Source: a virus (lineage: Duplodnaviria > Heunggongvirae > Uroviricota > Caudoviricetes). From it: a stretch of DNA of 64,000 nt. Location of the stretch: the IMG/VR virus record IMGVR_UViG_2574180019_000006; one strand, given 5' to 3'. Shown here one piece after another: positions 1 through 64,000 of the stretch (position 1 is its first letter; each line of letters begins with the position of its first letter). The notes under the pieces were generated by a model that saw only the letters and a list, made by a program, of their open reading frames with translations, ran no database searches and was not told where the DNA came from. The position numbers and the translations under genes were made by a program.

Positions 1-282
1 CAAAGATAGCCTGCTCACCGCAATCTACATCAGACATGTAAAACGTGAGTTCGACCTCGAATACCACAGCGAAGAAGAGCTTAACCTTGTTGACCCACGT
101 CCAAAAGCTGGCGTCATAAGCATAAACGCAGCGCGTAAAAAGCCCACTGACGCGCTGTAACCCTCCAGATCGTATATTGGCGTAGATAGAATCTACGCCT
201 CCTCAAAATAGCTCTCATAGCGTTCTACAGTGATCCTGTCTTATTTTTAGTCATACAGACAAGCAAAGTTGCGCCACAATAA

Positions 283-302
283 ATAGGTATATACTTACTT
301 AT
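283..302. promoter_or_regulatory. Copy of recurrent intergenic palindrome (ataggtatatacttacttat), family TAGGTAAGTA..TACTTACCTA
   Basis: Near-palindromic 20-mer; same family seen at >=12 intergenic positions in window. Confidence 0.35.
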
Positions 303-414
303 AAATTTTGTATATTAAGGCGCTCGTTTCATTCATAACATACCGTTATGCATAGTTGTTTACCTTCTCATTGCTCTTAAAATTTGTATCAAAATAACCA
401 CAAAGGAAAAACAC

Positions 415-1500
415 ATGACTTTGCCATACGGCGTCATTTCTGACTGCCACTACCACAAATGGGATGCGTTCTCCACGACGAACGCAGAGGGACTTAACTC
501 CAGACTTGAAATACAGTTGGAAGCAACGAAAGAAGCAGCCATCGCCATGAAGAAGGCCGGTTGTAAGTACATGTTGGTTGCCGGTGATACATTTCACGTC
601 CGAGGAACTGTGTCCCCTTCTGTTTTGCATTACGTAACTGAAACGTACAAGTGGATTATCAACGAGCTTGATCTGACAGTAGTAATGCTGGCCGGTAATC
701 ACGATCTTGAAACCAACGATTCAGTATATAGCGCCAACGCAGCAGCATCGCTGAGTTCTATCGGCGTGGTAATCGTATGTGGCAAACGCCCACACTCAAT
801 AAAAATTGGTGATGTGACTGTCCACCTGATTAGCTGGCGTAACAATCATGCGGAGCTTATCAGCGATCTGAAAGCATTACGTAAGAGCGTAGAAGGTGAT
901 AATCATGACGTTGTTATCCATACATCCATTAACAAAGCCATTCCAACAATGCCTGACGTCGGTATCGATGCGCAGGAGTTAAAGGATATCGGCTTTCGTC
1001 TCGTGCTTAGTGGGCATTACCACAACCACAAAGAGGTCATTCCTGGAGTTATCAGTGTCGGTGCGCTGACCCATCAAAATTGGGGAGATGTTGGATCTCT
1101 GGCTGGTTACATGATCGTAAACCCGGACGGCAGTTTCAGTCACTACGAAACCAGTGCGCCTAAATTCATTAACCTGGAAGATTATGTTGCCGATGACCAA
1201 ATTCGCGGCAACTACGTGCGTTTCCGCGCCGTAATTGAGAACGATGAAGAAGGCATTAAGTACCAGAACATCCTCAAAACAATGGGTGCAAAAGGTGTCG
1301 TGTGCAACTTCATCCGTAAGTCATCAATGATGGAAGGGACAGCAAGCACAACGGAAACCAGCAAAATCGATAGCCTGGGAGAGTCGGTATCTGCTTATTG
1401 CAAGATTGTCCACGATACTGACGGCGGATTTGATCTGAGCAAGTTGGATATTTTGTGTCAGGAAATCCTCACCGAAGCGGAGAGTTCGGAGGCTGTGTGA
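415..1500 (+). CDS. SbcD/Mre11-family calcineurin-like phosphoesterase (DSB-processing nuclease subunit)
   Basis: Metallophosphatase motifs in order: DCHYH, GDTFH, GNHD, GHYH; immediately upstream of SbcC-like ATPase; RBS aaagga before ATG. Confidence 0.7.
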   Translation: MTLPYGVISDCHYHKWDAFSTTNAEGLNSRLEIQLEATKEAAIAMKKAGCKYMLVAGDTFHVRGTVSPSVLHYVTETYKWIINELDLTVVMLAGNHDLETNDSVYSANAAASLSSIGVVIVCGKRPHSIKIGDVTVHLISWRNNHAELISDLKALRKSVEGDNHDVVIHTSINKAIPTMPDVGIDAQELKDIGFRLVLSGHYHNHKEVIPGVISVGALTHQNWGDVGSLAGYMIVNPDGSFSHYETSAPKFINLEDYVADDQIRGNYVRFRAVIENDEEGIKYQNILKTMGAKGVVCNFIRKSSMMEGTASTTETSKIDSLGESVSAYCKIVHDTDGGFDLSKLDILCQEILTEAESSEAV

Positions 1501-1729
1501 GGCAAAGTCGTTATGGGAGCTTTCGAGACTTTGCCATCACGATGAAAAGACTTGAACGAGGCCAGACGGTGATGTTTCACAAGCCCTACCCGCCACAAGG
1601 AAATCCCGTAGCGTTTTATCTTGGAAGGTTAACCAGAAAAGGCGTATTGAGGCGCAGATCCTTCCCGGCGCATACGGAGTTCAGATTGAAAGAAGGTCAA
1701 AAGCTAACACACGGTATCAAAGGTGTTAT

Positions 1730-3646
1730 ATGAAGTTTTTAAAGCTCCAGGTTGAGAATTTTATGGCTATCGCCAGCGCGGAGGTCGAGTTAGATCAGCG
1801 TGGTTTAGTGCTCATTCAGGGTGTTAATAGTGATGATAGTTCCGCATCAAGTAATGGCTCTGGAAAGTCAACGCTAATGAATAGCCTGATGTGGTGTCTT
1901 TATGGCGAAACAGCTCATGGTGTGAAGGGTGACGATGTGTTGTCTACCGACCATGAAAAGAACTGTCGTGTTGCAGTAACCATCGAGGATGAAGGCAAGA
2001 GATATGCGATCATTCGTCACCGTAAACACAAAGAGTTCAAAAATCGGCTTATCGTTCGTGGTGAAGACGGCGATATGACGAAAGGCAAAGATGCGCTGAC
2101 GCAAGAGTTCGTCGAGCGTCTGATCGGTGCATCTAAAGAGGTTTTCATGGCTTCCATCTATGCGAGCCAAGAAGCTATGCCAGATTTACCTGGAATGTCC
2201 GACAAAAACCTCAAAACCATCGTAGAAGAAGCCGCTGGCGTTGACAGACTGACACGCGCCTACGCTATTGCTCGTGAGCGAGCTAATGCAGCTGCCGCAC
2301 GTATGGATGTGGTTAAAACCAAATTGGAGTCGACAATCTCGACCATTGAGGCAACACAGTCAGAAATTGAGTCAGCGAAAGCCTCCTCTGAATCATGGGA
2401 GCAAGAGCGTTCTAAACGTTATGACGATGCCCTGGCTGGGCTGGCCAGTGCCGAAGTTGAGTTAACGGAAGTTGAACTTGAGATCCGCACTCTTCCCGAA
2501 CAGATCCGTGATACCGAGAAGGCAATCGAAAGTGAGCGCAAAAAGTTAGCCTCAAAAGAAGAACATGACGCCAAGTTGCTCAAAGTTCGTGGTGCGATAA
2601 CTGATATTCGGGCAAGCATCAAAGCTACAGAAAATAGTCAGGCTGATGCAATGAGCCGCGCGCGTAATTTTAAGACCAAAGCAGAAGAGGTTGGTACTAA
2701 AGTGGGATCACCATGCCCTACTTGTGGCAAAGCCTACTGCGAAGAAGATCTATCAACGGTGAAGGAGAATTTCATTGAACAAGCACGTCAGGAAATTGGT
2801 CAGGCGAAGACACTTGCAGAGGCAATGGCTAAACACAAAACGAATCTTGAGAAAGCGTTAAGCATTGAGTCTGCCCTTGTTAAAACGACACCTGATGTAA
2901 CGGCTATCATTGCCCGGATTGAAGAGCTTACGAAACAACTCTCATCTTTGCGTCATCGTGAGAAGGAGGTTGTTGCTATTGAGTCTCTTGTGACTCGTGC
3001 TCGTACTGAGGTCGATCGTATATCAAAAGAGATTAATCCGTTTATTGCTCTTATCGCCAGACACGAAGATAACCTGGTATCCAGTAAGTCTACCTTCAAG
3101 TCCTTAAAAGATGAGTTGAAGGCTATTCAGGAACAAACGTTGCTATTGGAAAAAGCTCGTCAGGTCTACTCTCCTGCCGGGGTGCGTTCTCATATTTTGA
3201 CGTCTGTTACGCCTTTCCTGAATACACGCACTGCCGAGTATCTCAATACGTTGTCTGACGGGAATATTACTGCTGAGTGGTCGACGATGGATGTCACTAA
3301 AAAAGGTGAGTATCGCGACAAATTCAACATTAGTGTGCAGAAGAAAGGTTCAAGTAAGTCGTTCCAGACCCTCTCTGGTGGTGAGAAGCGGAAGGTTCGC
3401 ATTGCGTGTTCTTTGGCATTGCAGGATCTGGTTAGTAACCGGGCGAGTAAAAACATCGATTTGTTTATCGGCGACGAAATTGACGATGCACTCGATACAG
3501 CCGGTCTTGAACGCCTCATGGGTATTCTGGAGTCCAAAGCTCGCGAGCGAGGTACTGTGCTGATTATCTCCCATAAAGAGATGAAGTCATGGTTCCGGGA
3601 AACTATTACGCTGGAAGTTAAAGAGGGGCGCAGCTATGTCGTTTAA
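1730..3646 (+). CDS. SbcC/Rad50-family ATPase
   Basis: N-terminal Walker A GSGKST, long central coiled-coil with CPTCGKAYC zinc-hook-like CxxC, C-terminal ABC signature LSGGEKRKV and Walker B DEIDDALD; 638 aa. Confidence 0.75.
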   Translation: MKFLKLQVENFMAIASAEVELDQRGLVLIQGVNSDDSSASSNGSGKSTLMNSLMWCLYGETAHGVKGDDVLSTDHEKNCRVAVTIEDEGKRYAIIRHRKHKEFKNRLIVRGEDGDMTKGKDALTQEFVERLIGASKEVFMASIYASQEAMPDLPGMSDKNLKTIVEEAAGVDRLTRAYAIARERANAAAARMDVVKTKLESTISTIEATQSEIESAKASSESWEQERSKRYDDALAGLASAEVELTEVELEIRTLPEQIRDTEKAIESERKKLASKEEHDAKLLKVRGAITDIRASIKATENSQADAMSRARNFKTKAEEVGTKVGSPCPTCGKAYCEEDLSTVKENFIEQARQEIGQAKTLAEAMAKHKTNLEKALSIESALVKTTPDVTAIIARIEELTKQLSSLRHREKEVVAIESLVTRARTEVDRISKEINPFIALIARHEDNLVSSKSTFKSLKDELKAIQEQTLLLEKARQVYSPAGVRSHILTSVTPFLNTRTAEYLNTLSDGNITAEWSTMDVTKKGEYRDKFNISVQKKGSSKSFQTLSGGEKRKVRIACSLALQDLVSNRASKNIDLFIGDEIDDALDTAGLERLMGILESKARERGTVLIISHKEMKSWFRETITLEVKEGRSYVV

Positions 3647-4379
3647 ATTAAGCCGCTCGCAGTTTTTGCAGGTATTTGCAGTGATGCAGTCGATAAAACT
3701 GATCAATGGGCATACTTCCAATGGTGCGGCTCCACGTATTCTGTGGAGCAGCAACAATATTGACGGAGTACAATTCGCCGCGTTGCTTGGTCTAATATCC
3801 GAGACACCATTGATGCAAAGTTTGAAATCACTACCACCTGGATGTATTGCGCCGATCCTGATTAATCCTTTTGTTGAGGGGGGATATCTTCCCAACGTCG
3901 GGCCTGGGTTTATTGCATCCCATGAAACTGAAGATCTTAACATTAATAGCGAAGGGTTCTTTGGGGGAATGGGTGCGCATCACTGTATGGCTTTCACGAA
4001 CCTTATTCGACTTGCCAATAAGCGGGTGGATAGTTTGGCATCGCCAGGTGATGCTTTTACTGGTTTCCTTATCCAAAGGAGGGATAAAAAGTACAGTACG
4101 GACAAACTACAGTTTGTTGGTAAGTATGGAGAAATGGTAGAAATCGAACTTCAGCTCCCTCATGTTTTAGCAAACGATAGTGCAGACAGTCGGAGGCTGT
4201 TGGGCATCATGCGTCATTTCATAGCAAGTGGTGTTAAACATGCCGCAGATAAACGTGTCACGCAGGAAAATGAGTATTCAGACTTTGCAAACTATCCCCA
4301 ACCAACGTTGCAAACGGCAATAGTAGCCAATTCGTTGGAGGCGAGATTATTGGAAAACCCTATATGGGGAACATGGTAA
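3636..4379 (+). CDS. hypothetical protein (247 aa)
   Basis: ORF overlapping SbcC-like stop by 11 nt (operon-like coupling); no recognisable motif. Confidence 0.45.
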   Translation: MSFKLSRSQFLQVFAVMQSIKLINGHTSNGAAPRILWSSNNIDGVQFAALLGLISETPLMQSLKSLPPGCIAPILINPFVEGGYLPNVGPGFIASHETEDLNINSEGFFGGMGAHHCMAFTNLIRLANKRVDSLASPGDAFTGFLIQRRDKKYSTDKLQFVGKYGEMVEIELQLPHVLANDSADSRRLLGIMRHFIASGVKHAADKRVTQENEYSDFANYPQPTLQTAIVANSLEARLLENPIWGTW

Positions 4380-4388
4380 GGAGACTAT

Positions 4389-4958
4389 ATGAGTAAAAAA
4401 ATCAGCGTAGTTGGTGTTGATCCCTCAATGAGCAACTTTGGGCTTGCTGTGGGCACTTTAGACCTTGAGACGGACGAACTTGAGATTCACGGCCTTACTC
4501 TTGTTGAGACTAAAGCGGGGAGTAACAAAAAGACCGTTCGTGTGAACAGTGACGATCTGCGCCGAGCCAGTGAAATATGGCGTGTTGCGAAGCCAATCAT
4601 TGATAAGGCAAATATGGTTTTTTGTGAGCTACCGGTTGGGAGCCAAAACTCTCGTTCGCAGACGTCTTACGGTATTTGTATCGGTGTACTTGCGTGTGTG
4701 GATAAGCCATTGATCCAGGTTACTCCAAACGAAATCAAGCATTTTGTCGGCAATAAACTTACTACATCGAAAGAAGAGATTATCCAGTGGGCTACGAAAA
4801 AACACCCTAAAGCACCGTGGCTGCGTCGTAAGCAATCTGGACAGGATGTTCTCGTGAACAAAAACGAACATTTGGCTGATGCGGTGGCTGCCATCCATAC
4901 CGGTATGCAAACAGATCAGTTCCGCCAGGTGCGCGATGTTCTTAAGTCTCTCATTTGA
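4389..4958 (+). CDS. putative RuvC-like Holliday-junction resolvase
   Basis: N-terminus VVGVDPSMSNFGLAV resembles RuvC/A22-type resolvase motif I; strong RBS ggtaaggagac; adjacent to recombination nuclease genes. Confidence 0.4.
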   Translation: MSKKISVVGVDPSMSNFGLAVGTLDLETDELEIHGLTLVETKAGSNKKTVRVNSDDLRRASEIWRVAKPIIDKANMVFCELPVGSQNSRSQTSYGICIGVLACVDKPLIQVTPNEIKHFVGNKLTTSKEEIIQWATKKHPKAPWLRRKQSGQDVLVNKNEHLADAVAAIHTGMQTDQFRQVRDVLKSLI

Positions 4959-4965
4959 TTTCATT

Positions 4966-4986
4966 GATAGGTAAGTGCTTATCTAT
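4966..4986. promoter_or_regulatory. Intergenic palindrome gataggtaagtgcttatctat
   Basis: Member of recurrent palindromic element family, directly after stop of preceding gene. Confidence 0.35.
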
Positions 4987-4992
4987 TAACAT

Positions 4993-5022
4993 GGGCCACT
5001 ATATTTAGTGGCCCTCTTTATT
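4993..5022 (+). terminator. Rho-independent terminator-like hairpin
   Basis: gggccactatatttagtggccc stem-loop followed by tctttattt. Confidence 0.5.
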
Positions 5023-5031
5023 TGGTGATAC

Positions 5032-7347
5032 ATGATAAGCATCGTAAAACGTAACGGCCAAACAGAGCCGTTATCCGAAGAAAAATACAACCGCGTCGTA
5101 ATGTATGGCGTAGAAGGCATTCGTGGTGTAAGCGCATCCGCTGTAGCAATGGGAGCTGCGGCCAGCATTTTTGATGGGATGACCACCAGCCAGTTGCATG
5201 AGGCTTTGGTTAAATCTGCCGCTGATTTGATCTCACCAGAAGCACCAAATTACTCACAGGTGGCTGCCCGCCTGAACATTTTTAAAATCCGCAAAGATGC
5301 CTTCGGTCGTTACGACTATCCGAACTTCTACCAACACATTGTCAAGAACGTTAACAAGGGCGTTTATGACAAGGATTTGCTGACACATTATTCGTTTGAA
5401 GAGATCGAAGAACTCGGCAATTACATTAAGCCTAAACGTGACGATCTTTTTGGCTATGCAGCTACGGTGCAGTTGCAAAGCAAATACCTCGTTCAAAACC
5501 GTGTTACTGGTGAGATTCATGAGGGGCCGCAACATATCTATATGCTGGTAGGCATGTGTCTGTTCCAGAATTGGGAAGACGACTGCGCTGGCAAAACACG
5601 TATGGAGATGGTCAAAGGTTTCTATGACGTTACAAGTACGTTCAAACTGTCTCTGCCCACACCAATCATGGCCGGCGTCCGTACTCCTACCCGTCAGTTC
5701 TCCAGTTGTGTGCTGATTGAGTCTGGCGATAGTCTGAAAGGGATTAGTGCAGCTTCAGCCGCAATTATCGACTACGTTTCACGTCGTGCTGGAATTGGTA
5801 TTGGTTTTGGCCGTATCCGTGCGCTGGGCAGCGAGATCCGCAATGGTGAAGCCACCCATACCGGAGTTATTCCATTCCTGAAGCATTTCCAGACGGCTGT
5901 TAAATCTTGTTCGCAAGGTGGTGTTCGTGGTGGCGCAGCAACAGCGTTTTACCCGATCTGGCATCTTGAAGTTGAAAGTCTGCTGGTGGTGAAAAATAAC
6001 CGTGGTATTGATGAAAACCGCGTTCGCCATCTTGATTACGGCGTCATGAGTAACCGTCTAATGTACCGTCGACTCGTCAGAAGCGAGAACATCACTCTGT
6101 TCAGCCCGCATGATGTGCCTGATATGTACGAAGCCTTCTTCACAGACCAGGAGCTGTTTGAAAAGCTGTACCATAAATACGAAGCCGATGATTCAATTCG
6201 CAAGAAGTCAGTACCTGCCATTGAGCTGTTCTCATCTCTGATGCAGGAACGAGCGTCCACGGGCCGAATTTATATTGCGAACGTCGATCATATTAATGAG
6301 CATGGCGCTTTCATTCCTGCTCTTGCACCTGTCCGCCAGTCAAACCTGTGTATGGAGATCACCCTACCCACCCGTCCACTGGCATTTACCGACGACCCGA
6401 ACGGTGAGATCGCGCTATGCACTTTATCCGCTTTTAACCTCGGAGCCATCCGTTCACTGGAGTCTCTTAAAGAGGTGGCGTTCTATGCCGTTGCTGCACT
6501 GGATTCGTTACTGGATTATCAAGACTATCCGATGGAGGCAGCCGAAGTGCCTGCCAAAGCTCGTCGTAGCTTGGGAATTGGTGTAACCAACTTTGCTTAT
6601 TACCTGGCAAAGAATGGCGTTCGTTATTCTGATACCGCTGGCAATAAACTGGTGCATGAAACGTTCGAAGCTATCCAGTATTACCTTCTTGATGCCAGCT
6701 GCCGACTTGCTGAAGCAAAAGGTGAGTGTGACTGGTTTGAGCAGACCAAATACGCAATTGGTCAGTTGCCGATCGACCATTACCGTTCTTCATTAGACGA
6801 AAGTGGCGAAACCAACTTTGAGTTAAAGATGCCGTGGGAAGAACTGCGTGAACGTATTGCAAAATACGGCCTTCGCAACTCCACACTGACGGCACAAATG
6901 CCATGCGAGACTTCCAGCCAGATCACTAATTCCACCAACGGCATCGAACCGCCTCGTGGCCCGGTGTCGGTGAAATCTTCTAAGGACGGCATCGTTAAGA
7001 TGGTCGTGCCTGAGTTTGAAAAACTGAAGGAACAGTATGAATACCTGTGGGATATGCCGGACAACCGCGGCTATCTGACAAAGGTGGCGATCATCCAGAA
7101 GTTCTTTGACCAGGCTATTTCAGCCAATACCAACTATGACCCTTCTCGCTTTGAAGGCGATAAAGTCCCAATGATGACGCTACTGTCAGATTTGCTTCTC
7201 GCCTACAAGATGGGAGTTAAAACGCTTTACTACCACAACACCAGAGATGGTGCAGGAAAGCGTGATGACGACGAACCGCAGAATCCACTGGCGCAAGCTG
7301 TAGCCGTCGAGCCAGAAGATGAGTGCGACGGAGCCTGCAAAATCTGA
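5032..7347 (+). CDS. nrdA: Ribonucleotide reductase class Ia large subunit
   Basis: 771 aa; N-terminal ATP-cone-like VKRNGQTEPLSEEKY; C-terminal tail ...EDECDGACKI matches NrdA redox-active C-terminus; followed by nrdB. Confidence 0.9.
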   Translation: MISIVKRNGQTEPLSEEKYNRVVMYGVEGIRGVSASAVAMGAAASIFDGMTTSQLHEALVKSAADLISPEAPNYSQVAARLNIFKIRKDAFGRYDYPNFYQHIVKNVNKGVYDKDLLTHYSFEEIEELGNYIKPKRDDLFGYAATVQLQSKYLVQNRVTGEIHEGPQHIYMLVGMCLFQNWEDDCAGKTRMEMVKGFYDVTSTFKLSLPTPIMAGVRTPTRQFSSCVLIESGDSLKGISAASAAIIDYVSRRAGIGIGFGRIRALGSEIRNGEATHTGVIPFLKHFQTAVKSCSQGGVRGGAATAFYPIWHLEVESLLVVKNNRGIDENRVRHLDYGVMSNRLMYRRLVRSENITLFSPHDVPDMYEAFFTDQELFEKLYHKYEADDSIRKKSVPAIELFSSLMQERASTGRIYIANVDHINEHGAFIPALAPVRQSNLCMEITLPTRPLAFTDDPNGEIALCTLSAFNLGAIRSLESLKEVAFYAVAALDSLLDYQDYPMEAAEVPAKARRSLGIGVTNFAYYLAKNGVRYSDTAGNKLVHETFEAIQYYLLDASCRLAEAKGECDWFEQTKYAIGQLPIDHYRSSLDESGETNFELKMPWEELRERIAKYGLRNSTLTAQMPCETSSQITNSTNGIEPPRGPVSVKSSKDGIVKMVVPEFEKLKEQYEYLWDMPDNRGYLTKVAIIQKFFDQAISANTNYDPSRFEGDKVPMMTLLSDLLLAYKMGVKTLYYHNTRDGAGKRDDDEPQNPLAQAVAVEPEDECDGACKI

Positions 7348-7366
7348 CATATGGTGGGGGATATCC

Positions 7367-8705
7367 CATAAGCGCTAACTTAAGGGTTGTGGTATTACGC
7401 CTGATATGATTTAACGTGCCGATGAATTACTCTCACGATAACTGGTCAGCAATTCTGGCCCATATTGGTAAGCCCGAAGAACTGGATACTTCGGCACGTA
7501 ATGCCGGGGCTCTAACCCGCCGCCGCGAAATTCGTGATGCTGCAACTCTGCTACGTCTGGGGCTGGCTTACGGCCCCGGGGGGATGTCATTACGTGAAGT
7601 CACTGCATGGGCTCAGCTCCATGACGTTGCAACATTATCTGACGTGGCTCTCCTGAAGCGGCTGCGGAATGCCGCCGACTGGTTTGGCATACTTGCCGCA
7701 CAAACACTTGCTGTACGCGCCGCAGTTACGGGTTGTACAAGCGGAAAGAGATTGCGTCTTGTCGATGGAACAGCAATCAGTGCGCCCGGGGGCGGCAGCG
7801 CTGAATGGCGACTACATATGGGATATGATCCTCATACCTGTCAGTTCACTGATTTTGAGCTAACCGACAGCAGAGACGCTGAACGGCTGGACCGATTTGC
7901 GCAAACGGCAGACGAGATACGCATTGCTGACCGGGGATTCGGTTCGCGTCCCGAATGTATCCGCTCACTTGCTTTTGGAGAAGCTGATTATATCGTCCGG
8001 GTTCACTGGCGAGGATTGCGCTGGTTAACTGCAGAAGGAATGCGCTTTGACATGATGGGTTTTCTGCGCGGGCTGGATTGCGGTAAGAACGGTGAAACCA
8101 CTGTAATGATAGGCAATTCAGGTAATAAAAAAGCCGGAGCTCCCTTTCCGGCACGTCTCATTGCCGTATCACTTCCTCCCGAAAAAGCATTAATCAGTAA
8201 AACCCGACTGCTCAGCGAGAATCGTCGAAAAGGACGAGTAGTTCAGGCGGAAACGCTGGAAGCAGCGGGCCATGTGCTATTGCTAACATCATTACCGGAA
8301 GATGAATATTCAGCAGAGCAAGTGGCTGATTGTTACCGTCTGCGATGGCAAATTGAACTGGCTTTTAAGCGGCTCAAAAGTTTGCTGCACCTGGATGCTT
8401 TGCGTGCAAAGGAACCTGAACTCGCGAAAGCGTGGATATTTGCTAATCTACTCGCCGCATTTTTAATTGACGACATAATCCAGCCATCGCTGGATTTCCC
8501 CCCCAGAAGTGCCGGATCCGAAAAGAAGAACTAACTCGTTGTGGAGAATAACAAAAATGGTCATCTGGAGCTTACAGGTGGCCATTCGTGGGACAGTATC
8601 CCTGACAGCCTACAAAACGCAATTGAAGAACGCGAGGCATCGTCTTAACGAGGCACCGAGGCGTCGCATTCTTCAGATGGTTCAACCCTTAAGTTAGCGC
8701 TTATG
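7367..8705. mobile_element. IS186 (IS4 family) insertion sequence, ~1339 bp
   Basis: Terminal inverted repeats cataagcgctaacttaagggttg (7367-7389) and caacccttaagttagcgcttatg (8683-8705); flanked by 10-bp direct repeat ggggatatcc (7357-7366 and 8706-8715); encodes 372-aa transposase recognised as IS186. Confidence 0.85.
7416..8534 (+). CDS. insL: IS186 transposase
   Basis: 372-aa ORF filling the IS; N-terminus MNYSHDNWSAILAHIGKPEELDTSARNAGALTRRREIRD recalled as IS186 transposase. Confidence 0.85.
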   Translation: MPMNYSHDNWSAILAHIGKPEELDTSARNAGALTRRREIRDAATLLRLGLAYGPGGMSLREVTAWAQLHDVATLSDVALLKRLRNAADWFGILAAQTLAVRAAVTGCTSGKRLRLVDGTAISAPGGGSAEWRLHMGYDPHTCQFTDFELTDSRDAERLDRFAQTADEIRIADRGFGSRPECIRSLAFGEADYIVRVHWRGLRWLTAEGMRFDMMGFLRGLDCGKNGETTVMIGNSGNKKAGAPFPARLIAVSLPPEKALISKTRLLSENRRKGRVVQAETLEAAGHVLLLTSLPEDEYSAEQVADCYRLRWQIELAFKRLKSLLHLDALRAKEPELAKAWIFANLLAAFLIDDIIQPSLDFPPRSAGSEKKN

Positions 8706-8754
8706 GGGGATATCCCCACCTTCTCTTTGATTTGTAAGCCTTGTTTAAACACAT

Positions 8755-8775
8755 AAGATAACAACTTGTTTAAAC
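8755..8775. promoter_or_regulatory. Palindrome AAACAA-N-TTGTTT upstream of nrdB (operator or 5'-UTR hairpin)
   Basis: ataacaacttgtttaaac ~30 nt upstream of ATG; same motif recurs upstream of many ORFs. Confidence 0.4.
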
Positions 8776-8802
8776 GCACCAAAAAAGAAAAAGGAAAAAC
8801 AC

Positions 8803-9945
8803 ATGTCATATTCAACGTTCCGTTTGGGTGCTAATGATGCAACCAAAGAGCCTATGTTCCTCGGACAATCTGTCAACGTGGCACGTTACGATCAGCAAAA
8901 ATACCGTGATTTTGAAAAGTTGATTGAACGTCAATTGTCTTTCTTCTGGCGGCCGGAAGAAGTTGATATTTCGAGCGATCGTATCGACTTCAACACGAAG
9001 CTGCGGGACCACGAACGTCACATTTTTCTGAGCAATCTCCGTTATCAAACGTTACTCGATTCAGTTCAGGGACGTAGTCCAAATGCAACGCTGCTGCCGC
9101 TTATCTCTATTCCTGAACTGGAAACGTGGGTTGAAACGTGGTCTTTCTCTGAGACTATCCATAGCCGCAGCTACACCCACATTATTCGTGGCATGGTGGA
9201 CGATCCGAGCATTGTTTTTGACGGTATTGTTACGGATGAAGAAATCATCAACCGAGCGATCAGTATCTCTGCTGAATATGACAGGCTTTATGGGATGACC
9301 TGCGAGCGCCAGTCGTTAGGTGAGAAGGAATTTGAGCGTCTGTACGTAAATGAATATGGCTGGGAGCCATACCCTTTGCATCGTCAGCTTTTCCGCACGT
9401 TGGTGTCCATTAATGCGCTTGAGGCGATCCGTTTCTACGTAAGTTTTGCATGTACGTTTGCCTTTGGTGAACGGAAGTTGCTTGAGGGTAACACCAAAAT
9501 TATGCGCTTTATTGCCCGTGATGAAGCTCTGCATTGCGAAGGAACTGAACGCATGATCCGCTTCATGCGTACCGGTCGCGAAGGTTTATTGTGGAAAGAG
9601 ATTGCTGCTGATGAAGAAAACGTCATTTACGACACCATGAAATCAGTCGCCGAACAAGAAATGAACTGGGCAGACTATCTCTTCAAAGACGGTTCGATGA
9701 TTGGTTTAAACGCGGATATTCTCAAAACCTATGTAAAATACCGCACCAATCTGGCTATGAATCGTCTTGGCCTGAAGGCTTTATTTCCAGAAGTTACCAC
9801 TGATCCGCTGGTCTGGATGAACAAGTGGTTGTTAACCGACACACTGCAAATTGCACCACAAGAGGCAGAGCAAAGCACATATCTGGTAGGTCAGATCGAT
9901 TCTACCGTGGATAAGGCTTCTCTAAGCCAGTTTGCAGACCTGTAA
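8803..9945 (+). CDS. nrdB: Ribonucleotide reductase class Ia small subunit
   Basis: 380 aa; near-colinear with E. coli NrdB as recalled ([83 protein letters not shown]). Confidence 0.9.
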
Positions 9946-10022
9946 ACCGATACAAAGCATTATGTGGCCTGGCAACGCTGGGCCACAATGGATCACAAGA
10001 ATTAAGAAGGAGCAAAACTAGC

Positions 10023-10892
10023 ATGAACTTTACCAAACTGACTGACCACCTGAAACTTGCCACCGATCGACTCATTGGATTTAAGCCAGAACCATATGAG
10101 TTGCATGAAGGCCATGGTGTAGCCACTGAAAGTATTTACAAGATGGTCGATCAGTTTCATGAACTCTTCCAGCATCCGAGACGCGTTATGCCGACACCAG
10201 AGCTGCTTCGTCTCCGTGCAAGCCTGATTCATGAAGAAGCTGTAGTGGAAGGTATTCCAGCCGCAATGAATGGGGATATTGAGCAACTGCTGGATGCAAT
10301 GGCCGACTTTTTATACGTTGGTGTTGGTACGATGGTCGCCATCAAAGGTGGTATTTCTACCGGCATGACTTATTACACGCAGGAACAGAGCATTGATCGC
10401 TTTATGCAGACAATTTTTGTGCCTGGTAACACTGTTTTCGATGATATGGCAATGCCATTTCAGGAAGCTCGTGAGGCGTCATGTATGCTCGAAGAGCTGG
10501 CAGATAAACTTGAGAAGAAGACTGTTAAGGATTCTGAGCTGATTCAGGAACTGCGCCGTGTAATGAACAAAATCTATGTGGCGTGCATGATGACTTATCG
10601 ACTGGCTGATTTTCTCGGTATCAATGTCGTCGAGCTGGTTGGCGAAATTCATCGGTCCAACATGACAAAATTATGGCCTGCAGATGCCGAAGAGCGTCGC
10701 CATGCTGTGGCCAACTGCAAATACGACTCTTCTGACCTGGGATTTCGCCATGCTGATGGCACCGATAAGATGATCGGTTTTCGAATTTCCGATGGAAAGA
10801 TTCTGAAGTCTCCAACCTATAGTGATGTCGATTTATCCTCCTTTGTTGAGCAAGCTAAAGCCTCAGCAATGTACGGAATGATCAAAAAATAA
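10023..10892 (+). CDS. putative all-alpha NTP pyrophosphohydrolase (MazG/dimeric-dUTPase-like)
   Basis: Segment IHEEAVVEGIPAAMNGDIEQLLDAMADFLYV fits MazG-type E-E-x2-E ... E-x2-D-x2-D-F-L pattern; nucleotide-metabolism neighbourhood. Confidence 0.4.
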   Translation: MNFTKLTDHLKLATDRLIGFKPEPYELHEGHGVATESIYKMVDQFHELFQHPRRVMPTPELLRLRASLIHEEAVVEGIPAAMNGDIEQLLDAMADFLYVGVGTMVAIKGGISTGMTYYTQEQSIDRFMQTIFVPGNTVFDDMAMPFQEAREASCMLEELADKLEKKTVKDSELIQELRRVMNKIYVACMMTYRLADFLGINVVELVGEIHRSNMTKLWPADAEERRHAVANCKYDSSDLGFRHADGTDKMIGFRISDGKILKSPTYSDVDLSSFVEQAKASAMYGMIKK

Positions 10893-10960
10893 TTGTAGGT
10901 AGTTATCTATCTGTGTATATTGCGCTGGCGCGTTAAATTTCTGAAACAACTATTCGTTTT

Positions 10961-10988
10961 TGGTGGCCTATGGCCACCATTTTTTTAT
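10961..10988 (+). terminator. Rho-independent terminator
   Basis: tggtggcctatggccacca hairpin followed by T7 run. Confidence 0.55.
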
Positions 10989-11036
10989 CTGTCTGGTCTT
11001 GTTCTCTCAATAAATGTAAACTCACGCAATGAATAA

Positions 11037-12167
11037 GTGGTTACTTATCTTTGTGAGGTTTTTGTGTCACTCCTTTTGAATCGTGAGCATACGAACGGTC
11101 AGGTAACAAACGCATCGTATGCAAAAGTTATTGAGACGGTGCTTAAAAGCGGCGTGCAGGCTGATGATCGCACAGGCACTGGTACTTTAAGCACCTGTTA
11201 CGTTCCCTCTTACTACATGCTTACTGGTGGGACTGTGCCGCTTATTTCTGGAAAGGCGGTAAATCTTAAGCCACTGCTTGTCGAACTTGAGTGGTATCTG
11301 AAAGGCACGGGCAACATCCAATTTCTCAAGGATAACGGCGTTAAGATTTGGGATGCATGGGCCGATGAGAATGGCGATTTGGGGCCGGTTTACGGTAAGC
11401 AGTGGCGTCGATGGGAAGATACCCGCATCGTGAGCCATAGTGAATATCTGAGCAAGATCGCTACTTTCCGTGAACGCGGGTACAAAGTCGAGGGATACCT
11501 GGGTATCAGTGAAGATCGCGTAGTGCTGTCCCGTGAAATCGATCAGCTACAGCGTATTGTCGATACACTGCGCACGAACCCTACCGATCGTCGCATCATG
11601 CTTAACGCATGGAACGTAGGCGAGCTTGAGGATATGAAACTGCCACCTTGCCACTTTGTCTTCTCTTTGTGGAGTCGTGAACTGGATTTTGAAACCCGTT
11701 TAACGATGGCAACTGACATTGGTCTTCAACACAGTCGCCTCGGTTACGAGTCTATCTACACCAAGATGCTATACGATCTGGAGATGGACGGCAGTGTTAC
11801 TGAAACTGAACTGGATGAACTTGGAATCCCCAAACGCATCCTCAACTCCTGCCTCGTACAGCGTAGCGTAGACACTTTTGTTGGTATGCCATTCAATATT
11901 GCTGGCTATGGCATTCTCACTCATTTTCTCGCGAAGATTACGGGTCACATGGCCGGTGCATTTGTGCATTTTGGCTTTGACGTGCATTTGTACAACAACC
12001 ACATGGAAGGTGTGTGTGAGCTAATGCAACGACAGGCTCCAGAGCATTCAGATCCGGTCGTTATATTCCCTAATGAATGGTCTGAGCTGGATGATTTCAA
12101 ATGGGACGAGATTCTTATTCTTGGCTATGCCCCTCTACCGTGGATCAAGGTTCCAGTGGCGGTGTGA
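11037..12167 (+). CDS. thyA: Thymidylate synthase (ThyA-like) with two large insertions; true start probably GTG at 11064
   Basis: Conserved ThyA blocks DDRTGTGTLS, WADENGDLGPVYGKQWR, DRRIMLNAWNVGELEDMKLPPCHFVFSLW (catalytic Cys), VDTFVGMPFNIAGYGILTHF, HLYNNHME, GYAPLPWIKVPVAV; ~35-aa and ~60-aa inserts relative to E. coli ThyA. Confidence 0.8.
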   Translation: MVTYLCEVFVSLLLNREHTNGQVTNASYAKVIETVLKSGVQADDRTGTGTLSTCYVPSYYMLTGGTVPLISGKAVNLKPLLVELEWYLKGTGNIQFLKDNGVKIWDAWADENGDLGPVYGKQWRRWEDTRIVSHSEYLSKIATFRERGYKVEGYLGISEDRVVLSREIDQLQRIVDTLRTNPTDRRIMLNAWNVGELEDMKLPPCHFVFSLWSRELDFETRLTMATDIGLQHSRLGYESIYTKMLYDLEMDGSVTETELDELGIPKRILNSCLVQRSVDTFVGMPFNIAGYGILTHFLAKITGHMAGAFVHFGFDVHLYNNHMEGVCELMQRQAPEHSDPVVIFPNEWSELDDFKWDEILILGYAPLPWIKVPVAV

Positions 12168-12168
12168 T

Positions 12169-12582
12169 ATGGCAAGAGGTATGTATGTCTTATGCGAAAT
12201 TGAAGGTGTGCTGGCAAATACCAGCCATCGTAAATCTGTATCTGACTCGGATGCAGGCCAATTCATTGCAGGTGATGAACTCATTTTCCCCACCAGCCGT
12301 ATGTTGCGTGGTTTTGCTCGCTCAGGGGCTGAAGTGGTGCTTATCAGTAGCCGCTCTGAAACTCTTGAAGCGCCCACTAAACGATGGCTGAAAGATTTTG
12401 GTGTTGATTACGACTGGCTTCATCTCGTACCGAATAGCACCAGTTATGAGAAGCATATTAAGCGCACATTAGCGGAGCATAAAGGCGATCTGCTTATCGC
12501 TGCGCTGGTGCACGATCCTCGACTCCGTGCCGCTTTAGCTGACTCTCATCATAGACCGGTCATCTATGAGGTGAGCAAATGA
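12169..12582 (+). CDS. hypothetical protein (possible HAD-like fold, non-canonical)
   Basis: ORF between thyA and DHFR; ATG overlaps thyA stop region; no canonical DxDGT motif. Confidence 0.35.
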   Translation: MARGMYVLCEIEGVLANTSHRKSVSDSDAGQFIAGDELIFPTSRMLRGFARSGAEVVLISSRSETLEAPTKRWLKDFGVDYDWLHLVPNSTSYEKHIKRTLAEHKGDLLIAALVHDPRLRAALADSHHRPVIYEVSK

Positions 12583-13055
12583 AGATGATAGCTGCTGTTG
12601 GCCGTAACTATGAGATCGGCATAGCGAATGAACTGCCCTGGCGTTGTTCTACCGATCTGAAGCTATTTAAGAGACTCACCAAAAACGCCACTGTCGTTAT
12701 GGGGCGTAAAACGATGGAAAGTCTCAAACGCCCTCTTCCAGAGCGTCATAACCTCGTTTTGACGCGCTCTCATGGCTTTGTACCAAATGGATTCTACCCT
12801 GCTGGTGTGGATGATGTGTTGCGATTACCAGAGCCTGTGTGGGTGATTGGCGGGGAACAAATTTACTCGCTATTCATGCCGCATGTTGAAGAGATTTGGC
12901 TCTCCCACATCGGCGTTGATGTGCCAAACGCCGATGCATTCTTCCCGGCAAGCATGATGCGTAATTTAGGCTTTGTGCCTGTTGAAACAGCTTATACCCA
13001 ACGAGCCAGCGAGGAAGAGCCTGGCTTTTCGCAGATCGTATACAGAAGGTCGTAA
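12579..13055 (+). CDS. folA: Dihydrofolate reductase
   Basis: 158 aa; MKMIAAVGRNYEIGIANELPWRCSTDLKLFKRLTKNATVVMGRKTMESL colinear with E. coli FolA N-terminus; RBS gaggtg. Confidence 0.8.
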   Translation: MKMIAAVGRNYEIGIANELPWRCSTDLKLFKRLTKNATVVMGRKTMESLKRPLPERHNLVLTRSHGFVPNGFYPAGVDDVLRLPEPVWVIGGEQIYSLFMPHVEEIWLSHIGVDVPNADAFFPASMMRNLGFVPVETAYTQRASEEEPGFSQIVYRRS

Positions 13056-13699
13056 TGGATTACCGGATTGGGATCACTGGTGCTCAGGGCAGTGGGAAAA
13101 CAACCCTGGCTAAATATATCGACAAACATTACGGAATCCCTTACGTGGATGCTGGTGTCGGAAGTTTGATGAGCCGCCTCGGTGTTCGAGTAGGTGATTC
13201 TATGCCTCTATATGAGCGGCTTCAGATTCAAATGGAAATAGCAAAGCATATAGAGCTACTTACGCGTGGTGCTGAAGGCTTTGTTATCGATCGCACACCT
13301 GCTGATGTTATGGCCTACACGTTGGATTTGGTCGGCCATACAAATGAAGATCGGTGTATTGAGTTAGCCCTCGATATCGAAAAGTTTTGCCACAAAACTG
13401 CTATTTCAAACTTTAACGCCATTGCTGGCCTACGCCCGGGGGTCGCTCTCTCAGAGCGAGATTACTTGCGGTCACAACGAGCATCATTAGACCGTCTGTA
13501 TGTCGCTCGTATTGATGCGTTGATGTGCGGGGAACTGACAAAAATTCACCTGCATCCGCAAAGGGGAGATCTGCAAACCTTCGTCGTTTCCAACCGGTAT
13601 CGCACAGTTGAAGCAAGAGCCAGATCAGTGATGAGAATGCTAGATAACGCTGTAGAAAAGATAGAAAACCGGTTCTGTGGCCGAGTGACCGTTCATTAG
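13055..13699 (+). CDS. P-loop NTPase, putative (deoxy)nucleotide kinase
   Basis: Walker A GITGAQGSGKTT at N-terminus; ATG overlaps upstream stop (TAATG); nucleotide-metabolism context. Confidence 0.5.
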   Translation: MDYRIGITGAQGSGKTTLAKYIDKHYGIPYVDAGVGSLMSRLGVRVGDSMPLYERLQIQMEIAKHIELLTRGAEGFVIDRTPADVMAYTLDLVGHTNEDRCIELALDIEKFCHKTAISNFNAIAGLRPGVALSERDYLRSQRASLDRLYVARIDALMCGELTKIHLHPQRGDLQTFVVSNRYRTVEARARSVMRMLDNAVEKIENRFCGRVTVH

Positions 13700-13760
13700 A
13701 AATTGTTCGCCTCTTCGACATTGCGACAATAAAACTCTCAAAATGGGTTAAGGATAAAAA

Positions 13761-14180
13761 ATGTTTAGTGAAATGTTGCTTGAAGATGAACTGGATCGGA
13801 AAACAACAGAGGCTTTGATTCGTGTAGCGGACGAACATTCCCGGTCGCTTATGAGCGATCGAGAGGCTCGTCTGGCTATTCGTGCCATATTCGAAACTGC
13901 GCAGGGGCTTGTTGGTACACAAGTGGGTGAAGCCATTAACATCGCCATGTCTCAGTTCAGTGAAGGCAGTAAAAAGCCTCTGTTTCCTATGCATTTGATG
14001 CTGGCTGGTGGCACAGTGCTTTATATCTCTGTTTGTCTGGATAGCAACCAAATCAATATTCTCAACACTGTGTCAGGTAAGTGGAAAGATCCGATTGTCT
14101 GTGAAACCAGTGAAGAAACTTTGAAAAAAGCGGCTCAATTTGTACGTAGCGCACTACTTAAGGGCGCTAAGAAGTTGTAA
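13761..14180 (+). CDS. hypothetical protein (139 aa)
   Basis: ORF with RBS aagga 8 nt upstream. Confidence 0.45.
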   Translation: MFSEMLLEDELDRKTTEALIRVADEHSRSLMSDREARLAIRAIFETAQGLVGTQVGEAINIAMSQFSEGSKKPLFPMHLMLAGGTVLYISVCLDSNQINILNTVSGKWKDPIVCETSEETLKKAAQFVRSALLKGAKKL

Positions 14181-14189
14181 GGAGTTCTG

Positions 14190-14747
14190 ATGACAACGAT
14201 TGTTGCAGGCATCGATATCGAGTCTACGGGACTGGATTTCCTTGCTGGTCATAAAATTATTGAAATCGCAATTACCCGCTATGAACTGGAGACACAGAGA
14301 CATATTGATAGTCTGGAGATGCGTTTTAACCCTCGCAGAAACATAGATCCGAAAGCTCAAGCCGTTCATGGCATTTCATTGGAACAGCTCGCAGCTGAAC
14401 CTTTGTTGTCAAATCATGCCAGCGAAATTGGCGCTTATATGGGGGCATGTAGTGTGTGGGTTGCTCATAACGGCGAAGCATTTGATATACCATTTATTCG
14501 ACACGAGTTTTCAGGGTATGGAGTAAGACTGCCAGAAGTTCCTGTTATAGATACTATGTTATCGGGATTGTGGGCCACAGAAGACGGTAAACGTCCCCGC
14601 CTTGAAGAGTTGGCCTTCTCTCTTGGCTTTATATACGATCATGCCAAAGCACATAGTGCCTTATATGACACAAACTTAATGATGCAATGCTTCTTTAAGG
14701 CACGTAATAAGTACGGATTTTTTAAATTACCCTCTGAAATTGTGTAA
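14190..14747 (+). CDS. DnaQ-like 3'-5' exonuclease (DEDDh family)
   Basis: Exo I IDIESTGLD, Exo II VAHNGEAFDIPFI, Exo III HSALYDTNLM; RBS aaggag. Confidence 0.7.
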   Translation: MTTIVAGIDIESTGLDFLAGHKIIEIAITRYELETQRHIDSLEMRFNPRRNIDPKAQAVHGISLEQLAAEPLLSNHASEIGAYMGACSVWVAHNGEAFDIPFIRHEFSGYGVRLPEVPVIDTMLSGLWATEDGKRPRLEELAFSLGFIYDHAKAHSALYDTNLMMQCFFKARNKYGFFKLPSEIV

Positions 14748-14749
14748 AA

Positions 14750-14787
14750 CAAAAGCCTACTTTAAAAAGTTTAAAGTAGGCTTTTTT
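14750..14787 (+). terminator. Rho-independent terminator
   Basis: aaaagcctactttaaa...tttaaagtaggcttttttt perfect hairpin plus T-run. Confidence 0.6.
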
Positions 14788-14904
14788 TAAAGAACAGTCG
14801 CCTTTCAATCATTTCCTGCCTGTATTTAATACTTTTCCGCCTGATAGGTTTAGTCAAAATGCAGCCATCGAAACGCAAATGTAACCAAACAGAAGGAGAC
14901 TTAC

Positions 14905-15714
14905 ATGAGTTCGGTTGAAAATGTAATGACAAATGATGATCTGGACGAGCTGACAGCCATGTTGCAATCACTTGATGAACCAGTAAAAAAAGCTGCACAG
15001 GTTGAAAATACTGATGATATTGACGATCTGCTGCTCGGCCTAGATGCTGGCGTAGCCATGAGTTCTGATGATGTTGCCGAAGAACTGTTCAATGAAGAAA
15101 AAGCAGGTGATTTCAGCTCTGCTTTAAATGAGTTGGAGTTAGCGCATGAGCCTATAAACGTAATTAACGCTGAAAGTGTTGAAGCTGCCGAAAACGAGCC
15201 AGAACAATTGGGATTTATTGAGGTTGAAGAGTGTGTTGAGGTTAATGATGAATTAAAAGTTCAACAGTCAAATGATAGCAATACAAATAAAAAAGCTCGT
15301 ACTGCAAGAGGTCCTCGTTTTACTTTAAGTGATAAAGATGATTCGTTTTTCAATAAAGCGGGCTTAGAAAAAGATATTTTCTTAGACGCTTACGATAACG
15401 CGCCTGTCAAAGCAAAGGATAAGATATTAAACCTTCTTAATTGGTTTAGCGGAGGTCCAGATATTAGTGTTTACACGGTAATTTCCATGAGACACCTTCT
15501 CACAGAAAAGAAGGCTACAAGTAATAGTATTAAGATTGCTTTAATGAGCAATCCAGAAAAACCGTATCCGCTTAACACTGCGTCAACTCAGGCTGGGCAA
15601 ATGATGGCTGTATTTCCAGCGACAGGAATTGCCGTTAGAGACGGTGGAAATCTAACATTGAACGAAGAATCACCGATCGTTAAGAAGTTTGTCGCGGAGT
15701 ACACTATTGGATGA
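14905..15714 (+). CDS. hypothetical protein with strongly acidic N-terminal ~110 aa
   Basis: 269-aa ORF, RBS aaggag; N-terminus rich in D/E (DDLDELTAMLQSLDEP...ENTDDIDDLLLGLD). Confidence 0.5.
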   Translation: MSSVENVMTNDDLDELTAMLQSLDEPVKKAAQVENTDDIDDLLLGLDAGVAMSSDDVAEELFNEEKAGDFSSALNELELAHEPINVINAESVEAAENEPEQLGFIEVEECVEVNDELKVQQSNDSNTNKKARTARGPRFTLSDKDDSFFNKAGLEKDIFLDAYDNAPVKAKDKILNLLNWFSGGPDISVYTVISMRHLLTEKKATSNSIKIALMSNPEKPYPLNTASTQAGQMMAVFPATGIAVRDGGNLTLNEESPIVKKFVAEYTIG

Positions 15715-15866
15715 CGTTCCCCTACTTAAAATAAAGCCCATAGAGAGCTTTATAGTACTGGGTAAGCCAATCACATACCCAGCACCACAAAAACGCGCCA
15801 GAGAGCTTCTCGTTTGCATTTCTGGCGCGTTTTATTTGATTGCCAGACATAAAATCAAATGCAAAA

Positions 15867-15886
15867 ATAGGTATATACTTACCTAT
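15867..15886. promoter_or_regulatory. Intergenic palindrome ataggtatatacttacctat
   Basis: Near-perfect palindrome of recurrent family, 10 nt upstream of MTase start. Confidence 0.35.
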
Positions 15887-15897
15887 CGAGAAAGAAG

Positions 15898-16491
15898 ATG
15901 ATTGCAGCCGAAAAAATCAAACAGCGAAAGCGCGACAACTCTCTTCGTGACCTCTGGAGAACACCTGACTGGCTGTTTTCTGCCATTCAACGTTATCTTG
16001 GAGTGACATTTGATGTTGACGTTGCCTGCAACAAGGACAATGCAAAGCTGCCTAATTTCATAGGCGTTGAGCGTGATGCTTTGAAATCTGAATGGGGACA
16101 GCCAGGTACAATTGCCTTCCTCAATCCACCCTACTCCAAAATCTACCCCTGGATTGATGCGGCTATACGTGAGCAGGCTCGCGGAGTTACAACAGTGATG
16201 CTAATTCCTCAATCCCTAGATACAAAGTGGTATGAGCGTGCAACAGAGTGTGCGAATGAGACGATTATTCTGTCTGGTGGCCGCGTAGCGTTTGTCGAGC
16301 CTGACGTAAATCTGGGTCAGGTAGAAGTAAACATCAACCCAGGTGGCAGTATGCTCGTTGTTTTTCGAGGATTCTGTCAGGACGCTGGGCACTCTATAAG
16401 CAAGATCCCTTTGGACGTCATGAAAAGTCTGGGAGGGTATGATCCTGCGAATGTGATCAGGAAAAAAAGACCATCAAAGAAGGCTGCTTAG
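15898..16491 (+). CDS. DNA N6-adenine methyltransferase (phage Dam-like family)
   Basis: 197 aa; WRTPDWLF N-terminal motif and catalytic FLNPPYS typical of phage N6-adenine MTases. Confidence 0.8.
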   Translation: MIAAEKIKQRKRDNSLRDLWRTPDWLFSAIQRYLGVTFDVDVACNKDNAKLPNFIGVERDALKSEWGQPGTIAFLNPPYSKIYPWIDAAIREQARGVTTVMLIPQSLDTKWYERATECANETIILSGGRVAFVEPDVNLGQVEVNINPGGSMLVVFRGFCQDAGHSISKIPLDVMKSLGGYDPANVIRKKRPSKKAA

Positions 16492-16520
16492 TTTGTTCTG
16501 GCGTCTGTAATTAGCCTGCT

Positions 16521-16565
16521 TCTGTATATATAAATAACTACATATTAATTATTAATATACGGAAG
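16521..16565. repeat. AT-rich palindromic element, copy 1 of 2 (ctgtatatataaata...ttaatatacggaag)
   Basis: ~55-bp element with conserved flanks duplicated at 47571-47625. Confidence 0.5.
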
Positions 16566-16676
16566 AAGGCTGTTTTGTATCAGAGACTCCAGACCTGAAC
16601 ATCACTACAGAATCCACTAGAGCCCCTTCCCAGACGCTTTAAAATCGATTTTATAAACCACTTTAAGGAAACCAAC

Positions 16677-16907
16677 ATGTCATACCCGACTAATGTCGTT
16701 GCGCTCGTAGAGAGCGATTTTCTGGCCCAGGCTCGTGAAATGATGAAAGATCGTGAGCAGGCTTTCAACTTGTACGAATGGGCAATTAAGTGCTTGCATC
16801 TTGGCGAGCATCGCGAACTTGTTGAACAGCTTTTAGGTGAGTTGATCAATGAGGTGTTTGCCTTGAATGTTCAACTACATGGTAGAGAAAATAATCAATC
16901 ACAATGA
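16677..16907 (+). CDS. hypothetical small protein (76 aa)
   Basis: ORF with RBS aaggaa 6 nt upstream of ATG. Confidence 0.4.
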   Translation: MSYPTNVVALVESDFLAQAREMMKDREQAFNLYEWAIKCLHLGEHRELVEQLLGELINEVFALNVQLHGRENNQSQ

Positions 16908-17487
16908 TAGATAAGTACAAACTATTCATAAAGTGAATTGTAAGTGCTAAGATCTGATAGTTTCCAGTCGTAGACTGGAGACTCGACCTGATGGGTGGGG
17001 GTAAGCGTCACTGGCGTCAGGTTTAAAAAAGCTCACTACCAGCGTAGAACTGGTGCCGTTTAGGTGTCGGGGAAGGGGGAACCAAAGTGAGCAGAGACAA
17101 GGGTCACTTTATGATTGTCGAGTCTGGGGTGTTTCGAGAGGTTGAATCCAGTACTCCCCTTCATAAAGTGTGGGAAGATCTCGGTTCTGGGGTGCTGTCA
17201 TCCATAACTTCCCAAGTCTAAGCTGGCAGTAGACTTAGACCATAACTTTTCAGGTTATGAAACGACCAGGTTGGTGAGAGATTTATACTCACCTCCCTGG
17301 GAGAGTATTACCTGAAAAGACAACCTCTCACTTCGTTCGAGGTGAACTTCACTCACTTCGTTCGTTCAGTTCAGGTTTATAAAAACCTGTTCTGGGAAGT
17401 AATTTGTTTATTTTAATAATTATTAACACGCACGCGTGTGCGCACGCGCGAGGAAAAATCGGCGCGGCGCTTGATTCAGGAGTTTAT

Positions 17488-18078
17488 ATGACGACGAAGA
17501 CACCAGCCCGATCGCAAGCAAAAACTCGCAAAAAAGCCAAAAACAAAAATTCTCCCCGCACCAATCCCACAACGCCTGTCGTAGAGTTCAATCCCCAGCT
17601 TAAAACCGTGAAAATCTTCAGTGATGGCTCTTGCCTTAAAAATCCGGGTGGCCCGGGCGGTTACGGTATCGTTCTTCAGTATCGTGGAGAGGAACGCGAG
17701 TTCTCAGATGGTTTTCATAGCACCACCAATAACCGCATGGAGATGATGGGGGCACTTATCGGGCTGGAGCGTTTGAAATATCCATGCAACGTTATTTTGC
17801 ACTCTGATAGCCAGTATCTGAAAAACGGCATGACACAGTGGATGAAATGGTGGAAACGCAATGGATGGATGACTTCTGACAAAAAACCGGTAAAGAATGT
17901 TGATCTGTGGAAGCGTCTGGATGAGGCCGCAAGTCGACATAATGTTCGCTGGAAGTGGGTTAAAGGTCACGCCGGGCATCGTGAAAATGAAATATGTGAT
18001 CGACTCGCGAAGATCGCAGCTTTTTCAGCAGCAGATATGCCTCACAAGAAAGATATTGGTTTTGTTTATAACAAATAG
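17488..18078 (+). CDS. rnhA: Ribonuclease HI with N-terminal basic extension
   Basis: Core [84 protein letters not shown] colinear with E. coli RnhA; ~40-aa Lys/Arg/Thr-rich leader; RBS aggag before ATG 17488. Confidence 0.85.
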
Positions 18079-18226
18079 TAAGTAAGTGTTTACCTATCAT
18101 TTTAAATCATGTATCTTATCGGCGTCAGGATGACAATGTGTCGGTAAGACACAGTTCCAGGATGGAACGAGAAAGGCGGCTGGCAATCGCCAGCCGCAAC
18201 TCTTTCTGACACTGGATGGAGTCCAC

Positions 18227-18721
18227 ATGGCACGTCAAACCTATTTCACTTCTGTAACTAAACGTCCTCGTTCTTTACGTCAAATTTTGGCCGAATTATT
18301 TAGCGGTCGTGTTATGTCACGCCTTGATGAACTAGAGACTACCGTTCGGTTGCTGAATGAACGTTTAGATAATCAAGCGTCAGTTGTTGCGAACGTGGGG
18401 GCGATTGTTGCCTCTGGTTCTTCACGCGAAGCGAAAAATGCACGGCCTTTAGTGAAGGAGAAAAACAACAAGGACAGTTCGAATGGAAAATTTTCAAAGA
18501 AAGAGGCTGAAACCAATGGCCTACGTTCTCATTATAGTTTCACTGGCGACGGTAGCCGTTCCAGCCGGTCAGAGCCTTTTGATGCCGGATTCATCCACCA
18601 CCACACCTTCGTCGACGACAATTACCACCACTCCAGTGGAGCGTCCTGTCACTCTGGATGGGATGGCGGTGGATGCGATACCTCAAGTTCATCCAGTTAC
18701 TCAGGATCATGCTGTGACTAA
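18227..18721 (+). CDS. hypothetical protein; 3' half overlaps next ORF in another frame (extent uncertain)
   Basis: RBS ggatggag upstream; N-terminal half coiled-coil-like, C-terminal half low-complexity G/S/C-rich. Confidence 0.3.
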   Translation: MARQTYFTSVTKRPRSLRQILAELFSGRVMSRLDELETTVRLLNERLDNQASVVANVGAIVASGSSREAKNARPLVKEKNNKDSSNGKFSKKEAETNGLRSHYSFTGDGSRSSRSEPFDAGFIHHHTFVDDNYHHSSGASCHSGWDGGGCDTSSSSSYSGSCCD

Positions 18722-18734
18722 GGCGGTTGTATGA
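18516..18734 (+). CDS. putative secreted/membrane-anchored Thr/Pro-rich protein
   Basis: RBS aagagg 9 nt upstream of ATG 18516; N-terminal signal-like MAYVLIIVSLATVAVPAGQ then TTTPSSTTITTTP linker. Confidence 0.4.
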   Translation: MAYVLIIVSLATVAVPAGQSLLMPDSSTTTPSSTTITTTPVERPVTLDGMAVDAIPQVHPVTQDHAVTKAVV

Positions 18735-18919
18735 ACTGGTTTTCAAATCACTTTGGAAAAATTTGGCTGGCAATTCTTGCCCTCATGGCCGCCGGTTGGG
18801 TATCGAACATTATAAAACTTGTTTGCTCTGGCGATCTCCAGTTTCAGGCTGGCATGACCTTAGCTCGTGTAGTTGGGATTTTTATTTTTCCAGTCGGTTC
18901 GGTACTTGGTTATTTCTGA
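18731..18919 (+). CDS. small membrane protein (62 aa, two predicted TM segments)
   Basis: ATG overlaps upstream stop (ATGA); hydrophobic stretches IWLAILALMAAGWV and VVGIFIFPVGSVLGYF. Confidence 0.4.
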   Translation: MNWFSNHFGKIWLAILALMAAGWVSNIIKLVCSGDLQFQAGMTLARVVGIFIFPVGSVLGYF

Positions 18920-18973
18920 CGGTTGTTAGTGCATATGCATTGACCGTCTTTGCGCAAGCAATTTATTTAACTA

Positions 18974-18990
18974 GAAAACAACTTGTTTTG
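18974..18990. promoter_or_regulatory. Palindrome gaaaacaacttgttttg upstream of TerB-like gene
   Basis: AAACAA-N-TTGTTT family, ~25 nt upstream of ATG followed by aaaaggaaaacacATG. Confidence 0.4.
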
Positions 18991-19012
18991 ACAAATAACA
19001 AAAGGAAAACAC

Positions 19013-19438
19013 ATGTTAGGTTTCTTCAAAAAGAAAACTCGTAAAGCTGTTATCGAAGTCAAAAAAATGGAGAACCGTGATGCGGTTGAGGCCACCGTGT
19101 GGGGCGCGTACATGATCTCCTATGCCGACGGCACATGTGACGCAAAAGAAATTGCCATTCTTGAGAAGACAATTGCAGCTCTGCCTGCGTTTTCTCCGTT
19201 TGCTGGTGAAATTGCCCAAATGAGCGCCAATATCCGTGCTCGTTACGAAGCGTCCCCTCGTTCTGCTAATGCACAGGCTATTCGTGAGCTGTCTGATATT
19301 GCGGGGACTCCAGAGGCGGTCGATGTTTTGTGTCTGTGCCTTGATATTGCCGATCAGGACGGCATTGGTGAACAAGAAGAGCAGGCACTGAAAAAGATCG
19401 CCCAGGCGCTTCAGTTGTCACTGGATGCTTATCTCTAA
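19013..19438 (+). CDS. putative TerB-like domain protein
   Basis: 141 aa; two acidic Asp/Glu-rich helical repeats (YADGTCDAKEIAILEK; DQDGIGEQEEQALKK) resembling TerB/DjlA-N fold; assignment tentative. Confidence 0.35.
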   Translation: MLGFFKKKTRKAVIEVKKMENRDAVEATVWGAYMISYADGTCDAKEIAILEKTIAALPAFSPFAGEIAQMSANIRARYEASPRSANAQAIRELSDIAGTPEAVDVLCLCLDIADQDGIGEQEEQALKKIAQALQLSLDAYL

Positions 19439-19596
19439 TGCTTGAGAGATTCCGGCTTGTGATCGTCATTGCTCTTCTGGTGATGGCGGTTTTGGTGGAT
19501 TTTACGGGAAAGATGATGTCTGTCATTTCTGATGGCGTCCTCATTGGTTTGGCGATCTACTTCGCTTATCCGTTAGTTCGTAAAGCAAAGTGTTAA
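19438..19596 (+). CDS. small hydrophobic membrane peptide (52 aa)
   Basis: Not in ORF track (<60 aa); ATG overlaps upstream stop (TAATG); sequence MLERFRLVIVIALLVMAVLVDF...; followed by terminator. Confidence 0.35.
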   Translation: MLERFRLVIVIALLVMAVLVDFTGKMMSVISDGVLIGLAIYFAYPLVRKAKC

Positions 19597-19599
19597 TGA

Positions 19600-19626
19600 C
19601 AAGGGCCAAATGGCCCTTGTGTTTCG
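19600..19626 (+). terminator. Rho-independent terminator
   Basis: caagggccaaatggcccttg hairpin followed by tgtttcg. Confidence 0.5.
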
Positions 19627-19702
19627 TTGACCGAAATAGAGAGTTTGCACCTTTACGTTTAGCTTGCTCCCCTTTTATGCCACATCACAATAAAGCCAAT
19701 AA

Positions 19703-19720
19703 GAAAACAACTTGTTTAAG
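19703..19720. promoter_or_regulatory. Palindrome gaaaacaacttgtttaag
   Basis: AAACAA-N-TTGTTT family upstream of ORF 19736. Confidence 0.4.
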
Positions 19721-19735
19721 CATTAGGAAAAACAC

Positions 19736-20302
19736 ATGTGCAAGAAATGCAAAGCGATAGCTGATGAACAAAACGCCTTATTCGAAGAAATGGATGCTAA
19801 TGAACTGGTCAAAATGTTAGCCATTCTTCGAGGAATAGAAGACGTTTCCATATTTGAGAGACTGTTTACAATACTTAATTTTAATTCCACCTTTGAAGAG
19901 CCAACTCAGATTGTAGCTTTGGCACACCATTTCGGTGTTCATTACCTTGCTGAAAAAGAGAGAGCTGATAAGTTGCAAGCGACTTTGGATATGGTGAGCG
20001 AGACTCAAGAAACTGATGACGGTAACAAAAGTGAGACGATTATTGCCAGCAAAGATCGTGAAATTGCCGGGCTTAAATCCTCTCTAACGATGTTGATGTC
20101 TGCAATCAACCTTATGTCTTCTAAAGCAGGTTCTAAAATGCCATCACTAAACAGCGACGATCCGATGGCCGTTCGCCAGCTTTTAGGTGCAATGGCCGAC
20201 CAGCTCGACGACACAAAGAGTCGCCTTGAAGACATGATGCGGGAGCTCACGCATCGCCATGACTTGAATAAGCAGCCGCACAAAACGCAATACGCACTCT
20301 AA
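19736..20302 (+). CDS. hypothetical protein (188 aa)
   Basis: ORF preceded by conserved ggaaaaacacATG leader. Confidence 0.45.
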   Translation: MCKKCKAIADEQNALFEEMDANELVKMLAILRGIEDVSIFERLFTILNFNSTFEEPTQIVALAHHFGVHYLAEKERADKLQATLDMVSETQETDDGNKSETIIASKDREIAGLKSSLTMLMSAINLMSSKAGSKMPSLNSDDPMAVRQLLGAMADQLDDTKSRLEDMMRELTHRHDLNKQPHKTQYAL

Positions 20303-20319
20303 TACAGCACCAGTCGACA

Positions 20320-20343
20320 GGGGGCGACAGCCCCCATTTTTAC
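20320..20343 (+). terminator. Rho-independent terminator
   Basis: gggggcgacagccccc hairpin followed by attttta. Confidence 0.5.
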
Positions 20344-20443
20344 GCCTTAAATCTGCTGTAACGCCTATGAATGCAGCTTTTATGCCTTTTCAAGTTTGCG
20401 ATAATTACACCAATCAGAAAACAAATTATTTAATGGTGTAATT

Positions 20444-22129
20444 ATGAATACAGCCCTTTCCATCATCGACGATGCCAGCTCAAACACGGCTATCGACTAT
20501 CGTCAGGAAATGAATGTCATCCACGAAATCGTGGCCGAGTGCGAGAAAGAGATCGCCTTCATGTATCAGGTACACGACTTCGTTTATGGCGACGAACGCC
20601 ACAACATGATTAATCGCCTGCTGAGACTAAACCATCGACCAGATGAAGATCGCTCGCGTTTAAATCGAGGTTGGTTGGATAAAGTCGATCTGGAATGGGT
20701 GAAACAGAATATTTGGGCCGAGTACTGGAGGAAGGTCACGGACATGACTAACGTTTTGCTGATCATGCCAGCTTCCCGTCGAGATGAGTGGCGCGAGCAG
20801 TTTATAGAGGGCAAACAGGAAGTCATCAAAACTGACAGAACCGGCTACCAGATGAAGGTTAAAGAGTTCGTTGGTGTACCGGAGTTCAAAGCAGAAACGG
20901 TCATACCCACGATGCTTAATTTGCTGAATGACAGGCACAAATATCTCTCTGAGCGCGTGTATGGCTTGTTTAAGGCGCTGAGTCCTGCGCACAAGACAAA
21001 TAAGACAAACGGTTTCAGCGAGCGGCTGATAATCGCTGACTGCATTTCTGATTTCTGGCGGGACAGCGTTAGCGTGAACTATCGCAAAGAGGACTACATC
21101 GACGATCTGCGTGTCTTGCTTCATTTCTTCGCGCACAAAGAATTTATTACCATCAACCGCACTGCTGAGGTGCTATCAGCTGCGTATCGGGCAAACGACT
21201 GCCAGACCGGTGACTGGATGAACGTCGATGGAAATCTGATGCGCGTGAAGATGTTCAAGAACGGCAACGTTCACTTTGAAATACATCCTGACGTGGCCTG
21301 GAAGTTGAATGAGGTGCTGGCTTACAGTATGCCTGCTGCAATCCCCGCGCCATGTCGCACCGCGCCAAAAACACGGGCACCAAAGCAGTTCGGGTTAATC
21401 CAGAAGACGATCTCCGTGCCGGTTCGCACTGCGCTTCGTGACGGGCGATTGAGCAAAGACAAAGGCGTATGGTACTTCTCTGATTCAGCTCTCCAGAAGT
21501 CGCAGGTGGAAGAGCTTGAGCGCACACTGAGCTTCATTGGCGGCGTGCAGGAGAAAAAACACTGGCAGTTCCCGTATGACATCGTCCATACGCTAAATAC
21601 GATTGTGGCTACCGGATTAATACCGGATACAAAATCACACCAGTTCTACCCTACCCCACGCTTGATTGCTGAGTACGTTGCCAGAGCCACTGAATTGAAG
21701 CCTGGTGAGAAGCTGCTGGAGCCTCAAGCCGGACGTGGGGATCTTCTGGCCTATATTAACGCCGATCTGGAAGATGTTACCTGCATAGAAATCGCACCTC
21801 TCTTCGCTGATATCCTGCGTGGAAAAGGGTATACGAACACGATTTGCTGCGACTTCATAAAGTGGTCTGAGGACAACGCAGGTTATCAGTTCGACAAAAT
21901 CGTTATGAACCCGCCGTACTCGCTTGGTCGTCATAGAGAGCACACTCTGGCTGCGCTTGGGCATCTGAAAGTCGGCGGGCGTCTTGTAGCAGTATTGCCG
22001 GGCACTGCGCCAATACTGGACTGGATGACGATGGATAATTACGTTTATGCCAGAGGGAAGTCGTTTACCAACGAGTTTGAAGACACAGGGATCACAGTCA
22101 GCGTATACGTTTTCAAACGCGTTAAATGA
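20444..22129 (+). CDS. two-domain protein with C-terminal N6-adenine DNA methyltransferase domain
   Basis: 561 aa; C-terminal AdoMet motif I LEPQAGRGDL and catalytic motif IV VMNPPYS; N-terminal ~380 aa of unknown function. Confidence 0.6.
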   Translation: MNTALSIIDDASSNTAIDYRQEMNVIHEIVAECEKEIAFMYQVHDFVYGDERHNMINRLLRLNHRPDEDRSRLNRGWLDKVDLEWVKQNIWAEYWRKVTDMTNVLLIMPASRRDEWREQFIEGKQEVIKTDRTGYQMKVKEFVGVPEFKAETVIPTMLNLLNDRHKYLSERVYGLFKALSPAHKTNKTNGFSERLIIADCISDFWRDSVSVNYRKEDYIDDLRVLLHFFAHKEFITINRTAEVLSAAYRANDCQTGDWMNVDGNLMRVKMFKNGNVHFEIHPDVAWKLNEVLAYSMPAAIPAPCRTAPKTRAPKQFGLIQKTISVPVRTALRDGRLSKDKGVWYFSDSALQKSQVEELERTLSFIGGVQEKKHWQFPYDIVHTLNTIVATGLIPDTKSHQFYPTPRLIAEYVARATELKPGEKLLEPQAGRGDLLAYINADLEDVTCIEIAPLFADILRGKGYTNTICCDFIKWSEDNAGYQFDKIVMNPPYSLGRHREHTLAALGHLKVGGRLVAVLPGTAPILDWMTMDNYVYARGKSFTNEFEDTGITVSVYVFKRVK

Positions 22130-22149
22130 TAGGTAAATACTTACCTAAT
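22128..22149. promoter_or_regulatory. Intergenic palindrome gataggtaaatacttacctaat
   Basis: Recurrent palindromic element family directly after MTase stop. Confidence 0.35.
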
Positions 22150-22190
22150 TTGTGTAAGAATGTAGTTACTAAACGATAAGAGAAAAACAC

Positions 22191-22895
22191 ATGAACAACC
22201 TCCAGTTAGAGCATTTTAACGTCACAGGCCATTCTGATTTTCCTTTCAAGTTTACATTGAAAGGTTATGCAGAGGATGCGGTAGGCCAGATCATTATTGA
22301 TAAAGGCATCGTTAAGTTTGAGGGGAATTTTGATGAATCCGCGAAAACATTCATAGACTTCGTTGCCAAACGTTGGAGCGAGCAATGGAAAGACCTGGAA
22401 AAGCGCGCTAATGAGTTTGATCGGTTCATGGATGCAATGGATACAGCAAAAGAGGCTCTTGCTGCCGGGACTCCGTTAGATCTGGAGTCACTTTTCAACG
22501 GCGAAGTGGCCTCTGCGATGTTCGCCACCATGTTCGCGGGTGAGTTCGTCCGCAGCGGTGCCAAAAACTACCTTGAGCTGGATTACAACGTCCCTGCAAT
22601 TGGCGACTTCGTCGTTACCATCCAACGCAAAGAAGGTAAGACGCCAGGTGAACGCGTCGCAGAGCTTGAGGCCGTTGTGGAACAGCGTAACGGAGAGTGT
22701 GACCGTTTGATCAACGAGCTTCATGCACTTCGGGAAGAAAGAATATGTGCGGGTAGCAATACACGTAATGCTGCGGATATCTACTTCCAGTTAGTCGAGG
22801 AATGCCAGATTCCACCAGGTGGCTCTCTTGTCGATTACGTCAGACATTTAATGGCGGAAGTTAACTCCAGCCATAAAGATGGTGAGGTGCGCTGA
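22191..22895 (+). CDS. hypothetical protein (234 aa)
   Basis: ORF with conserved gagaaaaacacATG leader. Confidence 0.45.
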   Translation: MNNLQLEHFNVTGHSDFPFKFTLKGYAEDAVGQIIIDKGIVKFEGNFDESAKTFIDFVAKRWSEQWKDLEKRANEFDRFMDAMDTAKEALAAGTPLDLESLFNGEVASAMFATMFAGEFVRSGAKNYLELDYNVPAIGDFVVTIQRKEGKTPGERVAELEAVVEQRNGECDRLINELHALREERICAGSNTRNAADIYFQLVEECQIPPGGSLVDYVRHLMAEVNSSHKDGEVR

Positions 22896-23275
22896 TGTTT
22901 GGCATTGACGCACAGCGTGTAGCCGCTTTTGCAAAAAGCCCTCTTGATAATCCCTTGTCTCGTAGTGAGCAAATGGAGCTGGCAAGGCTTTTTCTTCACA
23001 TTCAAAAACAGGCAGACATTTTCAATAACATGCCTAATCAACCTATTCTGGATGGTCACATCCAGATGGTCATTAACAGTCATGAGAAAGGCTGGGCTGC
23101 AATCGTCCCCTGCACAATTACATACAAGTTGGCGAAAGAGGTTCAAGAGTTTCGAAAAGCCAGTGTCGAATCGGAGGCTACCAAAGCCGCAATAAACACT
23201 CTTATTCGCATGGGGTTCACATGGAACGGTGGAGCCTACTGGCAAGCACCTCACCCCATTTTATCCGGCAATTAG
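22895..23275 (+). CDS. hypothetical protein (126 aa)
   Basis: ATG overlaps upstream stop (ATGA coupling). Confidence 0.45.
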   Translation: MFGIDAQRVAAFAKSPLDNPLSRSEQMELARLFLHIQKQADIFNNMPNQPILDGHIQMVINSHEKGWAAIVPCTITYKLAKEVQEFRKASVESEATKAAINTLIRMGFTWNGGAYWQAPHPILSGN

Positions 23276-23305
23276 ACGCTACAAATCCTTCGGCATGAAT
23301 AAATA

Positions 23306-23340
23306 AAGGCCATAAGTTGTGGCCTTAAATAAATTGTTTT
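23306..23340 (+). terminator. Rho-independent terminator
   Basis: aaaggccataagttgtggcctt hairpin followed by aaataaattgtttt. Confidence 0.45.
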
Positions 23341-23394
23341 CCACCTTTTCTTATTTGTGAAAATAACCACAACTAGAAAACAACGGAGTTAAGA

Positions 23395-24036
23395 ATGTCT
23401 AGTATTTCCGAAGCTCATATGTTCGCCGCTGGCGCTCATGGTGGCGTTGGTCAGAAAAGAAAATATACCGGCGAAGACTACATCAACCACCCGGTTGCGG
23501 TCCGAGAGATTGTTGCATTGCATGACGGAACCGTGGAGATGCAAATCGCGGCGCTTCTGCATGATGTGGTCGAAGACACCCATGTAACCATAGAGATGGT
23601 TCGTGATCACTTCGGTGAGCGCGTAGCTGAAATGGTTCAGGCTCTGACCAACATTGCAAGGCCAGAAGACGGCAATCGAATACAGCGTTTCATCATCAAT
23701 GTCCGGGAGCTGGAGCAAAATCTCGACATGCAGACGCGCATGATCAAGCTGGCTGACCTGCTCGACAATACCTCTTCTATCGTGAGTCGCGATCCCGAGT
23801 TTTCAGCTGTCTACCTCGCAGAGAAAGAACTGATGCTGGACGTACTCTTTCACGGCAAAGAGATTGGTGCCAACGCTGATGTTGTCGAGTACATGGAGAG
23901 GATAGGTATAGAACACCCGTTGCTATTAAGCGCAATGGCGAAAGTCACTGAAGGTATTGCGCTTCTGAAACCGGTACACATCAAACGTTATGAAAAACAC
24001 AAATCGCTGATCTGGAGCGCGTGGGAGGCTGCATGA
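23395..24036 (+). CDS. HD-domain phosphohydrolase, RelA/SpoT-hydrolase-like (putative small alarmone hydrolase)
   Basis: HPVAVREIVALHDG ... AALLHDVVEDT matches the RelA/SpoT HD (p)ppGpp-hydrolase signature; 213 aa, no synthetase domain; RBS acggag. Confidence 0.6.
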   Translation: MSSISEAHMFAAGAHGGVGQKRKYTGEDYINHPVAVREIVALHDGTVEMQIAALLHDVVEDTHVTIEMVRDHFGERVAEMVQALTNIARPEDGNRIQRFIINVRELEQNLDMQTRMIKLADLLDNTSSIVSRDPEFSAVYLAEKELMLDVLFHGKEIGANADVVEYMERIGIEHPLLLSAMAKVTEGIALLKPVHIKRYEKHKSLIWSAWEAA

Positions 24037-24575
24037 AGGTCGAAAAAATAGATGTTCTTTCCTTTGTGCTGACGGATCTGGAACGCCTCGATCCGGTTCG
24101 AGTAATGATTGAAAACTACGAACCTGGTAAGGGAAGAATCACCATCATCTGCTACGGAAAAGCGTGGACTGCGGCTTGGTTTGCTATGGGCGGTGATGAT
24201 GTGCAGACGTTCATTAAGCGGGTCAGCAACGAGTATCTAATCGGCTATTTCGACTCTCAACTGCGAAGCACGGTCGACGATGACAACGATGCAAATCTGC
24301 TTTTCGTGAAGTCAGAAATCATAAAGTTACGAAGAGAGAGAGAAATCGACGCCGTACTGGCTCGTGAAATGTGGGACGAGGCGGAAAACGCCGATGACGT
24401 AAAAGAAAGCTGCTGTTGTTTCGGCGTCGGTAACAAACTGCTGAATCTCTTTGGTGATGATCCGTGGTATGCCGACTGGCCAACGGTACCAAACCCGAAA
24501 TACCAGTATCTGGAACGCATTGTGAACGCGGTACGTGAAGGGCTGAAAGAGTTAGACAAGTTAGAGGCATCGTAA
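24033..24575 (+). CDS. hypothetical protein
   Basis: ATG 24033 preceded by gggagg; overlaps upstream stop. Confidence 0.45.
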   Translation: MKVEKIDVLSFVLTDLERLDPVRVMIENYEPGKGRITIICYGKAWTAAWFAMGGDDVQTFIKRVSNEYLIGYFDSQLRSTVDDDNDANLLFVKSEIIKLRREREIDAVLAREMWDEAENADDVKESCCCFGVGNKLLNLFGDDPWYADWPTVPNPKYQYLERIVNAVREGLKELDKLEAS

Positions 24576-24997
24576 TGAGAGAGAAAATCAAGAACCCGGT
24601 CGTCGTATTGTATAAACGGGAAACCAGCGATTCTTATGCGGTATCCATCACTGATGGAAGCCAGAACATGCACGATGGTCTGCTAATGGCCTCCGTATCT
24701 CCTGATGATTCTGACTACCCTTTCGCCACTTTCGCTATGGTTGGTTACTACATGGCTGCCGAAATTGAGAAGTTGCGTGTTGAGCTGGAGACCGTTAAAC
24801 AGCGGGAAAAGGATCTGTTTATGGAAAATGTTCGACTTAAGTCAGGTATAGCCGGTCTGATACACCTCGGTATTCGATATGCGGATGTTGAGGTCATGAA
24901 AATTGCTGGAGATGCCCAGCTTTCTACTCCATGCACTGACAGCATCATAAACAGCATTGCAGCAGGCATTTTCACCAAAGAGGGGGCAGCACGATGA
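24575..24997 (+). CDS. hypothetical protein (140 aa)
   Basis: TAATG start/stop overlap; RBS agagg. Confidence 0.45.
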   Translation: MREKIKNPVVVLYKRETSDSYAVSITDGSQNMHDGLLMASVSPDDSDYPFATFAMVGYYMAAEIEKLRVELETVKQREKDLFMENVRLKSGIAGLIHLGIRYADVEVMKIAGDAQLSTPCTDSIINSIAAGIFTKEGAAR

Positions 24998-25179
24998 GAA
25001 CACTAGAGGTTCGCGCTGAAGACGTAATCCCTGGTGATGTGCTCATAACATCTAAAGGTCAACAATGTGCGGTTAAATCTTTTTGGATGGAAAATGACAA
25101 AGTGACTCTGTTCGGTACGGATGGTTCCGAAACTGATTATGACTACGACGAATTGCTTGTTGTTGAGAGAGCTGCCTAA
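24994..25179 (+). CDS. hypothetical small protein (61 aa)
   Basis: RBS agaggggg; coupled in operon. Confidence 0.35.
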   Translation: MRTLEVRAEDVIPGDVLITSKGQQCAVKSFWMENDKVTLFGTDGSETDYDYDELLVVERAA

Positions 25180-25832
25180 TGACCACCGTTAACAATAAGA
25201 AATGCTACCCAAGCGAGAAATATCTTAATGAGCTGATCACCAACATTGAGTTTGCTGCAAGGGCACCAGTTGAAGTCGTGAGAGCGATTGCAGCAGAGCT
25301 ACAGAAGCACCGTAAGGCCTATGCCAATACAGCCGCATCTAAGGATGGTTGGATAAGCTGTAGTGAGCGAATGCCTGTAATTGGCGAGCTAAATTGGAGA
25401 ACTAGTTTTCCTTTACTGGTTATGTGTGAGATCGGCGTTATACCTGCTTATTACGGCTTTGTGAGCGTTAATGGTGATAGGCATTATGGCTTTATGGAGA
25501 GTCTTAAATACGGAGACGATAACGGCAACCATCCTCAAACTAATGAATATGGTCTGATTAGCAATGTCACACACTGGATGCCACCACCAGAACGCCGCAG
25601 GAGTCGAACAGTGAATAAAGCAGAGTTATTTCAGAAAATATCGGCTCTCGCGACTGAATGTCACGCTATAGCATCTGAGCTTGATGTTGGCGGTGAACGA
25701 ACCGAGATGTTCGAAATATACAGTGTGCTGCGCAATCTCTGTCGGCGTGGCTACGCTACTCAGGTAGGGCGAATGACTAACCCACTACTCTCATCCTGTG
25801 ATGAGGATGACTCGGATGAGGATGACGAATGA
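25179..25832 (+). CDS. hypothetical protein with acidic C-terminal tail
   Basis: 217 aa, ends ...CDEDDSDEDDE; RBS gagagag. Confidence 0.45.
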   Translation: MTTVNNKKCYPSEKYLNELITNIEFAARAPVEVVRAIAAELQKHRKAYANTAASKDGWISCSERMPVIGELNWRTSFPLLVMCEIGVIPAYYGFVSVNGDRHYGFMESLKYGDDNGNHPQTNEYGLISNVTHWMPPPERRRSRTVNKAELFQKISALATECHAIASELDVGGERTEMFEIYSVLRNLCRRGYATQVGRMTNPLLSSCDEDDSDEDDE

Positions 25833-26212
25833 TGCATAAATCAGTAGCCGGTGAGCTTCAGAAGGAAGTCGATAATACCACTGATCTATTGGACGATATT
25901 TTAAGCATTCTCGCGCTGCTTGAGGCTGGTGATTGGTCAGAACATTGCACTAAAACAGAGCTAGGCGGTCGGCTTGAAAGAGAGATTACACGACTGATTA
26001 GCGATGCCCAAAATGATTTGTCACCTGAGCATCTCCCCTGCGATGTAGTTCTTGTGCCAGGGATGAGGATACACGAAGGCGTCAGAACGAAAACATTATT
26101 AACCGCATTACAGAGAAGAGCCGAACTAAGCTCGCGGATAAAGTTGATGCCATCCAAAATATTTGATGTCGTCAAATTTACGCCATCGCAACATACTGAG
26201 AGAGATAAATGA
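25829..26212 (+). CDS. hypothetical protein (127 aa)
   Basis: Overlapping start/stop with neighbours. Confidence 0.4.
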   Translation: MMHKSVAGELQKEVDNTTDLLDDILSILALLEAGDWSEHCTKTELGGRLEREITRLISDAQNDLSPEHLPCDVVLVPGMRIHEGVRTKTLLTALQRRAELSSRIKLMPSKIFDVVKFTPSQHTERDK

Positions 26213-26841
26213 GCACGGTAGCGAAAGATCTCACAGAAGATATTCTCAATGAAATTATTGCTGGTGCAAATACCTCGCTTGAGCAACTTCTTGCGTTAGC
26301 TCTGAGAGCCGAACGTCGAGACAGAAAACGTTTTTATGAGCGATTGCCAGGGAAGCGACCAGATAGATCGGATGAAGAAGGTTGCGATATAGACTACATG
26401 GAGCCTTCAGAGATTTATCAACTTGGTAAAGATGACGGCTGGAACGCTTATCACGATGCTGTGATGAAGTTGGATGAAAAAGTTAAACCTCTTTCTCGAC
26501 CGGTAGATCACGGTTTCCGCGATAACTGCGAATGCTCTAGTTGCCAGACCACGGCCCGTATTTGTTCCGAATTGACAGATAAGTCCAGCCTAATCTACGA
26601 AGTTAATGTAGGCGGTAATACATGGGTCGAATGCACAAGAGCTGCATACGTAAGAGCAAAAGACAAGGGTGAATTAACCAGAGTTGTTACCCATCACCCA
26701 AATGATGAGCTTAAAGATCACCAGATTAGAGAACTGGTGAACGAGTTGCGGGATATTGCGGTTCAGTACCACGGAGCGCAGCAATTGCGGGAGAAGATTG
26801 CCAGAGCAGTGAACAACTCAATTAGATCAGAAAGTATGTAG
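26209..26841 (+). CDS. hypothetical protein with Cys cluster (CECSSCQTTARIC)
   Basis: 210 aa; RBS gagagag; last gene before left boundary of host-like block. Confidence 0.45.
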   Translation: MSTVAKDLTEDILNEIIAGANTSLEQLLALALRAERRDRKRFYERLPGKRPDRSDEEGCDIDYMEPSEIYQLGKDDGWNAYHDAVMKLDEKVKPLSRPVDHGFRDNCECSSCQTTARICSELTDKSSLIYEVNVGGNTWVECTRAAYVRAKDKGELTRVVTHHPNDELKDHQIRELVNELRDIAVQYHGAQQLREKIARAVNNSIRSESM

Positions 26842-26899
26842 TCAATACAATAAAATGGCCCCATTTGGATGGGGCCGGTAACAACTAGCATTATGGGCG

Positions 26900-27260
26900 C
26901 TGGTTGACGTACTCAATGATCGCTTCGATGATTGCGAACATAGGCGGCACGATTTTGAAAAGTAAGTTAAGCACTATAGGCCTCACTTAGTTTTATCGCA
27001 CCTAGCTGCAAATACCTTTGAGCTTGCCTTTGCAGTTGCAATATCTGTAGTCGCCAGATACTTACGGCACGATTTCGAGTTAAGGTAAGGTTTTAGAGTC
27101 ACCAAAAACCTGGACTTAAATCTTCTTTGAGAACAACGATGTTTAGTAAATGGTCATTATTACCTAGTATGACCACTCAACGTTTCTTGATGAATCCAGT
27201 ACATTCGGTTAATCTTAGCTCAGTCGCCAGATACTTATGGCTCAGGAACAGAGCCGCAAA
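26900..27260. repeat. Non-coding region with three degenerate ~30-40-bp repeats (cggcacgattt(t/c)ga..; agtcgccagatactta(c/t)gg)
   Basis: Units at ~26936-26975, ~27048-27100 and ~27220-27245 share cores by eye; no ORF; lies at junction between phage-like genes and host-like block. Confidence 0.4.
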
Positions 27261-27275
27261 CTCTGTTTCCTTTTA

Positions 27276-27309
27276 AAAAGCCCAGCCTAGTCAACTGGGC
27301 TTTTTAATG
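27276..27309 (+). terminator. Rho-independent terminator
   Basis: aaaagcccagcctagtcaactgggcttttt. Confidence 0.5.
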
Positions 27310-27600
27310 TCTATTTTTAACCCAACATACCCTCAATACTGCAACATCAGTGTCTTGCGAATTAAGATAGTGTGAATAGATTTTTCATGCAAGTGCATAA
27401 GCCTGTGGATAACTCAGGAAGGAAAAAGTGACTTCTGCGCACTTTAGACCGGACAAGGCGTTCGAAAAAGTCAATGGGAAGAAAAAATTTGTTAAAAATA
27501 ACGTTTGTTTGAATTGTATATATTTATGCCTTTCAATAGTTAGCATCTTATTAACATCTTTTTTAAGAGATAGAGTTCAAAAATATATAGCTTCAATATA

Positions 27601-27620
27601 TACTGTATGTGTATACAGTA
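27601..27620. promoter_or_regulatory. LexA (SOS) box
   Basis: tactgtatgtgtatacagta = CTGT-N8-ACAG palindrome matching the LexA operator consensus, 16 nt upstream of the UmuD'-like start with RBS aagagg between. Confidence 0.7.
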
Positions 27621-27636
27621 TTAAGAGGCGAGTATT

Positions 27637-28026
27637 ATGGGCTTCCCTTCTCCTGCGGCGGATTATGTTGAGAGCCGTATTTCTCTTGATCAGCAGATAA
27701 TTAGACATCCTTCAGCGACCTACTTCATGAGAGCGGCTGACAGCCATCATCGTGAGGGAATATTGCAGGGCGCATTGCTGGTGGTCGATTCCTCACTTAC
27801 CCCGGTTGATGGTTCTCTGCTTGTATGCGCTCTGGATGGGGAATATCGCGTAAAAAGATACCGGAAGTATCCACGTCAGCATCTGGAGGATTTAAGAACT
27901 GGTAAGAAGGAAGCATTGCCAAAGGATGACGATGGATGCACGGGCAGCAATGCCGTGTTTGGTGTGATCACTCACATTATCAACGACGCAAGAAGTGGCG
28001 AGTTTGATGATTGTCCCGTGATGTAG
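27637..28026 (+). CDS. UmuD'-like S24 peptidase-family protein (starts at the position equivalent to the UmuD autocleavage product)
   Basis: MGFPSPAADYVESRISLDQQIIRHPSATYF nearly identical to E. coli UmuD residues ~25-55 as recalled; Ser of GDS(M) retained as ADSH and Lys in VKRY; C-terminal third diverged; no umuC follows. Confidence 0.7.
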   Translation: MGFPSPAADYVESRISLDQQIIRHPSATYFMRAADSHHREGILQGALLVVDSSLTPVDGSLLVCALDGEYRVKRYRKYPRQHLEDLRTGKKEALPKDDDGCTGSNAVFGVITHIINDARSGEFDDCPVM

Positions 28027-28037
28027 GAGAACTGATT

Positions 28038-28063
28038 AGGCGGTGCAATGCACCGCCTTTTTA
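28038..28063. terminator. Bidirectional terminator hairpin between UmuD'-like gene and mrp
   Basis: aggcggtgcaatgcaccgcc hairpin with T-run on plus strand; convergent gene ends. Confidence 0.5.
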
Positions 28064-29164
28064 TCACACTGCGCGGAATGCGATTTCGCCAGGTATTACT
28101 TCACCTTGCCAATACATTTGGGCAGCAACGCGATCTGCGAGGTCACGATAAATAGCTGTAAATTCGCTATCTGGACGACTAATAACGGTTGGTGTTCCGT
28201 TATCCAGATCTTCACGAAGAGAGATATGAAGTGGCATTTGGCCTAACAACTGCGTGTTGTATTTCTCGGCCAGTTTCTGTGCGCCACCGGTGCCAAAAAT
28301 TGGCTCGTGATGACCGCAGTTACTGCAAATATGCACACTCATGTTTTCAACGATACCCAGTACCGGCACTTCGACTTTTTCGAACATCACAATGCCTTTC
28401 TTCGCATCGATCAGCGCGATGTCTTGCGGCGTAGTTACCACAACCGCACCAGTTACAGGAATGTTCTGCGCCAGCGTCAACTGAATATCACCAGTGCCCG
28501 GCGGCATATCGAGAACAAGATAGTCCAGATCAGGCCACAATGTTTCCTGCAACATCTGCATTAACGCCTTGCTCGCCATCGGTCCACGCCACACCATTGC
28601 ATTGTCGTCGGTGACCAGATAACCAATAGAGTTGGTTGCCAGGCCATGAGACATGATAGGTGCCATGTGAGTACCGTCAGGTGAGGTTGGACGTTGGTTT
28701 TCCGCGCCCAGCATGGTTGGAATTGATGGACCATAGATATCGGCATCCAAAATACCAACTTTCGCACCTTCAGCAGCCAACGCCAGTGCCAGGTTTACCG
28801 CCGTGGAGGATTTACCCACGCCGCCCTTGCCTGAGCTGACGGCGATAATGTTCTTAACGCCATTAATGCCTGGTTGGTTTTTGACACGCTTAAGCGTGGC
28901 AATGTTGTACGACAGCTTCCAGTCAATAGCCTTTGCGCCAGTGATACGGAGCAGATCACCACTACATTGCTCTTTCAGGTCTTCAAAAGGCTTATTCCAC
29001 ACGAAAGGCATGATTAGTTCGACATGCAGTGTGTCATCCATCAACGCAACATGGTGTAACGCTTTAAGCGTAGTCAGGTTGTGTTTCAGGGTTGGGTGCT
29101 GAAAATTAGCCAGCGTACCGGCTACCATTGCTCTCAGGGCATCCGGCGATTTGGACTCGCTCAT
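28064..29164 (-). CDS. mrp: Mrp/ApbC Fe-S cluster carrier ATPase (ParA/MinD-family)
   Basis: 366 aa; deviant Walker A SGKGGVGKSST, CxxC (CSNCG); near-identical by recall to enterobacterial Mrp/ApbC; divergent from metG as in the E. coli chromosome. Confidence 0.9.
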   Translation of the reverse strand: MSESKSPDALRAMVAGTLANFQHPTLKHNLTTLKALHHVALMDDTLHVELIMPFVWNKPFEDLKEQCSGDLLRITGAKAIDWKLSYNIATLKRVKNQPGINGVKNIIAVSSGKGGVGKSSTAVNLALALAAEGAKVGILDADIYGPSIPTMLGAENQRPTSPDGTHMAPIMSHGLATNSIGYLVTDDNAMVWRGPMASKALMQMLQETLWPDLDYLVLDMPPGTGDIQLTLAQNIPVTGAVVVTTPQDIALIDAKKGIVMFEKVEVPVLGIVENMSVHICSNCGHHEPIFGTGGAQKLAEKYNTQLLGQMPLHISLREDLDNGTPTVISRPDSEFTAIYRDLADRVAAQMYWQGEVIPGEIAFRAV

Positions 29165-29321
29165 CCCGTCTCCTTTATTTTAATTTGCGCAATTGTCGCC
29201 TTGTAGTGTACTCCAGCTACGACATTTAATCATTTATGAGAAATGCTGTTATCACATGGCAGACATAAGGCCATTTTGTTACTATCAAGCCCCTTTTCAC
29301 TACAAAGAAGTAATGCCTACT

Positions 29322-31355
29322 ATGACCCAAGTCGCGAAGAAAATTCTGGTGACGTGCGCGCTGCCGTACGCTAACGGCTCAATCCACCTCGGCCATATGC
29401 TGGAGCACATCCAGGCTGATGTCTGGGTTCGTTACCAGCGAATGCGCGGCCACGAGGTTAATTTCATCTGTGCCGACGATGCCCACGGTACGCCAATCAT
29501 GCTGAAAGCACAGCAGCTTGGTATCACACCGGAACAGATGATTGGCGAAATGAGTCAGGAACATCAGACTGATTTCGCAGGCTTTAACATCAGCTATGAC
29601 AACTATCACTCTACGCACAGCGAAGAGAACCGTCAGTTGTCCGAGCTTATCTATACTCGCCTGAAAGAGAACGGTTTTATTAAAAACCGCACCATCTCTC
29701 AGCTGTACGACCCGGAAAAAGGCATGTTCCTGCCGGACCGTTTTGTAAAAGGCACATGCCCGAAATGTAAAGCGCCGGATCAATACGGCGATAACTGTGA
29801 AGTCTGCGGCGCGACATACAGCCCGACGGAACTGATCGAGCCGAAATCAGTGGTTTCTGGCGCTACCCCGGTAATGCGTGATTCCGAACACTTCTTCTTT
29901 GATCTGCCCTCTTTCAGCGAAATGTTGCAGGCATGGACCCGCAGCGGTGCGTTGCAGGAGCAGGTGGCAAACAAAATGCAGGAGTGGTTTGAATCTGGCC
30001 TGCAACAGTGGGATATCTCCCGTGACGCACCTTACTTCGGTTTTGAAATTCCGAACGCACCGGGCAAATACTTCTACGTCTGGCTGGACGCGCCGATTGG
30101 CTACATGGGTTCCTTCAAGAATCTGTGCGACAAACGCGGCGATACCACCAGCTTCGATGAATACTGGAAGAAAGACTCCACCGCCGAGCTGTACCACTTC
30201 ATCGGTAAAGATATTGTTTACTTCCACAGCCTGTTCTGGCCTGCCATGCTGGAAGGCAGCAACTTCCGCAAGCCGACCAACCTGTTTGTTCACGGCTATG
30301 TGACGGTGAACGGCGCGAAGATGTCCAAGTCTCGCGGCACCTTTATTAAAGCCAGCACCTGGCTGAATCATTTTGACGCCGACAGCCTGCGTTACTACTA
30401 CGCTGCGAAACTCTCTTCGCGCATTGATGATATCGATCTCAATCTGGAAGATTTCGTTCAGCGTGTGAATGCCGATATCGTTAACAAAGTGGTTAACCTG
30501 GCCTCCCGTAATGCAGGCTTTATCAACAAGCGTTTTGACGGCGTGCTGGCAAGCGAACTGGCTGACCCGCAACTGTACAAAACCTTTACTGATGCCGCTG
30601 AAGTGATTGGCGAAGCATGGGAAAGCCGCGAATTTGGTAAAGCTATCCGTGAAATCATGGCATTGGCTGACCTGGCTAACCGCTATGTCGATGAACAGGC
30701 TCCGTGGGTGGTGGCGAAGCAGGAAGGACGCGATGCCGATCTGCAGGCGATTTGCTCTATGGGCATTAACCTGTTCCGCGTGCTGATGACGTACCTGAAG
30801 CCGGTACTGCCGAAACTGACTGAACGTGCAGAAACATTCCTGAATACAGAACTGACCTGGGATGGTATCCAGCAACCGCTGCTGGGCCATAAAGTGAATC
30901 CGTTCAAGGCACTGTATAACCGTATCGATATGAAGCAGGTTGAAGCACTGGTGGAAGCATCTAAAGAAGAAGTGAAAGCAGCTGCCACGCCAGTAACTGG
31001 CCCGCTGGCAGATGATCCGATTCAGGAAACCATCACCTTTGATGACTTCGCCAAAGTTGACCTGCGCGTGGCGCTGATTGAAAACGCAGAGTTTGTAGAA
31101 GGTTCTGACAAACTGCTTCGCCTGACGCTGGATCTCGGTGGTGAAAAGCGTAATGTCTTCTCAGGCATCCGTTCCGCTTATCCAGATCCACAGGCACTGA
31201 TTGGTCGTCACACCATTATGGTGGCTAACCTGGCACCACGTAAAATGCGCTTCGGTATCTCTGAAGGCATGGTGATGGCTGCTGGCCCTGGCGGGAAAGA
31301 TATCTTCCTGTTAAGCCCGGATGTCGGTGCTAAACCTGGCCACCAGGTTAAGTAA
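29322..31355 (+). CDS. metG: Methionyl-tRNA synthetase
   Basis: Starts [30 protein letters not shown] (HIGH motif), KMSKS present, C-terminal tRNA-binding domain; essentially colinear with E. coli MetG as recalled; ORF-track start 29193 is an upstream in-frame extension. Confidence 0.95.
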
Positions 31356-31376
31356 TTAAGCAACCATTCTTCACAA

Positions 31377-31405
31377 TGCCCAGCAATACGCTGGGCATTT
31401 TCATA
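31377..31405 (+). terminator. Rho-independent terminator of metG
   Basis: atgcccagcaatacgctgggcat hairpin followed by tttcat. Confidence 0.5.
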
Positions 31406-31436
31406 TAGACACAACCCCTTCTGACTTTAACAAACC

Positions 31437-31504
31437 CTAAAACAATTTGTTTTCTACCTTTTGTTGATTGAGATAATAAGCCACATAAGAAAACAAATTG
31501 TTTC
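31437..31504. promoter_or_regulatory. Two tandem AAACAA-N-TTGTTT palindromes immediately right of metG
   Basis: taaaacaatttgttttc (31437-31454) and gaaaacaaattgtttc (31489-31504); first phage-type motif after host block. Confidence 0.4.
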
Positions 31505-31516
31505 GGAGTGGTTGAA

Positions 31517-31816
31517 ATGTTGAACATTACCCAAGCCTACCAGGTGGCATTGATCAGTTCATCTCATACATCAGAGGAAGATGCTCGCCGATTCATGATC
31601 GCAAGCAATGAGCTGGATTGGGTTTCACAAATTGACGGCGGTTGTATTGTCCACGCCGGGTTACAGGATGATGTCTGGAAAGAGGACTTGCGTCGATATG
31701 GTATATCCGAAGGCGCAATTGCTAACATTCAGAAAGTACTTGATGTAGGCTTTGACTGTGTACATTTTGATTGTGGTGCGCCGATCGTTGAAGGGCTTGA
31801 GTGCTGGTGTTGGTAG
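31517..31816 (+). CDS. hypothetical protein (~100 aa)
   Basis: ATG 31517 preceded by ggag; ORF track begins at GTG 31508. Confidence 0.4.
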   Translation: MLNITQAYQVALISSSHTSEEDARRFMIASNELDWVSQIDGGCIVHAGLQDDVWKEDLRRYGISEGAIANIQKVLDVGFDCVHFDCGAPIVEGLECWCW

Positions 31817-31947
31817 AGTGTATAAGCGGATCAATGAGTTACGGAAACAGTTAATAATGAGGAGCTTGTAATAAGCTGTATACCCTAGAAAAGCTAGACT
31901 AGGGAATAAAATGACGTGAAACTGGGCGGGACAGTAAATAATTCCGA

Positions 31948-33177
31948 ATGATAATTGAACAAATAACCCCTTGCTCGGAGCTTGGAATGACTGATACCGC
32001 TTTTTCAAAATCGTTACAAAAAGAAGTCGATCCTGAGCAGTACTTGGCGCTAAAGAATTTAGATGACAGCTCGGTTCATGCTATTGCCCGTGACGATATC
32101 ATCTGCCCCATTTGCAAAGTTGGAGGTGGTTCGTTCGTTAGAGCCACTAGGAATGGTGGCTATCACAAGAAGGCGCATTTCAGATTTACCGGTGAAGATG
32201 GTCAAGGCCATCATCCATCATGTGATTTCTATGGAGATAGATTAACATCTGAGGTGAAGCAGCACCTTGTCTCATTCACAAAAGATCGAACAAAGTATTC
32301 GCAGGTAATACGAAAGCTGGTCTGTGCCGGCATACAGGAAGGGATATTTACTCAAGAAAAAATGTGGCAGATGAGGGAATGGTTCTTCAATAAGCGAAAG
32401 GATTCCACATTTGAAATATGGTTAGAAAGCGAGCATTTAGACTGGCTTTATTATATTAGTGGGTTACGTGATGCATATCTAGCATGGACAACTCCTGATA
32501 TTCTACCTTTCGCGCCCATTCAGGTTACTGTCCCTGGTTTTTCTTGGAGGCGTGCGATTGACAAAGAGGTGCTAAGAGTTCACATCAAGACTCTCCAGCA
32601 ATTGCGTGAAATTTCAGTCTCACATAGTGACATTGCTGTAATCTTAGAACACATAAACAATAATCGTGACCGCACAATTCTCGATCCATCGCATTTGGAG
32701 GACGAGATAAGTAAGACCTATAAGCTTACTAGTTTTGTGATGGGCAATTACATTGAGTTTCAGACAAAAACGGTTAGCGACAGAGCATACGGGGAAGCTA
32801 AGTTTCTGGCATTTGCAGCACTTTTGTTGTTCGTGTCAGATTGGGACCTCAACATTGCTATTGGTAAGTTTTCTAAGATTGCCAGAGTGAAGGAGGTTGA
32901 TGACATGCTGGCTGGTAATTTCATTGGTCTTAATCCTTACTTCCGATACGACCTGGCTAATGCAGTGAAGAGATTGCAGGATAACTGGCCGATTGAATAC
33001 CAAGAGTTGGAGCATTGGAATGTTGAGAAATCCATGCGTGACGCATATGAAAAGTGGCGTGCGACAGAGCCTGAATTCGCTCCACCCCTATTGCCAGACT
33101 TGTATATTGCCAAACATGAGAAAGAAGTCGCACAAGACGAGCAAGTCAGGCAGTGGATTAAGAACGGGGATGTTTGA
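31948..33177 (+). CDS. hypothetical protein with N-terminal Cys/His zinc-ribbon-like motif (alternative start 31987)
   Basis: 409-aa ORF; CPICK...HHPSCDF cluster; AT-rich upstream region without the phage-type leader; ggag RBS before ATG 31987. Confidence 0.5.
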   Translation: MIIEQITPCSELGMTDTAFSKSLQKEVDPEQYLALKNLDDSSVHAIARDDIICPICKVGGGSFVRATRNGGYHKKAHFRFTGEDGQGHHPSCDFYGDRLTSEVKQHLVSFTKDRTKYSQVIRKLVCAGIQEGIFTQEKMWQMREWFFNKRKDSTFEIWLESEHLDWLYYISGLRDAYLAWTTPDILPFAPIQVTVPGFSWRRAIDKEVLRVHIKTLQQLREISVSHSDIAVILEHINNNRDRTILDPSHLEDEISKTYKLTSFVMGNYIEFQTKTVSDRAYGEAKFLAFAALLLFVSDWDLNIAIGKFSKIARVKEVDDMLAGNFIGLNPYFRYDLANAVKRLQDNWPIEYQELEHWNVEKSMRDAYEKWRATEPEFAPPLLPDLYIAKHEKEVAQDEQVRQWIKNGDV

Positions 33178-33299
33178 GTGTAATTAGCTTAATCAATCAG
33201 TTGATAATGGCGGTCACAATTTGATTCTTTTCTATAAGAATCCGTTGATCGCCACTACTCCCCTTCCATAGCTGCAATCATACCCTTAAATATCAATAG

Positions 33300-34100
33300 G
33301 TTATGGTTGTTTATACAAATAAGAAAACAACTAAATAACAGATCAACGAAACGTCAACGCTTTCACCCGATTTGGTCTAAAAAATTGACGTTTTCACACA
33401 TCACTTCTTATACCCGTAACTCTACGCAGCAGACAGCGCCACAGCGTCCAATTTTCACCACAGACGACCCAACACACTACCAACAAAAACACACGCTCAA
33501 AATCGCTCCCGTTGCGTTACACAACCATATAAACAACTTATTTTCAGGCATAACAAAACAACTAAATAACACACATGCCATTCCCAAAAACAACCAACCT
33601 CTTTATGGCAGGCTACCGAAAAGACCCACCTCTTCTCCCCAGGCTACCGGACAACCAACCTAACTTTCACAGGCAATCCGAAAACATTCATACGCGCAAT
33701 ACCCACGACACGCCATTCCCCAAACAGCGAAGAAACACCAGAATCACTGAAACCCCAACGAAGCCTGTAACCGCAAGGATTCTCTCAATCCCAAAAGACA
33801 CGAAACATAACAATCACGGGAAATACCATTACCCAATACACGAATAACTACAAAAGCCTTTCACACACTCCAGACAAACAACTCAAACACAATAACGAAA
33901 GGAATCGCCCACCTGCCATTACTCCATACACGGAGAAGAACAATCACCAAAACGACGAGAACACCCCATAGAAGAACCACCGCAAAACGAACGAAACCAC
34001 ATACACCGACAGAGAGAACAACACACCCAATTCACCAACAGAAATAGTCGCCGTATAGAACGTTCTGGAAGGAGTGAGCATTAACGCCTATAGAGAGGTT
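33300..34100. other. ORF-free, strongly strand-asymmetric (A+C-rich, G-poor on plus strand) region with internal short repeats
   Basis: No ORF >=60 aa on minus strand; plus-strand ORFs are low-complexity; repeated aaaacaactaaataaca units; composition visibly skewed. Confidence 0.5.
33590..33670. repeat. ~80-bp repeat R, copy 1 (caaccaacctc...caggctaccg...cccacct...ggctaccgg...aactttc)
   Basis: ~75% identical by eye to copy at 37115-37200. Confidence 0.45.
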
Positions 34101-34246
34101 GAGACAGATAAAAACAACATGTATAGCGAAGAAGCCAGGTATGTATAAGTGGGGAGGGAAGGAGGGGTGTCGCCTCCTTTTTCGTATTTATTCAACTCCT
34201 GATTTTATCCCCCCGTAACACCCCTACGGTCAGCCTTCGGTCCATA

Positions 34247-34385
34247 CAGGGAAAAGGTTGCATCCCGCTACAGAAACGGCTGGGTTGCCTTCGGGGAACG
34301 GCTGGGGATTTTCAGGGAAACGGTCGAGTTGCCTGTGTGGATTTCGGGAAAAGGCTCGATGCCGGTTCAGGAACGGCGGCGTACC
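34247..34385. repeat. Iteron-like tandem array 1: six degenerate ~22-bp units with core (C)AGGGAAA(A/C)GG(C/T)TG
   Basis: cagggaaaaggttgcat / cagaaacggctgggttgc / ggggaacggctgggg / cagggaaacggtcgag / cgggaaaaggctcgatg / caggaacggcggcg in direct orientation. Confidence 0.55.
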
Positions 34386-34710
34386 GGTATAGCGAGAGGG
34401 AGAGTTGCGGCTACCCACCTGTAATGTGCGGGAAGAAGAGAGGCGCTCACGTAGGCGGACTTGCTTACCGCTGGATTCCCTCTGAATGCCCAGCTACAGC
34501 GTAATTGTGCCAGACAGCCAACGGGGCACAATCGATTTCAGTAGGTTTTTGGGGAGAGGATTACTCTGCCACCAGCCACTTTCGGCCACTAAATCAGAAT
34601 AATGTAAAAAGTGTACTCGGTACTGAACCTGAAAACTCACTGCCAAAACCACATTCACCGGAATAAAATCCTTTTTCGCCTGTGCGTTATTGCGATAATA
34701 ACACCAACAA

Positions 34711-34727
34711 GTAAACAACATGTTTAG
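34711..34727. promoter_or_regulatory. Palindrome gtaaacaacatgtttag
   Basis: AAACAA-N-TTGTTT family upstream of ORF 34758. Confidence 0.4.
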
Positions 34728-34757
34728 ACGTTATATAAACGAAGTGAGGATGAAGAG

Positions 34758-34976
34758 ATGATTAAGATGCCTGTGACGGTTGAGGTGTGGGGCGTGGATT
34801 CCCTGGCTGAGTGTCTGGATGCAGTGGGGCCGGAGTTGTACCGCAAGTTGTGGTCGTTCGTCCCGGCAGAAGGGGAATCGCCCAAAGGGAAGGATATCTG
34901 GCACCTGCTGAGTGAAGATGAAAAGCGGGAGCTGGTGGACGCGGTACACAGCGAGTTCCCGGGCGACGAAGATTAA
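34758..34976 (+). CDS. hypothetical small protein (72 aa)
   Basis: RBS gaggatgaagag; preceded by conserved palindrome. Confidence 0.4.
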   Translation: MIKMPVTVEVWGVDSLAECLDAVGPELYRKLWSFVPAEGESPKGKDIWHLLSEDEKRELVDAVHSEFPGDED

Positions 34977-35114
34977 GAGTGAGGCCACCAGCACGGTGGC
35001 TTTTGTCGCTATTAACCTCCGGGCAGCGCAGCACCGTAACGATATACTTTGTGGCCGTTTTCTTACTGGTATTATTTACGCAATTCAGAAAACAACATGT
35101 TTAAGGATTGCGTT

Positions 35115-35444
35115 ATGTTTGCAAATATCGACATCAACCAAATCAAGAAAATGACTCAAAAAGAGTTTGACCAGTTTTATGAGTTAGAAGGTTGGTCTTC
35201 CACGCTGATCAATTCGCGCTGGGTGCTTGAGCTGATGACTCGTGATGATGCTCCTGCTTTGATTATTTGCGACCTGGGTGAAGATGCTGACTTTATGGAT
35301 ATGAGCGAATTTTGTGTGGACACATACAACCGCAGCCAGAAGTACTACTTCACATGCGATAGCGAGAATGACGTTATTTCTAAGGTCTATCTTCACCTCG
35401 TCCAGCATTGGGACGTTCAGGAGTTTCTTGAAGTATTCGAGTAA
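35115..35444 (+). CDS. hypothetical protein (~109 aa)
   Basis: ATG 35115 with RBS aagga 7 nt upstream; ORF track starts at TTG 35049; upstream promoter-like ttgtgg-N-tatttacgc and palindrome 35088-35105. Confidence 0.4.
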   Translation: MFANIDINQIKKMTQKEFDQFYELEGWSSTLINSRWVLELMTRDDAPALIICDLGEDADFMDMSEFCVDTYNRSQKYYFTCDSENDVISKVYLHLVQHWDVQEFLEVFE

Positions 35445-35597
35445 CCCCAACCAAAGCCAGCATTGCTGGCTTAATTTCTCTATAGCCGCAGGGAAGAACC
35501 TGCATATCGCTCATGCGCCTGATCAATATGCTTTGTAGCCGTTTTCTTACTGGTATTATTTACGCCATTGAGAAAACAAGTTGTTTACGGAGTTGTA

Positions 35598-35909
35598 ATG
35601 AAAAAATCATTGGTTCTTGGTCTGGACAAAGACCAGAAGAGAAAAGAGAAGCCTGCGCTGGTTGCTCAATTAACTTTGCTGGACATCGTTGCCAATGGAA
35701 CCTCTATTCGTCTGTTCCGTGAAACAGCGGTGTCTTTCGATAAAAACACCTTTACTCGTTATGTAATGAATGTTCGTCGCCAGCGTGGAAAAGGCTGGGT
35801 GGCATTTCAAAGAATGTGGCCGGAACATCAGCTCGAACTGGCTTTGATGGAAGTTAACCGCGTGGCCCAGCAAGAGATTCAGAGAGCATCAGTGATGGCA
35901 ATAGCCTGA
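35598..35909 (+). CDS. hypothetical protein (~103 aa)
   Basis: ATG 35598 with RBS acggag; ORF track starts at TTG 35568; upstream ~45-bp block duplicated from 35051-35090 plus palindrome 35572-35588. Confidence 0.45.
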   Translation: MKKSLVLGLDKDQKRKEKPALVAQLTLLDIVANGTSIRLFRETAVSFDKNTFTRYVMNVRRQRGKGWVAFQRMWPEHQLELALMEVNRVAQQEIQRASVMAIA

Positions 35910-35943
35910 TAATGTGCAAGTGGCAATTAGTCGACAGTACGAC

Positions 35944-35973
35944 AGCCCCGCCATCCTTACGGGGCTTTTTTGT
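35944..35973 (+). terminator. Rho-independent terminator
   Basis: agccccgccatccttacggggct hairpin followed by tttttgt. Confidence 0.6.
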
Positions 35974-35976
35974 ATT

Positions 35977-35992
35977 GTAAGTATATACTTAC
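35977..35992. promoter_or_regulatory. Perfect palindrome gtaagtatatacttac
   Basis: Recurrent palindromic element family; identical 16-mer at 56623-56638. Confidence 0.4.
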
Positions 35993-36035
35993 GATCATAG
36001 AATATAAAAATAACCAAAACACTACGGAGAGTGAA

Positions 36036-36431
36036 ATGACCGTTAAACGCGAAAAACTGACAGTTGATGTTTACTATGCCTCTGAAACCGCCGAAGGTAA
36101 GAATGTGGCAAAAATTACCGTTGTTACGTACAACACCGAAACTGGTGCCGAAGTCCAGGCCAGTACGATCGTTCGTAAAGGTGATGCCTCCGGCGGCGAG
36201 TACGCGACTCAATACCAGTCCATTCTCGATGCAACTGACCCGCTGCTGCTGAAAATCGAGAACTACTTCCGCCAGGTTGATGAAGAGGTGTTTGAAACCA
36301 TGATGAATATGGTTAACACCGTATTCGCCTCCAGCCTGAATACCAACACTACCTGGATTGGTCAGTACGGCCTGCGCATTACCTCTGGCATTCCTGCCGA
36401 CACCTTAATCCCTGAAAGCGTATTCGCTTAA
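36036..36431 (+). CDS. hypothetical protein (~131 aa)
   Basis: ATG 36036 preceded by acggagag; followed by terminator ggcgcgtaaaccgcgcc-tttt. Confidence 0.45.
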   Translation: MTVKREKLTVDVYYASETAEGKNVAKITVVTYNTETGAEVQASTIVRKGDASGGEYATQYQSILDATDPLLLKIENYFRQVDEEVFETMMNMVNTVFASSLNTNTTWIGQYGLRITSGIPADTLIPESVFA

Positions 36432-36548
36432 TCCTCTTTAAATGGCGCGTAAACCGCGCCATTTTATTAAGCCCGATAACAATTTGTTTTCTGCCTTATC
36501 TGATTTGTGAAAATGATTTCACTGAAGCAACTTAATAAGGAAACCATC

Positions 36549-36923
36549 ATGGGACTTGATATCTATATCGAGACACAGCCTAAAAACGATCTGAATAACG
36601 AGGCATCCAGAAAGCAGGTTGCTTACTTCCGTAAGTTCAATGCGCTCGTTGGGTGGATGGAGCGCAACGTAGGTGAAGTCGAAAATTGTGAGCTTTTAGA
36701 ATTAACGATGAATGACATTTGTTTTCTGAAGGCTCATTTGATGCACATAAACGAAAGTAATTGCGAAGAGTACTTGCCTACCCGGGAAGGTTTTTTCTTC
36801 GGCAGTCAGGAGTACGATGAAGGTTACTGGCATGATGTGGGGCAGTTGAAAGAGCTTGTGGAAGATCTGATTAAGAACCACGACTTTCACAATAACAGAC
36901 TGACCTTCTGCGCCTGGTGGTAA
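36549..36923 (+). CDS. hypothetical protein (~124 aa)
   Basis: ATG 36549 with RBS aaggaaacc; palindrome gataacaatttgttttc at 36475-36491. Confidence 0.45.
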   Translation: MGLDIYIETQPKNDLNNEASRKQVAYFRKFNALVGWMERNVGEVENCELLELTMNDICFLKAHLMHINESNCEEYLPTREGFFFGSQEYDEGYWHDVGQLKELVEDLIKNHDFHNNRLTFCAWW

Positions 36924-36925
36924 AT

Positions 36926-37069
36926 ATGGGCGATTTCAAGAAACGCCTGAAGGAAAGAGCCGAGATGGTCAGAAAGCAAAACGCCTCTTCTGTCATCAGA
37001 TACGCAAGGCAGTTTAGTCGCAACAACAAATCAGTTGAGGAAAAGATCCTTAGCGTAATCGTGCGATAA
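36926..37069 (+). CDS. hypothetical small basic protein (47 aa)
   Basis: Not in ORF track; ATG 3 nt after upstream stop; followed by hairpin aggccatcagcattggtggcct. Confidence 0.3.
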   Translation: MGDFKKRLKERAEMVRKQNASSVIRYARQFSRNNKSVEEKILSVIVR

Positions 37070-37114
37070 TTATTAAGGCCATCAGCATTGGTGGCCTTAA
37101 ATGACCATCTTGTT

Positions 37115-37200
37115 TCCCGCAGGCTAAAAACACCAACCTCTTACCTCCAGGCAACCGACAAACCCACCTGTTCCCGTCCGGCTACCGCAACTTTCCACTT
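37115..37200. repeat. ~80-bp repeat R, copy 2
   Basis: Matches 33590-33670 by eye (caccaacctctt...caggcaaccga...cccacct...ggctaccgc..aactttcc). Confidence 0.45.
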
Positions 37201-37273
37201 TGACGCCTTATTCGTACAACGATAATTAACACCAACAAGAAAACAATTTGTTATTTACGATAAGGAATTAATC

Positions 37274-37756
37274 ATGAATTTTATCGCTACTGTAAACGCA
37301 CCCGCACATGGCAATATCGCTGTAACGTTCTCTGACATTGAAAAACGAGTACTTGGTGCATGGCGCGACAATGAGACGGTAGAACTGTCAGCACAAGAAA
37401 AATGCATTATTGCACGCGACATCATTGGCAATCGTCGTTACTCGCGGGTATTTGAGAAAGCGTATGTGGTAAATTCTGGATTCGGAACGTTCGTCTTTCC
37501 GGTGCGCTCCGGGCGATTCTGCCAGTCCAAGCTGATTGAGTTCGCTACGCAGATTTCTTTCTGGATTAAAACTCAATCGTCGTTCAAATTTTCCGACGAT
37601 GAAGCAGTATCGCAGGGGATGCGGATCGCCAACAATGCAATTAAATGCAAAAACATTACGTATACCGCTGGCGTTGATACATGGAAACTGTTTTGCGCTA
37701 ACTTTATGCTGAATGTATACGCAAGCAACCGCATCCACATCCTTGATGGCGTGTAA
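37274..37756 (+). CDS. hypothetical protein (160 aa)
   Basis: ORF with palindrome gaaaacaatttgttat 20 nt upstream; terminator agagggccagaaacggccctttctc after stop. Confidence 0.45.
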   Translation: MNFIATVNAPAHGNIAVTFSDIEKRVLGAWRDNETVELSAQEKCIIARDIIGNRRYSRVFEKAYVVNSGFGTFVFPVRSGRFCQSKLIEFATQISFWIKTQSSFKFSDDEAVSQGMRIANNAIKCKNITYTAGVDTWKLFCANFMLNVYASNRIHILDGV

Positions 37757-37805
37757 CTGAGAAGAGGGCCAGAAACGGCCCTTTCTCTATAGCCACCAGC
37801 TGCCG

Positions 37806-37925
37806 CAGGGAAATTTTCAGAAACGGCGAGGAACGTATTCATGAGCCGACGGGGAACGGCCAGGATTTTTTCGGGAAACGGCTGCATTTGCCTTTGTGTA
37901 GAAAAAACATCGGGAAGCTGGTGGA
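37806..37925. repeat. Iteron-like tandem array 2 (agggaaatttt / agaaacggcgagg / ggggaacggccagg / cgggaaacggctgcat / gggaagctggtgg)
   Basis: Same GGGAAACGG-type core as array at 34247-34385, direct orientation, ~3.5 kb apart; single related unit also at ~35497-35513. Confidence 0.5.
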
Positions 37926-37929
37926 ATCC

Positions 37930-38360
37930 AACCAGCGGTTGTCGGACAGGTGAGCGGGGAAAATTATGATGACTTTCGTCACCTGAGACATCCAGATTTC
38001 TTTCGTAGCATAATCACATACGTGATTAAGTGGTGTGATTATGTGAAAAATCACGCGCACATAATACGCGAGCGGATACGGAACAAAACAAAATGCCGAT
38101 CCGCGCCGACAAATAAACGCGGATCATAAAGCAAGACTAAAAGCCAATGATTAACTATGCGCTATAACGCGTTTTAAGCGCGTTAATGTGTTAAGTAATG
38201 GGTATGTACTGGCAAGGATATAAAAGCGCGTCTATGGCGTTATTTTGGCGCTTATTTTTATGTTGTTGGAGTGAGTTAAAGACAATAAAAAACGCGCCAT
38301 CAATGGCGCGTTATTGTGGAAGTATTGGAAACGAAAAAAGCGCCCATAGTGGGCGCTCGA
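37930..38360. other. AT-rich non-coding region with multiple GC-cored hairpins (gcgccatcaatggcgc, gcgcccatagtgggcgc, acgcgttttaagcgcgt)
   Basis: No ORF; at least four related palindromes (another copy at ~38838-38855); upstream end of minus-strand gene block. Confidence 0.4.
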
Positions 38361-38362
38361 TT

Positions 38363-38593
38363 TTATTTGTGTAAACTGATTTTAAATCCCATTTCTACGA
38401 ACGCTTTTAACATTAAAAATATATCAGCGTCGTTCACGTCTGCTTTTTTTCGCTCCTGGTCGCTCAATAAGTCAATTTTGCGCGTCGTTTCATCTATAAG
38501 CTCGACTACACGCCCAGCGTAACCAGCGATCCCAGCGATGCGATTAACATAATATTCATTATGGACGTTAACGCCAGCGATAAGAACAAACAT
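38363..38593 (-). CDS. hypothetical protein (76 aa)
   Basis: Minus-strand ORF, last gene of minus-strand block. Confidence 0.4.
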   Translation of the reverse strand: MFVLIAGVNVHNEYYVNRIAGIAGYAGRVVELIDETTRKIDLLSDQERKKADVNDADIFLMLKAFVEMGFKISLHK

Positions 38594-38614
38594 GATTAAG
38601 CTCCTTAAAAAAAA

Positions 38615-38818
38615 TTAAATAGAATTTTGAAGTTTTCCGATTAATGCGCTTAAGCGTAAGTATTCACGTTTGCGCTTGCAATCTCGCTTGCTGTTAAGCA
38701 AATCAGAAAACGTAAAATTTAATTGGTCGCGTTGCGCGATCAAATCGTCGATTAATTCCAGTTTATAAGCGCGATAATTTGCGCGATATTCTGCGCGGAT
38801 CTTGTCATAGCTGACCAT
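38615..38818 (-). CDS. hypothetical protein (~67 aa)
   Basis: Internal ATG at 38818 preceded by aaggag; ORF track extends to 38863 through an upstream hairpin. Confidence 0.4.
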   Translation of the reverse strand: MVSYDKIRAEYRANYRAYKLELIDDLIAQRDQLNFTFSDLLNSKRDCKRKREYLRLSALIGKLQNSI

Positions 38819-38866
38819 CTTTAAAGCTCCTTTAAAGCGCCCATTGTGGGCGCTTGATTCCATTAA

Positions 38867-39526
38867 TTACGCTTTAAAAGCATCAGCTAAATAATTGTAG
38901 AAATCATTCTTGATAAAGCGATATTGCTGTGTACCAGCTTTGGCGCTCCCAGCTCCTTTGACTTTTTCAACAAGTCCGAGACGTTCGCAAAGATTGATCA
39001 ACTGGTTGGCTTGAGTATAGCCAGCGTCCAATTTAATTTCACACGCTTTTTTAGCTTCATTCATTAAATCGAAAACAGCGCCATTGGTGAACGTGTCGAT
39101 CTCGTCGTTAATCATATCGATTAAAGCGAATACACGAGATCCAGACATATCAGCGATGGAATAAATGCATTTACCAGATTTAATTGATTTAACCAGATAA
39201 ACCAGTTTTTCCAGAGAATAACTATTAGTCATTGCATCACGAAAAAATACTTCTGGCGCTTGTTTGCTTGCTTTAATCGCATAGTAGAAAACAGAGCACA
39301 ATTTTTCGTCTTCTACAGCGTTTACAACGTTGTTGATGAAGTAAGCTAGTTTAGTGGTCGCAGCTTGCATATTTGCTTTGTCTGCTTTGGTGTGCGTACC
39401 ATTTTTATAATGTTCGTTATATGTTTGAGTTGCCAGATCTGCTTTTTCGCGCAGCTCGTCGGATACAATAGATGCAGCTTCAATGATGGACTTTTTAGAA
39501 ATGATAATGTTAGCCATGATGGACAT
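38867..39526 (-). CDS. hypothetical protein (~216 aa)
   Basis: Minus-strand ORF; probable start at second ATG (39517) 8 nt after aagg. Confidence 0.5.
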   Translation of the reverse strand: MSIMANIIISKKSIIEAASIVSDELREKADLATQTYNEHYKNGTHTKADKANMQAATTKLAYFINNVVNAVEDEKLCSVFYYAIKASKQAPEVFFRDAMTNSYSLEKLVYLVKSIKSGKCIYSIADMSGSRVFALIDMINDEIDTFTNGAVFDLMNEAKKACEIKLDAGYTQANQLINLCERLGLVEKVKGAGSAKAGTQQYRFIKNDFYNYLADAFKA

Positions 39527-39812
39527 CCTTACGAAAAATTAAAATGAATTTATTTTTTACTGTCGTTAGCTAGCTCGCTTTCGACGAGTTCAATTATCGA
39601 TACGTGAAAAAAGATTGCAAGTATTTTTTTTAAATTTTCTGCAGGGATGAAAGTCCTAGAAATAAAAGCGAGATCGTCGAAGGTGTTCCCTAAATAAATA
39701 ATCAATTCGGGCCTTTAACCTTATATATTTATACGGAGTGGCATCGAAAGAGTTTTAAATGAATGGCATGTAAAATAATAACCGGACTTAGCCGGTTATT
39801 ACCCTTATAGAT

Positions 39813-40337
39813 TTAAAATGGAAGGATTCGTTCAACCCAATCGAAGAAAACAAGTATTTTTCTGCCGTCTTCTAACTTAAGAGTGACCTGGCAAGCATCA
39901 ACGCCTCTTGACACCCCTTCTATTTCACGACCGTCTGTCATGTAGACCCTTATAGATTGGTCGTTTTGATAAGCCTTGCGACATATCGCAAAAAAGTCAC
40001 GGCGTGATGGCTGATTGTCAACATAGTCTGGATGTATTGTTAGCCTACCTTTGAACTCGCGAGCAATGTCATCGATTACACCTGATTCAATTGTGCTAAT
40101 GCGCTCAAGTGGGAGTCTTATACGATTTTCTTTATCATATGGAATCGGGCATAAATCTAGCTTATTGCGTGAAGGCATTGTCCCCTGAACGTACATGCAA
40201 AACACCTGACCGTCTTCAAGCGTGACTCTTACAGGAATGTTGTTCTTCCGCCAGAACATAAGTATGTTCTCAGCATGTTCGTAGTCTCGCGGCCAGACTT
40301 CAGCCGGTATGCCGTAGGTGATGTCCAATGTTCTCAT
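39813..40337 (-). CDS. hypothetical protein (174 aa), AT-rich cassette
   Basis: ATG overlaps stop of upstream gene (ATGA); RBS aagag; internal duplicated beta-rich segments (VRVTLEDGQVF / VTLKLEDGRKI). Confidence 0.5.
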   Translation of the reverse strand: MRTLDITYGIPAEVWPRDYEHAENILMFWRKNNIPVRVTLEDGQVFCMYVQGTMPSRNKLDLCPIPYDKENRIRLPLERISTIESGVIDDIAREFKGRLTIHPDYVDNQPSRRDFFAICRKAYQNDQSIRVYMTDGREIEGVSRGVDACQVTLKLEDGRKILVFFDWVERILPF

Positions 40338-40948
40338 TCTGATACTCTTAGAGGTGTTTTCAGCAATCCAAATTTAAATTCTTTATTACCAACGACCAAG
40401 AAGGGGACTTCAACATAGATTTTTTTATCGACGGATTTAGAGTTCGCTGTTTTCTTGATGTCGCGAACGATACGTTTTGTTGTGTTTTCATCAATAAACA
40501 ATACCTTCCCACTGGTATTCCCTTCAGTCTTAGCATAAGTGACAATAGGTTCTTCATTGCCAACTCTGATGTTCACTTGGCAACCCGTTGTAGCCATTTC
40601 ATCACAATAGAGTGTACCGTCTTGAATTTCTAAAACAATTCCAGATGGCTTCATGGCCTCGTTAGAGCTTACATTAGCGTTTTCTGGTACTGCGGTCCCG
40701 TTAATTTGCAACCGTAATCTTTCTGTTCCTGCATGAAGTATTGTTTCTTCTGCGTTATCTGAGAATCTATACCAGACTGGTTGAATCAGACCTCGTGATT
40801 TGTATTTTAGTACGTCTTCAGAAGTATACATGCTGTACGTTTTTTGCATGTCAGAGACGAAATCTGATAATGCGTTGGCGGAAAACGCCGGGAGGCATAT
40901 ACAAGCAAGGAGTAACGAAAGTTTCATTTTCATATCATGATAATCCAA
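40334..40948 (-). CDS. putative secreted or lipoprotein (~200 aa), AT-rich cassette
   Basis: N-terminal MKMKLSLLLACICLPAFSA signal-like segment (possible lipobox LLAC or SPase I site AFSA); ORF track begins at TTG. Confidence 0.5.
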   Translation of the reverse strand: MDYHDMKMKLSLLLACICLPAFSANALSDFVSDMQKTYSMYTSEDVLKYKSRGLIQPVWYRFSDNAEETILHAGTERLRLQINGTAVPENANVSSNEAMKPSGIVLEIQDGTLYCDEMATTGCQVNIRVGNEEPIVTYAKTEGNTSGKVLFIDENTTKRIVRDIKKTANSKSVDKKIYVEVPFLVVGNKEFKFGLLKTPLRVSE

Positions 40949-41437
40949 TTATTTAACATCACACTTTCTAAGTTTTTCTATTTGTTCTAATTTTTCATGA
41001 TCATCATTTAGATTTCCTTTGACTATCTCCGTTTCAAGTTTGCTGATTAGCATGTTAAGTGCGTTGTAGTTATTGCATTTTACTTTGTAGGCGTAGTATG
41101 ACCTTGTCCCTGGTTTTTGTACACCCATATCATTAAAGTTAGAGCTTAAAGTATAACCTTCAAGTTCAACCCCTTTTATTGTTGGAAGAATTATATTTAA
41201 TGGTTCTAATTTAAATGGGTAGATATAAATATGTGATATGAAGTACTCTTCTGAAGAGATTTTCTTCATGTCTTTTGTGATTGAAACTGAATATTTACGG
41301 TCCCGAGCGATATAAAATTTTGTACATTTGTACGGCTCTAAGTTGAATAGATAATATCTGTCTTTAAAAAGAACATCTTTTCCATGTGATATTTTATGTC
41401 GTAAAGAGTTAATTATTTTGTTTATAGAAATACTCAT
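40949..41437 (-). CDS. hypothetical protein (162 aa), AT-rich cassette
   Basis: Tightly packed with neighbours; Lys/Asn/Ile-rich composition. Confidence 0.5.
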   Translation of the reverse strand: MSISINKIINSLRHKISHGKDVLFKDRYYLFNLEPYKCTKFYIARDRKYSVSITKDMKKISSEEYFISHIYIYPFKLEPLNIILPTIKGVELEGYTLSSNFNDMGVQKPGTRSYYAYKVKCNNYNALNMLISKLETEIVKGNLNDDHEKLEQIEKLRKCDVK

Positions 41438-41582
41438 CTACAGTATCCGACCTTAGTTATCAATTGAAAAGCCTACAAATATCGTTCAGCCAATCAAGAA
41501 ATTTTTTCAGCCGGAGGTATGTACTTCAAAAAATGTGATGAATGTCACATGCAGGTGCTCTCATACACCTGCATGTAGACTA

Positions 41583-42182
41583 TTAATCATTCAATAATCT
41601 ATATTTTCTTTTGATTAAATCTTCACCTTTTTTGGTGAACACAAAACCAAATTGCGATTTTTTGTTCAGCCTAAGGACTCTGTTATCCAACGCATCGGTT
41701 GATGGAATCAATGTTTGATCATCTATCCAATTAAGTAGCGTAAGAAAGTTCAGCAGCCTCAACGTTGTTGTGCGAAGCTCTTTCGATATATTTTCAATGC
41801 TGGCAATTCGTCTTTCTTTTTTCTCAGGTGGTACAGATAATTGTTCTTGAGGTTTCGTGGGTAGATAATCAATTTCGTTTGCTGAATCGAATGATATGTG
41901 TGGCGTAATTTTGCTAAAAAAGCCTTTCGCTGACTCACTTGATAATAAACCAGACCTATTCATATCGTTTGTTATTCTGTACAGGAGTGGACTGTGTTTC
42001 ATTTCAGGATAACGTTGATAAAAGTTAAGCAATTCAAAAGCAGCATTAGCACCAACAAGAAAATCAGAAGGATCGCTGACTTTCCAGAAAGAATGATTTT
42101 TCTTAGCGCCAGTGGTGTCAACAAATGATAATTCTTTTAACCAACTCATGATGTGCTCCTTTCTAACAAGTGAGCACATCAT
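41583..42182 (-). CDS. hypothetical protein (~188 aa from ATG 42149), AT-rich cassette
   Basis: Strong RBS aaggag 6 nt before ATG 42149. Confidence 0.5.
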   Translation of the reverse strand: MMCSLVRKEHIMSWLKELSFVDTTGAKKNHSFWKVSDPSDFLVGANAAFELLNFYQRYPEMKHSPLLYRITNDMNRSGLLSSESAKGFFSKITPHISFDSANEIDYLPTKPQEQLSVPPEKKERRIASIENISKELRTTTLRLLNFLTLLNWIDDQTLIPSTDALDNRVLRLNKKSQFGFVFTKKGEDLIKRKYRLLND

Positions 42183-42214
42183 AGAATTAGTAGATAGGGG
42201 GTAAATATGAAATG

Positions 42215-42493
42215 TTACGGCAACCTGCTCAGTATTTCCTCTAGATCTTTTTTTGTCATATTGGAGTTCTCATAGATGCGCATGATTTTCTCACGCGTCT
42301 TAGCGGAAACCCCAACGGCAGATGTGACTTTGTCAAATTCAGCCATAGTCATCGTCTCCAGAATGGCATTGATAACTTCAGCCTTAGACATCTTGATTTT
42401 TTTCTCTTTGAGTTTTATTTGAAATTTTCCAAGTTTTTCATTGGCCTTATCAGACAATGCCACTTGGCAATAAGTTGTTTTCTTTTCGCTCAT
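42215..42493 (-). CDS. hypothetical protein (92 aa)
   Basis: Starts 2 nt after helicase stop (coupled). Confidence 0.4.
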   Translation of the reverse strand: MSEKKTTYCQVALSDKANEKLGKFQIKLKEKKIKMSKAEVINAILETMTMAEFDKVTSAVGVSAKTREKIMRIYENSNMTKKDLEEILSRLP

Positions 42494-42495
42494 AA

Positions 42496-44055
42496 CTAAT
42501 CTCGTTTCAGAACTCCAAAATCGAATGCGCCATCAACAGGCAATACACCTTCTGCAAAGCCAGGTGTGGTGTCGATGATGTGTTTTCGCTCATAAGAGTG
42601 AGACAACAGGTATTTGTTGCTAATGTCAATGAAATCAGTGATAAAACACACGTTTGCCTGATTCTTCTTGGCTCGTAAGCCACGACCGACACGTTGTCTC
42701 ATTTCAACTTCTGCTTTCCCACCACCAGCAAGAATGACCGCACCAACGCTTGGCACATCAACACCGACATCCAGAATAGTCGAGCCTATTAAAACATCTA
42801 TGTCGCCAGACGCTAAACTGTTCAGCTTTGCTTGCCTTGTCGACTGGTTCGATTCCCCATAAATGAAGTCAACTCTAAGGCCGGACTCTTTCATCATTTC
42901 CATCAGGATTTGCCCGTGGCGTTTAAGACGAACCAGAGTCATACAATTGAGAGAATGTTGCTTATAGAGCAATGCTTCGCGAACAATGGCCTCATTACGT
43001 CCCAAATTATACACGATCCCCAACTGATAAGCCTTTTGGTAGGCAGTGCTCATACCTACTCTAAAATTGAGGTGTTTGTTGGCAAGTTCTGCCTTGATTC
43101 TGGTCTCGTCCGGCTTGTAGGCAACTTTATGATAAAGGAAGTATGGCTTTGCCAGAATGCCTCTATCAATCAGGTACTTTTCCGTGACTTTTATTTCAAT
43201 TCGCCCGGCCACTGCCATCAGACGCATGTTGGCTTCCGTAGAATCCTTCATGAACGGCGTTGCCGTAAGCGCCAGGCGATAGTCTGCGTTCGCACATAAT
43301 CTGGCAATGTCATAGAAATTAGAGCCTGAAGACTCATGCGCCTCTTCCAGAATAAGAAGAGAGACACTTGAAAGGAAGCGTTTCACCAAGTCCCGACGTT
43401 TGAGGTGGTAGCTCTTCTTATCTGGAGTTGCATCGCGTGGTGGTTCTTCAAGGAAACTTGCCAGAGTTTGAACTGTAGCGACGTTGATATGTCGTGATAC
43501 CTGGAACTCACCCGAGCCAATGACTCCAACCTTTTGGTCTTTTAACCACGGTTCGCCATTTTCGGCGCGGTAGTCGATGGATCTCTGGAAGTTTTCGGCC
43601 ATCTGAAACATCAGAACAGAGCGGGTTGTTAAAAATAATGTCATTCGACCGATACGTGCAGCTGCTTTGCAGGCAACATTAGATTTCCCGCCACCAGTAG
43701 CGATCTGCGCAATCATCATTCCCTCTCGAACCAGTGTTTCCACAGTCTGATCCTGATATGCATAATCAGGATTGTATGGGAATGGGTTGACCGCCGGATT
43801 TGGCTTTCCAAGCGCCGGAGCTTTGTCTTTGCGGATATGAACACATTTGATGCCCGCCTTGTTCAAGTTCGCCGCTACAGGCTTGGCAAAGCCAGCAGGG
43901 AACGAGTTTTTACTCCAGTTGAACATCGTGCTTGTGCCCTTCCAGTCGCCAGTCTCGACTTCGTAGCTCAACATCTGTTGCACCAGTTGCTTTACCTTGT
44001 CATCTGCGCCAGAAATAAGTGCATTTACTGCGTTAGATACAATCCGAACAGTCAT
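42496..44055 (-). CDS. Superfamily 2 DNA/RNA helicase (DEAH-like)
   Basis: Motif I ATGGGKS, motif II LEEAHE, motif III TATP, motif VI QRVGRGLR; 519 aa; RBS aaggaaagagg. Confidence 0.75.
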   Translation of the reverse strand: MTVRIVSNAVNALISGADDKVKQLVQQMLSYEVETGDWKGTSTMFNWSKNSFPAGFAKPVAANLNKAGIKCVHIRKDKAPALGKPNPAVNPFPYNPDYAYQDQTVETLVREGMMIAQIATGGGKSNVACKAAARIGRMTLFLTTRSVLMFQMAENFQRSIDYRAENGEPWLKDQKVGVIGSGEFQVSRHINVATVQTLASFLEEPPRDATPDKKSYHLKRRDLVKRFLSSVSLLILEEAHESSGSNFYDIARLCANADYRLALTATPFMKDSTEANMRLMAVAGRIEIKVTEKYLIDRGILAKPYFLYHKVAYKPDETRIKAELANKHLNFRVGMSTAYQKAYQLGIVYNLGRNEAIVREALLYKQHSLNCMTLVRLKRHGQILMEMMKESGLRVDFIYGESNQSTRQAKLNSLASGDIDVLIGSTILDVGVDVPSVGAVILAGGGKAEVEMRQRVGRGLRAKKNQANVCFITDFIDISNKYLLSHSYERKHIIDTTPGFAEGVLPVDGAFDFGVLKRD

Positions 44056-44100
44056 AAACCTCTTTCCTTAGTGCCTTTTGTATGTTATTTGGCTATTATA

Positions 44101-44121
44101 ATAAGTAAGTGATTACTTAAT
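44101..44121. promoter_or_regulatory. Palindrome ataagtaagtgattacttaat in divergent promoter region
   Basis: Recurrent palindromic element family between divergently transcribed helicase and ParB-like genes. Confidence 0.35.
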
Positions 44122-44818
44122 GGATTGTAGCAATAAAATGGATGTAAAAATCACGATTTTGCAGGTTGATGTTGCCAACCTTCGCCCGAATACCTGGAAC
44201 ACCAATTCGGTTGGTGCGCAGAATTTTGAAAAACTGAAAGGTTCTATCGAAAAATTGGGCTTTTTTAAGCCAATTTTGGCTCGTGAACTTGAAGATGGAT
44301 TTTTTGAAATCCTCGGCGGCGAACATCGCTGGCGTGCCGCTATTGAGCAAGGAATTTCAACGGTTCCGGTGCTTTCTGTGGGCAAAATTAGCGATGTCGT
44401 AGCTAAACAGATGTCACTGGTGGACAACGAGCGATACGGTGAAGACGACCAAATCGCATTGCAACGCTTCATTGAAGAAATTCAGTCAGAGCTTGACTAT
44501 CAACTGTCTGAAATCGCCCCGTATGACGACGAAATCTCGATGGTTTTAGCAAAAGAGGCGGCAATCGACCTTGAAGCACTGGAGGCGTTGTCTCGTGGTA
44601 GTGATGAGCCTGTCGATACCGACAAACGAGAGAAAACCGAACGTGTGGGTGCGGAACATCAGACCATGCGCTTCAAAGTAACTTTCGATGCGTCAGATCG
44701 TGTTGCAGAAACCATAAAAAACATCATCAAAGAGCAGGCTATTAACACCGGTAATGAAATGGAGAACGCTGGTGAGGCTCTGGTGTGGCTGGTTGACTAC
44801 TACAAGGAGCGTATGTAA
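44120..44818 (+). CDS. ParB-like N-terminal nuclease-domain protein 1
   Basis: ParBc motif region ILGGEHRWRAAIEQG; 232 aa. Confidence 0.6.
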   Translation: MDCSNKMDVKITILQVDVANLRPNTWNTNSVGAQNFEKLKGSIEKLGFFKPILARELEDGFFEILGGEHRWRAAIEQGISTVPVLSVGKISDVVAKQMSLVDNERYGEDDQIALQRFIEEIQSELDYQLSEIAPYDDEISMVLAKEAAIDLEALEALSRGSDEPVDTDKREKTERVGAEHQTMRFKVTFDASDRVAETIKNIIKEQAINTGNEMENAGEALVWLVDYYKERM

Positions 44819-45486
44819 TGACCAAAAAGTTTGAAATCGTATATCGCGACCCGGCAGATCTTATTCCCTATGAGATGAATGCCAAAAAGCATGATGAACA
44901 GCAGATCCGAGATCTAGCCGCAGCCATTAAAAAGCGCGGATTTGACCAGCCAATTACGGTCGATAAGAACGACGTAATTATTACTGGCCACGGCCGCCGT
45001 GAGGCTGCAATTTTTGCTGGACTTGAGCGCGTACCGGTTATTGTTCGCGATGATCTCAGTGATGACGAGGTTCGTGCGAAGCGCCTTGAAGATAACCGAC
45101 TTGCCAGCATTGATTACGATGCAATTAAGCTACAGAAAGAGCTTGAGTCGCTTGTTCTGGACGATATCGAGGTTTTCGGCTTTGAAGAGCGTGAGTTGAA
45201 TGTTCTCGTTGGCAGTATGACAGAAGAAATGGACACCGACTCGCTAGTTATCGATCTTGGCGAAGAAACTAAACGACAGAAGGATGAACACACCGAGATC
45301 AGTCGTGAAGTTGCAGCGGAAGAAGTACGTGTTGTCGACGTATTGGGCTTTAAAACGCTCCCTGCTGGCTCTGCCATTGTTGTTGGTGATTTGCTTGCCC
45401 ACATGGAAGAAATGACGGGAGAAAGCGGGGTAGACGCATTTGTGGCATATGCGGAGAAGATCTCTTCCGGGGAGATGGCTGCATGA
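44818..45486 (+). CDS. ParB-like N-terminal nuclease-domain protein 2
   Basis: ITGHGRREAAIFAGLERVPVIV ParBc motif; RBS aaggagcg. Confidence 0.65.
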   Translation: MTKKFEIVYRDPADLIPYEMNAKKHDEQQIRDLAAAIKKRGFDQPITVDKNDVIITGHGRREAAIFAGLERVPVIVRDDLSDDEVRAKRLEDNRLASIDYDAIKLQKELESLVLDDIEVFGFEERELNVLVGSMTEEMDTDSLVIDLGEETKRQKDEHTEISREVAAEEVRVVDVLGFKTLPAGSAIVVGDLLAHMEEMTGESGVDAFVAYAEKISSGEMAA

Positions 45487-46121
45487 GCAAATACATCATC
45501 AACGTATCGTTTCAGACACGCGTAAATAAAACCACGCGCACGTTGGAAATCGCTGAGTCGTTCGGGCTTGGCCTGGACGAAAAAGAGTGGACGCTTTACG
45601 ACAATCTGGAGCTGGAAGTGAAGCAGGGCGATGTGGTGTACATTACCGGCCAATCCGGTTCCGGCAAATCCGTTGTGCTGCGCGAGCTGCAACACCAGAT
45701 GAAGGATGAAGGGCTATCTGTGGCCTCCATCGATGATTTTACCTTCGATAATGAGGTTAACGTCATTGACCAACTGGGCAAAACTACCAGTGATGCGCTT
45801 GGGTTGTTATCTATGGCTGGTCTGAACGATGCATATCTGTTTGTTCGCAAGCCTTCTGAAATGTCAGACGGTCAGAAATATCGTCTCAAGATTGCCAAAC
45901 TGATTGAGTCAGGCGCTAAAGTGTGGGCTGCTGACGAGTTCGGCGCTGTTCTCGACCGTGTAACCGCTCAGGTTGTGGCATCTAACCTCCAGCGTGCCGC
46001 TCGAAAGGTTGGTGCGACGGTAATGGTGGCGACGACTCACGAAGACCTGAAGAACGCGCTGCGCCCGGATATGCAGATCACCAAGCACTACAAAGAACGC
46101 GTGAAGGTGGAATATGCCTGA
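45483..46121 (+). CDS. ABC-type ATPase (stand-alone nucleotide-binding domain)
   Basis: Walker A GQSGSGKS, signature-like MSDGQKYR, Walker B WAADEFGAVLD, H-loop ATTHED. Confidence 0.6.
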   Translation: MSKYIINVSFQTRVNKTTRTLEIAESFGLGLDEKEWTLYDNLELEVKQGDVVYITGQSGSGKSVVLRELQHQMKDEGLSVASIDDFTFDNEVNVIDQLGKTTSDALGLLSMAGLNDAYLFVRKPSEMSDGQKYRLKIAKLIESGAKVWAADEFGAVLDRVTAQVVASNLQRAARKVGATVMVATTHEDLKNALRPDMQITKHYKERVKVEYA

Positions 46122-46368
46122 TTTGAAGATCGTAGAGCTGAAGCCATCGAAAGAGACTGATAACAACAACGTGGAAGTCATCCGCCTGCTGGAAGAAGCA
46201 CTTCAGCACGCCAGAGAAGGAAAAAGCCAGAGCCTGGCGCTGTTGATGATCAACAACGACGGCAGTGTTCTTGATTGCTGGCATAACGGCGGGCGCCCGT
46301 ATGTCATGGTAGGGGCGATGGAGTCTCTTCGCCTGGATTTCATCAATGCCAATATCGAGCGCAGGTGA
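46114..46368 (+). CDS. hypothetical protein (84 aa)
   Basis: RBS gaaggtgg; operon-coupled. Confidence 0.4.
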   Translation: MPDLKIVELKPSKETDNNNVEVIRLLEEALQHAREGKSQSLALLMINNDGSVLDCWHNGGRPYVMVGAMESLRLDFINANIERR

Positions 46369-46373
46369 TCGAG

Positions 46374-47264
46374 ATGGCAGATATCATCATCAAACGCTAC
46401 CGCCCTGAAGAGTTTCCGCGTCATCTGGACTTTCTGGAGCGAATGACTGTCACAAAGGGAACTGTAGAGGACTGGCACGCTCTTAAATCGCTTCACTACA
46501 AAACAGACGGCAAACCTTTCGCGCCAACATACTATCGCTGCGAACTGGATGACCGTCTGGTGGGCGTCGTGGTTATGGCTTACCCGAAACTTCTGCTGGC
46601 ACCTCGCCATCGCATGTTTCCTAAGTTGAAACCAACTACCAATACCACCGTGGCTAACCAGTACTGGGGCCGGTACGTGAATAACAACTTTGCGGTGATC
46701 AGCCGCTCAGTTGTGGATACTCAGTACCGTGGCGTAGGCGTCTCTTATCGAATGATTAACCTGGTTAGCAGGATGCATGACCGGCCAATCATTGAGATCC
46801 AGTCATCGATGAGCAAATACAATCCCTTCGCCATGAAAGCAGGGTTTAAGTTCATCCGCCCTGAGCGACCGAAGAGCTATGAAAGTGCACTGCGTGTGTT
46901 CCAGCGCCATTTCCGCTCCGACCCGGGTGATAACGAGGCGATCGTCAAAGAGTTGTTCGCTATGAGCGAGTCTCGTCGTCGCCGTGCACTGCGTGATCTG
47001 GTGGCGGACTACCACAAGAACAGTTCCCTGGCAAAAGCTGGGCGGAATCGTGGCACGACGATTCAGGACATTGCCGACAGTCTGGTGGACGAGGCCAGCA
47101 TTGTGAAGCTGCTCAAGGACATTCACAACCTGAGCTTTACGTCTCCGTTGTATGGTGTGTATCGAAACCCTGACTTTGGTCGTCGACTGCCTGACACGCT
47201 GCCACTGCTGGCATTCGACAAACAACCTTTGGATAAACCGTTAGAAATTGCTTTACCGGCATAA
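46374..47264 (+). CDS. putative GNAT-family acetyltransferase-like protein
   Basis: Motif A-like VVDTQYRGVGVSYRMINLV and motif B-like NPFAMKAGFKFI; ATG 46374 after aggtga (ORF track starts at GTG 46365). Confidence 0.45.
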   Translation: MADIIIKRYRPEEFPRHLDFLERMTVTKGTVEDWHALKSLHYKTDGKPFAPTYYRCELDDRLVGVVVMAYPKLLLAPRHRMFPKLKPTTNTTVANQYWGRYVNNNFAVISRSVVDTQYRGVGVSYRMINLVSRMHDRPIIEIQSSMSKYNPFAMKAGFKFIRPERPKSYESALRVFQRHFRSDPGDNEAIVKELFAMSESRRRRALRDLVADYHKNSSLAKAGRNRGTTIQDIADSLVDEASIVKLLKDIHNLSFTSPLYGVYRNPDFGRRLPDTLPLLAFDKQPLDKPLEIALPA

Positions 47265-47273
47265 GGATTTGCC

Positions 47274-47540
47274 ATGACGTTAACCGATAAACAAAAGGAC
47301 ATCATCAAAACGCTCAATCTCGGTTATGAGCGAGGTCATCTACTTGACCTGGACGAATTGCTTGAAGTTTTGCCGTACAAGACAACCAAGCAAAGTATCC
47401 AGTTCTCAATTCGCGCTCTGATAAAAAAGGGGCTGGTGGAGAAAGGGCATACGCGCCAACGCAGTGACAATCGCTATCACCGCCGAACTCTTGGGTTAAC
47501 TACTTTAGGTCGAGCCAAAGCGAAGTTACTGGTGATGTAA
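47274..47540 (+). CDS. hypothetical small protein, possible winged-helix DNA-binding
   Basis: 88 aa; RBS aaggatt. Confidence 0.35.
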   Translation: MTLTDKQKDIIKTLNLGYERGHLLDLDELLEVLPYKTTKQSIQFSIRALIKKGLVEKGHTRQRSDNRYHRRTLGLTTLGRAKAKLLVM

Positions 47541-47570
47541 TCGGTCTGGGAGCTTATTTAAAGACCTGTT

Positions 47571-47625
47571 TCTGTATATATAAATAATAAGTAACTTATT
47601 AAATATATACGGAAGCAGGCTTCGT
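47571..47625. repeat. AT-rich palindromic element, copy 2 of 2
   Basis: ttctgtatatataaataa...ttattaaatatatacggaagcaggct; conserved flanks shared with 16521-16565. Confidence 0.5.
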
Positions 47626-47680
47626 AAGACATGCCAGACCTAATTAAACACCCCAGAAAACAAGTTGGTTAGCAGATGCA

Positions 47681-47698
47681 GTAAACAAGTTGTTTTAG
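47681..47698. promoter_or_regulatory. Palindrome gtaaacaagttgttttag upstream of terminase small subunit
   Basis: AAACAA-N-TTGTTT family; a second half-degenerate copy at 47657-47671. Confidence 0.4.
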
Positions 47699-47735
47699 AG
47701 CGCATGGACGCGCTCTGTGTGTTTTAGAGGGATCT

Positions 47736-48368
47736 ATGACGGTCGAAAAAGACGAGGTAAAAACTCGCCTGACACCAGCGGAGTGGGCCGAAGCTGAAGC
47801 CAAATGGACGTCAGGCGAATATACACTCTCAAAGCTGGAGGAAGAGTACGGCATTCGTCGTGAAACACTCTCCAGACATTTCAAAAAGCGAGGATTAGAG
47901 AAAGGCGCGGACTCTGTTGGGAAGATGGTTCGTGAGTCTCTTAAATCTGACGCAGAGCTTCGCGCTAAAGCCCGTGCGGAAAAGATAGAAGAACGTCGTA
48001 CACGTTATGACGGCTGGGCGTATGCGTTGGGGCAGATGGTGATGGTCGAAGTCACTACGGCCAAACGTGAGGGTAAGCCTTTAGGGGCGATTGAGGATTC
48101 TCTCAAGAGCTTACAGAGAGCCAGTAATACCCTTGCAAAATGCTTTGAAGTTTCGTCCAAAGCATTGGGCATGGATCATGCGGAAAATGACGAGGAAGAA
48201 ATTCCGAACCTGGTATTTGGTGAGCTTACGCCTTCCCAGGTGGCGAAATTACGTCAGGAAGACGACGAGCCTGAAATCATCGATGACGAATTGCTTGAGA
48301 CGTTGGAAGAAGAAGCTCTAAGCGAATTTGATGCGACAGATGATGGAAGTGAAGGGGAGGACGAATAA
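47736..48368 (+). CDS. putative terminase small subunit
   Basis: 210 aa immediately upstream of and overlapping terminase large subunit; N-terminal HTH-like region, acidic C-terminus. Confidence 0.5.
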   Translation: MTVEKDEVKTRLTPAEWAEAEAKWTSGEYTLSKLEEEYGIRRETLSRHFKKRGLEKGADSVGKMVRESLKSDAELRAKARAEKIEERRTRYDGWAYALGQMVMVEVTTAKREGKPLGAIEDSLKSLQRASNTLAKCFEVSSKALGMDHAENDEEEIPNLVFGELTPSQVAKLRQEDDEPEIIDDELLETLEEEALSEFDATDDGSEGEDE

Positions 48369-49624
48369 TGGCAATCCCGTCCTCGCTCAGTCTTGTGCAA
48401 CTGCATTCTGGACAGATGAAAGTCTTCCAGTCTCCGCATCGATTTAAAGTTGTTTGTGCTGGTCGACGCTGGGGAAAATCCCGGTTGTCGATCTCCACTA
48501 TTATTCGTGCGGCGGCAAAGGAAAAAAAGCAAAGGGTCTGGTATGTCGCTCCTACTTACCAGATGGCTCGCCAGATTTTGTGGGACGATCTACAGGAAGT
48601 TCTGCCTCGTAAGTGGGTTAGGAAAAAGAACGACACCACGATGACAATCGTGTTGAAGAACGGTTCGGAGATCGCCCTCAAAGGTGCTGATAAGCCTGAC
48701 ACTCTGCGCGGCGTAGCGTTGCATTTTGTAGTGCTTGATGAATTTCAGGATATGAAGGCTGACACCTGGTACAAGGTGTTACGACCTACTCTTTCATCGA
48801 CACGCGGCGGTGCACTGATCATTGGTACGCCAAAAGGCTTCTCGGAATTTCACAAACTGTGGACTATAGGCCAGAACGTAGAGCTGCAAAGAAAGGGACA
48901 GTGGAAGAGCTGGCAGTTTGTAACTGCCGATTCTCCGTTTGTGCCTACGGCGGAAATTGAAGCTGCTAAGAACGATATGGACCCCAAATCGTTCGCTCAG
49001 GAGTACCTGGCCAGCTTTGAGAACATGTCCGGGCGCGTTTACTACCCGTTCGATCGTAACGTGCATGTAAAACCGCTTCAGTTCAACCCTCGGTTGCCTA
49101 TATGGGTAGGGCAGGACTTCAACATTGACCCGATGTCTTCAGTAATTTTGCAACCTCAGCCAAATGGTGAGCTATGGGCAATTGATGAATTGGTGCTCTT
49201 TTCCTCTAACACGGCAGAAGTTTGTGATGAGCTTGAGAGACGCTTCTGGCGCTGGAAATCACAGGTAACGGTATTTCCAGATCCGGCAGGTGCTTATCGC
49301 CAACATGCTCGTGGGGAGTCTGACGTAGACATATTCAAAGAGAAGGGATTCTTACGTGTCGATTATTCGAAAAAGCACCCGCCAATTGCGGATCGTGTTA
49401 ATGCTGTTAACCGAATGCTGATGTCCGCATCTGGAGATATCCGGCTGTATATCGATCCGAAGTGCAAGCATTTGATTGATTCACTGGAAAAAGTCATCTA
49501 CAAGCCTGGAACACGAGATATGGATAAGACAGGTGGCATTGAGCATAGTGCAGACGCATTGGGCTATCCAGTACATCGTAGGTATCCAGTCAAAAACCGT
49601 GTTATTCTTGGTGGTTCTCGATAG
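48368..49624 (+). CDS. Terminase large subunit
   Basis: Walker A-like VVCAGRRWGKS, Walker B-like HFVVLDEFQD, C-terminal nuclease-like Asp-rich region; followed by portal. Confidence 0.8.
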   Translation: MAIPSSLSLVQLHSGQMKVFQSPHRFKVVCAGRRWGKSRLSISTIIRAAAKEKKQRVWYVAPTYQMARQILWDDLQEVLPRKWVRKKNDTTMTIVLKNGSEIALKGADKPDTLRGVALHFVVLDEFQDMKADTWYKVLRPTLSSTRGGALIIGTPKGFSEFHKLWTIGQNVELQRKGQWKSWQFVTADSPFVPTAEIEAAKNDMDPKSFAQEYLASFENMSGRVYYPFDRNVHVKPLQFNPRLPIWVGQDFNIDPMSSVILQPQPNGELWAIDELVLFSSNTAEVCDELERRFWRWKSQVTVFPDPAGAYRQHARGESDVDIFKEKGFLRVDYSKKHPPIADRVNAVNRMLMSASGDIRLYIDPKCKHLIDSLEKVIYKPGTRDMDKTGGIEHSADALGYPVHRRYPVKNRVILGGSR

Positions 49625-49639
49625 GTAAGTAGTTATCTA
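49621..49639. promoter_or_regulatory. Palindrome ataggtaagtagttatcta between terminase and portal
   Basis: Recurrent palindromic element family. Confidence 0.35.
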
Positions 49640-49650
49640 AGGTTATTCAA

Positions 49651-51225
49651 ATGGAATTGAACGACAAACAAATTAAGGATCTGGTGGCGCGACGCCACCC
49701 GGAATACGAAAAGAAAAAAGAACATTGGGACTTCCTCGCCAGCACTTACGCTGGCGGGCGTGGTTGGTTTACAGACAATATCTTTCGTTACTTTAAAGAG
49801 GGAGATCAGGAGTTTAAGGAGCGAGTTGAACGTGCTTATCGCTTCAACCACACTCGTGAGGTGGTAAACCTCATCAACAAATATCTCTTTAAAGAAGACA
49901 TTCATAGAAATATCGAAGAGGCACCAGAGCAGATCCGCAATTTCTGGAAACGTGCGACTCGCCAGAATGCCTCTATTGACTCATTTATGGCCGCTATTGA
50001 TTTGCAGTCGTCTATTTACGGTCGCATATGGGTTGTTGTCGATAGCACGATGAGTGGTGATGTTGAGTCAGTAGCTGACGAGAAAAAGAAAGATGCTCGC
50101 GCCTACGCCTACTGGATTTCACCTCAGCAAATGCTGGATGTGGCATGGGACGACGACGGGAATATGTTGTGGGCGTTAATTGTGGAAGTCGCTCGTGATG
50201 ACGCAGATCCTTTTACTTCTACAGGTCAGGAATACCAACGTTATCGTCTGTGGGCACAAAACGAGTGGTATCTGTTCCGTGAGGAAGTGAAGAAGGGCGC
50301 TGGTGGAGCAGGTCGCCGTCAGGCAAAAGTTATTTTAGAGGATAGCGGTGAGCATAATCTCGGCGTAGTTCCTGTGTTTCCTGTTGATTGTATTGGAGAA
50401 AGTGAATCACCGTATTTCAGCCCATCGTTGATCGATGATATCGCTTATCTTGATCGTGCGGTTGCAAACTATCTGTCAAACCTTGATGCCATTATTCAGG
50501 ATCAGACATTTAGCCAGTTGGCTATACCGGTACAGTCGCTTTTACCTGGTGATGAAAACCACACTAAAGTGCTTGAAATGGGCACAAAGCGAGTCTTCAC
50601 CTACGATTCTGAAGGTGGAAACCAGCCGTTTTATCTGTCACCAGACCCGAAACAAGCTCAGATGATCATCACTACGATTAAGACGGTGATTAACGAAATC
50701 TACCATTCAGTTGGTGTAGCTGGTGAGCGAACGAAGCAGGACAACGCACAGGGAATCGATAATTCATCTGGTGCCGCAAAAATGTATGACTTCCAGCGTG
50801 TAAATAGCTTGCTTGTCACAAAAGCAGAGCGTCTGGAAAGGGCTGAACGCCAAATCATGCTACTGGTTGCGAAATGGATGGGGGCAGATCTGGACGAAGA
50901 CCACTCTTTAATTGCGTATCCAGAAAGTTTCGATATTCGTGGCCTTACTGATGAATTTTCTGTTGCCGAGAAACTGTCATTACTTCAGGCACCGGACTCT
51001 GTACGTCGTCACCAGATGGAAATGCTTATTGAGAAGATTTTCCCGAACATTACTGAGGCGATGAAAAAGGAATTTGATAAAGATCTCTTGAATTTTCCTC
51101 CAAAAAATGATCTAAATACCCTTGAAAATAAGTCAGTACTTACTTATGATCGTGGTACAGCCCAAGAAAGCGGGCAAGATCAACCCCGAGGGAATGGGGA
51201 CTCATCTACTCAAGAGAACGAGTGA
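49651..51225 (+). CDS. putative portal protein
   Basis: 524-aa ORF directly downstream of terminase large subunit, upstream of scaffold and capsid genes; assignment by synteny and size. Confidence 0.6.
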   Translation: MELNDKQIKDLVARRHPEYEKKKEHWDFLASTYAGGRGWFTDNIFRYFKEGDQEFKERVERAYRFNHTREVVNLINKYLFKEDIHRNIEEAPEQIRNFWKRATRQNASIDSFMAAIDLQSSIYGRIWVVVDSTMSGDVESVADEKKKDARAYAYWISPQQMLDVAWDDDGNMLWALIVEVARDDADPFTSTGQEYQRYRLWAQNEWYLFREEVKKGAGGAGRRQAKVILEDSGEHNLGVVPVFPVDCIGESESPYFSPSLIDDIAYLDRAVANYLSNLDAIIQDQTFSQLAIPVQSLLPGDENHTKVLEMGTKRVFTYDSEGGNQPFYLSPDPKQAQMIITTIKTVINEIYHSVGVAGERTKQDNAQGIDNSSGAAKMYDFQRVNSLLVTKAERLERAERQIMLLVAKWMGADLDEDHSLIAYPESFDIRGLTDEFSVAEKLSLLQAPDSVRRHQMEMLIEKIFPNITEAMKKEFDKDLLNFPPKNDLNTLENKSVLTYDRGTAQESGQDQPRGNGDSSTQENE

Positions 51226-51246
51226 TAAGTAACAAAAGGAATTTTT

Positions 51247-52134
51247 ATGAATCTGTGGCAAATGCTTTTGGCCCGTCGTGGTCTGATGGATGTCGCTGAA
51301 GCGCATGAGCGTGGAGGCGCTGGCGGTGTAGCTGCTGATAATGAGCAGAGCACACAAGATCCTGACAAACAGGGTGAACAAAAAGAGCAGCCGAAGGGCG
51401 ATGACGAATACGCTGGCATGACTCAGGAAGAGTTACTGGCCGAACTTCGTAAAACCAAGAAAGCTGGTGCTGAACTGCTGAAGGAGAACATGAAGCGCAA
51501 AGAGAAAGAGCGCACATTGGCCGATCAGCTTGCTCAGTACGGTGATATCGACCCGGCGCGTGCTCGCCAGCTTTTAGAAGCTGAACAGGCCGCAGAAAAT
51601 GCACGTCGTGAGGCGGAGCAAGCTGAACTGGAGCGTCGTGGTGAGTTCGATGCTGTTAAAAAACAGATGATCGAAGCACACCAGGCAGAGCTGGCACAGC
51701 GTGACGAACGTTATACAGCACTGGAAAGTGAAAACGCATCACTGAAATCTCAATTAGTCGAGATGACCGTGGGCGCTTCCTTCAGTAACTCTCTCTTCCT
51801 ACGTGACAAAGTTCTGATGACCCCGGCAAAAGCCCGCGTGATCTACGGTTCTCATTTTGAAGTGGGTGAAGACGGTAGCGTAGTGGGTTATGACAAACCG
51901 GCAGGTCATAAAGAACGAGCTGTTCTGGTTGACGGTGAAGGTAAGCCGTTGCCGTTTGAATCCGCGATTGAACGCATTGTGCGGGCAGATCCGGAAGCTG
52001 ACGCATTGATGCGTAGCGAAGCCAAGCAGGGTGTAGGCTCACATTCCAAATCGACCTACACAATATCCCAACCGAAGAACAAGTCGACTATGGATAAGTT
52101 GGCCTCCGGTCTGGGGAAAATTGGACTTAAGTAA
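51247..52134 (+). CDS. putative scaffolding protein
   Basis: 295 aa; long charged coiled-coil-like central region; located between portal and major capsid genes. Confidence 0.5.
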   Translation: MNLWQMLLARRGLMDVAEAHERGGAGGVAADNEQSTQDPDKQGEQKEQPKGDDEYAGMTQEELLAELRKTKKAGAELLKENMKRKEKERTLADQLAQYGDIDPARARQLLEAEQAAENARREAEQAELERRGEFDAVKKQMIEAHQAELAQRDERYTALESENASLKSQLVEMTVGASFSNSLFLRDKVLMTPAKARVIYGSHFEVGEDGSVVGYDKPAGHKERAVLVDGEGKPLPFESAIERIVRADPEADALMRSEAKQGVGSHSKSTYTISQPKNKSTMDKLASGLGKIGLK

Positions 52135-52159
52135 CATCTAAATCAAAGGGAATTGATAG

Positions 52160-53035
52160 ATGCCATTACTGCGTGAAGAAGCTGAAAAGCTGTCTAACAA
52201 CGAACTCGAACAGGGTGTGATCGAAACCATCATTGATCGCGATGACCTGTTTGCCATCCTGCCTTTTATGAAAATTAATTCAAAGGCATATCTGTACAAC
52301 CGTGAAAAAACGCTGAGCGAAGCTACTTTCATTGATGTGAACGACACCATCACCGAAGGTGCAGCAACCTTCGAAGAGAAAGTTGCGAAGCTGCGCATTC
52401 TGGCTGGCGACGTTGACGTCGACAAATTCCTGGCTACCACTATGGCTGATACCAACAACCAGCTGGCTATCCAGGTTCGTCAGAAAGTCAAAGGTCTGGC
52501 TCGTGCCTTCCGTCGCAATCTGATTGTTGGCGACTCCACCACTAACAACAAAGCCTTCGACGGCATTCCACGCCTGATGCACGCAGATCAGAAGATCGAC
52601 ATTGCAGGTGCATCTATGACTTTCTCCATGTTCGACGAACTGGTCGATGCGGTGAAAGATCTTGGTGCTGACTGCATCATGATGCGTTCTGAGCATCTTC
52701 GCGCATATCGTGCGCTGCTGCGAACTGTAAACGTAGGCCCGTCCGAAATCATGATGGAAAACTTCGGTCGACCAATGCTGTGCCATAACGGCGTTCCGTT
52801 TATCGTAAACGACTTCATTCCGACCGATGCTGGCAAAGCAAGCATCTACTGCCTGCATCTGTCAGAAGAGAACGGCGTTACTGGTCTGTATGGCGGCGAC
52901 AACGCAGGTATCGTTGTTGAAAACATTGGTACTGTACAGAACAAAGATGCAGTACGTACCCGTGTGAAGTGGTACTGCTCTCTGGCGAATAAGCACGATA
53001 AGGCTATCGCTGCACTGACCAATGTAAAAATTTAA
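52160..53035 (+). CDS. putative major capsid protein (HK97-fold size class)
   Basis: 291 aa following scaffold; RBS aaaggg; followed by palindrome and strong terminator. Confidence 0.6.
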   Translation: MPLLREEAEKLSNNELEQGVIETIIDRDDLFAILPFMKINSKAYLYNREKTLSEATFIDVNDTITEGAATFEEKVAKLRILAGDVDVDKFLATTMADTNNQLAIQVRQKVKGLARAFRRNLIVGDSTTNNKAFDGIPRLMHADQKIDIAGASMTFSMFDELVDAVKDLGADCIMMRSEHLRAYRALLRTVNVGPSEIMMENFGRPMLCHNGVPFIVNDFIPTDAGKASIYCLHLSEENGVTGLYGGDNAGIVVENIGTVQNKDAVRTRVKWYCSLANKHDKAIAALTNVKI

Positions 53036-53069
53036 TCAGTGTTGTAGATAAGTAATTATCTATGTTTAA

Positions 53070-53097
53070 GGGTGGGCTATACGCCCACCCTTTTTGT
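53070..53097 (+). terminator. Rho-independent terminator after capsid gene
   Basis: gggtgggctatacgcccaccc hairpin followed by tttttgt. Confidence 0.6.
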
Positions 53098-53108
53098 AGG
53101 AGCAAGAA

Positions 53109-54029
53109 ATGCCAGAACAAAAGATGAAGATTACGGAAGAGGCATTTTCGGATTTTACGGGGCATATGTGCCGCGCCGGATTTACCAATTCTATCTCCGA
53201 TGAACCTTTAACCGAGCGGCAACAAAGTCAGCTATCTGCTTGTTTGCAGGCGGTTCCCTTCTCCCAATCCGTAAACATAACTCCGGCTTCACCATCAGTT
53301 TTGGTTGGGAAAACTGTTCAACTTAGTGCAGGTATTAGTATGGGTAAGAGTGCCAGTTCATTTACCTGGAAGTCAGCCAATGATCAAATTGCAACCGTTA
53401 ACGGCACTGGATTAGTAACTGGCGTAGCCCCAGGCAAAGTAAAAATTACTGCAACTGATCAGGAAACCCAGCTTTCCGCTTCAGTGGAAGTCACCGTAAA
53501 TCCGGTAGCCGTTAAATCCGTAACGGTAACGCCAGACTCAACCTCTGTTGAGAAAGGGAAATCAGTCAGTCTGAAAGCGAATGTTCAGCCGTCAAATGCG
53601 ACGAATAAGGCAGTTACCTGGTCTTCCAAAAATGAAGACAAGGCAACGGTAGACCAGAGCGGGAACGTTACTGGTGTAGAAGTTGGCACTGCGACGATTG
53701 AGATCGTTTCCCAAGATGGCAGCAAAAAGGCAACTGCAACGGTGGAAGTAACTGCGCCTGTTGTGGCTGTTACCGGCGTCGAAATCGACCCAAATAGCAC
53801 AACCGTTGAGGCAAACAAAACTGTTCAGCTGACCGCAAATGTCGAGCCGGCAGGAGCCACAAATAAAACCGTTACTTGGGAATCCAAAAATACCGAGTTT
53901 GCAACGGTGGACAGCGAAACCGGTGTTGTAACTGGTGTTGCGGCTGGTACTGCCACAATCGAGGTTACTACCCAAGATGGTAGCCACAAAGCGACAGCGA
54001 CCGTAGAGGTCACTGCCGCACAGGAATAA
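53109..54029 (+). CDS. Ig-like (Big_2-type) domain virion protein, putative head decoration
   Basis: Three tandem ~85-aa repeats of pattern VTV.P.S..V..GK.V.L.A.V.P..ATNK.VTW.SKN...ATVD..G.VTGV..GTATIE. Confidence 0.6.
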   Translation: MPEQKMKITEEAFSDFTGHMCRAGFTNSISDEPLTERQQSQLSACLQAVPFSQSVNITPASPSVLVGKTVQLSAGISMGKSASSFTWKSANDQIATVNGTGLVTGVAPGKVKITATDQETQLSASVEVTVNPVAVKSVTVTPDSTSVEKGKSVSLKANVQPSNATNKAVTWSSKNEDKATVDQSGNVTGVEVGTATIEIVSQDGSKKATATVEVTAPVVAVTGVEIDPNSTTVEANKTVQLTANVEPAGATNKTVTWESKNTEFATVDSETGVVTGVAAGTATIEVTTQDGSHKATATVEVTAAQE

Positions 54030-54073
54030 CCGATATTGGGCGGCGAAAGCCGCCCAAGAGGAGAGAAAGCGTT

Positions 54074-54508
54074 ATGAAACCAGCAAAAATTGTTTTATTA
54101 GAACCGCAATTTTCCGGTTATTCGGGAATGCTGTGTGGCGTTCAGTTCGAGAACGGGGTATCCGTAGCGGAGTTGCCTTTTATCGATCAGCAAAGGATTT
54201 GTGCCTCAATGCGAGCATCAACAGTCGAGGGCAAAAATGTTTCTCCGTCTGCCGCATACAGTGATCGTGGCGAGTTGACCGCAGACCTGATTACCGAGCC
54301 AGCAGCACCTGGCATTGTGCCAATGAAACGTGGGACACCAGATGAACCGGCCAAACAGATCCAGACTTTCACACGAGAAGAGTTGGAGTCAATTGCAGAC
54401 AATGAAGGCATTGCCGGTCTACGTGTGATTGGTAATCAGGTTGGTGTCAAAGCGAAAGGAATTGTCGAGATGATTGAAGGCATCCTGAAAGCACAAGGCG
54501 GTGAGTAA
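54074..54508 (+). CDS. hypothetical virion protein (144 aa)
   Basis: Position in head/connector module; RBS gaggagag. Confidence 0.4.
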   Translation: MKPAKIVLLEPQFSGYSGMLCGVQFENGVSVAELPFIDQQRICASMRASTVEGKNVSPSAAYSDRGELTADLITEPAAPGIVPMKRGTPDEPAKQIQTFTREELESIADNEGIAGLRVIGNQVGVKAKGIVEMIEGILKAQGGE

Positions 54509-55341
54509 TGGCGCAGATCGACTCGTATCGTAGCGGTGAAGCTGTTTCCCTTTCATTTGCCTTCAACGTGCTGGATATCGAATCTGCTACCTACACAGTA
54601 AAGGACAGCACCGGGGCTATTCTCGTTGATGGCGAGCCGCTAGAAATTACCAGCGGTCAAATGTCGATTCCGGTTGTCGTGTCGGCTGAATATAACCAGC
54701 TCTCTGAGAAAGAGCGAGATCTGCGGTACGTCATTGTGAAGGCTGTTGCATCGGGTCTGACGCATGAAGAGCGGCAAATGTATGTTCTGCTGAATAGTTT
54801 TGAACTGTCGATACCAGAACAGTCGTTTGCAACTGTCGCTGATGCTCAAATGCAGGCGATCGATATGCTGAATGGGGACACTTTGCTGTCGGATGGTGAA
54901 GGCTTAATGCGCAAGCGTCTCATTGAGGCTACCAGACGAATTAAAACTTTACCGTTCTCAATCCGCAAAATTCTACGTATCGACTTTGACCGATACGATC
55001 GCCCTCAAAATATGCTGAATGTGTATGACATTCCGTGGGGAGCAGATGGAGCGTACCGGCATGATTTAGTCGATTGGGAAAAGATGACGCAGGAGAAGTT
55101 TGAAGAGTTCCCTGACTACTTCAAAGAAGCGTTGATGCTTGCCGTTGTCAACGAAGCGTGTGAGATCGCAAATGGCAATGATGTAGCCGCAGCACGAGAG
55201 GATGGCATTTTGTCAGAGTCCATCGGTGAAACAACCAACATGTACCGTACCGGTAAAGCTGCAAACGTGCATGTGGCTCGTAGTACCTGGCGCTTGCTGG
55301 TCAGTTACATCAACAACCGTATGATTGTTCGCCGTGCGTAA
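54508..55341 (+). CDS. hypothetical head-tail connector-region protein (277 aa)
   Basis: ATG overlaps upstream stop; synteny. Confidence 0.4.
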   Translation: MAQIDSYRSGEAVSLSFAFNVLDIESATYTVKDSTGAILVDGEPLEITSGQMSIPVVVSAEYNQLSEKERDLRYVIVKAVASGLTHEERQMYVLLNSFELSIPEQSFATVADAQMQAIDMLNGDTLLSDGEGLMRKRLIEATRRIKTLPFSIRKILRIDFDRYDRPQNMLNVYDIPWGADGAYRHDLVDWEKMTQEKFEEFPDYFKEALMLAVVNEACEIANGNDVAAAREDGILSESIGETTNMYRTGKAANVHVARSTWRLLVSYINNRMIVRRA

Positions 55342-55420
55342 CGCCAGTCGCATTATTTACTTTTGGTCGAAAGGGTTTTTGGCCAGTAATGAGAGCGACC
55401 GACAACAACAGGGAGAGAGC

Positions 55421-55765
55421 ATGAATATTTCATGGCAAACAGAAATTGCGATCTACCGCTTTGGCGCAAAGAACGTTTACGGCGAGGCGCAATTACAATT
55501 CGTCAGGAAGACGAATGTCGGCGTGGTTAAGTTCGAACAGAGTAATGAGAAATCGTCAGTTCGTGCTGATAGCTCTGGTAGTCGTGGTAAGGCGAGTCTG
55601 GAGCTGTTTGATGCTGTGTTAGTTGTCCCTTTAGAAGCGGCTGTACAACTTGATGATGTGCTGATCCTTGAAGGTCAAAAATTAAAGGTGTCCAGTGTTC
55701 ATCGCCGCTGGGGGCTACGAGGAAGACCTGGGCATCTTGAAGTGGGGGCGAATATATGGGTCTGA
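55421..55765 (+). CDS. hypothetical head-tail joining protein (~114 aa)
   Basis: ATG 55421 preceded by gggagagagc; ORF track starts at TTG 55325. Confidence 0.4.
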   Translation: MNISWQTEIAIYRFGAKNVYGEAQLQFVRKTNVGVVKFEQSNEKSSVRADSSGSRGKASLELFDAVLVVPLEAAVQLDDVLILEGQKLKVSSVHRRWGLRGRPGHLEVGANIWV

Positions 55766-56229
55766 AATACGATGCGCATCAGTTCAAACGTGCGGGGAAT
55801 AGACTCAATAACAGCCAGAAAGCATTTAAGCGATATCTTATTCGGGACATGGAAAAGCTGGCGCGTTTGGTTGAGCGTCTCAGCCGTGCAATGGCCCCGC
55901 TGGAAACCGGATCTCTGGAGACAGCCATCTTTGCCAGGGTGATTAAAGAAGGTTATTCAGGGCTGCGCATTGAGCTTTCTGTGTCTGGAGCAAAACCACG
56001 TCAGGGGCATCCGGGCGTAGAAGTCGGTGACTATGCTAAGTACATGGAGCTGGGTAAATACCGACTCGGTTATCTTTCTCGAATGAAGAACGTGACAAAC
56101 CCACCAATTGCCGGTGTTAAACCTCGTGTTGGGCCACACTTTCTGGAAAGAGCGGTGGAAATTAGCGAGAAGCAGTTCTCAGAAGCGATTCTTGAGGCTG
56201 CAAGAAAAGCCGGTTTTACGAGAGGTTAA
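55756..56229 (+). CDS. hypothetical tail-completion-region protein (157 aa)
   Basis: Overlaps upstream stop; synteny. Confidence 0.4.
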   Translation: MGLKYDAHQFKRAGNRLNNSQKAFKRYLIRDMEKLARLVERLSRAMAPLETGSLETAIFARVIKEGYSGLRIELSVSGAKPRQGHPGVEVGDYAKYMELGKYRLGYLSRMKNVTNPPIAGVKPRVGPHFLERAVEISEKQFSEAILEAARKAGFTRG

Positions 56230-56230
56230 T

Positions 56231-56614
56231 GTGTTTATCGAAGCGTTTGCAAGTTTGATGCAGAAGGCAAAGATTGGCACGGTCGGGACTGACATTTTCT
56301 GTCACTACTTGCCTGCCAATGTGAAATCTGGCGTCCTGCTTATTAACCCAAATACCGGTATCAGCATCGATCATGAGCTACAGGGCTTTTATCACGAATC
56401 ATTCACAATCATTGTGCGTGGTTCGTCAATTACTACGACGGTTGAGAAAGCCAATAAAATCATTGAGATGTTTCCAGTAGAGGAAACGGAATCTGGTGGT
56501 GTTTATTTTCGACTTGTACGACCGATGGCGATGCCAATCATTTATCCCAAAAATGATGGGGCATTAATAGAAGCAGGCATTCCTGTTGAATTTGCTGGCT
56601 ATTTATTGAATTAA
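56231..56614 (+). CDS. hypothetical tail-terminator-region protein (~128 aa, GTG start)
   Basis: GTG 56231 preceded by gagagg; ORF track extension 56108 overlaps previous gene. Confidence 0.35.
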   Translation: MFIEAFASLMQKAKIGTVGTDIFCHYLPANVKSGVLLINPNTGISIDHELQGFYHESFTIIVRGSSITTTVEKANKIIEMFPVEETESGGVYFRLVRPMAMPIIYPKNDGALIEAGIPVEFAGYLLN

Positions 56615-56621
56615 CTCAATT

Positions 56622-56639
56622 GGTAAGTATATACTTACT
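56622..56639. promoter_or_regulatory. Palindrome ggtaagtatatacttact upstream of major tail gene
   Basis: Core identical to 35977-35992. Confidence 0.4.
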
Positions 56640-56688
56640 ATTAGCGCAATGAATGCGTAGAATTAACGGAAAAAGGAGTTTTCCATCA

Positions 56689-57435
56689 ATGTCTAATACC
56701 CATGTAAAAAACATCAAACTTGGTGCCTGTAAGGTGTCGTTTGGTGGTGTGGATTTGGGTTACACCAAAGGTGGTGTTCAGGTTGAAATCGCAACCGAAA
56801 CGCTGAAAGTGACCGTAGACCAGCTGGGCCAGACCACGATCTCCGAGCTGATCCAGGGCCGCAACATCACCATTACTGCGCCGCTGGCTGAATCCGTGTT
56901 GAAAAACATGGTCGATCTGATGCCAGGTTCCACGCTGAGTTCTGGCGAAGATACCGTAACCATCACGTCTGCGCAGGGAGTGAACCTGATCGACGTTGCG
57001 AAAGAGTTGGTGCTGACCCCGCAGGATGCGACGGATTATATTCTGACCATCCCTAAAGCAGCAACCGCGGGTAACTTCACCATGACCTACCAGTCTGACG
57101 ACGTTCGCGTGTTCTCAGTTGAGTTTTCCGCTTACCCGGACGACGCTGGCGTGTTGGGGAAAATGAGCCTCCCAAAGCCGGTTGAGAGCGTCACGCTGAC
57201 CCCGTCTTCACCGACCGTAAAAGTGGGCACTAAAGTTCAATTGAGCGCAACCTTCACCCCGGCCGATGCAACCAATAAGACTGGCGTGTGGAGCTCTGAT
57301 GCGACTGATAAAGCGACCGTAGATCAGAACGGACTGGTAACTGGTAAAGCTGTCGGTTCAGCCAATATCACCTTCACAACTAATGACGGTGCCAAGAAGG
57401 CGACCAAAGCCGTCTCTGTAACTGCCGCAAGCTAA
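56689..57435 (+). CDS. Major tail protein with C-terminal Ig-like (Big_2) domain (lambda gpV-like architecture)
   Basis: ATG 56689 with RBS aaaaggag; C-terminal VTLTPSSPTVKVGTKVQLSATFTPADATNKTGVWSSDATDKATVDQNGLVTGKAVGSANITF Ig-like repeat; precedes chaperone and tape measure. Confidence 0.7.
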   Translation: MSNTHVKNIKLGACKVSFGGVDLGYTKGGVQVEIATETLKVTVDQLGQTTISELIQGRNITITAPLAESVLKNMVDLMPGSTLSSGEDTVTITSAQGVNLIDVAKELVLTPQDATDYILTIPKAATAGNFTMTYQSDDVRVFSVEFSAYPDDAGVLGKMSLPKPVESVTLTPSSPTVKVGTKVQLSATFTPADATNKTGVWSSDATDKATVDQNGLVTGKAVGSANITFTTNDGAKKATKAVSVTAAS

Positions 57436-57496
57436 ATTGTGATAACCCAAGAGGCCCATGGATGGGCCTCTGTATGAGTTTAAAAGGATTTAAACC

Positions 57497-57814
57497 ATGA
57501 CCAAATTACTCGATCTCGACTCCATTCTGCCGCCGAAAAAAAGCATCAAATTTGGTGGCAAAGAATATCCCATCGTTGAAATGACCGTCGGCCTCTTTGT
57601 TTCCATCAAGCAGATGGAAGGCAAAGATCTCATGAACATGTCTCCTGTTGAGCAAGTGACAGCTTATGCAGATCTGGTTCGTAAGGTTATCCCTTCAGTA
57701 CCTGACGAAGTTCTTGAAAAACTGACTGTTCCGCAACTCCAGCAGATCTTCACCTTCGCTATGGAAGTGATTGATGAAGAAAACGAAAAAGCGGCTGGCG
57801 AAGGGGCAAAGTAA
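57497..57814 (+). CDS. Tail assembly chaperone (gpG-like)
   Basis: 105 aa, acidic C-terminus, between major tail and tape measure genes. Confidence 0.55.
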   Translation: MTKLLDLDSILPPKKSIKFGGKEYPIVEMTVGLFVSIKQMEGKDLMNMSPVEQVTAYADLVRKVIPSVPDEVLEKLTVPQLQQIFTFAMEVIDEENEKAAGEGAK

Positions 57815-58164
57815 TTTCCCGCGATGAATCCGGGACAAGGACCGTCTCAATAGATCTCGGATTCTATTTCAGTCGTGTAGTTGCTCACTACGCCGTGTCG
57901 CCATTAGAGCTACTGAACGTTCCTCTCACGATGTTCTGGATGCTCAGTCGCAATATAGACCGTCTGCGTGCGGAAGAGGATGTCCGCAACTTACAAGTCG
58001 CTCGTGCGTCCCAGGCGGATGGCGAGGCTGTGAAGGCGTTCATGGAGGGTTTGCAACTCAGGATTGGAAGACCAGTCGTAACAGATAAAGTCTACGATCC
58101 AAGCCAGGATAAGGCAGACCCTGACGCCAAAGAGCAACTGATGCAAATATTTGGCAGAGGATGA
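57778..58164 (+). CDS. -1 frame extension for putative gpGT-like frameshift product
   Basis: Frame -1 relative to chaperone is open from 57778 to 58164; overlap window contains GAAAAAG (57785-57791); ends 8 nt before tape-measure ATG. Confidence 0.4.
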   Translation, partial: RKRKSGWRRGKVISRDESGTRTVSIDLGFYFSRVVAHYAVSPLELLNVPLTMFWMLSRNIDRLRAEEDVRNLQVARASQADGEAVKAFMEGLQLRIGRPVVTDKVYDPSQDKADPDAKEQLMQIFGRG

Positions 58165-58171
58165 CAAGGGA

Positions 58172-61100
58172 ATGTCACAAAACGTAGAGTTTATCCTGTC
58201 GCTGGAAGACAAACAGTTTACAGCGTCAATCGATCGTGCGGGGAAACTGCTTACTCGATTTGGTGAGCAGGTAACAAAGCCTGCTCAAAAAATCCAAACC
58301 TTTGAACGCTCTTTGGGTTCGGTCGCCCGTATCATTGGCGTTCTGGAAAGCAAGCTCGATTCTACGGCAGATAAACTACAGGATGTAGCTGCCGGTTTTG
58401 AGCTTGCTTCAGATGCTACGCGTAAAATGCGTGGCAACATCACCAGCCTCAATTCTGGTCTTAAAGCCCTGATTGAGCGCGTCGATACGACAACTTCTTC
58501 AGTAGATAAACTCACCGCGTCATTACGTAAAGTGCAATCAGAGCTAAATGATTTCTCTGATTGGGCGACCTATGCAAGCAAAAGCGCAAGCCGCTTTGGT
58601 ACGGAGGTCAAAGAAGCCTCTGCGTCCGTGAGTGGCATGAATACGCGCCTTAATACCACGACGAAGCGACTCAGTAATTGGGGTGTCACAACGAGTCAGG
58701 CTGCCGAGGGACTGAAAAAGGTTCGTGAGCAGATGGACGAAGTTATCGGACGTCAGCAACTGATTAGCAAGCCGGTACGCGTTCGTACATCTGGAAGTGG
58801 CGATGGTGGTAGCGGGCGGCGTAGCGGCGCTTCTGGCCATAGCGGTAAAAGTAACGAAGGAGGTATGTTCTCTGGCCTTCGTGGCAACATTTTCCTGCTT
58901 GGCGAGATCGGAGATGCAGCCAGAACGGTTACTGACATCATGTTTGGGTGGCAGAAGCCTATTGTTGAAGCTGCGGCCGAAATGGAACGTATGCGGGTGA
59001 TGCTTCGAGGGTTGAATAAGGAGAAGTCCAACCCTGGCCAGGCTGCCGCCGATGACATGAAGTACATCGTAGACATGGCTCAAAATGCGCCGTTCGCGAT
59101 GCAGGCGTTAACAGATTCCTTCGTGAAGTTTCGTTCTGCTGGCTTAGATCCAACCGATGGTTCTCTGAAGGCGCTGGTGGACTCCGTTGCTCGTTTTGGT
59201 GGTGATAGTGAGCTGTTGAAACGTGCGGCTGTGGCCGTTCAGCAGATGTCCGGTAAGGGCGTTGTGTCAATGGAAGAGCTACGTCAGCAATTAGGTGAAG
59301 CCGTTCCTAACGCGATGCAGGCAATGGCAGACGCCGCAGGCATCACTATGGGGGAACTGACTAAAGCCGTTGCCAGCGGTACGGTTGAGGCAAAACAGGC
59401 GTTGTCTCTGATGTTTGTTGGTCTGCGTGCGGAGAATGAGAACGCAGCGAAAGACATGATGCAAACCTACACAGGTGCGCTGGCGCAACTTCAGACGTCA
59501 TTCACGTTATTTGCTGATCGGGTTGGTCAGGCCGGATATCTGGATTCTCTATCGAAGGGGATGAAAGAACTGGCTTCAATCATGAATAGCGCCGAAGGGA
59601 TTTCGTTTGCCAATTCTTTAGGTTCGGGGTTAACAACGGCAATCGATGGGTTGCGTCAGCTTGCTCAATGGTTAGCAAAGAACCAAGAGCTGGTAATTAA
59701 TCTCGGTAAGATCGTGGCCGCGATGGTTGCGTTCAAACTGATGCGAGCAGGGATCATGGGGGTAGTTGGCGCTGGGAGCCAGATGGTTAGCACCTTTGCC
59801 ACGATGGCGACCGCCATACAGACTCCATTTAACCTCGGCGCTACAGCAGTAACTCGATTCAATCGTGCGGCACGTATGGGGCTGGCTCCGATCCCCTCTC
59901 TTATTTTCGCCATCCGTGGGGCGATTACGGGGCTTAAAGGCGCTTTTGCTGGATTAACGGCGTTCATTGCAGCAAACCCTATAGGGGCAGCATTTACAGT
60001 TGCCACAGTAGCTGTTGCTGGCCTAATCACGTACATGACCATGCTCCGCAGCGAAACTTCAAAGGTCGTTGACGAGATTAGGAAAATACCAGAGGCGATG
60101 ACGGCGGCCAAACGTGCACAGATGGCGGAGTATAAAGCGCGTCTTGAGCAACAAATCACGCAAAAGGAACAAGAGTTAAAATCTGGCGAAAAGGTGGTTT
60201 ATGGGCCGGGTATGGCCGGAACTACAGTAAAGATTAATCAGGATGAACGTAAGCGTATAGAAAATGAGCTAAATGACCTTCGTAAGAAACGCGATAAAAC
60301 TACTGGGGCAATTGAACGCGGAGACATTGCCGTAGCCAAACGTCTTGCAAAAGATGCGGCAGAATCACAGATAGAGAAAATACGGGAAGAGAATAGAGAC
60401 TTTGCGGCAACATTCGCTAAAGCTCGTCAAGAGGCTCTGGAGAAGATCCAAAAAATCAATGATGACGATTCACTTTCTGATGACGAAAAGAACAAGCTAT
60501 TGGCACCGTTACGTGAAACGGTAAACAAAAGCTATCTGGAGCCTGCGCAAAAACTGGTTGATTCACTTTCTTCTCGTAAGAATGCGACCGAGAAGCAAAT
60601 TGCGACTCTTAATGATCAGCTTGAAAAAGCCAAAAAGGATGGAAATACCGAGCAGATCCAGAAACTGCAAGGCAGTATTCGTGGTTATCAGGAGCATTTG
60701 GAAGCCGTTGCTCAGGAGCTGACTCAGGCAGAGTTCGAGAGAGATAACGCGGCCAAAACTGGTAAGGGCGTAATGTCAAACCAGGGGACTGTTCTTGGGT
60801 TAGGTACAACTGATAAAGCTGCTCAGAAGGCGTTGGCGCAATATATGCGAAACCAGATGGATTCTGCGACTTATCAGCGTACTTTGCCTGACGGCACTCC
60901 GATGATGGACTTCGAAGGTAAGCCGATTATTGGGCCTAAACAACTCAAGACGCAGCTTAATTTGCAGAAAGCATCCAGTGCCAGCTCTCTGGAGAAAATG
61001 AGCGATGAAGAGCGTGCCGCAGCCATTGCTGCACTGACTAAAGCTCGTGAACAGGATGCAGCAGCTGCCGAGAAAGCAGCCCAACGATCAGCTAACGCCT

Positions 61101-62749
61101 CGCAGCGTGCGGCCAAGAAGGAACAGGCAGCGCAACAGAAACTGGCAGCCGGATACCAGAAGGCTCTGGACAAAGCCGATCAGCTTATGGGGCAAATGGG
61201 TGAAAGCTCTAAGGCTACGGTATCGTTTGATCAGTCTCTTCGTGATACAACGAAATCGCTGACAGATTTGGCTAATGCGGTTCCTAACGAGTTCATCACT
61301 CAAGAGATGATCGACAAGGCGAAAAAACGTCTTGAAGACCTCAAAAATGCGACACCTGAATATCGCGAGATGTTTAATCGCCGCAATGTTGAGCAGATGA
61401 TCTCCACTTGGGCACCGGAGGCGGATTCCATTATTAGTGCTGGCTATACGCCGTCTCGCGAAGAGAAAGTTGCTGATTTCGAAGACACCTACAACCGCAA
61501 TCTCAAAGCGTTGATAGAACTTCGTGATAAGGCGTCTGATCCTAAAGTTGTGGCGCTTTATACAAAGAAAATCAATCAACTGATTGCTGCTGGCAATACC
61601 GCGCTTATTAAAGAGACGGGGACTGCGACGCAGAAGTTGGCACTGGAATACGAAAACCTGGCAGAGCAGATCGAAAGCACCTGGACTGATTTGTTTAGTG
61701 GCTTAACTGATGTCCTGACTGATTTCGTTATTAACGGGAAGATGAGCTTCTCCAGCCTATCTCAGTCCATTTTGAAAGATATCACCAATATGGTCGTGAA
61801 GTCGCAGATCACGCTGCCTCTAATGAACATGTTGGGGATGGGAACCACCGCAGCTGGTAGTTCACAGAGTGGTAATTTGCTGACCGGGGTTGCTTCCGCC
61901 GTTGCCAATCAAGGGGTACGAATGGGCAACACTGTTAACGGCGACAAGTCGGTAGGAGAAGCCACGAAGGAGACGTCCAGTTCGGTAACTGGATTGGGGC
62001 AAACAACACAGCAGACCACCAGCGCAATTGGCACAGCAACAAATGCGATTGGTAGCTGGGTATCGGGGCTATTTGATAGCACCGAAGCCAAAGATGCTGA
62101 GACAAAAGCCGTGAAGGACTCCATCTTCTCGATGCAGAACCTCAGCTCTGTTACCGGCGCGCTGTCTGCCGCGTTTGCAATGCTTGGAGCTAATGCTTCC
62201 GGCTCTGGTAATAAGTGGTTGAGTTTTGGAGCAACGGTTGCATCTGGTCTTGTTTCAGCTTGGGCTGGCGGTGGATTCGATGGATTGATGTCCGGTTCTT
62301 CTGGCTCAACTTCCGGGTTCAACAATCTGACCAGTTCTGCTGCCGATGGCACGAATGGTATTCCTGCAATTCCGAAGTTTGCAAATGGTGGCATATTCGG
62401 AAAAGACGGCGTGATCCCGCTCCGGGCATACCAGAAAGGCGGTATTGCTAACTCGCCTCAATTAGCGTTGTTTGGGGAAGGTTCTATGAATGAGGCGTAT
62501 GTTCCATTGCCTGATGGCCGAACAATCCCTGTAACGCTCAGTACCGATGGTATGAGTGGAGGCGGAAATGTTCTTTCTCCTGTATCAATTGAGATCAACG
62601 TCCATAGTGACGGTAGCACGACAGAATCCGGCGATACAGAAAGCATATGGAACAATGCCGCTCAACGGATGAAAGCAATCGCGCTTGAGACTATCGCTCA
62701 AGAGAAACGCCCTGGCGGATCACTCAACCCAAACACTCAACGTAACTAA
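58172..62749 (+). CDS. Tail tape measure protein
   Basis: ~1525 aa from ATG 58172 (ORF track TTG 58151); long alpha-helical Ala/Gln/Lys-rich sequence with central hydrophobic segment and Gly-rich C-terminal region. Confidence 0.85.
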   Translation: MSQNVEFILSLEDKQFTASIDRAGKLLTRFGEQVTKPAQKIQTFERSLGSVARIIGVLESKLDSTADKLQDVAAGFELASDATRKMRGNITSLNSGLKALIERVDTTTSSVDKLTASLRKVQSELNDFSDWATYASKSASRFGTEVKEASASVSGMNTRLNTTTKRLSNWGVTTSQAAEGLKKVREQMDEVIGRQQLISKPVRVRTSGSGDGGSGRRSGASGHSGKSNEGGMFSGLRGNIFLLGEIGDAARTVTDIMFGWQKPIVEAAAEMERMRVMLRGLNKEKSNPGQAAADDMKYIVDMAQNAPFAMQALTDSFVKFRSAGLDPTDGSLKALVDSVARFGGDSELLKRAAVAVQQMSGKGVVSMEELRQQLGEAVPNAMQAMADAAGITMGELTKAVASGTVEAKQALSLMFVGLRAENENAAKDMMQTYTGALAQLQTSFTLFADRVGQAGYLDSLSKGMKELASIMNSAEGISFANSLGSGLTTAIDGLRQLAQWLAKNQELVINLGKIVAAMVAFKLMRAGIMGVVGAGSQMVSTFATMATAIQTPFNLGATAVTRFNRAARMGLAPIPSLIFAIRGAITGLKGAFAGLTAFIAANPIGAAFTVATVAVAGLITYMTMLRSETSKVVDEIRKIPEAMTAAKRAQMAEYKARLEQQITQKEQELKSGEKVVYGPGMAGTTVKINQDERKRIENELNDLRKKRDKTTGAIERGDIAVAKRLAKDAAESQIEKIREENRDFAATFAKARQEALEKIQKINDDDSLSDDEKNKLLAPLRETVNKSYLEPAQKLVDSLSSRKNATEKQIATLNDQLEKAKKDGNTEQIQKLQGSIRGYQEHLEAVAQELTQAEFERDNAAKTGKGVMSNQGTVLGLGTTDKAAQKALAQYMRNQMDSATYQRTLPDGTPMMDFEGKPIIGPKQLKTQLNLQKASSASSLEKMSDEERAAAIAALTKAREQDAAAAEKAAQRSANASQRAAKKEQAAQQKLAAGYQKALDKADQLMGQMGESSKATVSFDQSLRDTTKSLTDLANAVPNEFITQEMIDKAKKRLEDLKNATPEYREMFNRRNVEQMISTWAPEADSIISAGYTPSREEKVADFEDTYNRNLKALIELRDKASDPKVVALYTKKINQLIAAGNTALIKETGTATQKLALEYENLAEQIESTWTDLFSGLTDVLTDFVINGKMSFSSLSQSILKDITNMVVKSQITLPLMNMLGMGTTAAGSSQSGNLLTGVASAVANQGVRMGNTVNGDKSVGEATKETSSSVTGLGQTTQQTTSAIGTATNAIGSWVSGLFDSTEAKDAETKAVKDSIFSMQNLSSVTGALSAAFAMLGANASGSGNKWLSFGATVASGLVSAWAGGGFDGLMSGSSGSTSGFNNLTSSAADGTNGIPAIPKFANGGIFGKDGVIPLRAYQKGGIANSPQLALFGEGSMNEAYVPLPDGRTIPVTLSTDGMSGGGNVLSPVSIEINVHSDGSTTESGDTESIWNNAAQRMKAIALETIAQEKRPGGSLNPNTQRN

Positions 62750-62791
62750 CTATCGACTGCCCCGACCGGGGCGGTCTCACAAGGATGTGAG

Positions 62792-63127
62792 ATGGAAAGA
62801 CAAACGTTTAATTGGTATCCAGATTACGAATCTGAAAAGAGCGTAAAACCGAATGTAACGGTACTTAATTTTGGTGATGACTACGAGCAGCGACAGGCTC
62901 AAGGTCTTAATCGTATTAAAGAAGAATGGTCGTTAACCTTTACCAGATCATACAACGAAATTAATGCAATCGATGACTTCCTGACTGAGCGAGCAGGCGT
63001 TGAGTCGTTCTATTGGGTTAATCCAAGAGGAAAACGGATTGTAGTTGTATGTGACAGTCATACGGTCAAGCGATATCAGGGGTACTGTGTCTTAACTGCT
63101 ACATTCAGACAAGTATTTGAGGCTTAA
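62792..63127 (+). CDS. Minor tail protein, lambda gpM-like
   Basis: 111 aa; FNWYPDYE...LNFGDDYEQRQAQGLN...SLTF...ESFYW...RYQGY resembles lambda gpM as recalled; directly after tape measure. Confidence 0.7.
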   Translation: MERQTFNWYPDYESEKSVKPNVTVLNFGDDYEQRQAQGLNRIKEEWSLTFTRSYNEINAIDDFLTERAGVESFYWVNPRGKRIVVVCDSHTVKRYQGYCVLTATFRQVFEA

Positions 63128-63133
63128 GCATCT

Positions 63134-63159
63134 GGATAAGTAAGTACTAATTTACTATC
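63134..63159. promoter_or_regulatory. Palindrome-family element ggataagtaagtactaatttact
   Basis: Recurrent palindromic element family. Confidence 0.3.
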
Positions 63160-63209
63160 ATTGTGGCGTTGACAGGATGTTAGCGCCTACTTATTTCAAG
63201 GATGAAACA

Positions 63210-63908
63210 ATGGGAATTAAAGCTGATATTCAGAGCTTATCTCCCTCTGCACTCATTGAGTTGTTCGTACTGGATATGTCGAACACAACTTCAGGGGGGA
63301 AGCTATTCTTCCACGCCGGAACAAACGAACTGATGCAACCGGTCGTCTGGCAAGGAGTGACATACGAGCCGTGGCCAATCAAAGCATCAGGCTTTGACAA
63401 AACTGGCCAGGGAACGTTGCCACGTCCAAAAATTCAGGTATCGAACTTTGCCGGAACCGTCTCTGCGGAAGTTCAGGCGAACGACGATCTTGTTGGCTGC
63501 CGCATTATTCGCAAGATGACGCTGGCTCGCTTCCTCGATGCCGTTAATTTTAAAGACGGTAATCCAACAGCAGATCCAAACCAACATTTCCCGGATGAAA
63601 TGTGGTTTATCGAACAGAAAACGCTCGAAACTCATCAGGTTGTCGAGTTTGAGTTGTCCAGTGTGTTCGATTTGATGGGGGTGCAACTGCCGTATCGTCA
63701 GATCATTAAAAACACCTGCCCGTGGAAATACCGAGGGCCAGAATGCGGCTATACCGGTCCATATTTCGACAAAAATAACCAGCAGACGTCTATGTCTGGT
63801 GCTGATTACTGCACAAAACGTTATGACGCCTGTAATGCGCGTCGGAATTATTTTGCCAACGGAGTGATCCATTTTGGCGGGTTTATTGGAGCTACGCGAT
63901 ATGGGTAA
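63210..63908 (+). CDS. Minor tail protein, lambda gpL-like
   Basis: WQGVTYEPWPIKASGFDKTGQGTLPRPKIQVSNF, ARFLDAVNFKDGNPTADPNQ, NTCPWKYRGPECGYTGP, NGVIHFGGFIGA colinear with lambda gpL as recalled; ATG 63210 with RBS aagga. Confidence 0.8.
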   Translation: MGIKADIQSLSPSALIELFVLDMSNTTSGGKLFFHAGTNELMQPVVWQGVTYEPWPIKASGFDKTGQGTLPRPKIQVSNFAGTVSAEVQANDDLVGCRIIRKMTLARFLDAVNFKDGNPTADPNQHFPDEMWFIEQKTLETHQVVEFELSSVFDLMGVQLPYRQIIKNTCPWKYRGPECGYTGPYFDKNNQQTSMSGADYCTKRYDACNARRNYFANGVIHFGGFIGATRYG

Positions 63909-63939
63909 TAAAGCAATCCCTGAGCTTGGCTCTGATGTT

Positions 63940-64000
63940 ATGCAGCAAATCTATCTCTGCGCCATAAATCGCTACCCTAATGAAGCGTGTGGCTTTCTGG
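63940..64000 (+). CDS. Partial (5' end only) tail tip protein, lambda gpK-like; alternative start 63901
   Basis: Translation MQQIYLCAINRYPNEACGFL matches the N-terminal JAB/MPN-like start of gpK-family proteins; truncated by window end. Confidence 0.45.
   Translation, partial: MQQIYLCAINRYPNEACGFL

Follow-up and report, generated by a model that had tools for sequence, protein, structure and literature searches.

The 64,000-nt stretch of viral DNA analysed here (the window) is an SSU5/pHCM2-like phage-plasmid, and the A+C-rich, gene-free island in it is most likely the source of an unstructured, G/U-poor RNA, bracketed by arrays of putative protein-binding repeats. The island is the first module of a two-module island, non-coding or regulatory, in the conserved backbone of SSU5/pHCM2-type phage-plasmids. 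By comparison across lineages, this 1.3-kb non-coding module is a real and strongly conserved part of that backbone. The best reading, which we hold tentatively and at somewhat less than an even chance, is that of a lytic-phase single-stranded RNA acting by binding protein, with the arrays as DNA control sites. The features on which this reading rests are listed in Table 1.

Table 1. Positions of the features of the two modules and of candidate partner genes in the window.
Feature	Position	Strand	Description
Block 1	33208..33254	+	47-nt imperfect palindrome/stem-loop, TGGCGGTCA ... inner hairpin ... TGATCGCCA; just past the stop codon of the upstream ORF
22-nt unit, copy 1	33319..33340	+	ATAAGAAAACAACTAAATAACA; repeat family D12; 95 % identical to copy 2
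Promoter P2	33385..33414	+	TTGACG, 18-nt spacer, TATACC; A-tract upstream
A+C-rich, G/T-poor domain	33400..34060	+	defined by composition; kept across lineages
Degenerate operator-like palindrome	33531-33543		AAACAACTTATTT; directly before copy 2 of the 22-nt unit; perfect in SSU5
22-nt unit, copy 2	33550..33571	+	AAAACAACTAAATAACA; repeat family D12
Dispersed motif, four copies	33576..33942	+	(A)CGCCATTAC(C/T)CCA(A/T)A(C/T)ACGGAGAAGAACA; CCATT starts 33578, 33713, 33826, 33916
B1 array	33589..33682	+	three tandem 30-31-bp units, ACC(A/C)ACCTCTT-N5-CAGGCTACCG
Hairpin and T-rich tail	34156..34195 (hairpin 34156-34183)	+	GGAAGGAGG-ggtgtcg-CCTCCTTTTTCGTATTTATT; from terminator scan; proposed 3' end of the transcript
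C1 array	34249..34380	+	six GGGAAA(A/C)GGCTGG units; spacing 22, 22, 22, 31, 22
B2 array	37099..37190	+	2-3 B units; directly upstream of the 160-aa gene promoter
Promoter of 160-aa gene	37200-37205 ... 37221-37226		TTGACG ... GATAAT
160-aa gene	37274..37756	+	between B2 and C2; followed by hairpin 37766-37789
C2 array	37806..37925	+	three clear units and degenerate ones; unit 37912-37924 contains a Chi site
FljA-family protein	39813..40337	-	two tandem Hfq/Sm-like domains; candidate RNA partner, inferred link
Two ParB_N-domain proteins	44120-45486		

Distribution and Conservation of the Module

The module, with its architecture unchanged, is carried by 839 PLSDB plasmids, 431 of these from Klebsiella; it also occurs in 246 of 5426 complete E. 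coli genomes (4.5 %), and a chromosomal match was found in none of the 5426. SSU5/pHCM2-like phage-plasmids are common in clinical Enterobacteriaceae and can carry resistance genes. The module is among the family's best-conserved non-coding DNA and is unannotated in the records examined; neither the 246 complete E. coli genomes nor the plasmid records list a feature under the module match. It has diverged to the same extent as the flanking genes, evolving as slowly as these, and the commonest class of substitution is the exchange of A and C. In SSU5, Salmonella, Enterobacter, Citrobacter and Cronobacter, megablast picked up positions 33894-34064 of the module and nothing else of it. Scanning a genome collection with the upstream 409-aa protein revealed only four loci, and the two Pantoea-type elements among them share only block 1 and P2.

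The A+C richness is kept in SSU5, pHCM2, Enterobacter, Klebsiella and Cronobacter. A Moellerella plasmid carries a recognisable version of the module without detectable nucleotide similarity; its syntenic gap, in which A+C makes up 71-76 % of the sense strand for ~650 bp, contains P2-, B-, hairpin- and C-like elements. This implies that composition and layout, which can be recognised where nucleotide similarity is gone, are under selection. The composition of the module is without obvious precedent.

Coding Capacity and Base Composition

Positions 33178-34757 contain no credible gene, in agreement with the preliminary description of the region as lacking plausible coding capacity. The only open reading frames of note are two composition-driven ones on the + strand, 33307-33663 (118 aa) and 33575-33847 (90 aa), all others being at most 75 aa long, and the lineages differ by indels of 15 nt and 8 nt in this region.

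The strong A+C richness of the plus strand, previously put at about 800 bp, was recovered over ~0.65-0.75 kb at 71-76 % A+C. Between 33300 and 34060, the + strand consists of A 0.40, C 0.31, G 0.12 and T 0.16, and the maximum A+C content in 400 nt (0.757) lies 7 SD above the window mean of 0.496 (sd 0.036). Calculation of the strand skews gave a GC skew of -0.44 to -0.53 and an AT skew of +0.29 to +0.60.

It had been considered earlier that the repeats might be due to chance and the region be ordinary coding sequence that has decayed; the conservation data contradict this. The annotation of the two composition-driven reading frames in some phage records would fit decayed coding sequence or a neutral spacer with chance repeats, but the divergence as low as that of the flanking genes, an architecture kept position for position in >800 plasmids and recognisable in Moellerella, repeat statistics far above chance and the frame-breaking indels between lineages make such an origin of the region almost certainly wrong. 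Derivation of the A+C-rich segment from a decayed paralogue of the 160-aa gene was likewise discarded, as tblastn and blastn similarity was confined to the arrays.

Left Flank, Promoter P2 and Dispersed Motifs

RNAalifold analysis of block 1 revealed 15 pairs at -11.5 kcal/mol, with an invariant outer stem and an inner stem that shifts register between lineages. The block is kept even in the Pantoea elements, which are without the rest of the module. It probably serves as a stem-loop at the 3' end of the upstream transcript or as a binding site for a dimer.

The repeated 'aaaacaactaaataaca' units reported previously for the skewed segment are present twice, as the two copies of the 22-nt unit. 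Copy 1 is related to the phage's 'cataagAAAACAA..TGTTT' promoter/operator module, and the unit is also found in the 5' leader of a Moellerella gene. Promoter P2 follows this copy, and its -35 hexamer lies inside an inverted repeat, AACGTCAA (33350-33357) / TTGACGTT (33385-33392). Among 51 unique variants, the -35 hexamer is TTGACG (44) or TTGATG (7) and the -10 hexamer TATACC (39) or TATATC (10), while the spacer is always 18 nt; the Moellerella equivalent reads TTGATC-18-TACACA. P2 was missed by a consensus promoter scan because of its weak -10 hexamer without T at position 6. Downstream of P2, the last copy of the dispersed motif coincides with the most conserved 170 bp of the module.

Properties of the Predicted RNA

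P2 and the 3' hairpin delimit a proposed ~770-nt untranslated unit on the + strand, with a putative RNA body from ~33420 to ~34185. The neighbouring genes and terminators are all on the + strand. In 13 hairpin variants, RNAalifold found 9 pairs, two of which show compensatory changes, together with numerous G.U pairs, which are possible on the + strand only. It is weak, with a consensus of -5.8 kcal/mol, and the SSU5 lineage lacks the U-tail.

Folding of the + strand gave -119.6 kcal/mol for 776 nt, which revealed no secondary structure beyond that of shuffled sequences (z = -0.98). With z = +1.59 for the other strand, +1.82 for the C region and no Rfam match, a structured RNA was dismissed; the Rfam search yielded no match at the gathering score across the whole window and none at E <= 5 in 33000-38000. 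Neither GGA, the CsrA motif (p = 0.10-0.77; 0.1-0.8 when rounded), nor A-R-N runs as bound by the distal face of Hfq (p = 0.44-0.65) were enriched against shuffles, and a CsrA or Hfq-ARN sponge was rejected since no motif exceeds what the composition gives. Complementarity elsewhere in the plasmid was not found, nor was a chromosomal match in the E. coli genomes, which speaks against an antisense regulator. The arrangement of a type III toxin-antitoxin system, with tandem ToxI RNA repeats directly followed by a ToxN-fold endoribonuclease, was not found either.

The available RNA-seq data, all from lysogens, show the region to be silent in that state, with CYRAN_103 at the floor (0 fpkm); in Cyrano lysogens, expression falls to this floor from log2 6-9 at the upstream CYRAN_102 (PMC9928086 Table S1). 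A long non-coding RNA had been named earlier as the alternative to an origin or centromere. The invariant geometry of the promoter, the compensatory changes in the hairpin and the persisting composition speak for this alternative and the silence in lysogens against it; on these sequence features, it appears better supported than the origin or centromere reading.

By composition, the predicted RNA looks like a Rho-loading (rut) site. The C/G ratio is 1.7-2.7 over 650-725 nt in four lineages and 0.88 in the window, YC dinucleotides amount to 14-16 per 100 nt in the unit compared with 9.8 in the window, and the unit offers the unstructured, untranslated stretch of at least ~80 nt with more C than G that a rut site requires. 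The segment might thus be a giant Rho-dependent insulator, that is, an oversized rut region which stops read-through from the upstream block and P2, shielding the lytic genes downstream, with an RNA that has no function in trans. The persistence of composition, not sequence, across lineages and the drop in expression from CYRAN_102 to CYRAN_103 would both be in line with it. However, the segment contains conserved motifs and repeats and comes with a promoter and a hairpin of its own, the genes downstream are each served by a separate promoter, the drop in expression occurs already at block 1, upstream of the A/C-rich part, and known rut sites are about ten times shorter. We consider an insulator quite unlikely.

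Repeat Arrays B and C

The six direct repeats of ~22 bp reported in the preliminary description were confirmed, the C1 units (GGGAAACGGCTGG) starting at 34249, 34271, 34293, 34315, 34346 and 34368. The array is present in 51 of 52 unique variants with spacings that are almost always 22 or 31, and phage PhiR41_1 has one 22-bp unit deleted. A position weight matrix (PWM) built from this array alone, which gave ~10 scattered hits over 128 kb of shuffled sequence, located clustered units at 37818, 37851 and 37873, in line with the related array suspected at 37806-37925, and the alignment of C1 with C2 reached z = 10.5. Moellerella also has a C2 array with a Chi site. The single unit previously placed at ~35497 is weak and under the PWM threshold.

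Equally, the ~80-bp repeat noted upstream of each array proved to be genuine (z = 15 for the B1/B2 alignment). B1 was found in all lineages, with three units at a 26-27-bp period in Moellerella, and B2 is kept in SSU5, Klebsiella, Cronobacter and Moellerella. Both repeat types recur 3.5 kb downstream, the C units as the second array and the ~31-bp B units as a second copy. Elsewhere in the 110.9-kb plasmid there are no B or C units, and those at the two loci all have the same orientation; the distance from B to C is ~0.65-0.77 kb in both modules of every lineage examined. TRF and a crude k-mer scan were too insensitive for these degenerate arrays. For the 160-aa protein encoded between B2 and C2, a confident fold model without structural match was obtained.

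Two further assignments were rejected. One PWM hit hinted that B units might be C units in reverse complement, but the alignment was not significant (z ~1). Against the arrays as operators of a CI-type repressor, the immunity region appears, on visual inspection, to have another palindrome, GGTAAG..CTTACC.

Since the arrays are real, ordered and deeply conserved, the previous interpretation as protein-binding sites is reasonable. The same interpretation fails where it assigned them to an origin or centromere of the plasmid replicon. The spacing of the C units by helical turns is an argument for the arrays acting as DNA and has no bearing on the RNA.

Replication Origin

Judged from its sequence, the module is not the plasmid replication origin. 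The gene of the RepB-family initiator RepA is located 32 kb to the left, with 14 iterons (ACCGCTGACAGCATA) flanking repA and a GATC-rich stretch. These iterons are unrelated in sequence to the B and C units, and the B and C PWMs found no match at the RepA iteron locus; an origin of the RepA/IncFIB, P1-like iteron type was rejected on these grounds. No AT-rich unwinding element was found beside the arrays (GC 50-58 % around C1), no GATC between 33342 and 35206, and no conserved DnaA box at the arrays, the lone DnaA-like box in a C1 spacer being absent from SSU5. The cumulative GC skew of the whole plasmid follows gene orientation and revealed no origin signal.

A lytic-cycle origin is a separate matter. 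The C and/or B arrays would be iterons for a phage-encoded initiator at two cis loci 3.5 kb apart, and the strand asymmetry of the stretch would help with unwinding, with strand-specific priming or with RNA-primed initiation. Two arrays of one 13-bp unit in one orientation, 2 or 3 helical turns apart, are what such a function would call for, as are two cis arrays of a shared repeat (C1/C2, B1/B2) conserved across lineages and a C-unit number that varies by whole units. The element encodes DnaE, a DnaB-like helicase, primase, ligase, RNase HI and RecA-like and UvsW-like proteins, and P2 could supply activating transcription. However, either array is without an adjacent AT-rich unwinding element, the lack of a conserved DnaA box and of GATC sites applies here as well, and the arrays are far from the helicase and primase genes. 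Spacing differs in Moellerella (C 40 and 33 bp, B 26-27 bp). R-loop-prone sequence would have the opposite composition to the C-rich, G-poor RNA of the + strand, a leftward promoter was not detected, and the B/C pair around an ordinary small gene is left unexplained. Taken together, a lytic origin is rather unlikely. The strand asymmetry as such could equally serve a single-stranded DNA intermediate. If an origin or centromere did reside here, it would be the missing cis-element for understanding and engineering these elements.

Partition

The arrays might instead be dispersed centromere or global-regulator sites bound by the 117-aa partner of the type Ib ParA or by the ParB_N proteins, serving partition and/or promoter control in the manner of the pSM19035 omega sites and the dispersed N15 centromeres. 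The parA operon has no obvious repeat array beside it to which its centromere could be assigned. The 117-aa partner is 90-100 % identical across genera with the same host distribution as the module; B2 immediately precedes a promoter, and the C arrays are intergenic. Against this stands that no B or C units occur near parA, and alignment of the parA upstream region with B1, B2 and C1 gave z-values of -1.6 to +0.9, by which that region was rejected as a B/C-type site. Moreover, the co-distribution merely reflects the shared backbone, the ParB_N gene CYRAN_119 is silent in lysogens, when partition is needed, and the A+C-rich domain is left unexplained. Partition sites are, on balance, very doubtful.

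The FljA-Family Protein as Candidate Partner

FljA represses translation by binding the A/C-rich, unstructured, G-poor 5' leader of fliC. The FljA-family protein of the element is a full-length PF03614 match and is co-conserved in Moellerella. By hand count, the 3' 45 nt of the E. coli fliC leader contain 67 % A+C and 13 % G. The leader and the module in three lineages have a 9-10-mer, (A)CCCAATAC(G), in common; in local alignment, the similarity was not significant (p = 0.08-0.30), so that mimicry of the fliC leader was not supported. Klebsiella is non-flagellated, and Klebsiella elements keep the FljA family, so the target there cannot be fliC. The tandem Hfq fold of the FljA-family 'flagellin repressors' and their retention by Klebsiella elements are of independent interest. 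CYRAN_114, which is FljA-like, and CYRAN_111 are expressed in lysogens (PMC9928086 Table S1).

Proposed Function

In the protein-binding RNA reading that we prefer, the unit would be transcribed rightward from P2 during lytic development to give a ~770-nt single-stranded, A/C-rich RNA ending at the hairpin, whose job would be to be bound by a single-strand-specific protein as a sponge or decoy. The preferred candidate partner is the co-conserved tandem-Hfq-fold FljA-family protein expressed in lysogens, Rho being the second. Since its relative FljA represses translation via the A/C-rich fliC leader, titration of the FljA-family protein would free translation of its targets. The B repeats upstream and the C repeats past the hairpin would be DNA sites for a phage protein, bracketing the ~0.7-kb unit; with the second B/C pair bracketing the small gene 3.5 kb downstream, the arrays probably control both units. 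Early termination by Rho is to be expected for an untranslated RNA that is rich in C, and it is therefore uncertain whether a discrete 770-nt product would form.

The most specific version, by which induction releases a ~0.77-kb structure-free decoy RNA that titrates the FljA-family repressor or host Rho and thereby switches lytic-gene translation or anti-termination, is an unlikely one, with a small chance of being right. If true, an FljA/Hfq-fold protein or Rho would for the first time be the target of an RNA sponge, and this would add a new layer to the lysis-lysogeny switch of a clinically widespread phage-plasmid family and a new regulatory principle. The words 'decoy' and 'sponge' are absent from a 2025 review on Rho (PMC12360218).

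Comparison with Known Systems

P1-type iteron replicons (incC/repA/incA) resemble the module in their phased arrays of ~20-bp direct repeats, but the plasmid has such a replicon elsewhere, with unrelated iterons and no B or C units. Phage P4 ori/crr and SPP1 oriL/oriR likewise have two arrays of one short direct repeat in one orientation a few kb apart; unlike these, the module is without an AT-rich region, adjacent replication genes or a candidate initiator, and has two repeat classes, B and C, paired at a fixed ~0.65-0.77 kb. The omega heptad arrays of pSM19035 and the N15 centromeres are similar in that repeat arrays occupy several intergenic or promoter-proximal loci of one replicon, whereas here no link to the par operon emerged and unit length and sequence are unrelated.

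With rut sites and Rho attenuators (lambda tR1, RARE of mgtCBR), the predicted RNA shares being C-rich, G-poor, unstructured and untranslated, but the module is ~10 times longer, contains conserved motifs and brings its own promoter and hairpin with it. The FljA/fliC leader system of Salmonella flagellar phase variation differs in that the family is kept in Klebsiella elements and the sequence match is not significant; the 9-mer ACCCAATAC is common to the leader and the dispersed motif.

Unlike the CsrB/CsrC (CsrA) and CrcZ (Hfq/Crc) sponges, the module has no GGA or ARN enrichment, stem-loops or Rfam match and is silent in the carrier state, and extreme G/U depletion is found only in the module RNA. 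What it would have in common with these sponges is an RNA of several hundred nucleotides with a repeated motif, ended by a terminator and encoded apart from its partner, and the proposed titration of an RNA-binding translational repressor, the partner here being a candidate.

Composition, repeats and coding capacity

The non-coding region at window 33178-34757, here called the module, had been described preliminarily as A+C-rich on the + strand, devoid of coding capacity and associated with repeat arrays, and this observation is confirmed. Base frequencies at 33300-34060 were A 0.40, C 0.31, G 0.12 and T 0.16, with a 400-nt A+C maximum of 0.757 versus 0.496 ± 0.036 for the window; GC skew fell to -0.53 and AT skew rose to +0.60. 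Such ORFs as exist merely reflect the depletion of stop codons, and 15-nt and 8-nt indels separate lineages within the module. The array of six repeats was found as six 13-bp C units (C1), and a PWM trained on C1 alone recovered three clustered units of the proposed second array, C2 (C1 versus C2, z = 10.5). The repeat of ~80 bp proved to be three tandem 30-31-bp B units (B1) with a downstream copy (B2; z = 15). Elsewhere in the complete 110.9-kb plasmid there are no high-scoring B or C units, and all those at the two loci are in + orientation.

Features of the module and its surroundings (window coordinates; offsets counted from the anchor GGCGGTCAC at window 33209)
Feature	Position	Strand	Offset	Sequence or remark
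409-aa ORF	31948-33177			upstream of the module
Block 1	33208-33254		0	separate stem-loop or palindrome at end of upstream gene
Promoter P2	33385-33414	+	+175	TTGACG-18-TATACC, A-tract upstream
Operator-like palindrome			+321	
Repeated motif			+370 to +755	'GCCATTAC...ACGGAGAAGAACA', four to six copies
B1 array	33589-33682	+	+385 to +490	three units ACC(A/C)ACCTCTT-N5-CAGGCTACCG
Conserved element			+842 to +900	CCGTATAGA
Hairpin with T-rich tail	34156-34183	+		from terminator scan
C1 array, unit starts	34249, 34271, 34293, 34315, 34346, 34368	+	about +1040 to +1210	GGGAAA(A/C)GGCTGG
B2 array	37099-37190	+		two to three B units
160-aa gene	37274-37756	+		between B2 and C2
C2 array	37806-37925 (clustered units at 37818-37885)	+		three clustered units
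Hairpin-dense segment	37940-38360			includes palindrome AATCACATACGTGATT
FljA-family gene	39813-40337	-		
ParB_N-domain genes and ATPase	44120-46121			
AAACA-N3-TGTTT, exact copies	18976, 19705, 31440, 31491, 34713, 35090, 35574, 47683			
Chi sites (GCTGGTGG) between 34.5 and 37.9 kb	34569, 34931, 34985, 37793, 37917			

Spread and conserved layout

Nucleotide comparison matched the window region to SSU5-type phage-plasmids, with 98.5 % identity to E. coli pSTEC409_1 and 92-97 % to phages CMS-2020a, Cyrano (pLF82) and PhiR41_1. The module was detected by blastn in 839 PLSDB plasmids (Klebsiella 431, Escherichia 224, Enterobacter 90, Salmonella 49, Citrobacter 25, Cronobacter 9); among 5426 complete E. 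coli genomes, 246 carried it, and in each of these it was plasmid-borne. None of these 246 has an annotated feature over it, the RefSeq annotation of pSTEC409_1 has zero features across its equivalent, and SSU5, pHCM2 and one Enterobacter plasmid show a gap of equal size (~1.4 kb) at the equal position. The module is without annotation across all records examined, and no description of it was found in the literature searched.

The layout from the anchor was identical across all lineages compared. Divergence of the module was 1-5 % among close and 18-40 % among distant relatives, the flanking protein genes diverging no less; A<->C exchanges lead the substitution classes in the skewed part but contribute little in the C region. 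A distant SSU5-like element, Moellerella wisconsensis pW18-2-b (Morganellaceae), has no detectable nucleotide similarity to the window. Its unannotated syntenic gap holds, in order, a P2-like promoter (ATCAACG..GTCAACG..TTGATC-18-TACACA), ~650 bp whose sense strand is 71-76 % A+C, a set of three B units, a hairpin and then GTATTTAT, and C-like units GGAAACGGC. A second B/gene/terminator/C module follows from ~3.2 kb onward, its gene lacking homology to the 160-aa gene; unit spacings deviate (33-40 bp for C, 26-27 bp for B). Since Moellerella keeps both composition and architecture without detectable nucleotide similarity, selection acts on these, not on sequence alone; that the module is junk is hardly credible.

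A predicted + strand transcript

A long non-coding RNA, raised earlier as the alternative to an origin or centromere, is the better supported of the two on the basis of P2, the hairpin and the + strand setting. The P2 spacer is 18 in all 51 unique variants, with hexamers TTGACG or TTGATG and TATACC or TATATC. By direct reading, an inverted repeat, AACGTCAA/TTGACGTT, holds the -35 hexamer of P2 in its right arm and could plausibly serve as an operator. Comparison of 13 variants left the hairpin with 9 pairs, two of which show compensatory changes, and with many G.U pairs that can form solely on the + strand; every neighbouring gene and terminator has this orientation too.

Spanning ~33420-34185, or about 770 nt, the predicted RNA has next to no capacity to fold and is rut-like in composition: its C/G ratio is 2.7 (window, 0.88), and YC dinucleotides occur 14 times per 100 nt (window, 9.8). 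A pure Rho insulator, to which such a composition might correspond, is considered improbable. A structured RNA was rejected (fold z = -0.98 on the + strand, +1.59 on the - strand, +1.82 for the C region), with no Rfam match to the module, and comparison with the plasmid and with E. coli genomes ruled out antisense control of other genes, whether plasmid- or host-borne.

In published LF82/Cyrano lysogen transcriptomes covering five conditions (PMC9928086, Table S1), CYRAN_103, an ORF call over the 5' half, did not rise above the detection floor in two conditions and was low in the other three, and CYRAN_104, covering the hairpin and C array, was low; CYRAN_114 (FljA-like gene) and CYRAN_111 (160-aa gene) were moderately expressed. 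We therefore infer that any RNA from the module is specific to lytic growth. Our leading, if tentative, reading is an unstructured RNA made in the lytic phase and flanked by arrays that act as DNA control sites. In the same transcriptomes CYRAN_43, a 'hypothetical protein' outside the window (Cyrano OV696614 40268-40822), stood about 720-fold over prophage background and may be a mis-annotated abundant RNA beside the integrase/repressor region.

Arrays, replication and partition

C1 was found in 51 of 52 unique variants. Because its spacings are almost always 22 or 31 bp, i.e. two or three helical turns, and PhiR41_1 lacks exactly one unit, the pattern points to binding at the DNA level on one helix face. 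The 160-aa gene has B2 directly beside its promoter, and a terminator hairpin precedes each of C1 and C2. First B to first C unit spans about 0.65-0.77 kb in both modules, as measured in E. coli, SSU5, Enterobacter, Cronobacter and Moellerella, whether non-coding RNA, the 160-aa gene or an unrelated 101-aa gene intervenes. B and C are read as putative paired control or architectural sites for a protein. The structure model of the 160-aa protein is confident and matched no known fold.

GCTGG is present within the C units themselves. Chi sites number 16 on both strands of the 64 kb versus about 2 expected, 11 of them outside the 34.5-37.9 kb interval; one lies inside the C2 array in the window and in the distant Moellerella plasmid alike.

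The proposal that the arrays mark an origin or centromere is refuted for the plasmid replicon, which lies just left of the window and, in a P1-like arrangement, has a RepB-family initiator gene flanked on either side by iterons (ACCGCTGACAGCATA, 14 in all) together with a GATC-rich stretch; the iterons bear no relation to the B or C units. What survives is a lytic origin, which we regard as unlikely, since the arrays have neither an AT-rich element nor a GATC cluster nor a conserved DnaA box beside them, and dispersed centromere or regulator sites, for which the chance seems slight. A type Ib ParA (222 aa) and its 117-aa partner are encoded about 45 kb from the module, and the DNA upstream of their genes has no similarity to B or C. 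This locus (pSTEC409_1 97139-98166; L027 31140-32164) is outside the window and adjoined by no obvious repeat array; between Escherichia and Klebsiella the partner keeps 90-100 % identity, far above what most backbone proteins show. Just upstream of the terminase genes, two consecutive ParB_N-domain proteins and an ABC-type ATPase are encoded; expression of the ParB gene CYRAN_119 in lysogens lies close to the detection floor, so these proteins probably do not serve the plasmid as its partition system.

Neighbouring features

The 13-bp palindrome AAACA-N3-TGTTT has 8 exact copies (0.08 expected) and 10 with one mismatch, lying over the -35 hexamer and/or about 10 nt downstream of the -10 of early-gene promoters, and is presumably the operator of a global regulator; the 'aaaacaactaaataaca' units of the preliminary description seem related to it. 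The 409-aa ORF belongs to PHROG 12525 without a Pfam match, and its invariant CPIC...HHPxC residues suggest a zinc site. Other genes replace it in Cyrano, PhiR41_1 and a Cronobacter plasmid, and in Pantoea-type elements it is accompanied by block 1 and P2 only. Between the + and - strand gene blocks, window 37940-38360 has dense hairpins, bidirectional terminators and weak, sub-threshold Rfam sRNA matches (Hrs1, isrK), and could harbour a small RNA.

Candidate protein partners

The - strand gene at 39813-40337 encodes a full-length FljA-family protein (PF03614, E = 3e-80). Klebsiella is non-flagellated and its elements retain this gene, so the target is probably phage-encoded. In a coherent but unproven model, the lysogen would produce this Hfq-fold translational repressor and, upon induction, the long single-stranded A/C-rich RNA would titrate it. 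Rho is an alternative partner of the RNA; the words 'decoy' and 'sponge' are absent from a 2025 Rho review (PMC12360218).

A diverged FljA-family copy occupies the syntenic position in Moellerella. Salmonella FljA reportedly represses fliC by binding the mRNA leader. A block of fliC translation by FljA has been described (PMC2652032). The 3' 45 nt of the fliC leader are 67 % A+C and 13 % G; their match to the module is not significant by itself (p = 0.08-0.3), and they include ACCCAATAC, a 9-mer also present within the module's repeated motif and, as CCCAATACGT, in Moellerella.

What the first reader, a model, noticed from the sequence alone, without database searches (positions are those of the whole stretch)
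38363..42493. AT-rich minus-strand cassette of eight unknown genes beside the helicase: candidate accessory or defence module
This cassette is transcribed against the rest of the element. Its core (39813-42182) is visibly more AT-rich with different codon usage, and the genes are tightly packed, including an ATGA overlap. They encode proteins with no motif recognisable by eye, one with a signal peptide or lipobox-like N-terminus. The block is bounded by hairpin-rich non-coding DNA (37930-38360) and by the helicase with its divergent promoter. This pattern is typical of horizontally acquired cargo such as superinfection exclusion, anti-phage defence or counter-defence genes. It is the most likely place in the window for a system without an existing name.
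Basis: inference. Interest (0 to 1): 0.7.

Follow-up and report, generated by a model that had tools for sequence, protein, structure and literature searches.

The report
Phage-plasmid accessory arm with orphan FljA
This AT-rich, backward-facing gene block is a real but fairly ordinary part of a well-known family of E. coli phage-plasmids: a few genes shared by the whole family (one of them a flagellin-repressor homologue) surround a swap-in slot for fast-evolving cell-envelope and small unknown proteins, and it is not a recognisable new defence system.

Summary
Eight minus-strand genes at 38363-42493 form the most AT-rich stretch of the window (GC 0.376 against 0.473 elsewhere, z = -5.9). There is an ATGA overlap, a signal-peptide protein and a stack of terminators.

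The window is an SSU5/pHCM2-type phage-plasmid, up to 99.9% identical to sequenced E. coli plasmids.

The block is not eight unknown genes, and it is not one acquired module:
- p5 is a full-length FljA-family protein (Pfam PF03614, E = 3e-80).
- p3, p5 and p9 sit in the same order in every locus compared that spans them. p5 is in 831 plasmid records.
- p3 is AT-rich in all of them, so low GC here is old and does not mark recent import.
- The variable part is the slot between p9 and fljA, which ranges from 116 to 2944 bp. It almost always holds one exported or lipoprotein gene of several unrelated types.
- In this window the slot holds p6 (Sec-exported, weak IalB-like fold), p7 and p8 (possible winged-helix C-terminus).
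- These three genes occur independently, match no defence model and have no enzymatic domain. Their 43-53% identical versions keep the same positions.

Best reading: a lysogenic-conversion and regulatory arm containing a hypervariable envelope-protein slot. It is a new member of a known kind, of modest interest.

The parts
42215..42493 (-). p9: a 92-aa protein that starts 2 nt after the helicase stop. It is a backbone gene present in every relative that spans this position, but it evolves fast (52-100% identity, against 90-100% for the helicase).
   Evidence: It falls in phrog_1466, of unknown function. It looks like a ribbon-helix-helix protein by eye, but no profile match in PDB or Pfam supports that.
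41583..42149 (-). p8: a 188-aa variable-slot gene with an AGGAG ribosome-binding site. The model shows an N-terminal helical domain, a disordered linker and a small C-terminal domain that resembles a winged helix-turn-helix.
41536..41589 (-). A stable hairpin that begins within the last p8 codons and extends downstream of the stop. It may be a terminator or an RNA-processing site that ends the helicase-p9-p8 unit.
   Evidence: -27.3 kcal/mol, z = -5.9, and none of 200 shuffles folds as well.
40949..41437 (-). p7: a 162-aa variable-slot gene and the most AT-rich gene of the block (GC 0.294). It has no recognisable family or fold.
   Evidence: Only two protein clusters are known, and it is in 23 plasmid records. 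A 53% identical copy sits at the same position in Salmonella plasmid CP053410.1. The N-terminus MSISIN is invariant, so the 162-aa model is right and the 106-aa RefSeq call is not. dN/dS is 0.33. No PDB or Pfam match was found.
40334..40933 (-). p6: a Sec-exported protein of about 197-199 aa with a beta-rich mature domain and two invariant cysteines. It is this element's occupant of the slot, and its stop overlaps the fljA start (ATGA).
39813..40337 (-). p5: a 174-aa FljA-family protein ('repressor of phase-1 flagellin'). It is an orphan, with no partner flagellin gene, and a universal backbone gene of the SSU5 supergroup.
   Evidence: Pfam PF03614 at E = 3e-80, covering positions 1-170 of 170, with sub-threshold Hfq and LSM similarity at residues 123-165. 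It is in 831 plasmid records, including 341 from Klebsiella and 62 from Yersinia. No flagellin was found in the window or in any SSU5-type record of the phage collection.
39772..39805 (-). An intrinsic-terminator-like hairpin with a U-tract directly after fljA.
   Evidence: One search gives z = -4.1. It is conserved in all relatives, and the most divergent one (L060) keeps it through compensatory stem changes.
39518..39771 (-). A conserved AT-rich regulatory spacer. It holds three near-invariant blocks (about 39719-39733, 39677-39699 and 39650-39666), a sigma-70-type promoter (-35 at about 39620, -10 ending at about 39593) and a leader of about 75 nt with a 5' stem-loop before p3. The doubtful TTG ORF 39550-39705 lies inside it.
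   Evidence: The promoter-like site is. The alignment of 11 relatives, down to 35% FljA identity, is. The leader hairpin has 2 compensatory pairs out of 7.
38867..39517 (-). p3: a 216-aa universal backbone gene of unknown function. It is AT-rich in every relative (GC 0.37-0.41).
   Evidence: It falls in phrog_1513, of unknown function. dN/dS is 0.04. No PDB or Pfam match was found.
38615..38818 (-). p2: a 67-aa protein, mosaic in distribution (present or absent among relatives).
   Evidence: It falls in phrog_6145, whose 'MIT family metal ion transporter' label is implausible for a 67-aa soluble protein.
38363..38593 (-). p1: a 76-aa protein, mosaic in distribution, with two allelic types (86% identity or more, or 45-51%).
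   Evidence: It falls in phrog_1585, of unknown function.
38054..38358 (-). A stack of terminator-like hairpins that closes the leftward arm where it meets the converging plus-strand genes.
42496..44055 (-). The DEAD/ResIII helicase gene at the head of the leftward arm. It diverges from the ParB genes at 44120 onwards.
   Evidence: Its orthologue carries PF00270, PF04851 and PF00271, and annotated relatives agree.

Best explanation
The block is the distal part of the leftward, helicase-led arm of an SSU5/pHCM2-type phage-plasmid. It is probably made of three transcription units: helicase-p9-p8, then p7-p6-fljA, then p3-p2-p1.

It is a mosaic with two layers.
1. A family-wide backbone: p9, an orphan FljA-family protein (p5), and p3 behind a conserved promoter and leader.
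2. A hypervariable slot between p9 and fljA, inserted into that backbone. The slot nearly always carries one envelope-targeted protein, and it can also carry fast-evolving small cytoplasmic proteins. In this window the envelope protein is p6, a Sec-exported beta-sandwich protein translationally coupled to fljA. The cytoplasmic proteins are p8, with a possible winged-helix DNA-binding C-terminus, and p7.

Inferred mechanism, not shown here:
- While the element is carried as a plasmid, p5 acts like FljA. It binds an mRNA leader and blocks translation. In motile hosts the target would be host fliC.
- The exported slot protein alters or masks an envelope component.
- Together they would remodel the cell surface. 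That is lysogenic conversion, most plausibly excluding other phages or lowering the cost of carriage.
- The genes are independent single-gene modules, not one multi-component system.
For: - Identity of the element.
- Backbone and variable parts: tblastn of all the proteins over 57 loci shows p3, p5, p9, the helicase and ParB in every locus that spans them. p1 and p2 are mosaic. The p9-p5 gap takes sizes of 116, 385, about 505, 665, about 774, 1020, 1881, about 1932 and 2944 bp.
- Slot content: four unrelated types of exported or lipoprotein gene occur, on either strand.
- FljA family membership. The family's post-transcriptional mode of action on fliC mRNA is described in PMC2652032.
- p6 is exported: conserved signal peptide and two invariant cysteines, and an envelope-type beta-sandwich fold.
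- The p6/fljA ATGA overlap is also present in L058, and a similar start/stop overlap in L059.
- All three variable genes are under purifying selection, with dN/dS 0.12-0.33.
- Versions of p8, p7 and p6 at 43-53% identity keep the same order in Salmonella plasmid CP053410.1, while the helicase is 91% identical. This is what host-interaction genes typically look like.
- Transcription units: hairpins after p8, p5 and p1, and a conserved promoter before p3.
Against: - No function of any gene was tested.
- FljA-like genes are just as conserved in elements from Klebsiella (341 records) and Yersinia (62; the sampled ones are Y. pestis). From general knowledge these hosts make no flagella, so host flagellin cannot be the only target, and may not be the main one.
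- Promoter-like matches in the block are no more frequent than chance (18 found, 16.6 expected), so the three-unit model rests mainly on the hairpins.
- p7 occurs only together with p6 and p8, so some functional link among them is not excluded.
Confidence: 0.5

Rival explanations
1. Self-regulation module. The FljA homologue, p9 and p8 control the phage-plasmid's own genes and do not act on the host. p5 would be an RNA-binding translational repressor of an element-encoded mRNA, for example the conserved leader of the adjacent p3 operon. p9 and p8 would be DNA-binding regulators of the helicase arm, affecting copy number or the lysis-lysogeny decision.
For: - p5 is universally conserved, including in elements of Klebsiella and Yersinia (non-motile hosts by general knowledge), and it has no partner flagellin gene.
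- A near-invariant spacer, promoter and structured leader lie directly downstream of fljA.
- The C-terminal domain of p8 resembles small MerR/Xis-type DNA-binding domains.
- The block sits beside replication and partition genes.
Against: - No sequence in the window resembles the fliC leader (best match a 12-mer, E about 0.4). This is a weak test, because the operator may be structural.
- The RHH reading of p9 has no profile support.
- Regulators of core functions are not usually dispensable, yet p8 is absent from about 78% of related plasmids.
Confidence: 0.25
2. Counter-defence or host-takeover genes. p7 and p8, and possibly p1 and p2, are small, fast-evolving cytoplasmic inhibitors of host immunity or host processes. 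They would help the element establish itself in new hosts.
For: - They are small and narrowly distributed, they lack domains, and they keep their position while diverging much faster than their neighbours.
- Their identities are bimodal, at 90% or more or below 60%.
- They are optional within the family.
Against: - There is no similarity to any known anti-defence protein or fold.
- They lie in an arm next to plasmid-maintenance genes and not in a clearly early-lytic region.
- No experimental data exist.
Confidence: 0.15
3. One reading: p6, p7 and p8 together form a new multi-gene anti-phage defence system.
For: - The trio is kept in the same order in two deeply diverged versions, the E. coli type and Salmonella CP053410.1.
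- p7 is found only with both partners.
- One relative carries an HNH protein in the same slot that weakly matches type IV restriction models (E about 2e-5). The slot can therefore hold defence-like cargo.
Against: - No PADLOC hit was found for any of the nine ORFs.
- There is no nuclease, ATPase, kinase, TIR or other effector or sensor domain.
- p6 occurs alone (the 774-bp class). p8 occurs with unrelated lipoproteins (the Cyrano class) or with p6 only (L059).
- Prevalence differs eight-fold: 179, 65 and 23 records.
- A stable hairpin separates p8 from p7 and p6.
Confidence: 0.1

Closest known systems
FljA of the Salmonella fljBA operon, and the plasmid-borne fljA-z66 of S. Typhi pBSSB1
   Same: p5 matches the whole family model (PF03614, 268 bits) and has a similar length. 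fljA-z66 shows that such genes travel on extrachromosomal elements and block fliC mRNA translation (PMC2652032 and PMC1876496).
   Different: Characterised fljA genes lie downstream of a flagellin gene and serve to switch flagellar antigen. Here there is no flagellin gene anywhere in the element type. The upstream gene is a Sec-exported protein or lipoprotein. The gene is also conserved in elements from Klebsiella and Yersinia, which by general knowledge are non-motile hosts.
Phage morons, such as lambda bor and lom and HK97 gene 15, as defined in PMC3594210
   Same: The slot genes are extra DNA between conserved neighbours. They are absent from close relatives, differ in GC and are partly bracketed by hairpins. 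Several encode envelope proteins or lipoproteins.
   Different: The slot is a persistent, multi-allelic locus. Its occupants have diverged in place to 27-53% identity and are not recent imports. Their own promoters are not demonstrated.
Superinfection-exclusion lipoproteins of siphophages (T5 Llp; Cor of phi80 and N15), from general knowledge
   Same: These are a single small envelope-targeted protein, encoded by a (pro)phage and variable between relatives. The alternative occupants of the slot have clear lipoboxes.
   Different: There is no sequence or family match. p6 has a signal-peptidase I site, not a lipobox. No receptor is known and no exclusion phenotype has been tested.
The syntenic region of the type phage SSU5 (SSU5_119 to SSU5_124)
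   Same: The order is the same: helicase, a 92-aa gene, the slot, the FljA-like 'transcriptional repressor', a 216-aa gene and a 67-aa gene.
   Different: SSU5 has a single 140-aa lipoprotein of backbone-like GC (about 0.50) in the slot. It lacks p6, p7, p8 and p1.
Bartonella IalB (PDB 3dtd)
   Different: Identity is 12%, there is no Pfam IalB match, the model is of moderate confidence, and the function of IalB is itself undefined.

Membership tests
FljA / Flag1_repress (PF03614), tested on p5 | A full-length match to the family profile above the curated threshold | tested here: met
   268.4 bits against a cutoff of 24, E = 3e-80, covering profile positions 1-170 of 170. It also matches phrog_1444, 'transcriptional repressor', at 4e-98.
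FljA / Flag1_repress (PF03614), tested on p5 | Operon linkage to an alternative flagellin gene of the fljB type | tested here: not met
   No flagellin was found in the window by tblastn (best E = 0.14). None of the SSU5-type records in the phage collection was among the 11 records that hit a FliC N-domain query. The upstream gene is an exported non-flagellin protein.
FljA / Flag1_repress (PF03614), tested on p5 | Binds the fliC mRNA leader and blocks its translation | not testable with these tools
   This needs a motility assay, a FliC western blot and RNA-binding assays. The mechanism for family members is cited from PMC2652032.
FljA / Flag1_repress (PF03614), tested on p5 | Occurs in hosts that have a flagellin target | tested here: inconclusive
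   It is present in elements of E. coli, Salmonella and Enterobacter, but equally in 341 Klebsiella and 62 Yersinia records. That these hosts are non-motile is general knowledge and was not tested here.
Moron (definition in PMC3594210) | Extra DNA between conserved genes that is absent from close relatives | tested here: met
   This is met for p6, p7, p8, p1 and p2. It is not met for p3, p5 and p9, which are universal.
Moron (definition in PMC3594210) | [quoted passage not shown] | tested here: inconclusive
   GC is clearly lower (0.29-0.39 against 0.47). However, the low GC persists in versions only 43-53% identical, and the universal gene p3 shares it. It therefore does not imply recent transfer.
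Moron (definition in PMC3594210) | Its own promoter and terminator | tested here: inconclusive
   Stable hairpins follow p8 and p5. Promoter-like sites are at chance frequency (18 found, 16.6 expected). p6 is translationally coupled to fljA and so is not autonomous.
Moron (definition in PMC3594210) | Expressed from the repressed prophage or plasmid state | not testable with these tools
   This needs RNA-seq of a lysogen.
Known anti-phage defence systems (PADLOC-DB v2) | At least one component matches a defence-protein model | tested here: not met
   There were 0 meaningful hits for the nine ORFs. The only hit was p8 against SspC at E = 0.032 and 9.9 bits, which is noise.
Known anti-phage defence systems (PADLOC-DB v2) | The components co-occur as an obligate set | tested here: not met
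   p6 occurs alone, p8 occurs with other lipoproteins, and p8 occurs with p6 but without p7. The families are in 179, 65 and 23 records respectively.
Superinfection-exclusion lipoproteins (Llp / Cor type) | A lipoprotein signal peptide with a conserved lipobox cysteine | tested here: not met
   For p6 the cysteine in the signal peptide is not conserved, and a conserved A-N-A cleavage site is present instead. The alternative slot occupants in relatives do have lipoboxes.
Superinfection-exclusion lipoproteins (Llp / Cor type) | Blocks adsorption or DNA entry of a phage that uses a defined receptor | not testable with these tools
   This needs plating and adsorption assays.
IalB family, tested on p6 | Sequence membership (the Pfam IalB profile) and a shared fold | tested here: inconclusive
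Ribbon-helix-helix regulators, tested on p9 | A profile match to RHH families or to solved RHH structures | tested here: not met
   The family profile found no RHH chain in the PDB. None of 7 diverse members hit an RHH Pfam family. The resemblance rests on inspection by eye only.

The most novel reading that the evidence does not exclude
The orphan FljA homologue found in every SSU5-supergroup phage-plasmid may be an RNA-binding translational repressor that the element has taken over for its own use. It could silence host flagella as a carriage or exclusion strategy. Alternatively, because it is equally conserved in Klebsiella and Yersinia hosts (non-motile by general knowledge), it could control an element-encoded mRNA through the conserved leader next to it. 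The adjacent hypervariable slot (p6, p7, p8) would then be an arms-race locus of new single-gene exclusion or counter-defence factors.
Probability: 0.15. Interest if true: 0.6.

Novelty: new member of a known kind. Interest (0 to 1): 0.3.

Why it matters
SSU5/pHCM2-type phage-plasmids are common in clinical E. coli, Shigella, Salmonella Typhi, Klebsiella and Yersinia pestis (pMT1), and they are usually described as 'cryptic'.

This locus is the clearest candidate for what they do to their hosts. It holds a universally conserved flagellin-repressor homologue next to a multi-allelic slot for envelope proteins. If p5 really switches off flagella, or if the slot proteins mask phage receptors, carriage of these elements would change motility, H-antigen expression, immune recognition and phage susceptibility. 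That would matter for serotyping and for phage therapy.

As a search for an unnamed defence system, the locus is weak. The sequences are already in databases and annotated as hypothetical. No enzymatic or sensor domains are present. The architecture is that of a familiar hypervariable moron region.

Tried and rejected
- PADLOC, NCBIfam and Pfam scans of all nine ORFs found only FljA.
- PDB sequence and profile searches for p3, p5, p6, p7, p8 and p9 found nothing credible. The p9 hits were designed helical repeats.
- Pfam scans of divergent family members of p8, p9, p3 and p7 gave only inconsistent noise.
- An Rfam scan of the whole window had no hit at the gathering thresholds.
- The AFDB50 fold library was unavailable.
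- A search for a fliC-leader-like operator in the window gave only chance-level 9- to 12-mers.
- pBSSB1 (AM419040) is not in the local collections, so p5 could not be aligned directly with fljA-z66.
- The TTG ORF 39550-39705 was rejected as a gene. It has no PHROG family, it is only patchily conserved as protein, and it overlaps conserved promoter and operator-like DNA.
- The lipoprotein reading of p6 was rejected.
- The reading 'AT-rich means recently acquired' was rejected.
- Literature searches found nothing linking SSU5-type elements to FljA, flagella or motility.

Full report
**What the window is.** The region 36.5-46.5 kb is 96-97% identical to Escherichia phages CMS-2020a, Cyrano and PhiR41_1, and about 81% identical to Salmonella phage SSU5. 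The cassette itself is 99-99.9% identical to several E. coli plasmids of about 110 kb, such as NZ_CP070135. Parts of it match 764 plasmid records from Klebsiella, Escherichia, Enterobacter, Yersinia and Salmonella. The element is therefore an SSU5/pHCM2-type phage-plasmid. Annotated relatives describe this stretch as hypothetical proteins plus a 'transcriptional regulator / repressor of phase-1 flagellin', a DEAD-box helicase and two ParB genes.

**Checking the observation.**
- The ORF list shows eight credible minus-strand genes between 38363 and 42493, plus a doubtful TTG ORF.
- The block has GC 0.376, against 0.473 +/- 0.017 for equal-sized windows elsewhere. That is z = -5.9 and the lowest value in the window. 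p7 reaches GC 0.294.
The flank 38363-39813 has the same GC (0.376), and the fljA-like gene inside the 'core' is the least AT-rich gene (0.442).
- The ATGA overlap between p6 and p5, the 2-nt junction between the helicase and p9, and an AGGAG ribosome-binding site that fixes the p8 start at 42149 are all visible in the sequence.
- The 'hairpin-rich' DNA downstream of p1 is a stack of terminator-like hairpins (14 sites against 5.9 +/- 2.6 expected). It includes two tandem canonical terminators (z = -5.4).

**What the genes are.**
- p5 is a full-length member of the FljA family (Pfam Flag1_repress, E = 3e-80, profile positions 1-170 of 170). It also has sub-threshold Hfq and LSM similarity in its C-terminal half.
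- All other proteins fall only in PHROG families of unknown function (one, p2, carries an implausible transporter label). p1, p2, p3, p5 and p9 fall in low-numbered families, and p6, p7 and p8 in high-numbered ones.
- Nothing matches PADLOC defence models or NCBIfam. Rfam finds nothing in the window.

**Backbone and variable parts.** I fetched 50 viral and 4 genomic loci anchored on the FljA homologue and mapped every cassette protein onto them.
- p3, p5, p9, the helicase and ParB are present, in the same order, in every locus that spans them.
- p1 and p2 come and go.
- The interval between p9 and p5 takes discrete sizes: 116 bp (empty), 385 or about 505 bp, 665, about 774, 1020, 1881 (this window), about 1932 and 2944 bp.
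- Reading these intervals shows a slot that nearly always holds one envelope-targeted gene. The types are a 140-152-aa lipoprotein (SSU5 type, same strand), a 145-aa lipoprotein (Klebsiella type, opposite strand), a 259-266-aa lipoprotein (Cyrano type, opposite strand), or p6.
- p8, p7 or a 377-aa HNH protein are added in some relatives. The HNH protein weakly matches PADLOC HNH and type IV restriction models (E about 2e-5).
- Some relatives also carry an extra signal-peptide ORF between fljA and its terminator.

**The three variable genes.**
- p8 is close to an ORFan. A search of 5.8 billion proteins finds only E. coli sequences at 78% identity or more. An exhaustive HMMER scan of 1.8 billion representatives adds just a 43% and a 27% relative.
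- Both of those relatives sit in exactly the same place, after the helicase and its small downstream (p9-position) gene and before the slot gene and fljA, in more diverged SSU5-supergroup contigs.
- p7 has only two clusters. p6 has about 20 clusters down to 48% identity, all on contigs of about 110 kb from Enterobacteriaceae.
- Salmonella plasmid CP053410.1 carries the whole array helicase-p9-p8-p7-p6-FljA-p3-p2. There p8 is 43%, p7 53%, p6 50% and p9 59% identical, while the helicase is 91% and p3 83% identical.
- Against a second diverged copy (L058), dN/dS is 0.12 for p6, 0.33 for p7 and 0.12 for p8. All three are therefore real genes under purifying selection. dS varies from 0.10 to 1.6 between neighbouring genes, which shows recombinational mosaicism.
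- Among plasmid records, the FljA homologue is in 831, the p8 family in 179, the p6 family in 65 and p7 in 23. For p8 and p6 identities are bimodal, at 90% or more or below 60%; p7 has a single diverged copy.
- These are long-resident, fast-evolving, independently assorting genes of this locus. They are not a freshly imported unit.

**Composition.** The universal gene p3 (GC 0.37-0.41) and the p5-p3 spacer (0.30-0.40) are AT-rich in every relative, whatever the backbone GC. The p6-p8 type of slot content stays at 0.345-0.39 even in the diverged versions. The SSU5-type lipoprotein slot has backbone-like GC of about 0.50. Low GC is a stable property of these genes and not a mark of recent transfer.

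**Structure-based clues.**
- p6 has a conserved Sec signal peptide that ends in FSANA|LSD. The cysteine that suggested a lipobox is not conserved, and two cysteines in the mature part are invariant.
- The p8 model has pLDDT 72.5. It shows a helical N-terminal domain, a disordered linker and a small C-terminal domain.
- Profile searches for p3, p7 and p9 against PDB and Pfam gave nothing. My impression that p9 is a ribbon-helix-helix protein is therefore unsupported.

**Transcription and regulation.**
- Stable hairpins follow p8 (z = -5.9) and p5 (z = -4.1, with a U-tract).
- An alignment of the p5-p3 spacer from 11 relatives, down to 35% FljA identity, shows several conserved features:
  - the fljA terminator, kept through compensatory changes in the most divergent relative;
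  - three near-invariant blocks;
  - a sigma-70-type promoter (CTTG...N17...CGATAAT, also found);
  - a leader of about 75 nt.
- The 5' stem-loop of that leader has two compensatory pairs.
- I therefore infer three units: helicase-p9-p8, then p7-p6-fljA, then p3-p2-p1. Promoter-like matches overall are no more frequent than chance, so this remains an inference.

**How it probably works.**
- FljA-family proteins block translation of fliC mRNA, and they do travel on plasmids (pBSSB1; PMC2652032 and PMC1876496).
- In this element the homologue is an orphan. No flagellin gene exists in the window or in any SSU5-type record of the phage collection.
- It is just as conserved in elements from Klebsiella and Yersinia, hosts that by general knowledge are non-motile.
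- Its target may therefore be host fliC in motile hosts, or an mRNA of the element itself. No fliC-leader-like sequence is present in the window, though this is a weak test.
- The slot protein, translationally coupled to fljA, goes to the envelope.
- Best-supported reading (confidence about 0.5): this is a lysogenic-conversion and regulatory arm with a hypervariable envelope-protein slot. It most plausibly remodels the cell surface to exclude other phages or to reduce the cost of carriage.
- Rivals:
  - a self-regulation module (0.25);
  - counter-defence genes (0.15);
  - a true three-gene defence system (0.10), which is disfavoured by independent assortment, the absence of effector domains and the absence of PADLOC hits.

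**Novelty and interest.**
- The DNA is already in public databases at 99.9% identity.
- The class, a hypervariable moron-like slot as defined in PMC3594210, and the FljA family are both known.
- I found no paper that discusses this locus, or FljA, in SSU5-type elements.
- The universal orphan FljA, including in Klebsiella and Yersinia hosts, is a small and testable puzzle.
- I rate this a new member of a known kind, with interest 0.3.

Noticed in passing
window 33200-34500: About 1.3 kb with no convincing ORF and extreme strand asymmetry. The plus strand has only 7-16% G per 100 nt at 33400-34000 and is A+C-rich. The stretch lies directly downstream of a 409-aa ORF (31948-33177). Only one 16-nt repeat of 2.2 copies was found, and there is no Rfam hit. 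It may be an origin or a non-coding RNA region.
   Followed up: partly
window 39813-40337 (p5, residues 123-165): The FljA-family protein gives sub-threshold Pfam matches to Hfq (E = 5.7e-4) and LSM. FljA may therefore be built from Sm/Hfq-like RNA-binding modules, which would fit its post-transcriptional mode of action.
   Followed up: no
window 39518-39812; aligned with L002, L015, L026, L032, L042, L057-L060 and L064: The AT-rich fljA-p3 spacer is strongly conserved non-coding DNA. It holds a terminator kept through compensatory changes, three near-invariant blocks (TAAATATATAAGG, ATTTATTTAGGSAACACCTTC and TTTATTTCTAAGACTTT), a conserved promoter and a leader with a 5' hairpin that has 2 compensatory pairs. 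It is a candidate operator or RNA target.
   Followed up: partly
L015 and L026, between the fljA stop and its terminator: Klebsiella-type relatives carry an extra cysteine-rich ORF of about 100 aa with a signal peptide (MKALLLSTILFASSATVSA...), inserted just downstream of fljA. This is a second insertion point for exported-protein genes.
   Followed up: no
L013, within the p9-fljA slot (slot coordinates 776-1909): One relative carries a 377-aa HNH-domain protein in the slot (Pfam HNH at 3e-6; PADLOC HNH and type IV methyl-directed restriction models at about 2e-5). The slot can therefore hold nuclease-type, defence-like cargo.
   Followed up: partly
window 40949-41437, compared with NZ_CP070135 (L003 5585-5905): RefSeq annotates p7 as only 106 aa. 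The full 162-aa ORF is intact, and its N-terminus MSISIN is invariant in a 53% identical homologue, so the database gene model is probably truncated.
   Followed up: yes
window 38363-44055, compared with L058: Synonymous divergence between the same two elements ranges from 0.10 (fljA) to 1.6 (helicase) across adjacent genes. The arm is a patchwork made by frequent recombination among SSU5-type lineages.
   Followed up: partly
L003 757-1215, compared with window about 36430-36930: The nearly identical plasmid NZ_CP070135 has an IS200C transposase gene where this window, like phage Cyrano, has a 136-aa ORF (36513-36923). This is a local difference just outside the cassette.
   Followed up: no
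window 38615-38818 (p2): The PHROG and GenBank label 'MIT family metal ion transporter' for this 67-aa, apparently soluble and coiled-coil-like protein looks like a propagated mis-annotation.
   Followed up: no

Follow-up and report, generated by a model that had tools for sequence, protein, structure and literature searches.

The operon that lies upstream of the terminase genes in this SSU5-like phage-plasmid of E. coli most likely encodes a module that modifies phage nucleic acid chemically, and not a plasmid partition system. It could well be, at even chances, the SSU5-clade version of a widespread phage module in which a ParB-fold accessory protein accompanies an ABC-ATPase-GNAT acyltransferase; the type has already been predicted and the member is new. 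The window that we analysed is a stretch of 64,000 nucleotides whose identity to Escherichia phage CMS-2020a is 99.8%. Folds, motifs, gene fusions, operon structure and conserved neighbourhoods were all seen directly in this analysis.

Organisation of the operon

The operon (44120-47540, + strand) is tightly coupled and encodes six proteins. The two ParB-like proteins, ParB1 (44120..44818; 232 aa; Pfam ParB_N 3.3e-13, PHROG 723 2e-79) and ParB2 (44818..45486; 222 aa; ParB_N 1.3e-8, PHROG 930 1e-112), are followed on the same strand by a stand-alone ABC ATPase domain (45483..46121; 212 aa), a small variable ORF (46114..46368; 84 aa; PHROG 796), a GNAT-fold acyltransferase-domain protein (46374..47264, with a GTG at 46365 as alternative start) and, as the last gene, a winged-helix protein that we call orf88 (47274..47540; 88 aa; PHROG 900; weak match to Sta1/Lrs14-type wHTH). 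Neighbouring genes from ParB1 to the small ORF overlap by 1-8 nt and are therefore translationally coupled. The earlier note had listed the two tandem ParB proteins, the ATPase, the small ORF and the GNAT protein, and all five ORFs were recovered at the positions it gave, together with the motifs GGEHRWRAA (aa 66-74 of ParB1) and GHGRREAA (aa 57-64 of ParB2). It had also called the ATPase ABC-type rather than ParA-type, which the ABC motifs and the Pfam match (ABC_tran 5.9e-13) bear out.

As that note had said, the block diverges from a helicase gene, here an SF2 helicase (ResIII/DEAD, UvsW-like; 42496..44055, - strand; Pfam ResIII 1.5e-14, Helicase_C 5e-13) that is head-to-head with the module in all SSU5-like relatives. 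We regard the helicase as genomic context, its functional membership in the module being only a possibility. The 64-bp gap between them (44056..44119) is a divergent control region that contains a TATAAT-like hexamer and, at 44098-44108, the motif ATAATAAGTAA, which is overlapped by an AAGTAA-N4-TTACTT dyad; SSU5, PhiR41_1 and a Klebsiella phage all keep this region. The motif has just one further exact copy, at 47584, so that one lies upstream of ParB1 and the other upstream of TerS. On the other side, the block does not sit directly before the terminase, as had been claimed: orf88 and a structured intergenic region of 195 nt intervene before the genes for a TerS-like protein (47736-48368, + strand; PHROG 867) and TerL (48368-49624, + strand), which form the downstream packaging operon and are context here. 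An AT-rich palindrome at 47565..47619 (arms of 17 nt, core of 21 nt) is a candidate cos/pac or late control site, and its right inner edge coincides with the deposited linear ends of SSU5 and Cyrano.

The ATPase and the GNAT-fold protein

The motifs of the ABC ATPase are all intact and are invariant in the family alignment: Walker A GQSGSGKS (aa 56-63), signature SDGQKYR (128-134), Walker B AADEF (to aa 153) and H-loop TTHED (184-188). The domain is transporter- or ABC-F-like, unlike the SMC/Rad50-type DNA ATPases, and taken alone it has more than 2,000 database clusters. A profile search gave 992 relatives, many of them of 450-500 aa, and in hundreds of relatives ABC and GNAT domains form a single polypeptide. 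Among the longer ones (465-1260 aa), a Pfam scan placed the ABC domain N-terminal to a GNAT-like region in ten out of ten; one has an intein within the ABC domain, and fusions to PolB or TFIIB also occur.

The GNAT protein consists of a GNAT domain (aa ~1-170), homologous to the C-terminal half of the fused proteins, and a basic C-terminal domain of ~125 aa. Its fold is predicted at high confidence and the CoA pyrophosphate loop is conserved. Its nearest viral structural neighbour is Mom, a DNA-modifying GNAT; membership of the Mom family was rejected on sequence. Both the GNAT protein (pI 9.8) and orf88 (pI 10.2) are strongly basic. The ATPase and the GNAT protein are one functional unit, the two halves of a widespread fusion protein.

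The two genes are co-oriented here, and in 86 related loci the distance between them varies from -30 to ~1020 nt; they abut directly in 21 and have cargo genes between them in the rest. The 84-aa ORF is found in 37 of these loci, is missing in PhiR41_1 and is replaced by a 183-aa ORF in a Klebsiella phage; Rhizobium phages have in the slot a DUF2829 protein, which we take to be of the Tad2 anti-Thoeris family. The small ORF is cargo, occupying a variable slot between the ABC gene and the GNAT gene. Neither this slot nor the correspondence of ATPase and GNAT protein to a fusion had been recognised in the earlier note. The gene orf88 is kept after the GNAT gene across the SSU5-like clade, and its product may be a subunit for DNA binding or specificity, or else a regulator.

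The two ParB-like proteins

In ParB1, a linker that is acidic and helical joins the N-terminal ParB/CTPase-fold domain (aa ~11-105) to a C-terminal domain of ~50 aa, and ParB2 has the same architecture. Both are very acidic (pI 4.5; 4.56 for ParB1). Their best sequence matches in the PDB are Noc and ParB (3e-12), and profile comparison restricts the likeness to ParB/Noc chains to aa ~11-105 of ParB1 and ~25-113 of ParB2. No HTH and no canonical C-terminal dimerisation domain was detected in either protein by Pfam, which gives ParB_N only, or by the PDB profile matches, and in a MAFFT alignment the HTH region of B. subtilis Spo0J faces a complete gap. The AF2 model of ParB1 has a pLDDT of 37.6, and the HTH-less call therefore rests on sequence. 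G67, R70 and N103 (G-x-x-R of box II, N of box III) are invariant in both paralogues and Spo0J, and the catalytic Glu of GERRxRA in box II is not conserved (GG[EHQ]HR in ParB1, GHGRR in ParB2). The nucleotide-binding residues of the ParB-CTPase fold are retained in both proteins.

ParB1 is an extra paralogue specific to the SSU5-like clade, and ParB2 is closer kin of the single ParB found beside ABC-GNAT in several other phages (for the Streptococcus ParB, 6e-39 with the profile of ParB2 and 1e-12 with that of ParB1). ParB2 is also closer to the ParB domain of ParB-methyltransferase fusions, both for PHROG 498 (1.7e-31, against 4e-17 for ParB1) and for the PADLOC MTase_II model (2.9e-17, against 1.6e-8). 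These matches are confined to the N-terminal third of the methyltransferase models, and a methyltransferase domain is absent from both proteins (232 and 222 aa). The 'nuclease domain' label that the earlier note attached to them is an annotation habit.

Recurrence of the module in phages

The pairing of ParB with ABC-GNAT recurs in phages of at least five bacterial phyla. The gene just upstream of ABC(-GNAT) codes for a ParB_N-only protein of ~170-230 aa in Streptococcus Javan511, Oenococcus unk162, Leptospira LE4, Rhodococcus/Gordonia Jace and Arthrobacter EastWest. Gordonia AnClar has such a gene too, one position further upstream and across the ends of the record, and the whole ~110-kb SSU5/nickie/RHEph10 clade has the ParB as well. 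Of 80 loci of one large environmental clade (IMG/VR), 33 have the fused gene directly behind TerL and only one has a ParB nearby, so that ParB is dispensable.

Other neighbours are enzymes. A formyltransferase adjoins ABC-GNAT in AnClar, Burkholderia phiE255 and a Porphyromonas phage; PanD (aspartate decarboxylase, 2e-33) and a CoA-transferase III-like protein stand beside it in Rhodococcus phage Jace; and phages of Streptococcus and Oenococcus have ASCH proteins next to it. The Mu-like phiE255 carries its pair of ABC-GNAT and formyltransferase after the tail-fibre genes, the position that mom occupies in phage Mu. Within the SSU5-clade operon itself we found no tailoring or donor-synthesis enzyme.

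Relation to known systems

A GNAT-ABC system was predicted by the Aravind group to acylate a DNA base (Iyer et al. 2013, NAR 41:7635, as reported in section 3.4.7 of PMC7824862). That system (COG2401; 'MK0520, ABC-type ATPase fused to a predicted acetyltransferase domain') agrees with ours in its two domains and in their order and is phage-encoded, and the family motifs LSxGQ/E..R, DEFxSxLDR, W..HY and RxxGxG are shared here; GenBank annotators had already given the COG2401 name to the genes of SSU5, Cyrano and Klebsiella. Here, in contrast to the COG2401-type fusion, there are two genes with a variable cargo slot between them and an extra C-terminal domain of ~125 aa on the GNAT half, and, relative to the system as summarised in PMC7824862, two ParB paralogues and a wHTH protein are co-transcribed. 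In the literature searched we found no experimental characterisation of the ABC-GNAT system, and a targeted search found no published data on DNA-base acylation by it.

A precedent for the ParB proteins is an HTH-less ParB that is a demonstrated activator of a phage DNA-modifying enzyme, the 5mYOX thymine dioxygenase (PMC13229309). There too, the ParB gene lies next to that of the modifying enzyme in phages, and ParB-dependent and ParB-independent subclasses coexist, as they do for ABC-GNAT. By architecture and adjacency, an HTH-less ParB stands beside ABC-GNAT in at least six lineages, with a partner enzyme that is not a dioxygenase. The partner of 5mYOX-type ParB is instead an Fe(II)/2OG dioxygenase, activation is demonstrated there and inferred here, and the likeness drawn is one of architecture and gene position. 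ParB-methyltransferase and ParB-acetyltransferase fusions also exist (PMC12704722). ParB1 and ParB2 match the N-terminal ~130-150 residues of phage ParB-methyltransferase fusions and share their usual site upstream of the terminase, whereas here the ParB is a separate polypeptide beside a different enzyme. With the canonical CTP clamps of ParABS, Noc and KorB they have in common the N-terminal ParB/CTPase fold and the G-x-x-R and D/E-N motifs, but not the HTH, the parS-binding module, the ParA partner or the canonical dimerisation domain.

Two acylating GNATs offer further comparisons. Mom of phage Mu is a GNAT-fold enzyme that makes N6-carbamoylmethyl-adenine from Gly-tRNA (PDB 8bv8, PMC13219725). 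It has no detectable sequence similarity to the GNAT protein and no ATPase or ParB partner, and it uses a charged tRNA, whereas the ABC-GNAT family keeps the CoA-type R-x-x-G-x-G/S loop. TmcA/NAT10 couples a P-loop ATPase to a GNAT, as here, and TmcA acylates the exocyclic amine of a nucleobase (N4-acetylcytidine in RNA). Its ATPase is helicase-like, not ABC-type, its substrate is tRNA/rRNA, and the homology shown is that of the GNAT superfamily only. The parallel extends to the ASCH proteins, which hydrolyse N4-acylcytosines (PMC6972931) and would be erasers next to ABC-GNAT in the two phage lineages named above.

A predicted acyl modification of phage DNA

The earlier note had proposed three unranked roles. 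DNA modification or anti-defence is the best supported, by the published prediction as relayed in PMC7824862 and by the neighbourhoods, and partition falls away. We consider it an evenly balanced proposition that the module, assisted by ParB and gated by ATP, acylates phage DNA at about the time of packaging. Late in infection, ahead of packaging or while it proceeds, a base in the phage's own DNA would receive an acyl or aminoacyl group, and the DNA so marked, once injected, would resist host nucleases. The ABC domain would dimerise on ATP, as its intact Walker A, signature, Walker B and H motifs suggest, and ATP binding or hydrolysis may gate the basic GNAT subunit or position it on nucleic acid, by analogy with TmcA, which acts on the N4 of cytidine. 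The conserved CoA pyrophosphate loop, together with the aspartate decarboxylase/CoA-transferase operon of the Rhodococcus phage, points to a donor of the acyl-CoA type. ParB2 and its clade-specific paralogue ParB1, which lack a DNA-binding domain, may serve as NTP-dependent activators or licensing factors, as for thymine dioxygenases; given this lack and their acidity, only analogy ties them to DNA. DNA contact or regulation may come from the 88-aa winged-helix protein.

Some observations count against a DNA target. SSU5-type phages are sequenced routinely, with no trouble reported, which speaks against a modified base. GNAT substrates include proteins, RNA and small molecules besides DNA, the ABC domain is transporter- or ABC-F-like, and the SSU5-clade operon lacks a tailoring or donor-synthesis enzyme. 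The environmental clade, with its fused gene often directly behind TerL and almost never a ParB nearby, also leaves some room for a link to packaging.

More tentatively, and with somewhat less confidence than in the above, SSU5-type phage-plasmids, and many phages unrelated to them, may carry a DNA hypermodification of a class not described before: an exocyclic amine would be acylated after replication (N4-acyl-cytosine or N6-acyl-adenine) by an ATP-gated ABC-GNAT writer, licensed by an HTH-less ParB as NTP switch, with ASCH proteins as readers or erasers. The group would be lineage-specific: acetyl-like here, beta-alanyl where PanD and the CoA-transferase are present, and formyl-aminoacyl with the PurN-like formyltransferase.

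Alternative roles

It is unlikely, if conceivable, that the acylated target is not DNA but, for example, a protein of host or phage, tRNA or other RNA (TmcA-like ac4C), or a nucleotide-derived immune signal, in the service of host takeover or anti-defence, with the ParB-fold proteins as NTP-binding regulators, NTPases or nucleases. GNATs as a group act on many kinds of substrate, and among those of phages Rac, for one, acetylates the RNA polymerase of the host (PMC7824862); ac4C is erased by ASCH on tRNA and free nucleosides (bioRxiv 10.64898/2026.02.27.708502; PMC6972931); ParB-fold proteins bind ATP, GTP or CTP and can be toxins or NTPases (PMC12704722; PMC5512222); and the slot of the module gathers accessory genes, e.g., that of the DUF2829 protein. 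However, the recurrent ParB partner is closest in sequence to the ParB domains of DNA methyltransferases, DNA polymerase B and TFIIB are the other fusion partners, and the basic GNAT and wHTH subunits suit nucleic-acid binding, though RNA equally.

We find it improbable that the ParBs and ABC-GNAT are packaging accessories that help the terminase to recognise, prepare or regulate pac/cos, or that acylate a packaging protein, and hence act in DNA maturation and not in base modification. The module is immediately upstream of TerS/TerL in the SSU5 clade and in Streptococcus, Leptospira and Gordonia AnClar phages, the fused gene directly follows TerL in the environmental loci mentioned above, the deposited ends of SSU5 and Cyrano fall within the palindrome just 3' of the operon, and ATAATAAGTAA is common to the regions upstream of ParB1 and TerS. 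This repeated adjacency to TerL makes pac-site recognition, or a terminase accessory role, a minority possibility. Yet ABC-GNAT also has sites away from the terminase: replication genes surround it in Nonlabens P12024S and an SPbeta-like contig, phiE255 and the Porphyromonas phage have it where the tail operon ends, and in Jace and EastWest it lies close to the right end. A structural role leaves the co-encoded PanD, CoA-transferase, formyltransferase and ASCH proteins without explanation. Moreover, phage DNA methylases usually have their place right in front of the late operon.

Partition, with the ParBs as centromere-binding proteins that stabilise a plasmid prophage, is largely refuted and has very little probability left: the Pfam ParB_N matches, the database name 'ParB/RepB/Spo0J family partition protein' and the plasmid lifestyle of SSU5-type elements favour it, but the likeness to solved ParB/Noc chains ends at about residue 105-113 with no HTH or canonical C-terminal domain detected, both proteins are very acidic, neither N-terminus shows a ParA-binding motif of the LG[KR]GL type, the ATPase next to them is ABC-type with no adjacent ParA, the ParA-like gene of the family (SSU5_033), with its small partner, lies ~30 kb off (30.2-30.8 kb versus 59-65 kb in CMS-2020a), Pseudomonas and Rhizobium relatives keep the module with no match to that ParA, and the ParB-ABC pairing also occurs in integrating streptococcal prophages and other lineages that are not plasmid-prophages. 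Repeats inside or flanking the operon amount to the two ATAATAAGTAA copies and one palindrome, with no array, and HTH-less ParBs give no binding specificity to search for.

Implications

Even if the DNA reading is wrong, the analysis corrects a pervasive misannotation: the database records that we consulted name these genes 'ParB partition protein', 'ABC transporter' and 'DNA modification methylase'. The system is easily tested, as SSU5, Cyrano and PhiR41_1 propagate on laboratory Salmonella or E. coli K-12. If acyl modification of phage DNA is true, it would be the second case, after the thymine dioxygenases, of a ParB nucleotide-switch fold controlling a DNA-modifying enzyme, and nucleobase acylation, so far that of Mom on DNA and TmcA/NAT10 on RNA, would extend to a broad set of phages. 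It would also be a new chemical DNA mark on clinically widespread phage-plasmids of E. coli, Salmonella and Klebsiella, some of which carry carbapenemase genes; such a mark would bear on their evasion of restriction and other DNA-targeting defences, and hence on their spread.

A coupled operon in SSU5-type phage-plasmids

Every ORF that an earlier note, made from the sequence, had named in this region was recovered. They encode two ParB-like proteins, ParB1 (44120-44818; Pfam ParB_N 3.3e-13, PHROG 723 2e-79) and ParB2 (44818-45486; ParB_N 1.3e-8, PHROG 930 1e-112), an ATPase (45483-46121, 212 aa), a small ORF (orf84, 84 aa, 46114-46368) and a GNAT-like protein (46374-47264). The motifs assigned to the ParBs were both located (GGEHRWRAA at residues 66-74 of ParB1, GHGRREAA at residues 57-64 of ParB2), and the ATPase is a true ABC nucleotide-binding domain with Walker A, signature, Walker B and H-loop. 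A winged-helix ORF of 88 aa (orf88, 47274-47540) is a further member. Successive module genes overlap by 1-8 nt, and together with orf88 they form one translationally coupled operon. It is divergent from the SF2 helicase, as had been noted, across a 64-bp gap, but it does not lie directly before the terminase: orf88 and a structured 195-nt spacer precede the small subunit gene (TerS). A scan for sigma-70 promoters and terminators gave no enrichment (2 promoters found vs 4.5 expected).

Over the 5.7 kb around the module, identity is 99.8% with Escherichia phage CMS-2020a, 86% with Salmonella phage SSU5 and 80% with Klebsiella phage-plasmids (84-120 kb), which makes the window a piece of an SSU5-type phage-plasmid. 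Beyond the module, the family, as represented by the SSU5 record (NC_018843; L003 and L004; SSU5_080-084, 088, 095, 049/050), has genes for a 'thymidylate synthase' of unusual length (367 aa), a nucleotide pyrophosphohydrolase, two DNA methyltransferases and a CobT/CobS-like pair annotated 'porphyrin biosynthesis', all of which could have a bearing on the modification of nucleotides or DNA.

The ATPase and the GNAT protein as one unit

The GNAT-like assignment has weak support from sequence (Pfam 0.038), and its fold is supported by an AlphaFold model built on 57 homologues (pLDDT 90.1); the CoA loop, R-x-x-G-x-G/S, is invariant in the family. A profile of this family had 992 matches among 1.84 billion representatives, many of them proteins of 450-500 aa in which the match falls in the C-terminal half. 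All ten long relatives tested with Pfam carry an ABC domain in the N-terminal half; among the fused proteins tested, one has an intein in its ABC domain and some are fused to DNA polymerase B or TFIIB. In a joint alignment, fused and split forms share the motifs LSxGQ/E..R, DEFxSxLDR, W..HY and RxxGxG. On these sequence grounds, the ATPase and the GNAT protein are a single functional unit. An SMC-like reading, with ParB loading the ABC ATPase, was rejected, as the ATPase lacks a coiled coil and most closely matches domains of transporters and of ABC-F proteins.

Virtually all of 86 close and distant relatives of the window carry the core genes; the gap between their ABC and GNAT genes ranges from -30 to about 1020 nt, and orf84 occurs in 37. 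The variable gap and the patchy presence of orf84 mark the latter as cargo in an insertion hotspot that split an ancestral fusion. The analysis of this slot used an IMG/VR scan with the GNAT alignment, whose matches are all close relatives. The junction (46114-46368 in the window, and the corresponding slot in the relatives L002, L005, L006, L008 and L009) takes in small accessory genes: the 84-aa PHROG 796 ORF in the window, a 183-aa ORF in a Klebsiella phage, Phage_gp49_66 and RyR-domain ORFs in the Ectothiorhodospira contig, and in the Rhizobium phages a DUF2829 protein, which we take to belong to the Tad2 anti-Thoeris family. For the 84-aa ORF, too, an anti-defence function may be considered.

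Gene neighbourhoods in other phages

Contigs assigned to Ectothiorhodospira and Piscirickettsiaceae, Pseudomonas phage nickie and Rhizobium phages all retain, with identities of about 40-45%, the order helicase (on the opposite strand), ParB1, ParB2, ABC, (cargo), GNAT, small ORF, TerS, large terminase subunit (TerL) and portal. Unrelated phages outside this clade follow a similar scheme with a single ParB, frequently next to a single polypeptide carrying both enzyme domains (ABC-GNAT). Streptococcus Javan511 encodes a ParB-only protein, ABC, a small ORF, ASCH, DUF5681 and TerL; Oenococcus unk162 has ParB, ABC, GNAT and ASCH; and in Leptospira LE4 ParB and ABC-GNAT are followed by three small ORFs (the last being DUF5681) and TerL. 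Gordonia AnClar has ParB, HNH, ABC-GNAT, formyltransferase and terminase, Arthrobacter EastWest has ParB and ABC-GNAT, and Rhodococcus/Gordonia Jace (L180, 3438-6203) has ParB, ABC-GNAT, aspartate 1-decarboxylase (PanD, 2e-33) and a CoA-transferase III-like protein. In architecture these single ParBs resemble ParB1 and ParB2, an acidic linker joining the N-terminal domain to a short C-terminal one. Those of Streptococcus, Oenococcus and Arthrobacter score higher with the ParB2 profile than with that of ParB1, which argues that ParB2 is probably the ancestral partner and ParB1 an extra paralogue of the SSU5-like clade; those of Jace and Leptospira score slightly higher with ParB1.

ParB is not an obligatory partner of ABC-GNAT. 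In Burkholderia phiE255 and Porphyromonas phages, ABC-GNAT and a formyltransferase end the tail operon without ParB, and in Nonlabens P12024S and an SPbeta-like contig ABC-GNAT lies among replication genes. In one environmental clade of 80 IMG/VR loci, the fused gene directly follows TerL in 33 and has a ParB nearby in one. A short PurN-like formyltransferase comes directly after ABC-GNAT in phages of three phyla (phiE255, L175, 3971-5703; Porphyromonas, L178, 3956-5559; AnClar, L174, 1086-2962). In the Mu-like phiE255 the pair comes after the gene for tail-fibre assembly and closes the late operon, as mom does in Mu. Of the 80 contigs L092-L171, about 19 stop within 0-3 nt of the end of the ABC-GNAT ORF, and downstream sequence is not conserved among the rest; the gene is followed either by a true genome end or by a hypervariable boundary. 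In Tenacibaculum phage pT24, the gene upstream of ABC encodes a protein that does not resemble ParB (hhalign probability 0.1). Homologue searches with ParB1 and with the ABC ATPase returned near-identical enterobacterial sequences and no distant architectures.

A possible DNA-acylation system

We propose, at about even confidence, that the module acylates phage DNA near the time of packaging, in an ATP-gated reaction assisted by ParB. Going from fold to substrate, we infer that the ATP-gated GNAT would acylate phage DNA with the help of ParB; a location shortly ahead of the packaging genes hints at late expression. The recurrent partners of ABC-GNAT are enzymes of small-molecule chemistry (formyltransferase, PanD with CoA-transferase, ASCH). 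PanD and the CoA-transferase of Jace could supply beta-alanyl-CoA, and the operon resembles a complete pathway that would turn aspartate into a beta-alanyl-CoA donor for the GNAT. ASCH is a neighbour in two Firmicutes phages, and characterised members of its family hydrolyse N4-acylcytosines (PMC6972931; PMC12707154). Such partners would suit a modification pathway in which the acyl group differs between lineages; neither a structural packaging factor nor a segregation system would be expected to have them.

Three precedents would, by analogy, tie the ParB partner, and hence the system, to DNA. ParB1 and ParB2 both match the N-terminal part of ParB-DNA methyltransferase models, the ParB domain being fused to the enzyme in phage DNA methyltransferases. 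ParB-acetyltransferase fusions exist (PMC12704722). Finally, experiments have demonstrated that a phage thymine dioxygenase (5mYOX) is activated by an HTH-less ParB, in an enzyme family with ParB-dependent and ParB-independent subclasses (PMC13229309). The GNAT half (pI 9.8) and orf88 (pI 10.2) are strongly basic. Mom provides an example of a GNAT fold able to modify DNA, and TmcA of an ATPase-coupled GNAT able to acylate the exocyclic amine of a base (PMC13219725). A GNAT-ABC system of this type was predicted by Iyer et al. 2013 to acylate a base in DNA, as summarised in PMC7824862, and GenBank annotators had already given these same genes the name of COG2401, an ABC-type ATPase with a fused predicted acetyltransferase domain. 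Beside these DNA-linked precedents stands the alternative that the enzyme acylates protein, RNA or a small molecule, for host takeover or anti-defence; GNAT substrates being unreadable from sequence, we regard this as conceivable, if unlikely.

DNA sites beside the operon

The spacer before TerS contains an AT-rich palindrome (47565-47619) with 17-nt arms (47565-47581 and 47603-47619) flanking a 21-nt core, also a palindrome. For SSU5 and Escherichia phage Cyrano alike, the deposited linear record stops at window position ~47601/47602, where the right arm has its inner edge, and in SSU5 the arms form a perfect 17-bp inverted repeat across the record ends. The palindrome is a candidate cos/pac site, although the Cyrano record may simply have been oriented to match SSU5. 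With this site beside the operon and the repeated adjacency to TerL, the module could be a packaging accessory, a role that would leave unexplained both the donor-synthesis and tailoring enzymes and the contexts far from the terminase, and that we consider distinctly unlikely.

Two direct repeats contain AAACAAGTTG (47654-47670 and 47679-47695). Between them and the nearby TerS start lies a GC hairpin with a T-run (47696-47717), whose stem is invariant and whose loop is variable among SSU5, Klebsiella and E. coli relatives. The repeats and hairpin could be a terminator/antiterminator or a site for TerS or a late activator. Exactly two copies of the 11-mer ATAATAAGTAA are present in the 64-kb window, one shortly ahead of the ParB1 operon (44098-44108), the other shortly ahead of TerS (47584-47594), and each falls inside a local dyad; allowing at most one mismatch there are 4 matches vs 1.07 expected. 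The motif may serve as a common promoter or operator that co-regulates the module and the packaging genes.

The ParB-like proteins and partition

ParB1 and ParB2 are built of an N-terminal domain, a very acidic linker and a C-terminal domain of ~50 aa, with an overall pI of 4.5. Profiles of the orthologue sets match solved ParB/Noc chains solely at residues ~11-105 of ParB1 and ~25-113 of ParB2, the CTPase-fold domain, where the G-x-x-R and D/E-N nucleotide-binding residues are kept and the box II glutamate is not. In both proteins the central HTH region is wholly missing in an alignment with B. subtilis Spo0J, a sequence that served as a guide only. The AlphaFold model of ParB1 was too poor for use (pLDDT 37.6; 13-sequence alignment, all relatives at least 83% identical), so that the lack of an HTH is read from profiles and alignment. 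SSU5 encodes a ParA-like protein and a small downstream gene ~30 kb from the module. This ParA is found in enterobacterial members; Pseudomonas and Rhizobium records are absent among its matches (E <= 1e-5), yet these relatives retain the module. A search for parS-like arrays yielded nothing except one two-copy motif. The plasmid partition entertained in the earlier note is argued against by the HTH-less, acidic ParBs with their CTPase-fold-only matches, by the distance of ParA and by the relatives that keep the module without a ParA match, and that the pair is a partition system seems to us extremely improbable.

Extreme acidity (pI ~4.5, linker pI ~4.1) is common to ParB1 and ParB2 (44120-45486) and to the single ParBs of other phages. 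Proteins with a presumed role on DNA are not usually so acidic, and one possibility is that the ParBs act on the enzyme, or as DNA mimics, instead of on DNA itself.

Place among predicted systems

The module belongs to a computationally predicted, experimentally uncharacterised system, the GNAT-ABC system as summarised in PMC7824862. Its clade-specific features are the two ParBs, the wHTH subunit, the division of the enzyme around a cargo slot and the additional C-terminal domain of the GNAT. Iyer 2013 or Krishnan 2020 may already describe some of these linkages. The literature searched, on SSU5-type elements, phage ParB-fold proteins, the ParB/ABC-ATPase/GNAT combination and the predicted chemistry, yielded no experimental work on the module. 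The predicted system is now placed in genetically tractable and clinically common phage-plasmids of E. coli, Salmonella and Klebsiella.
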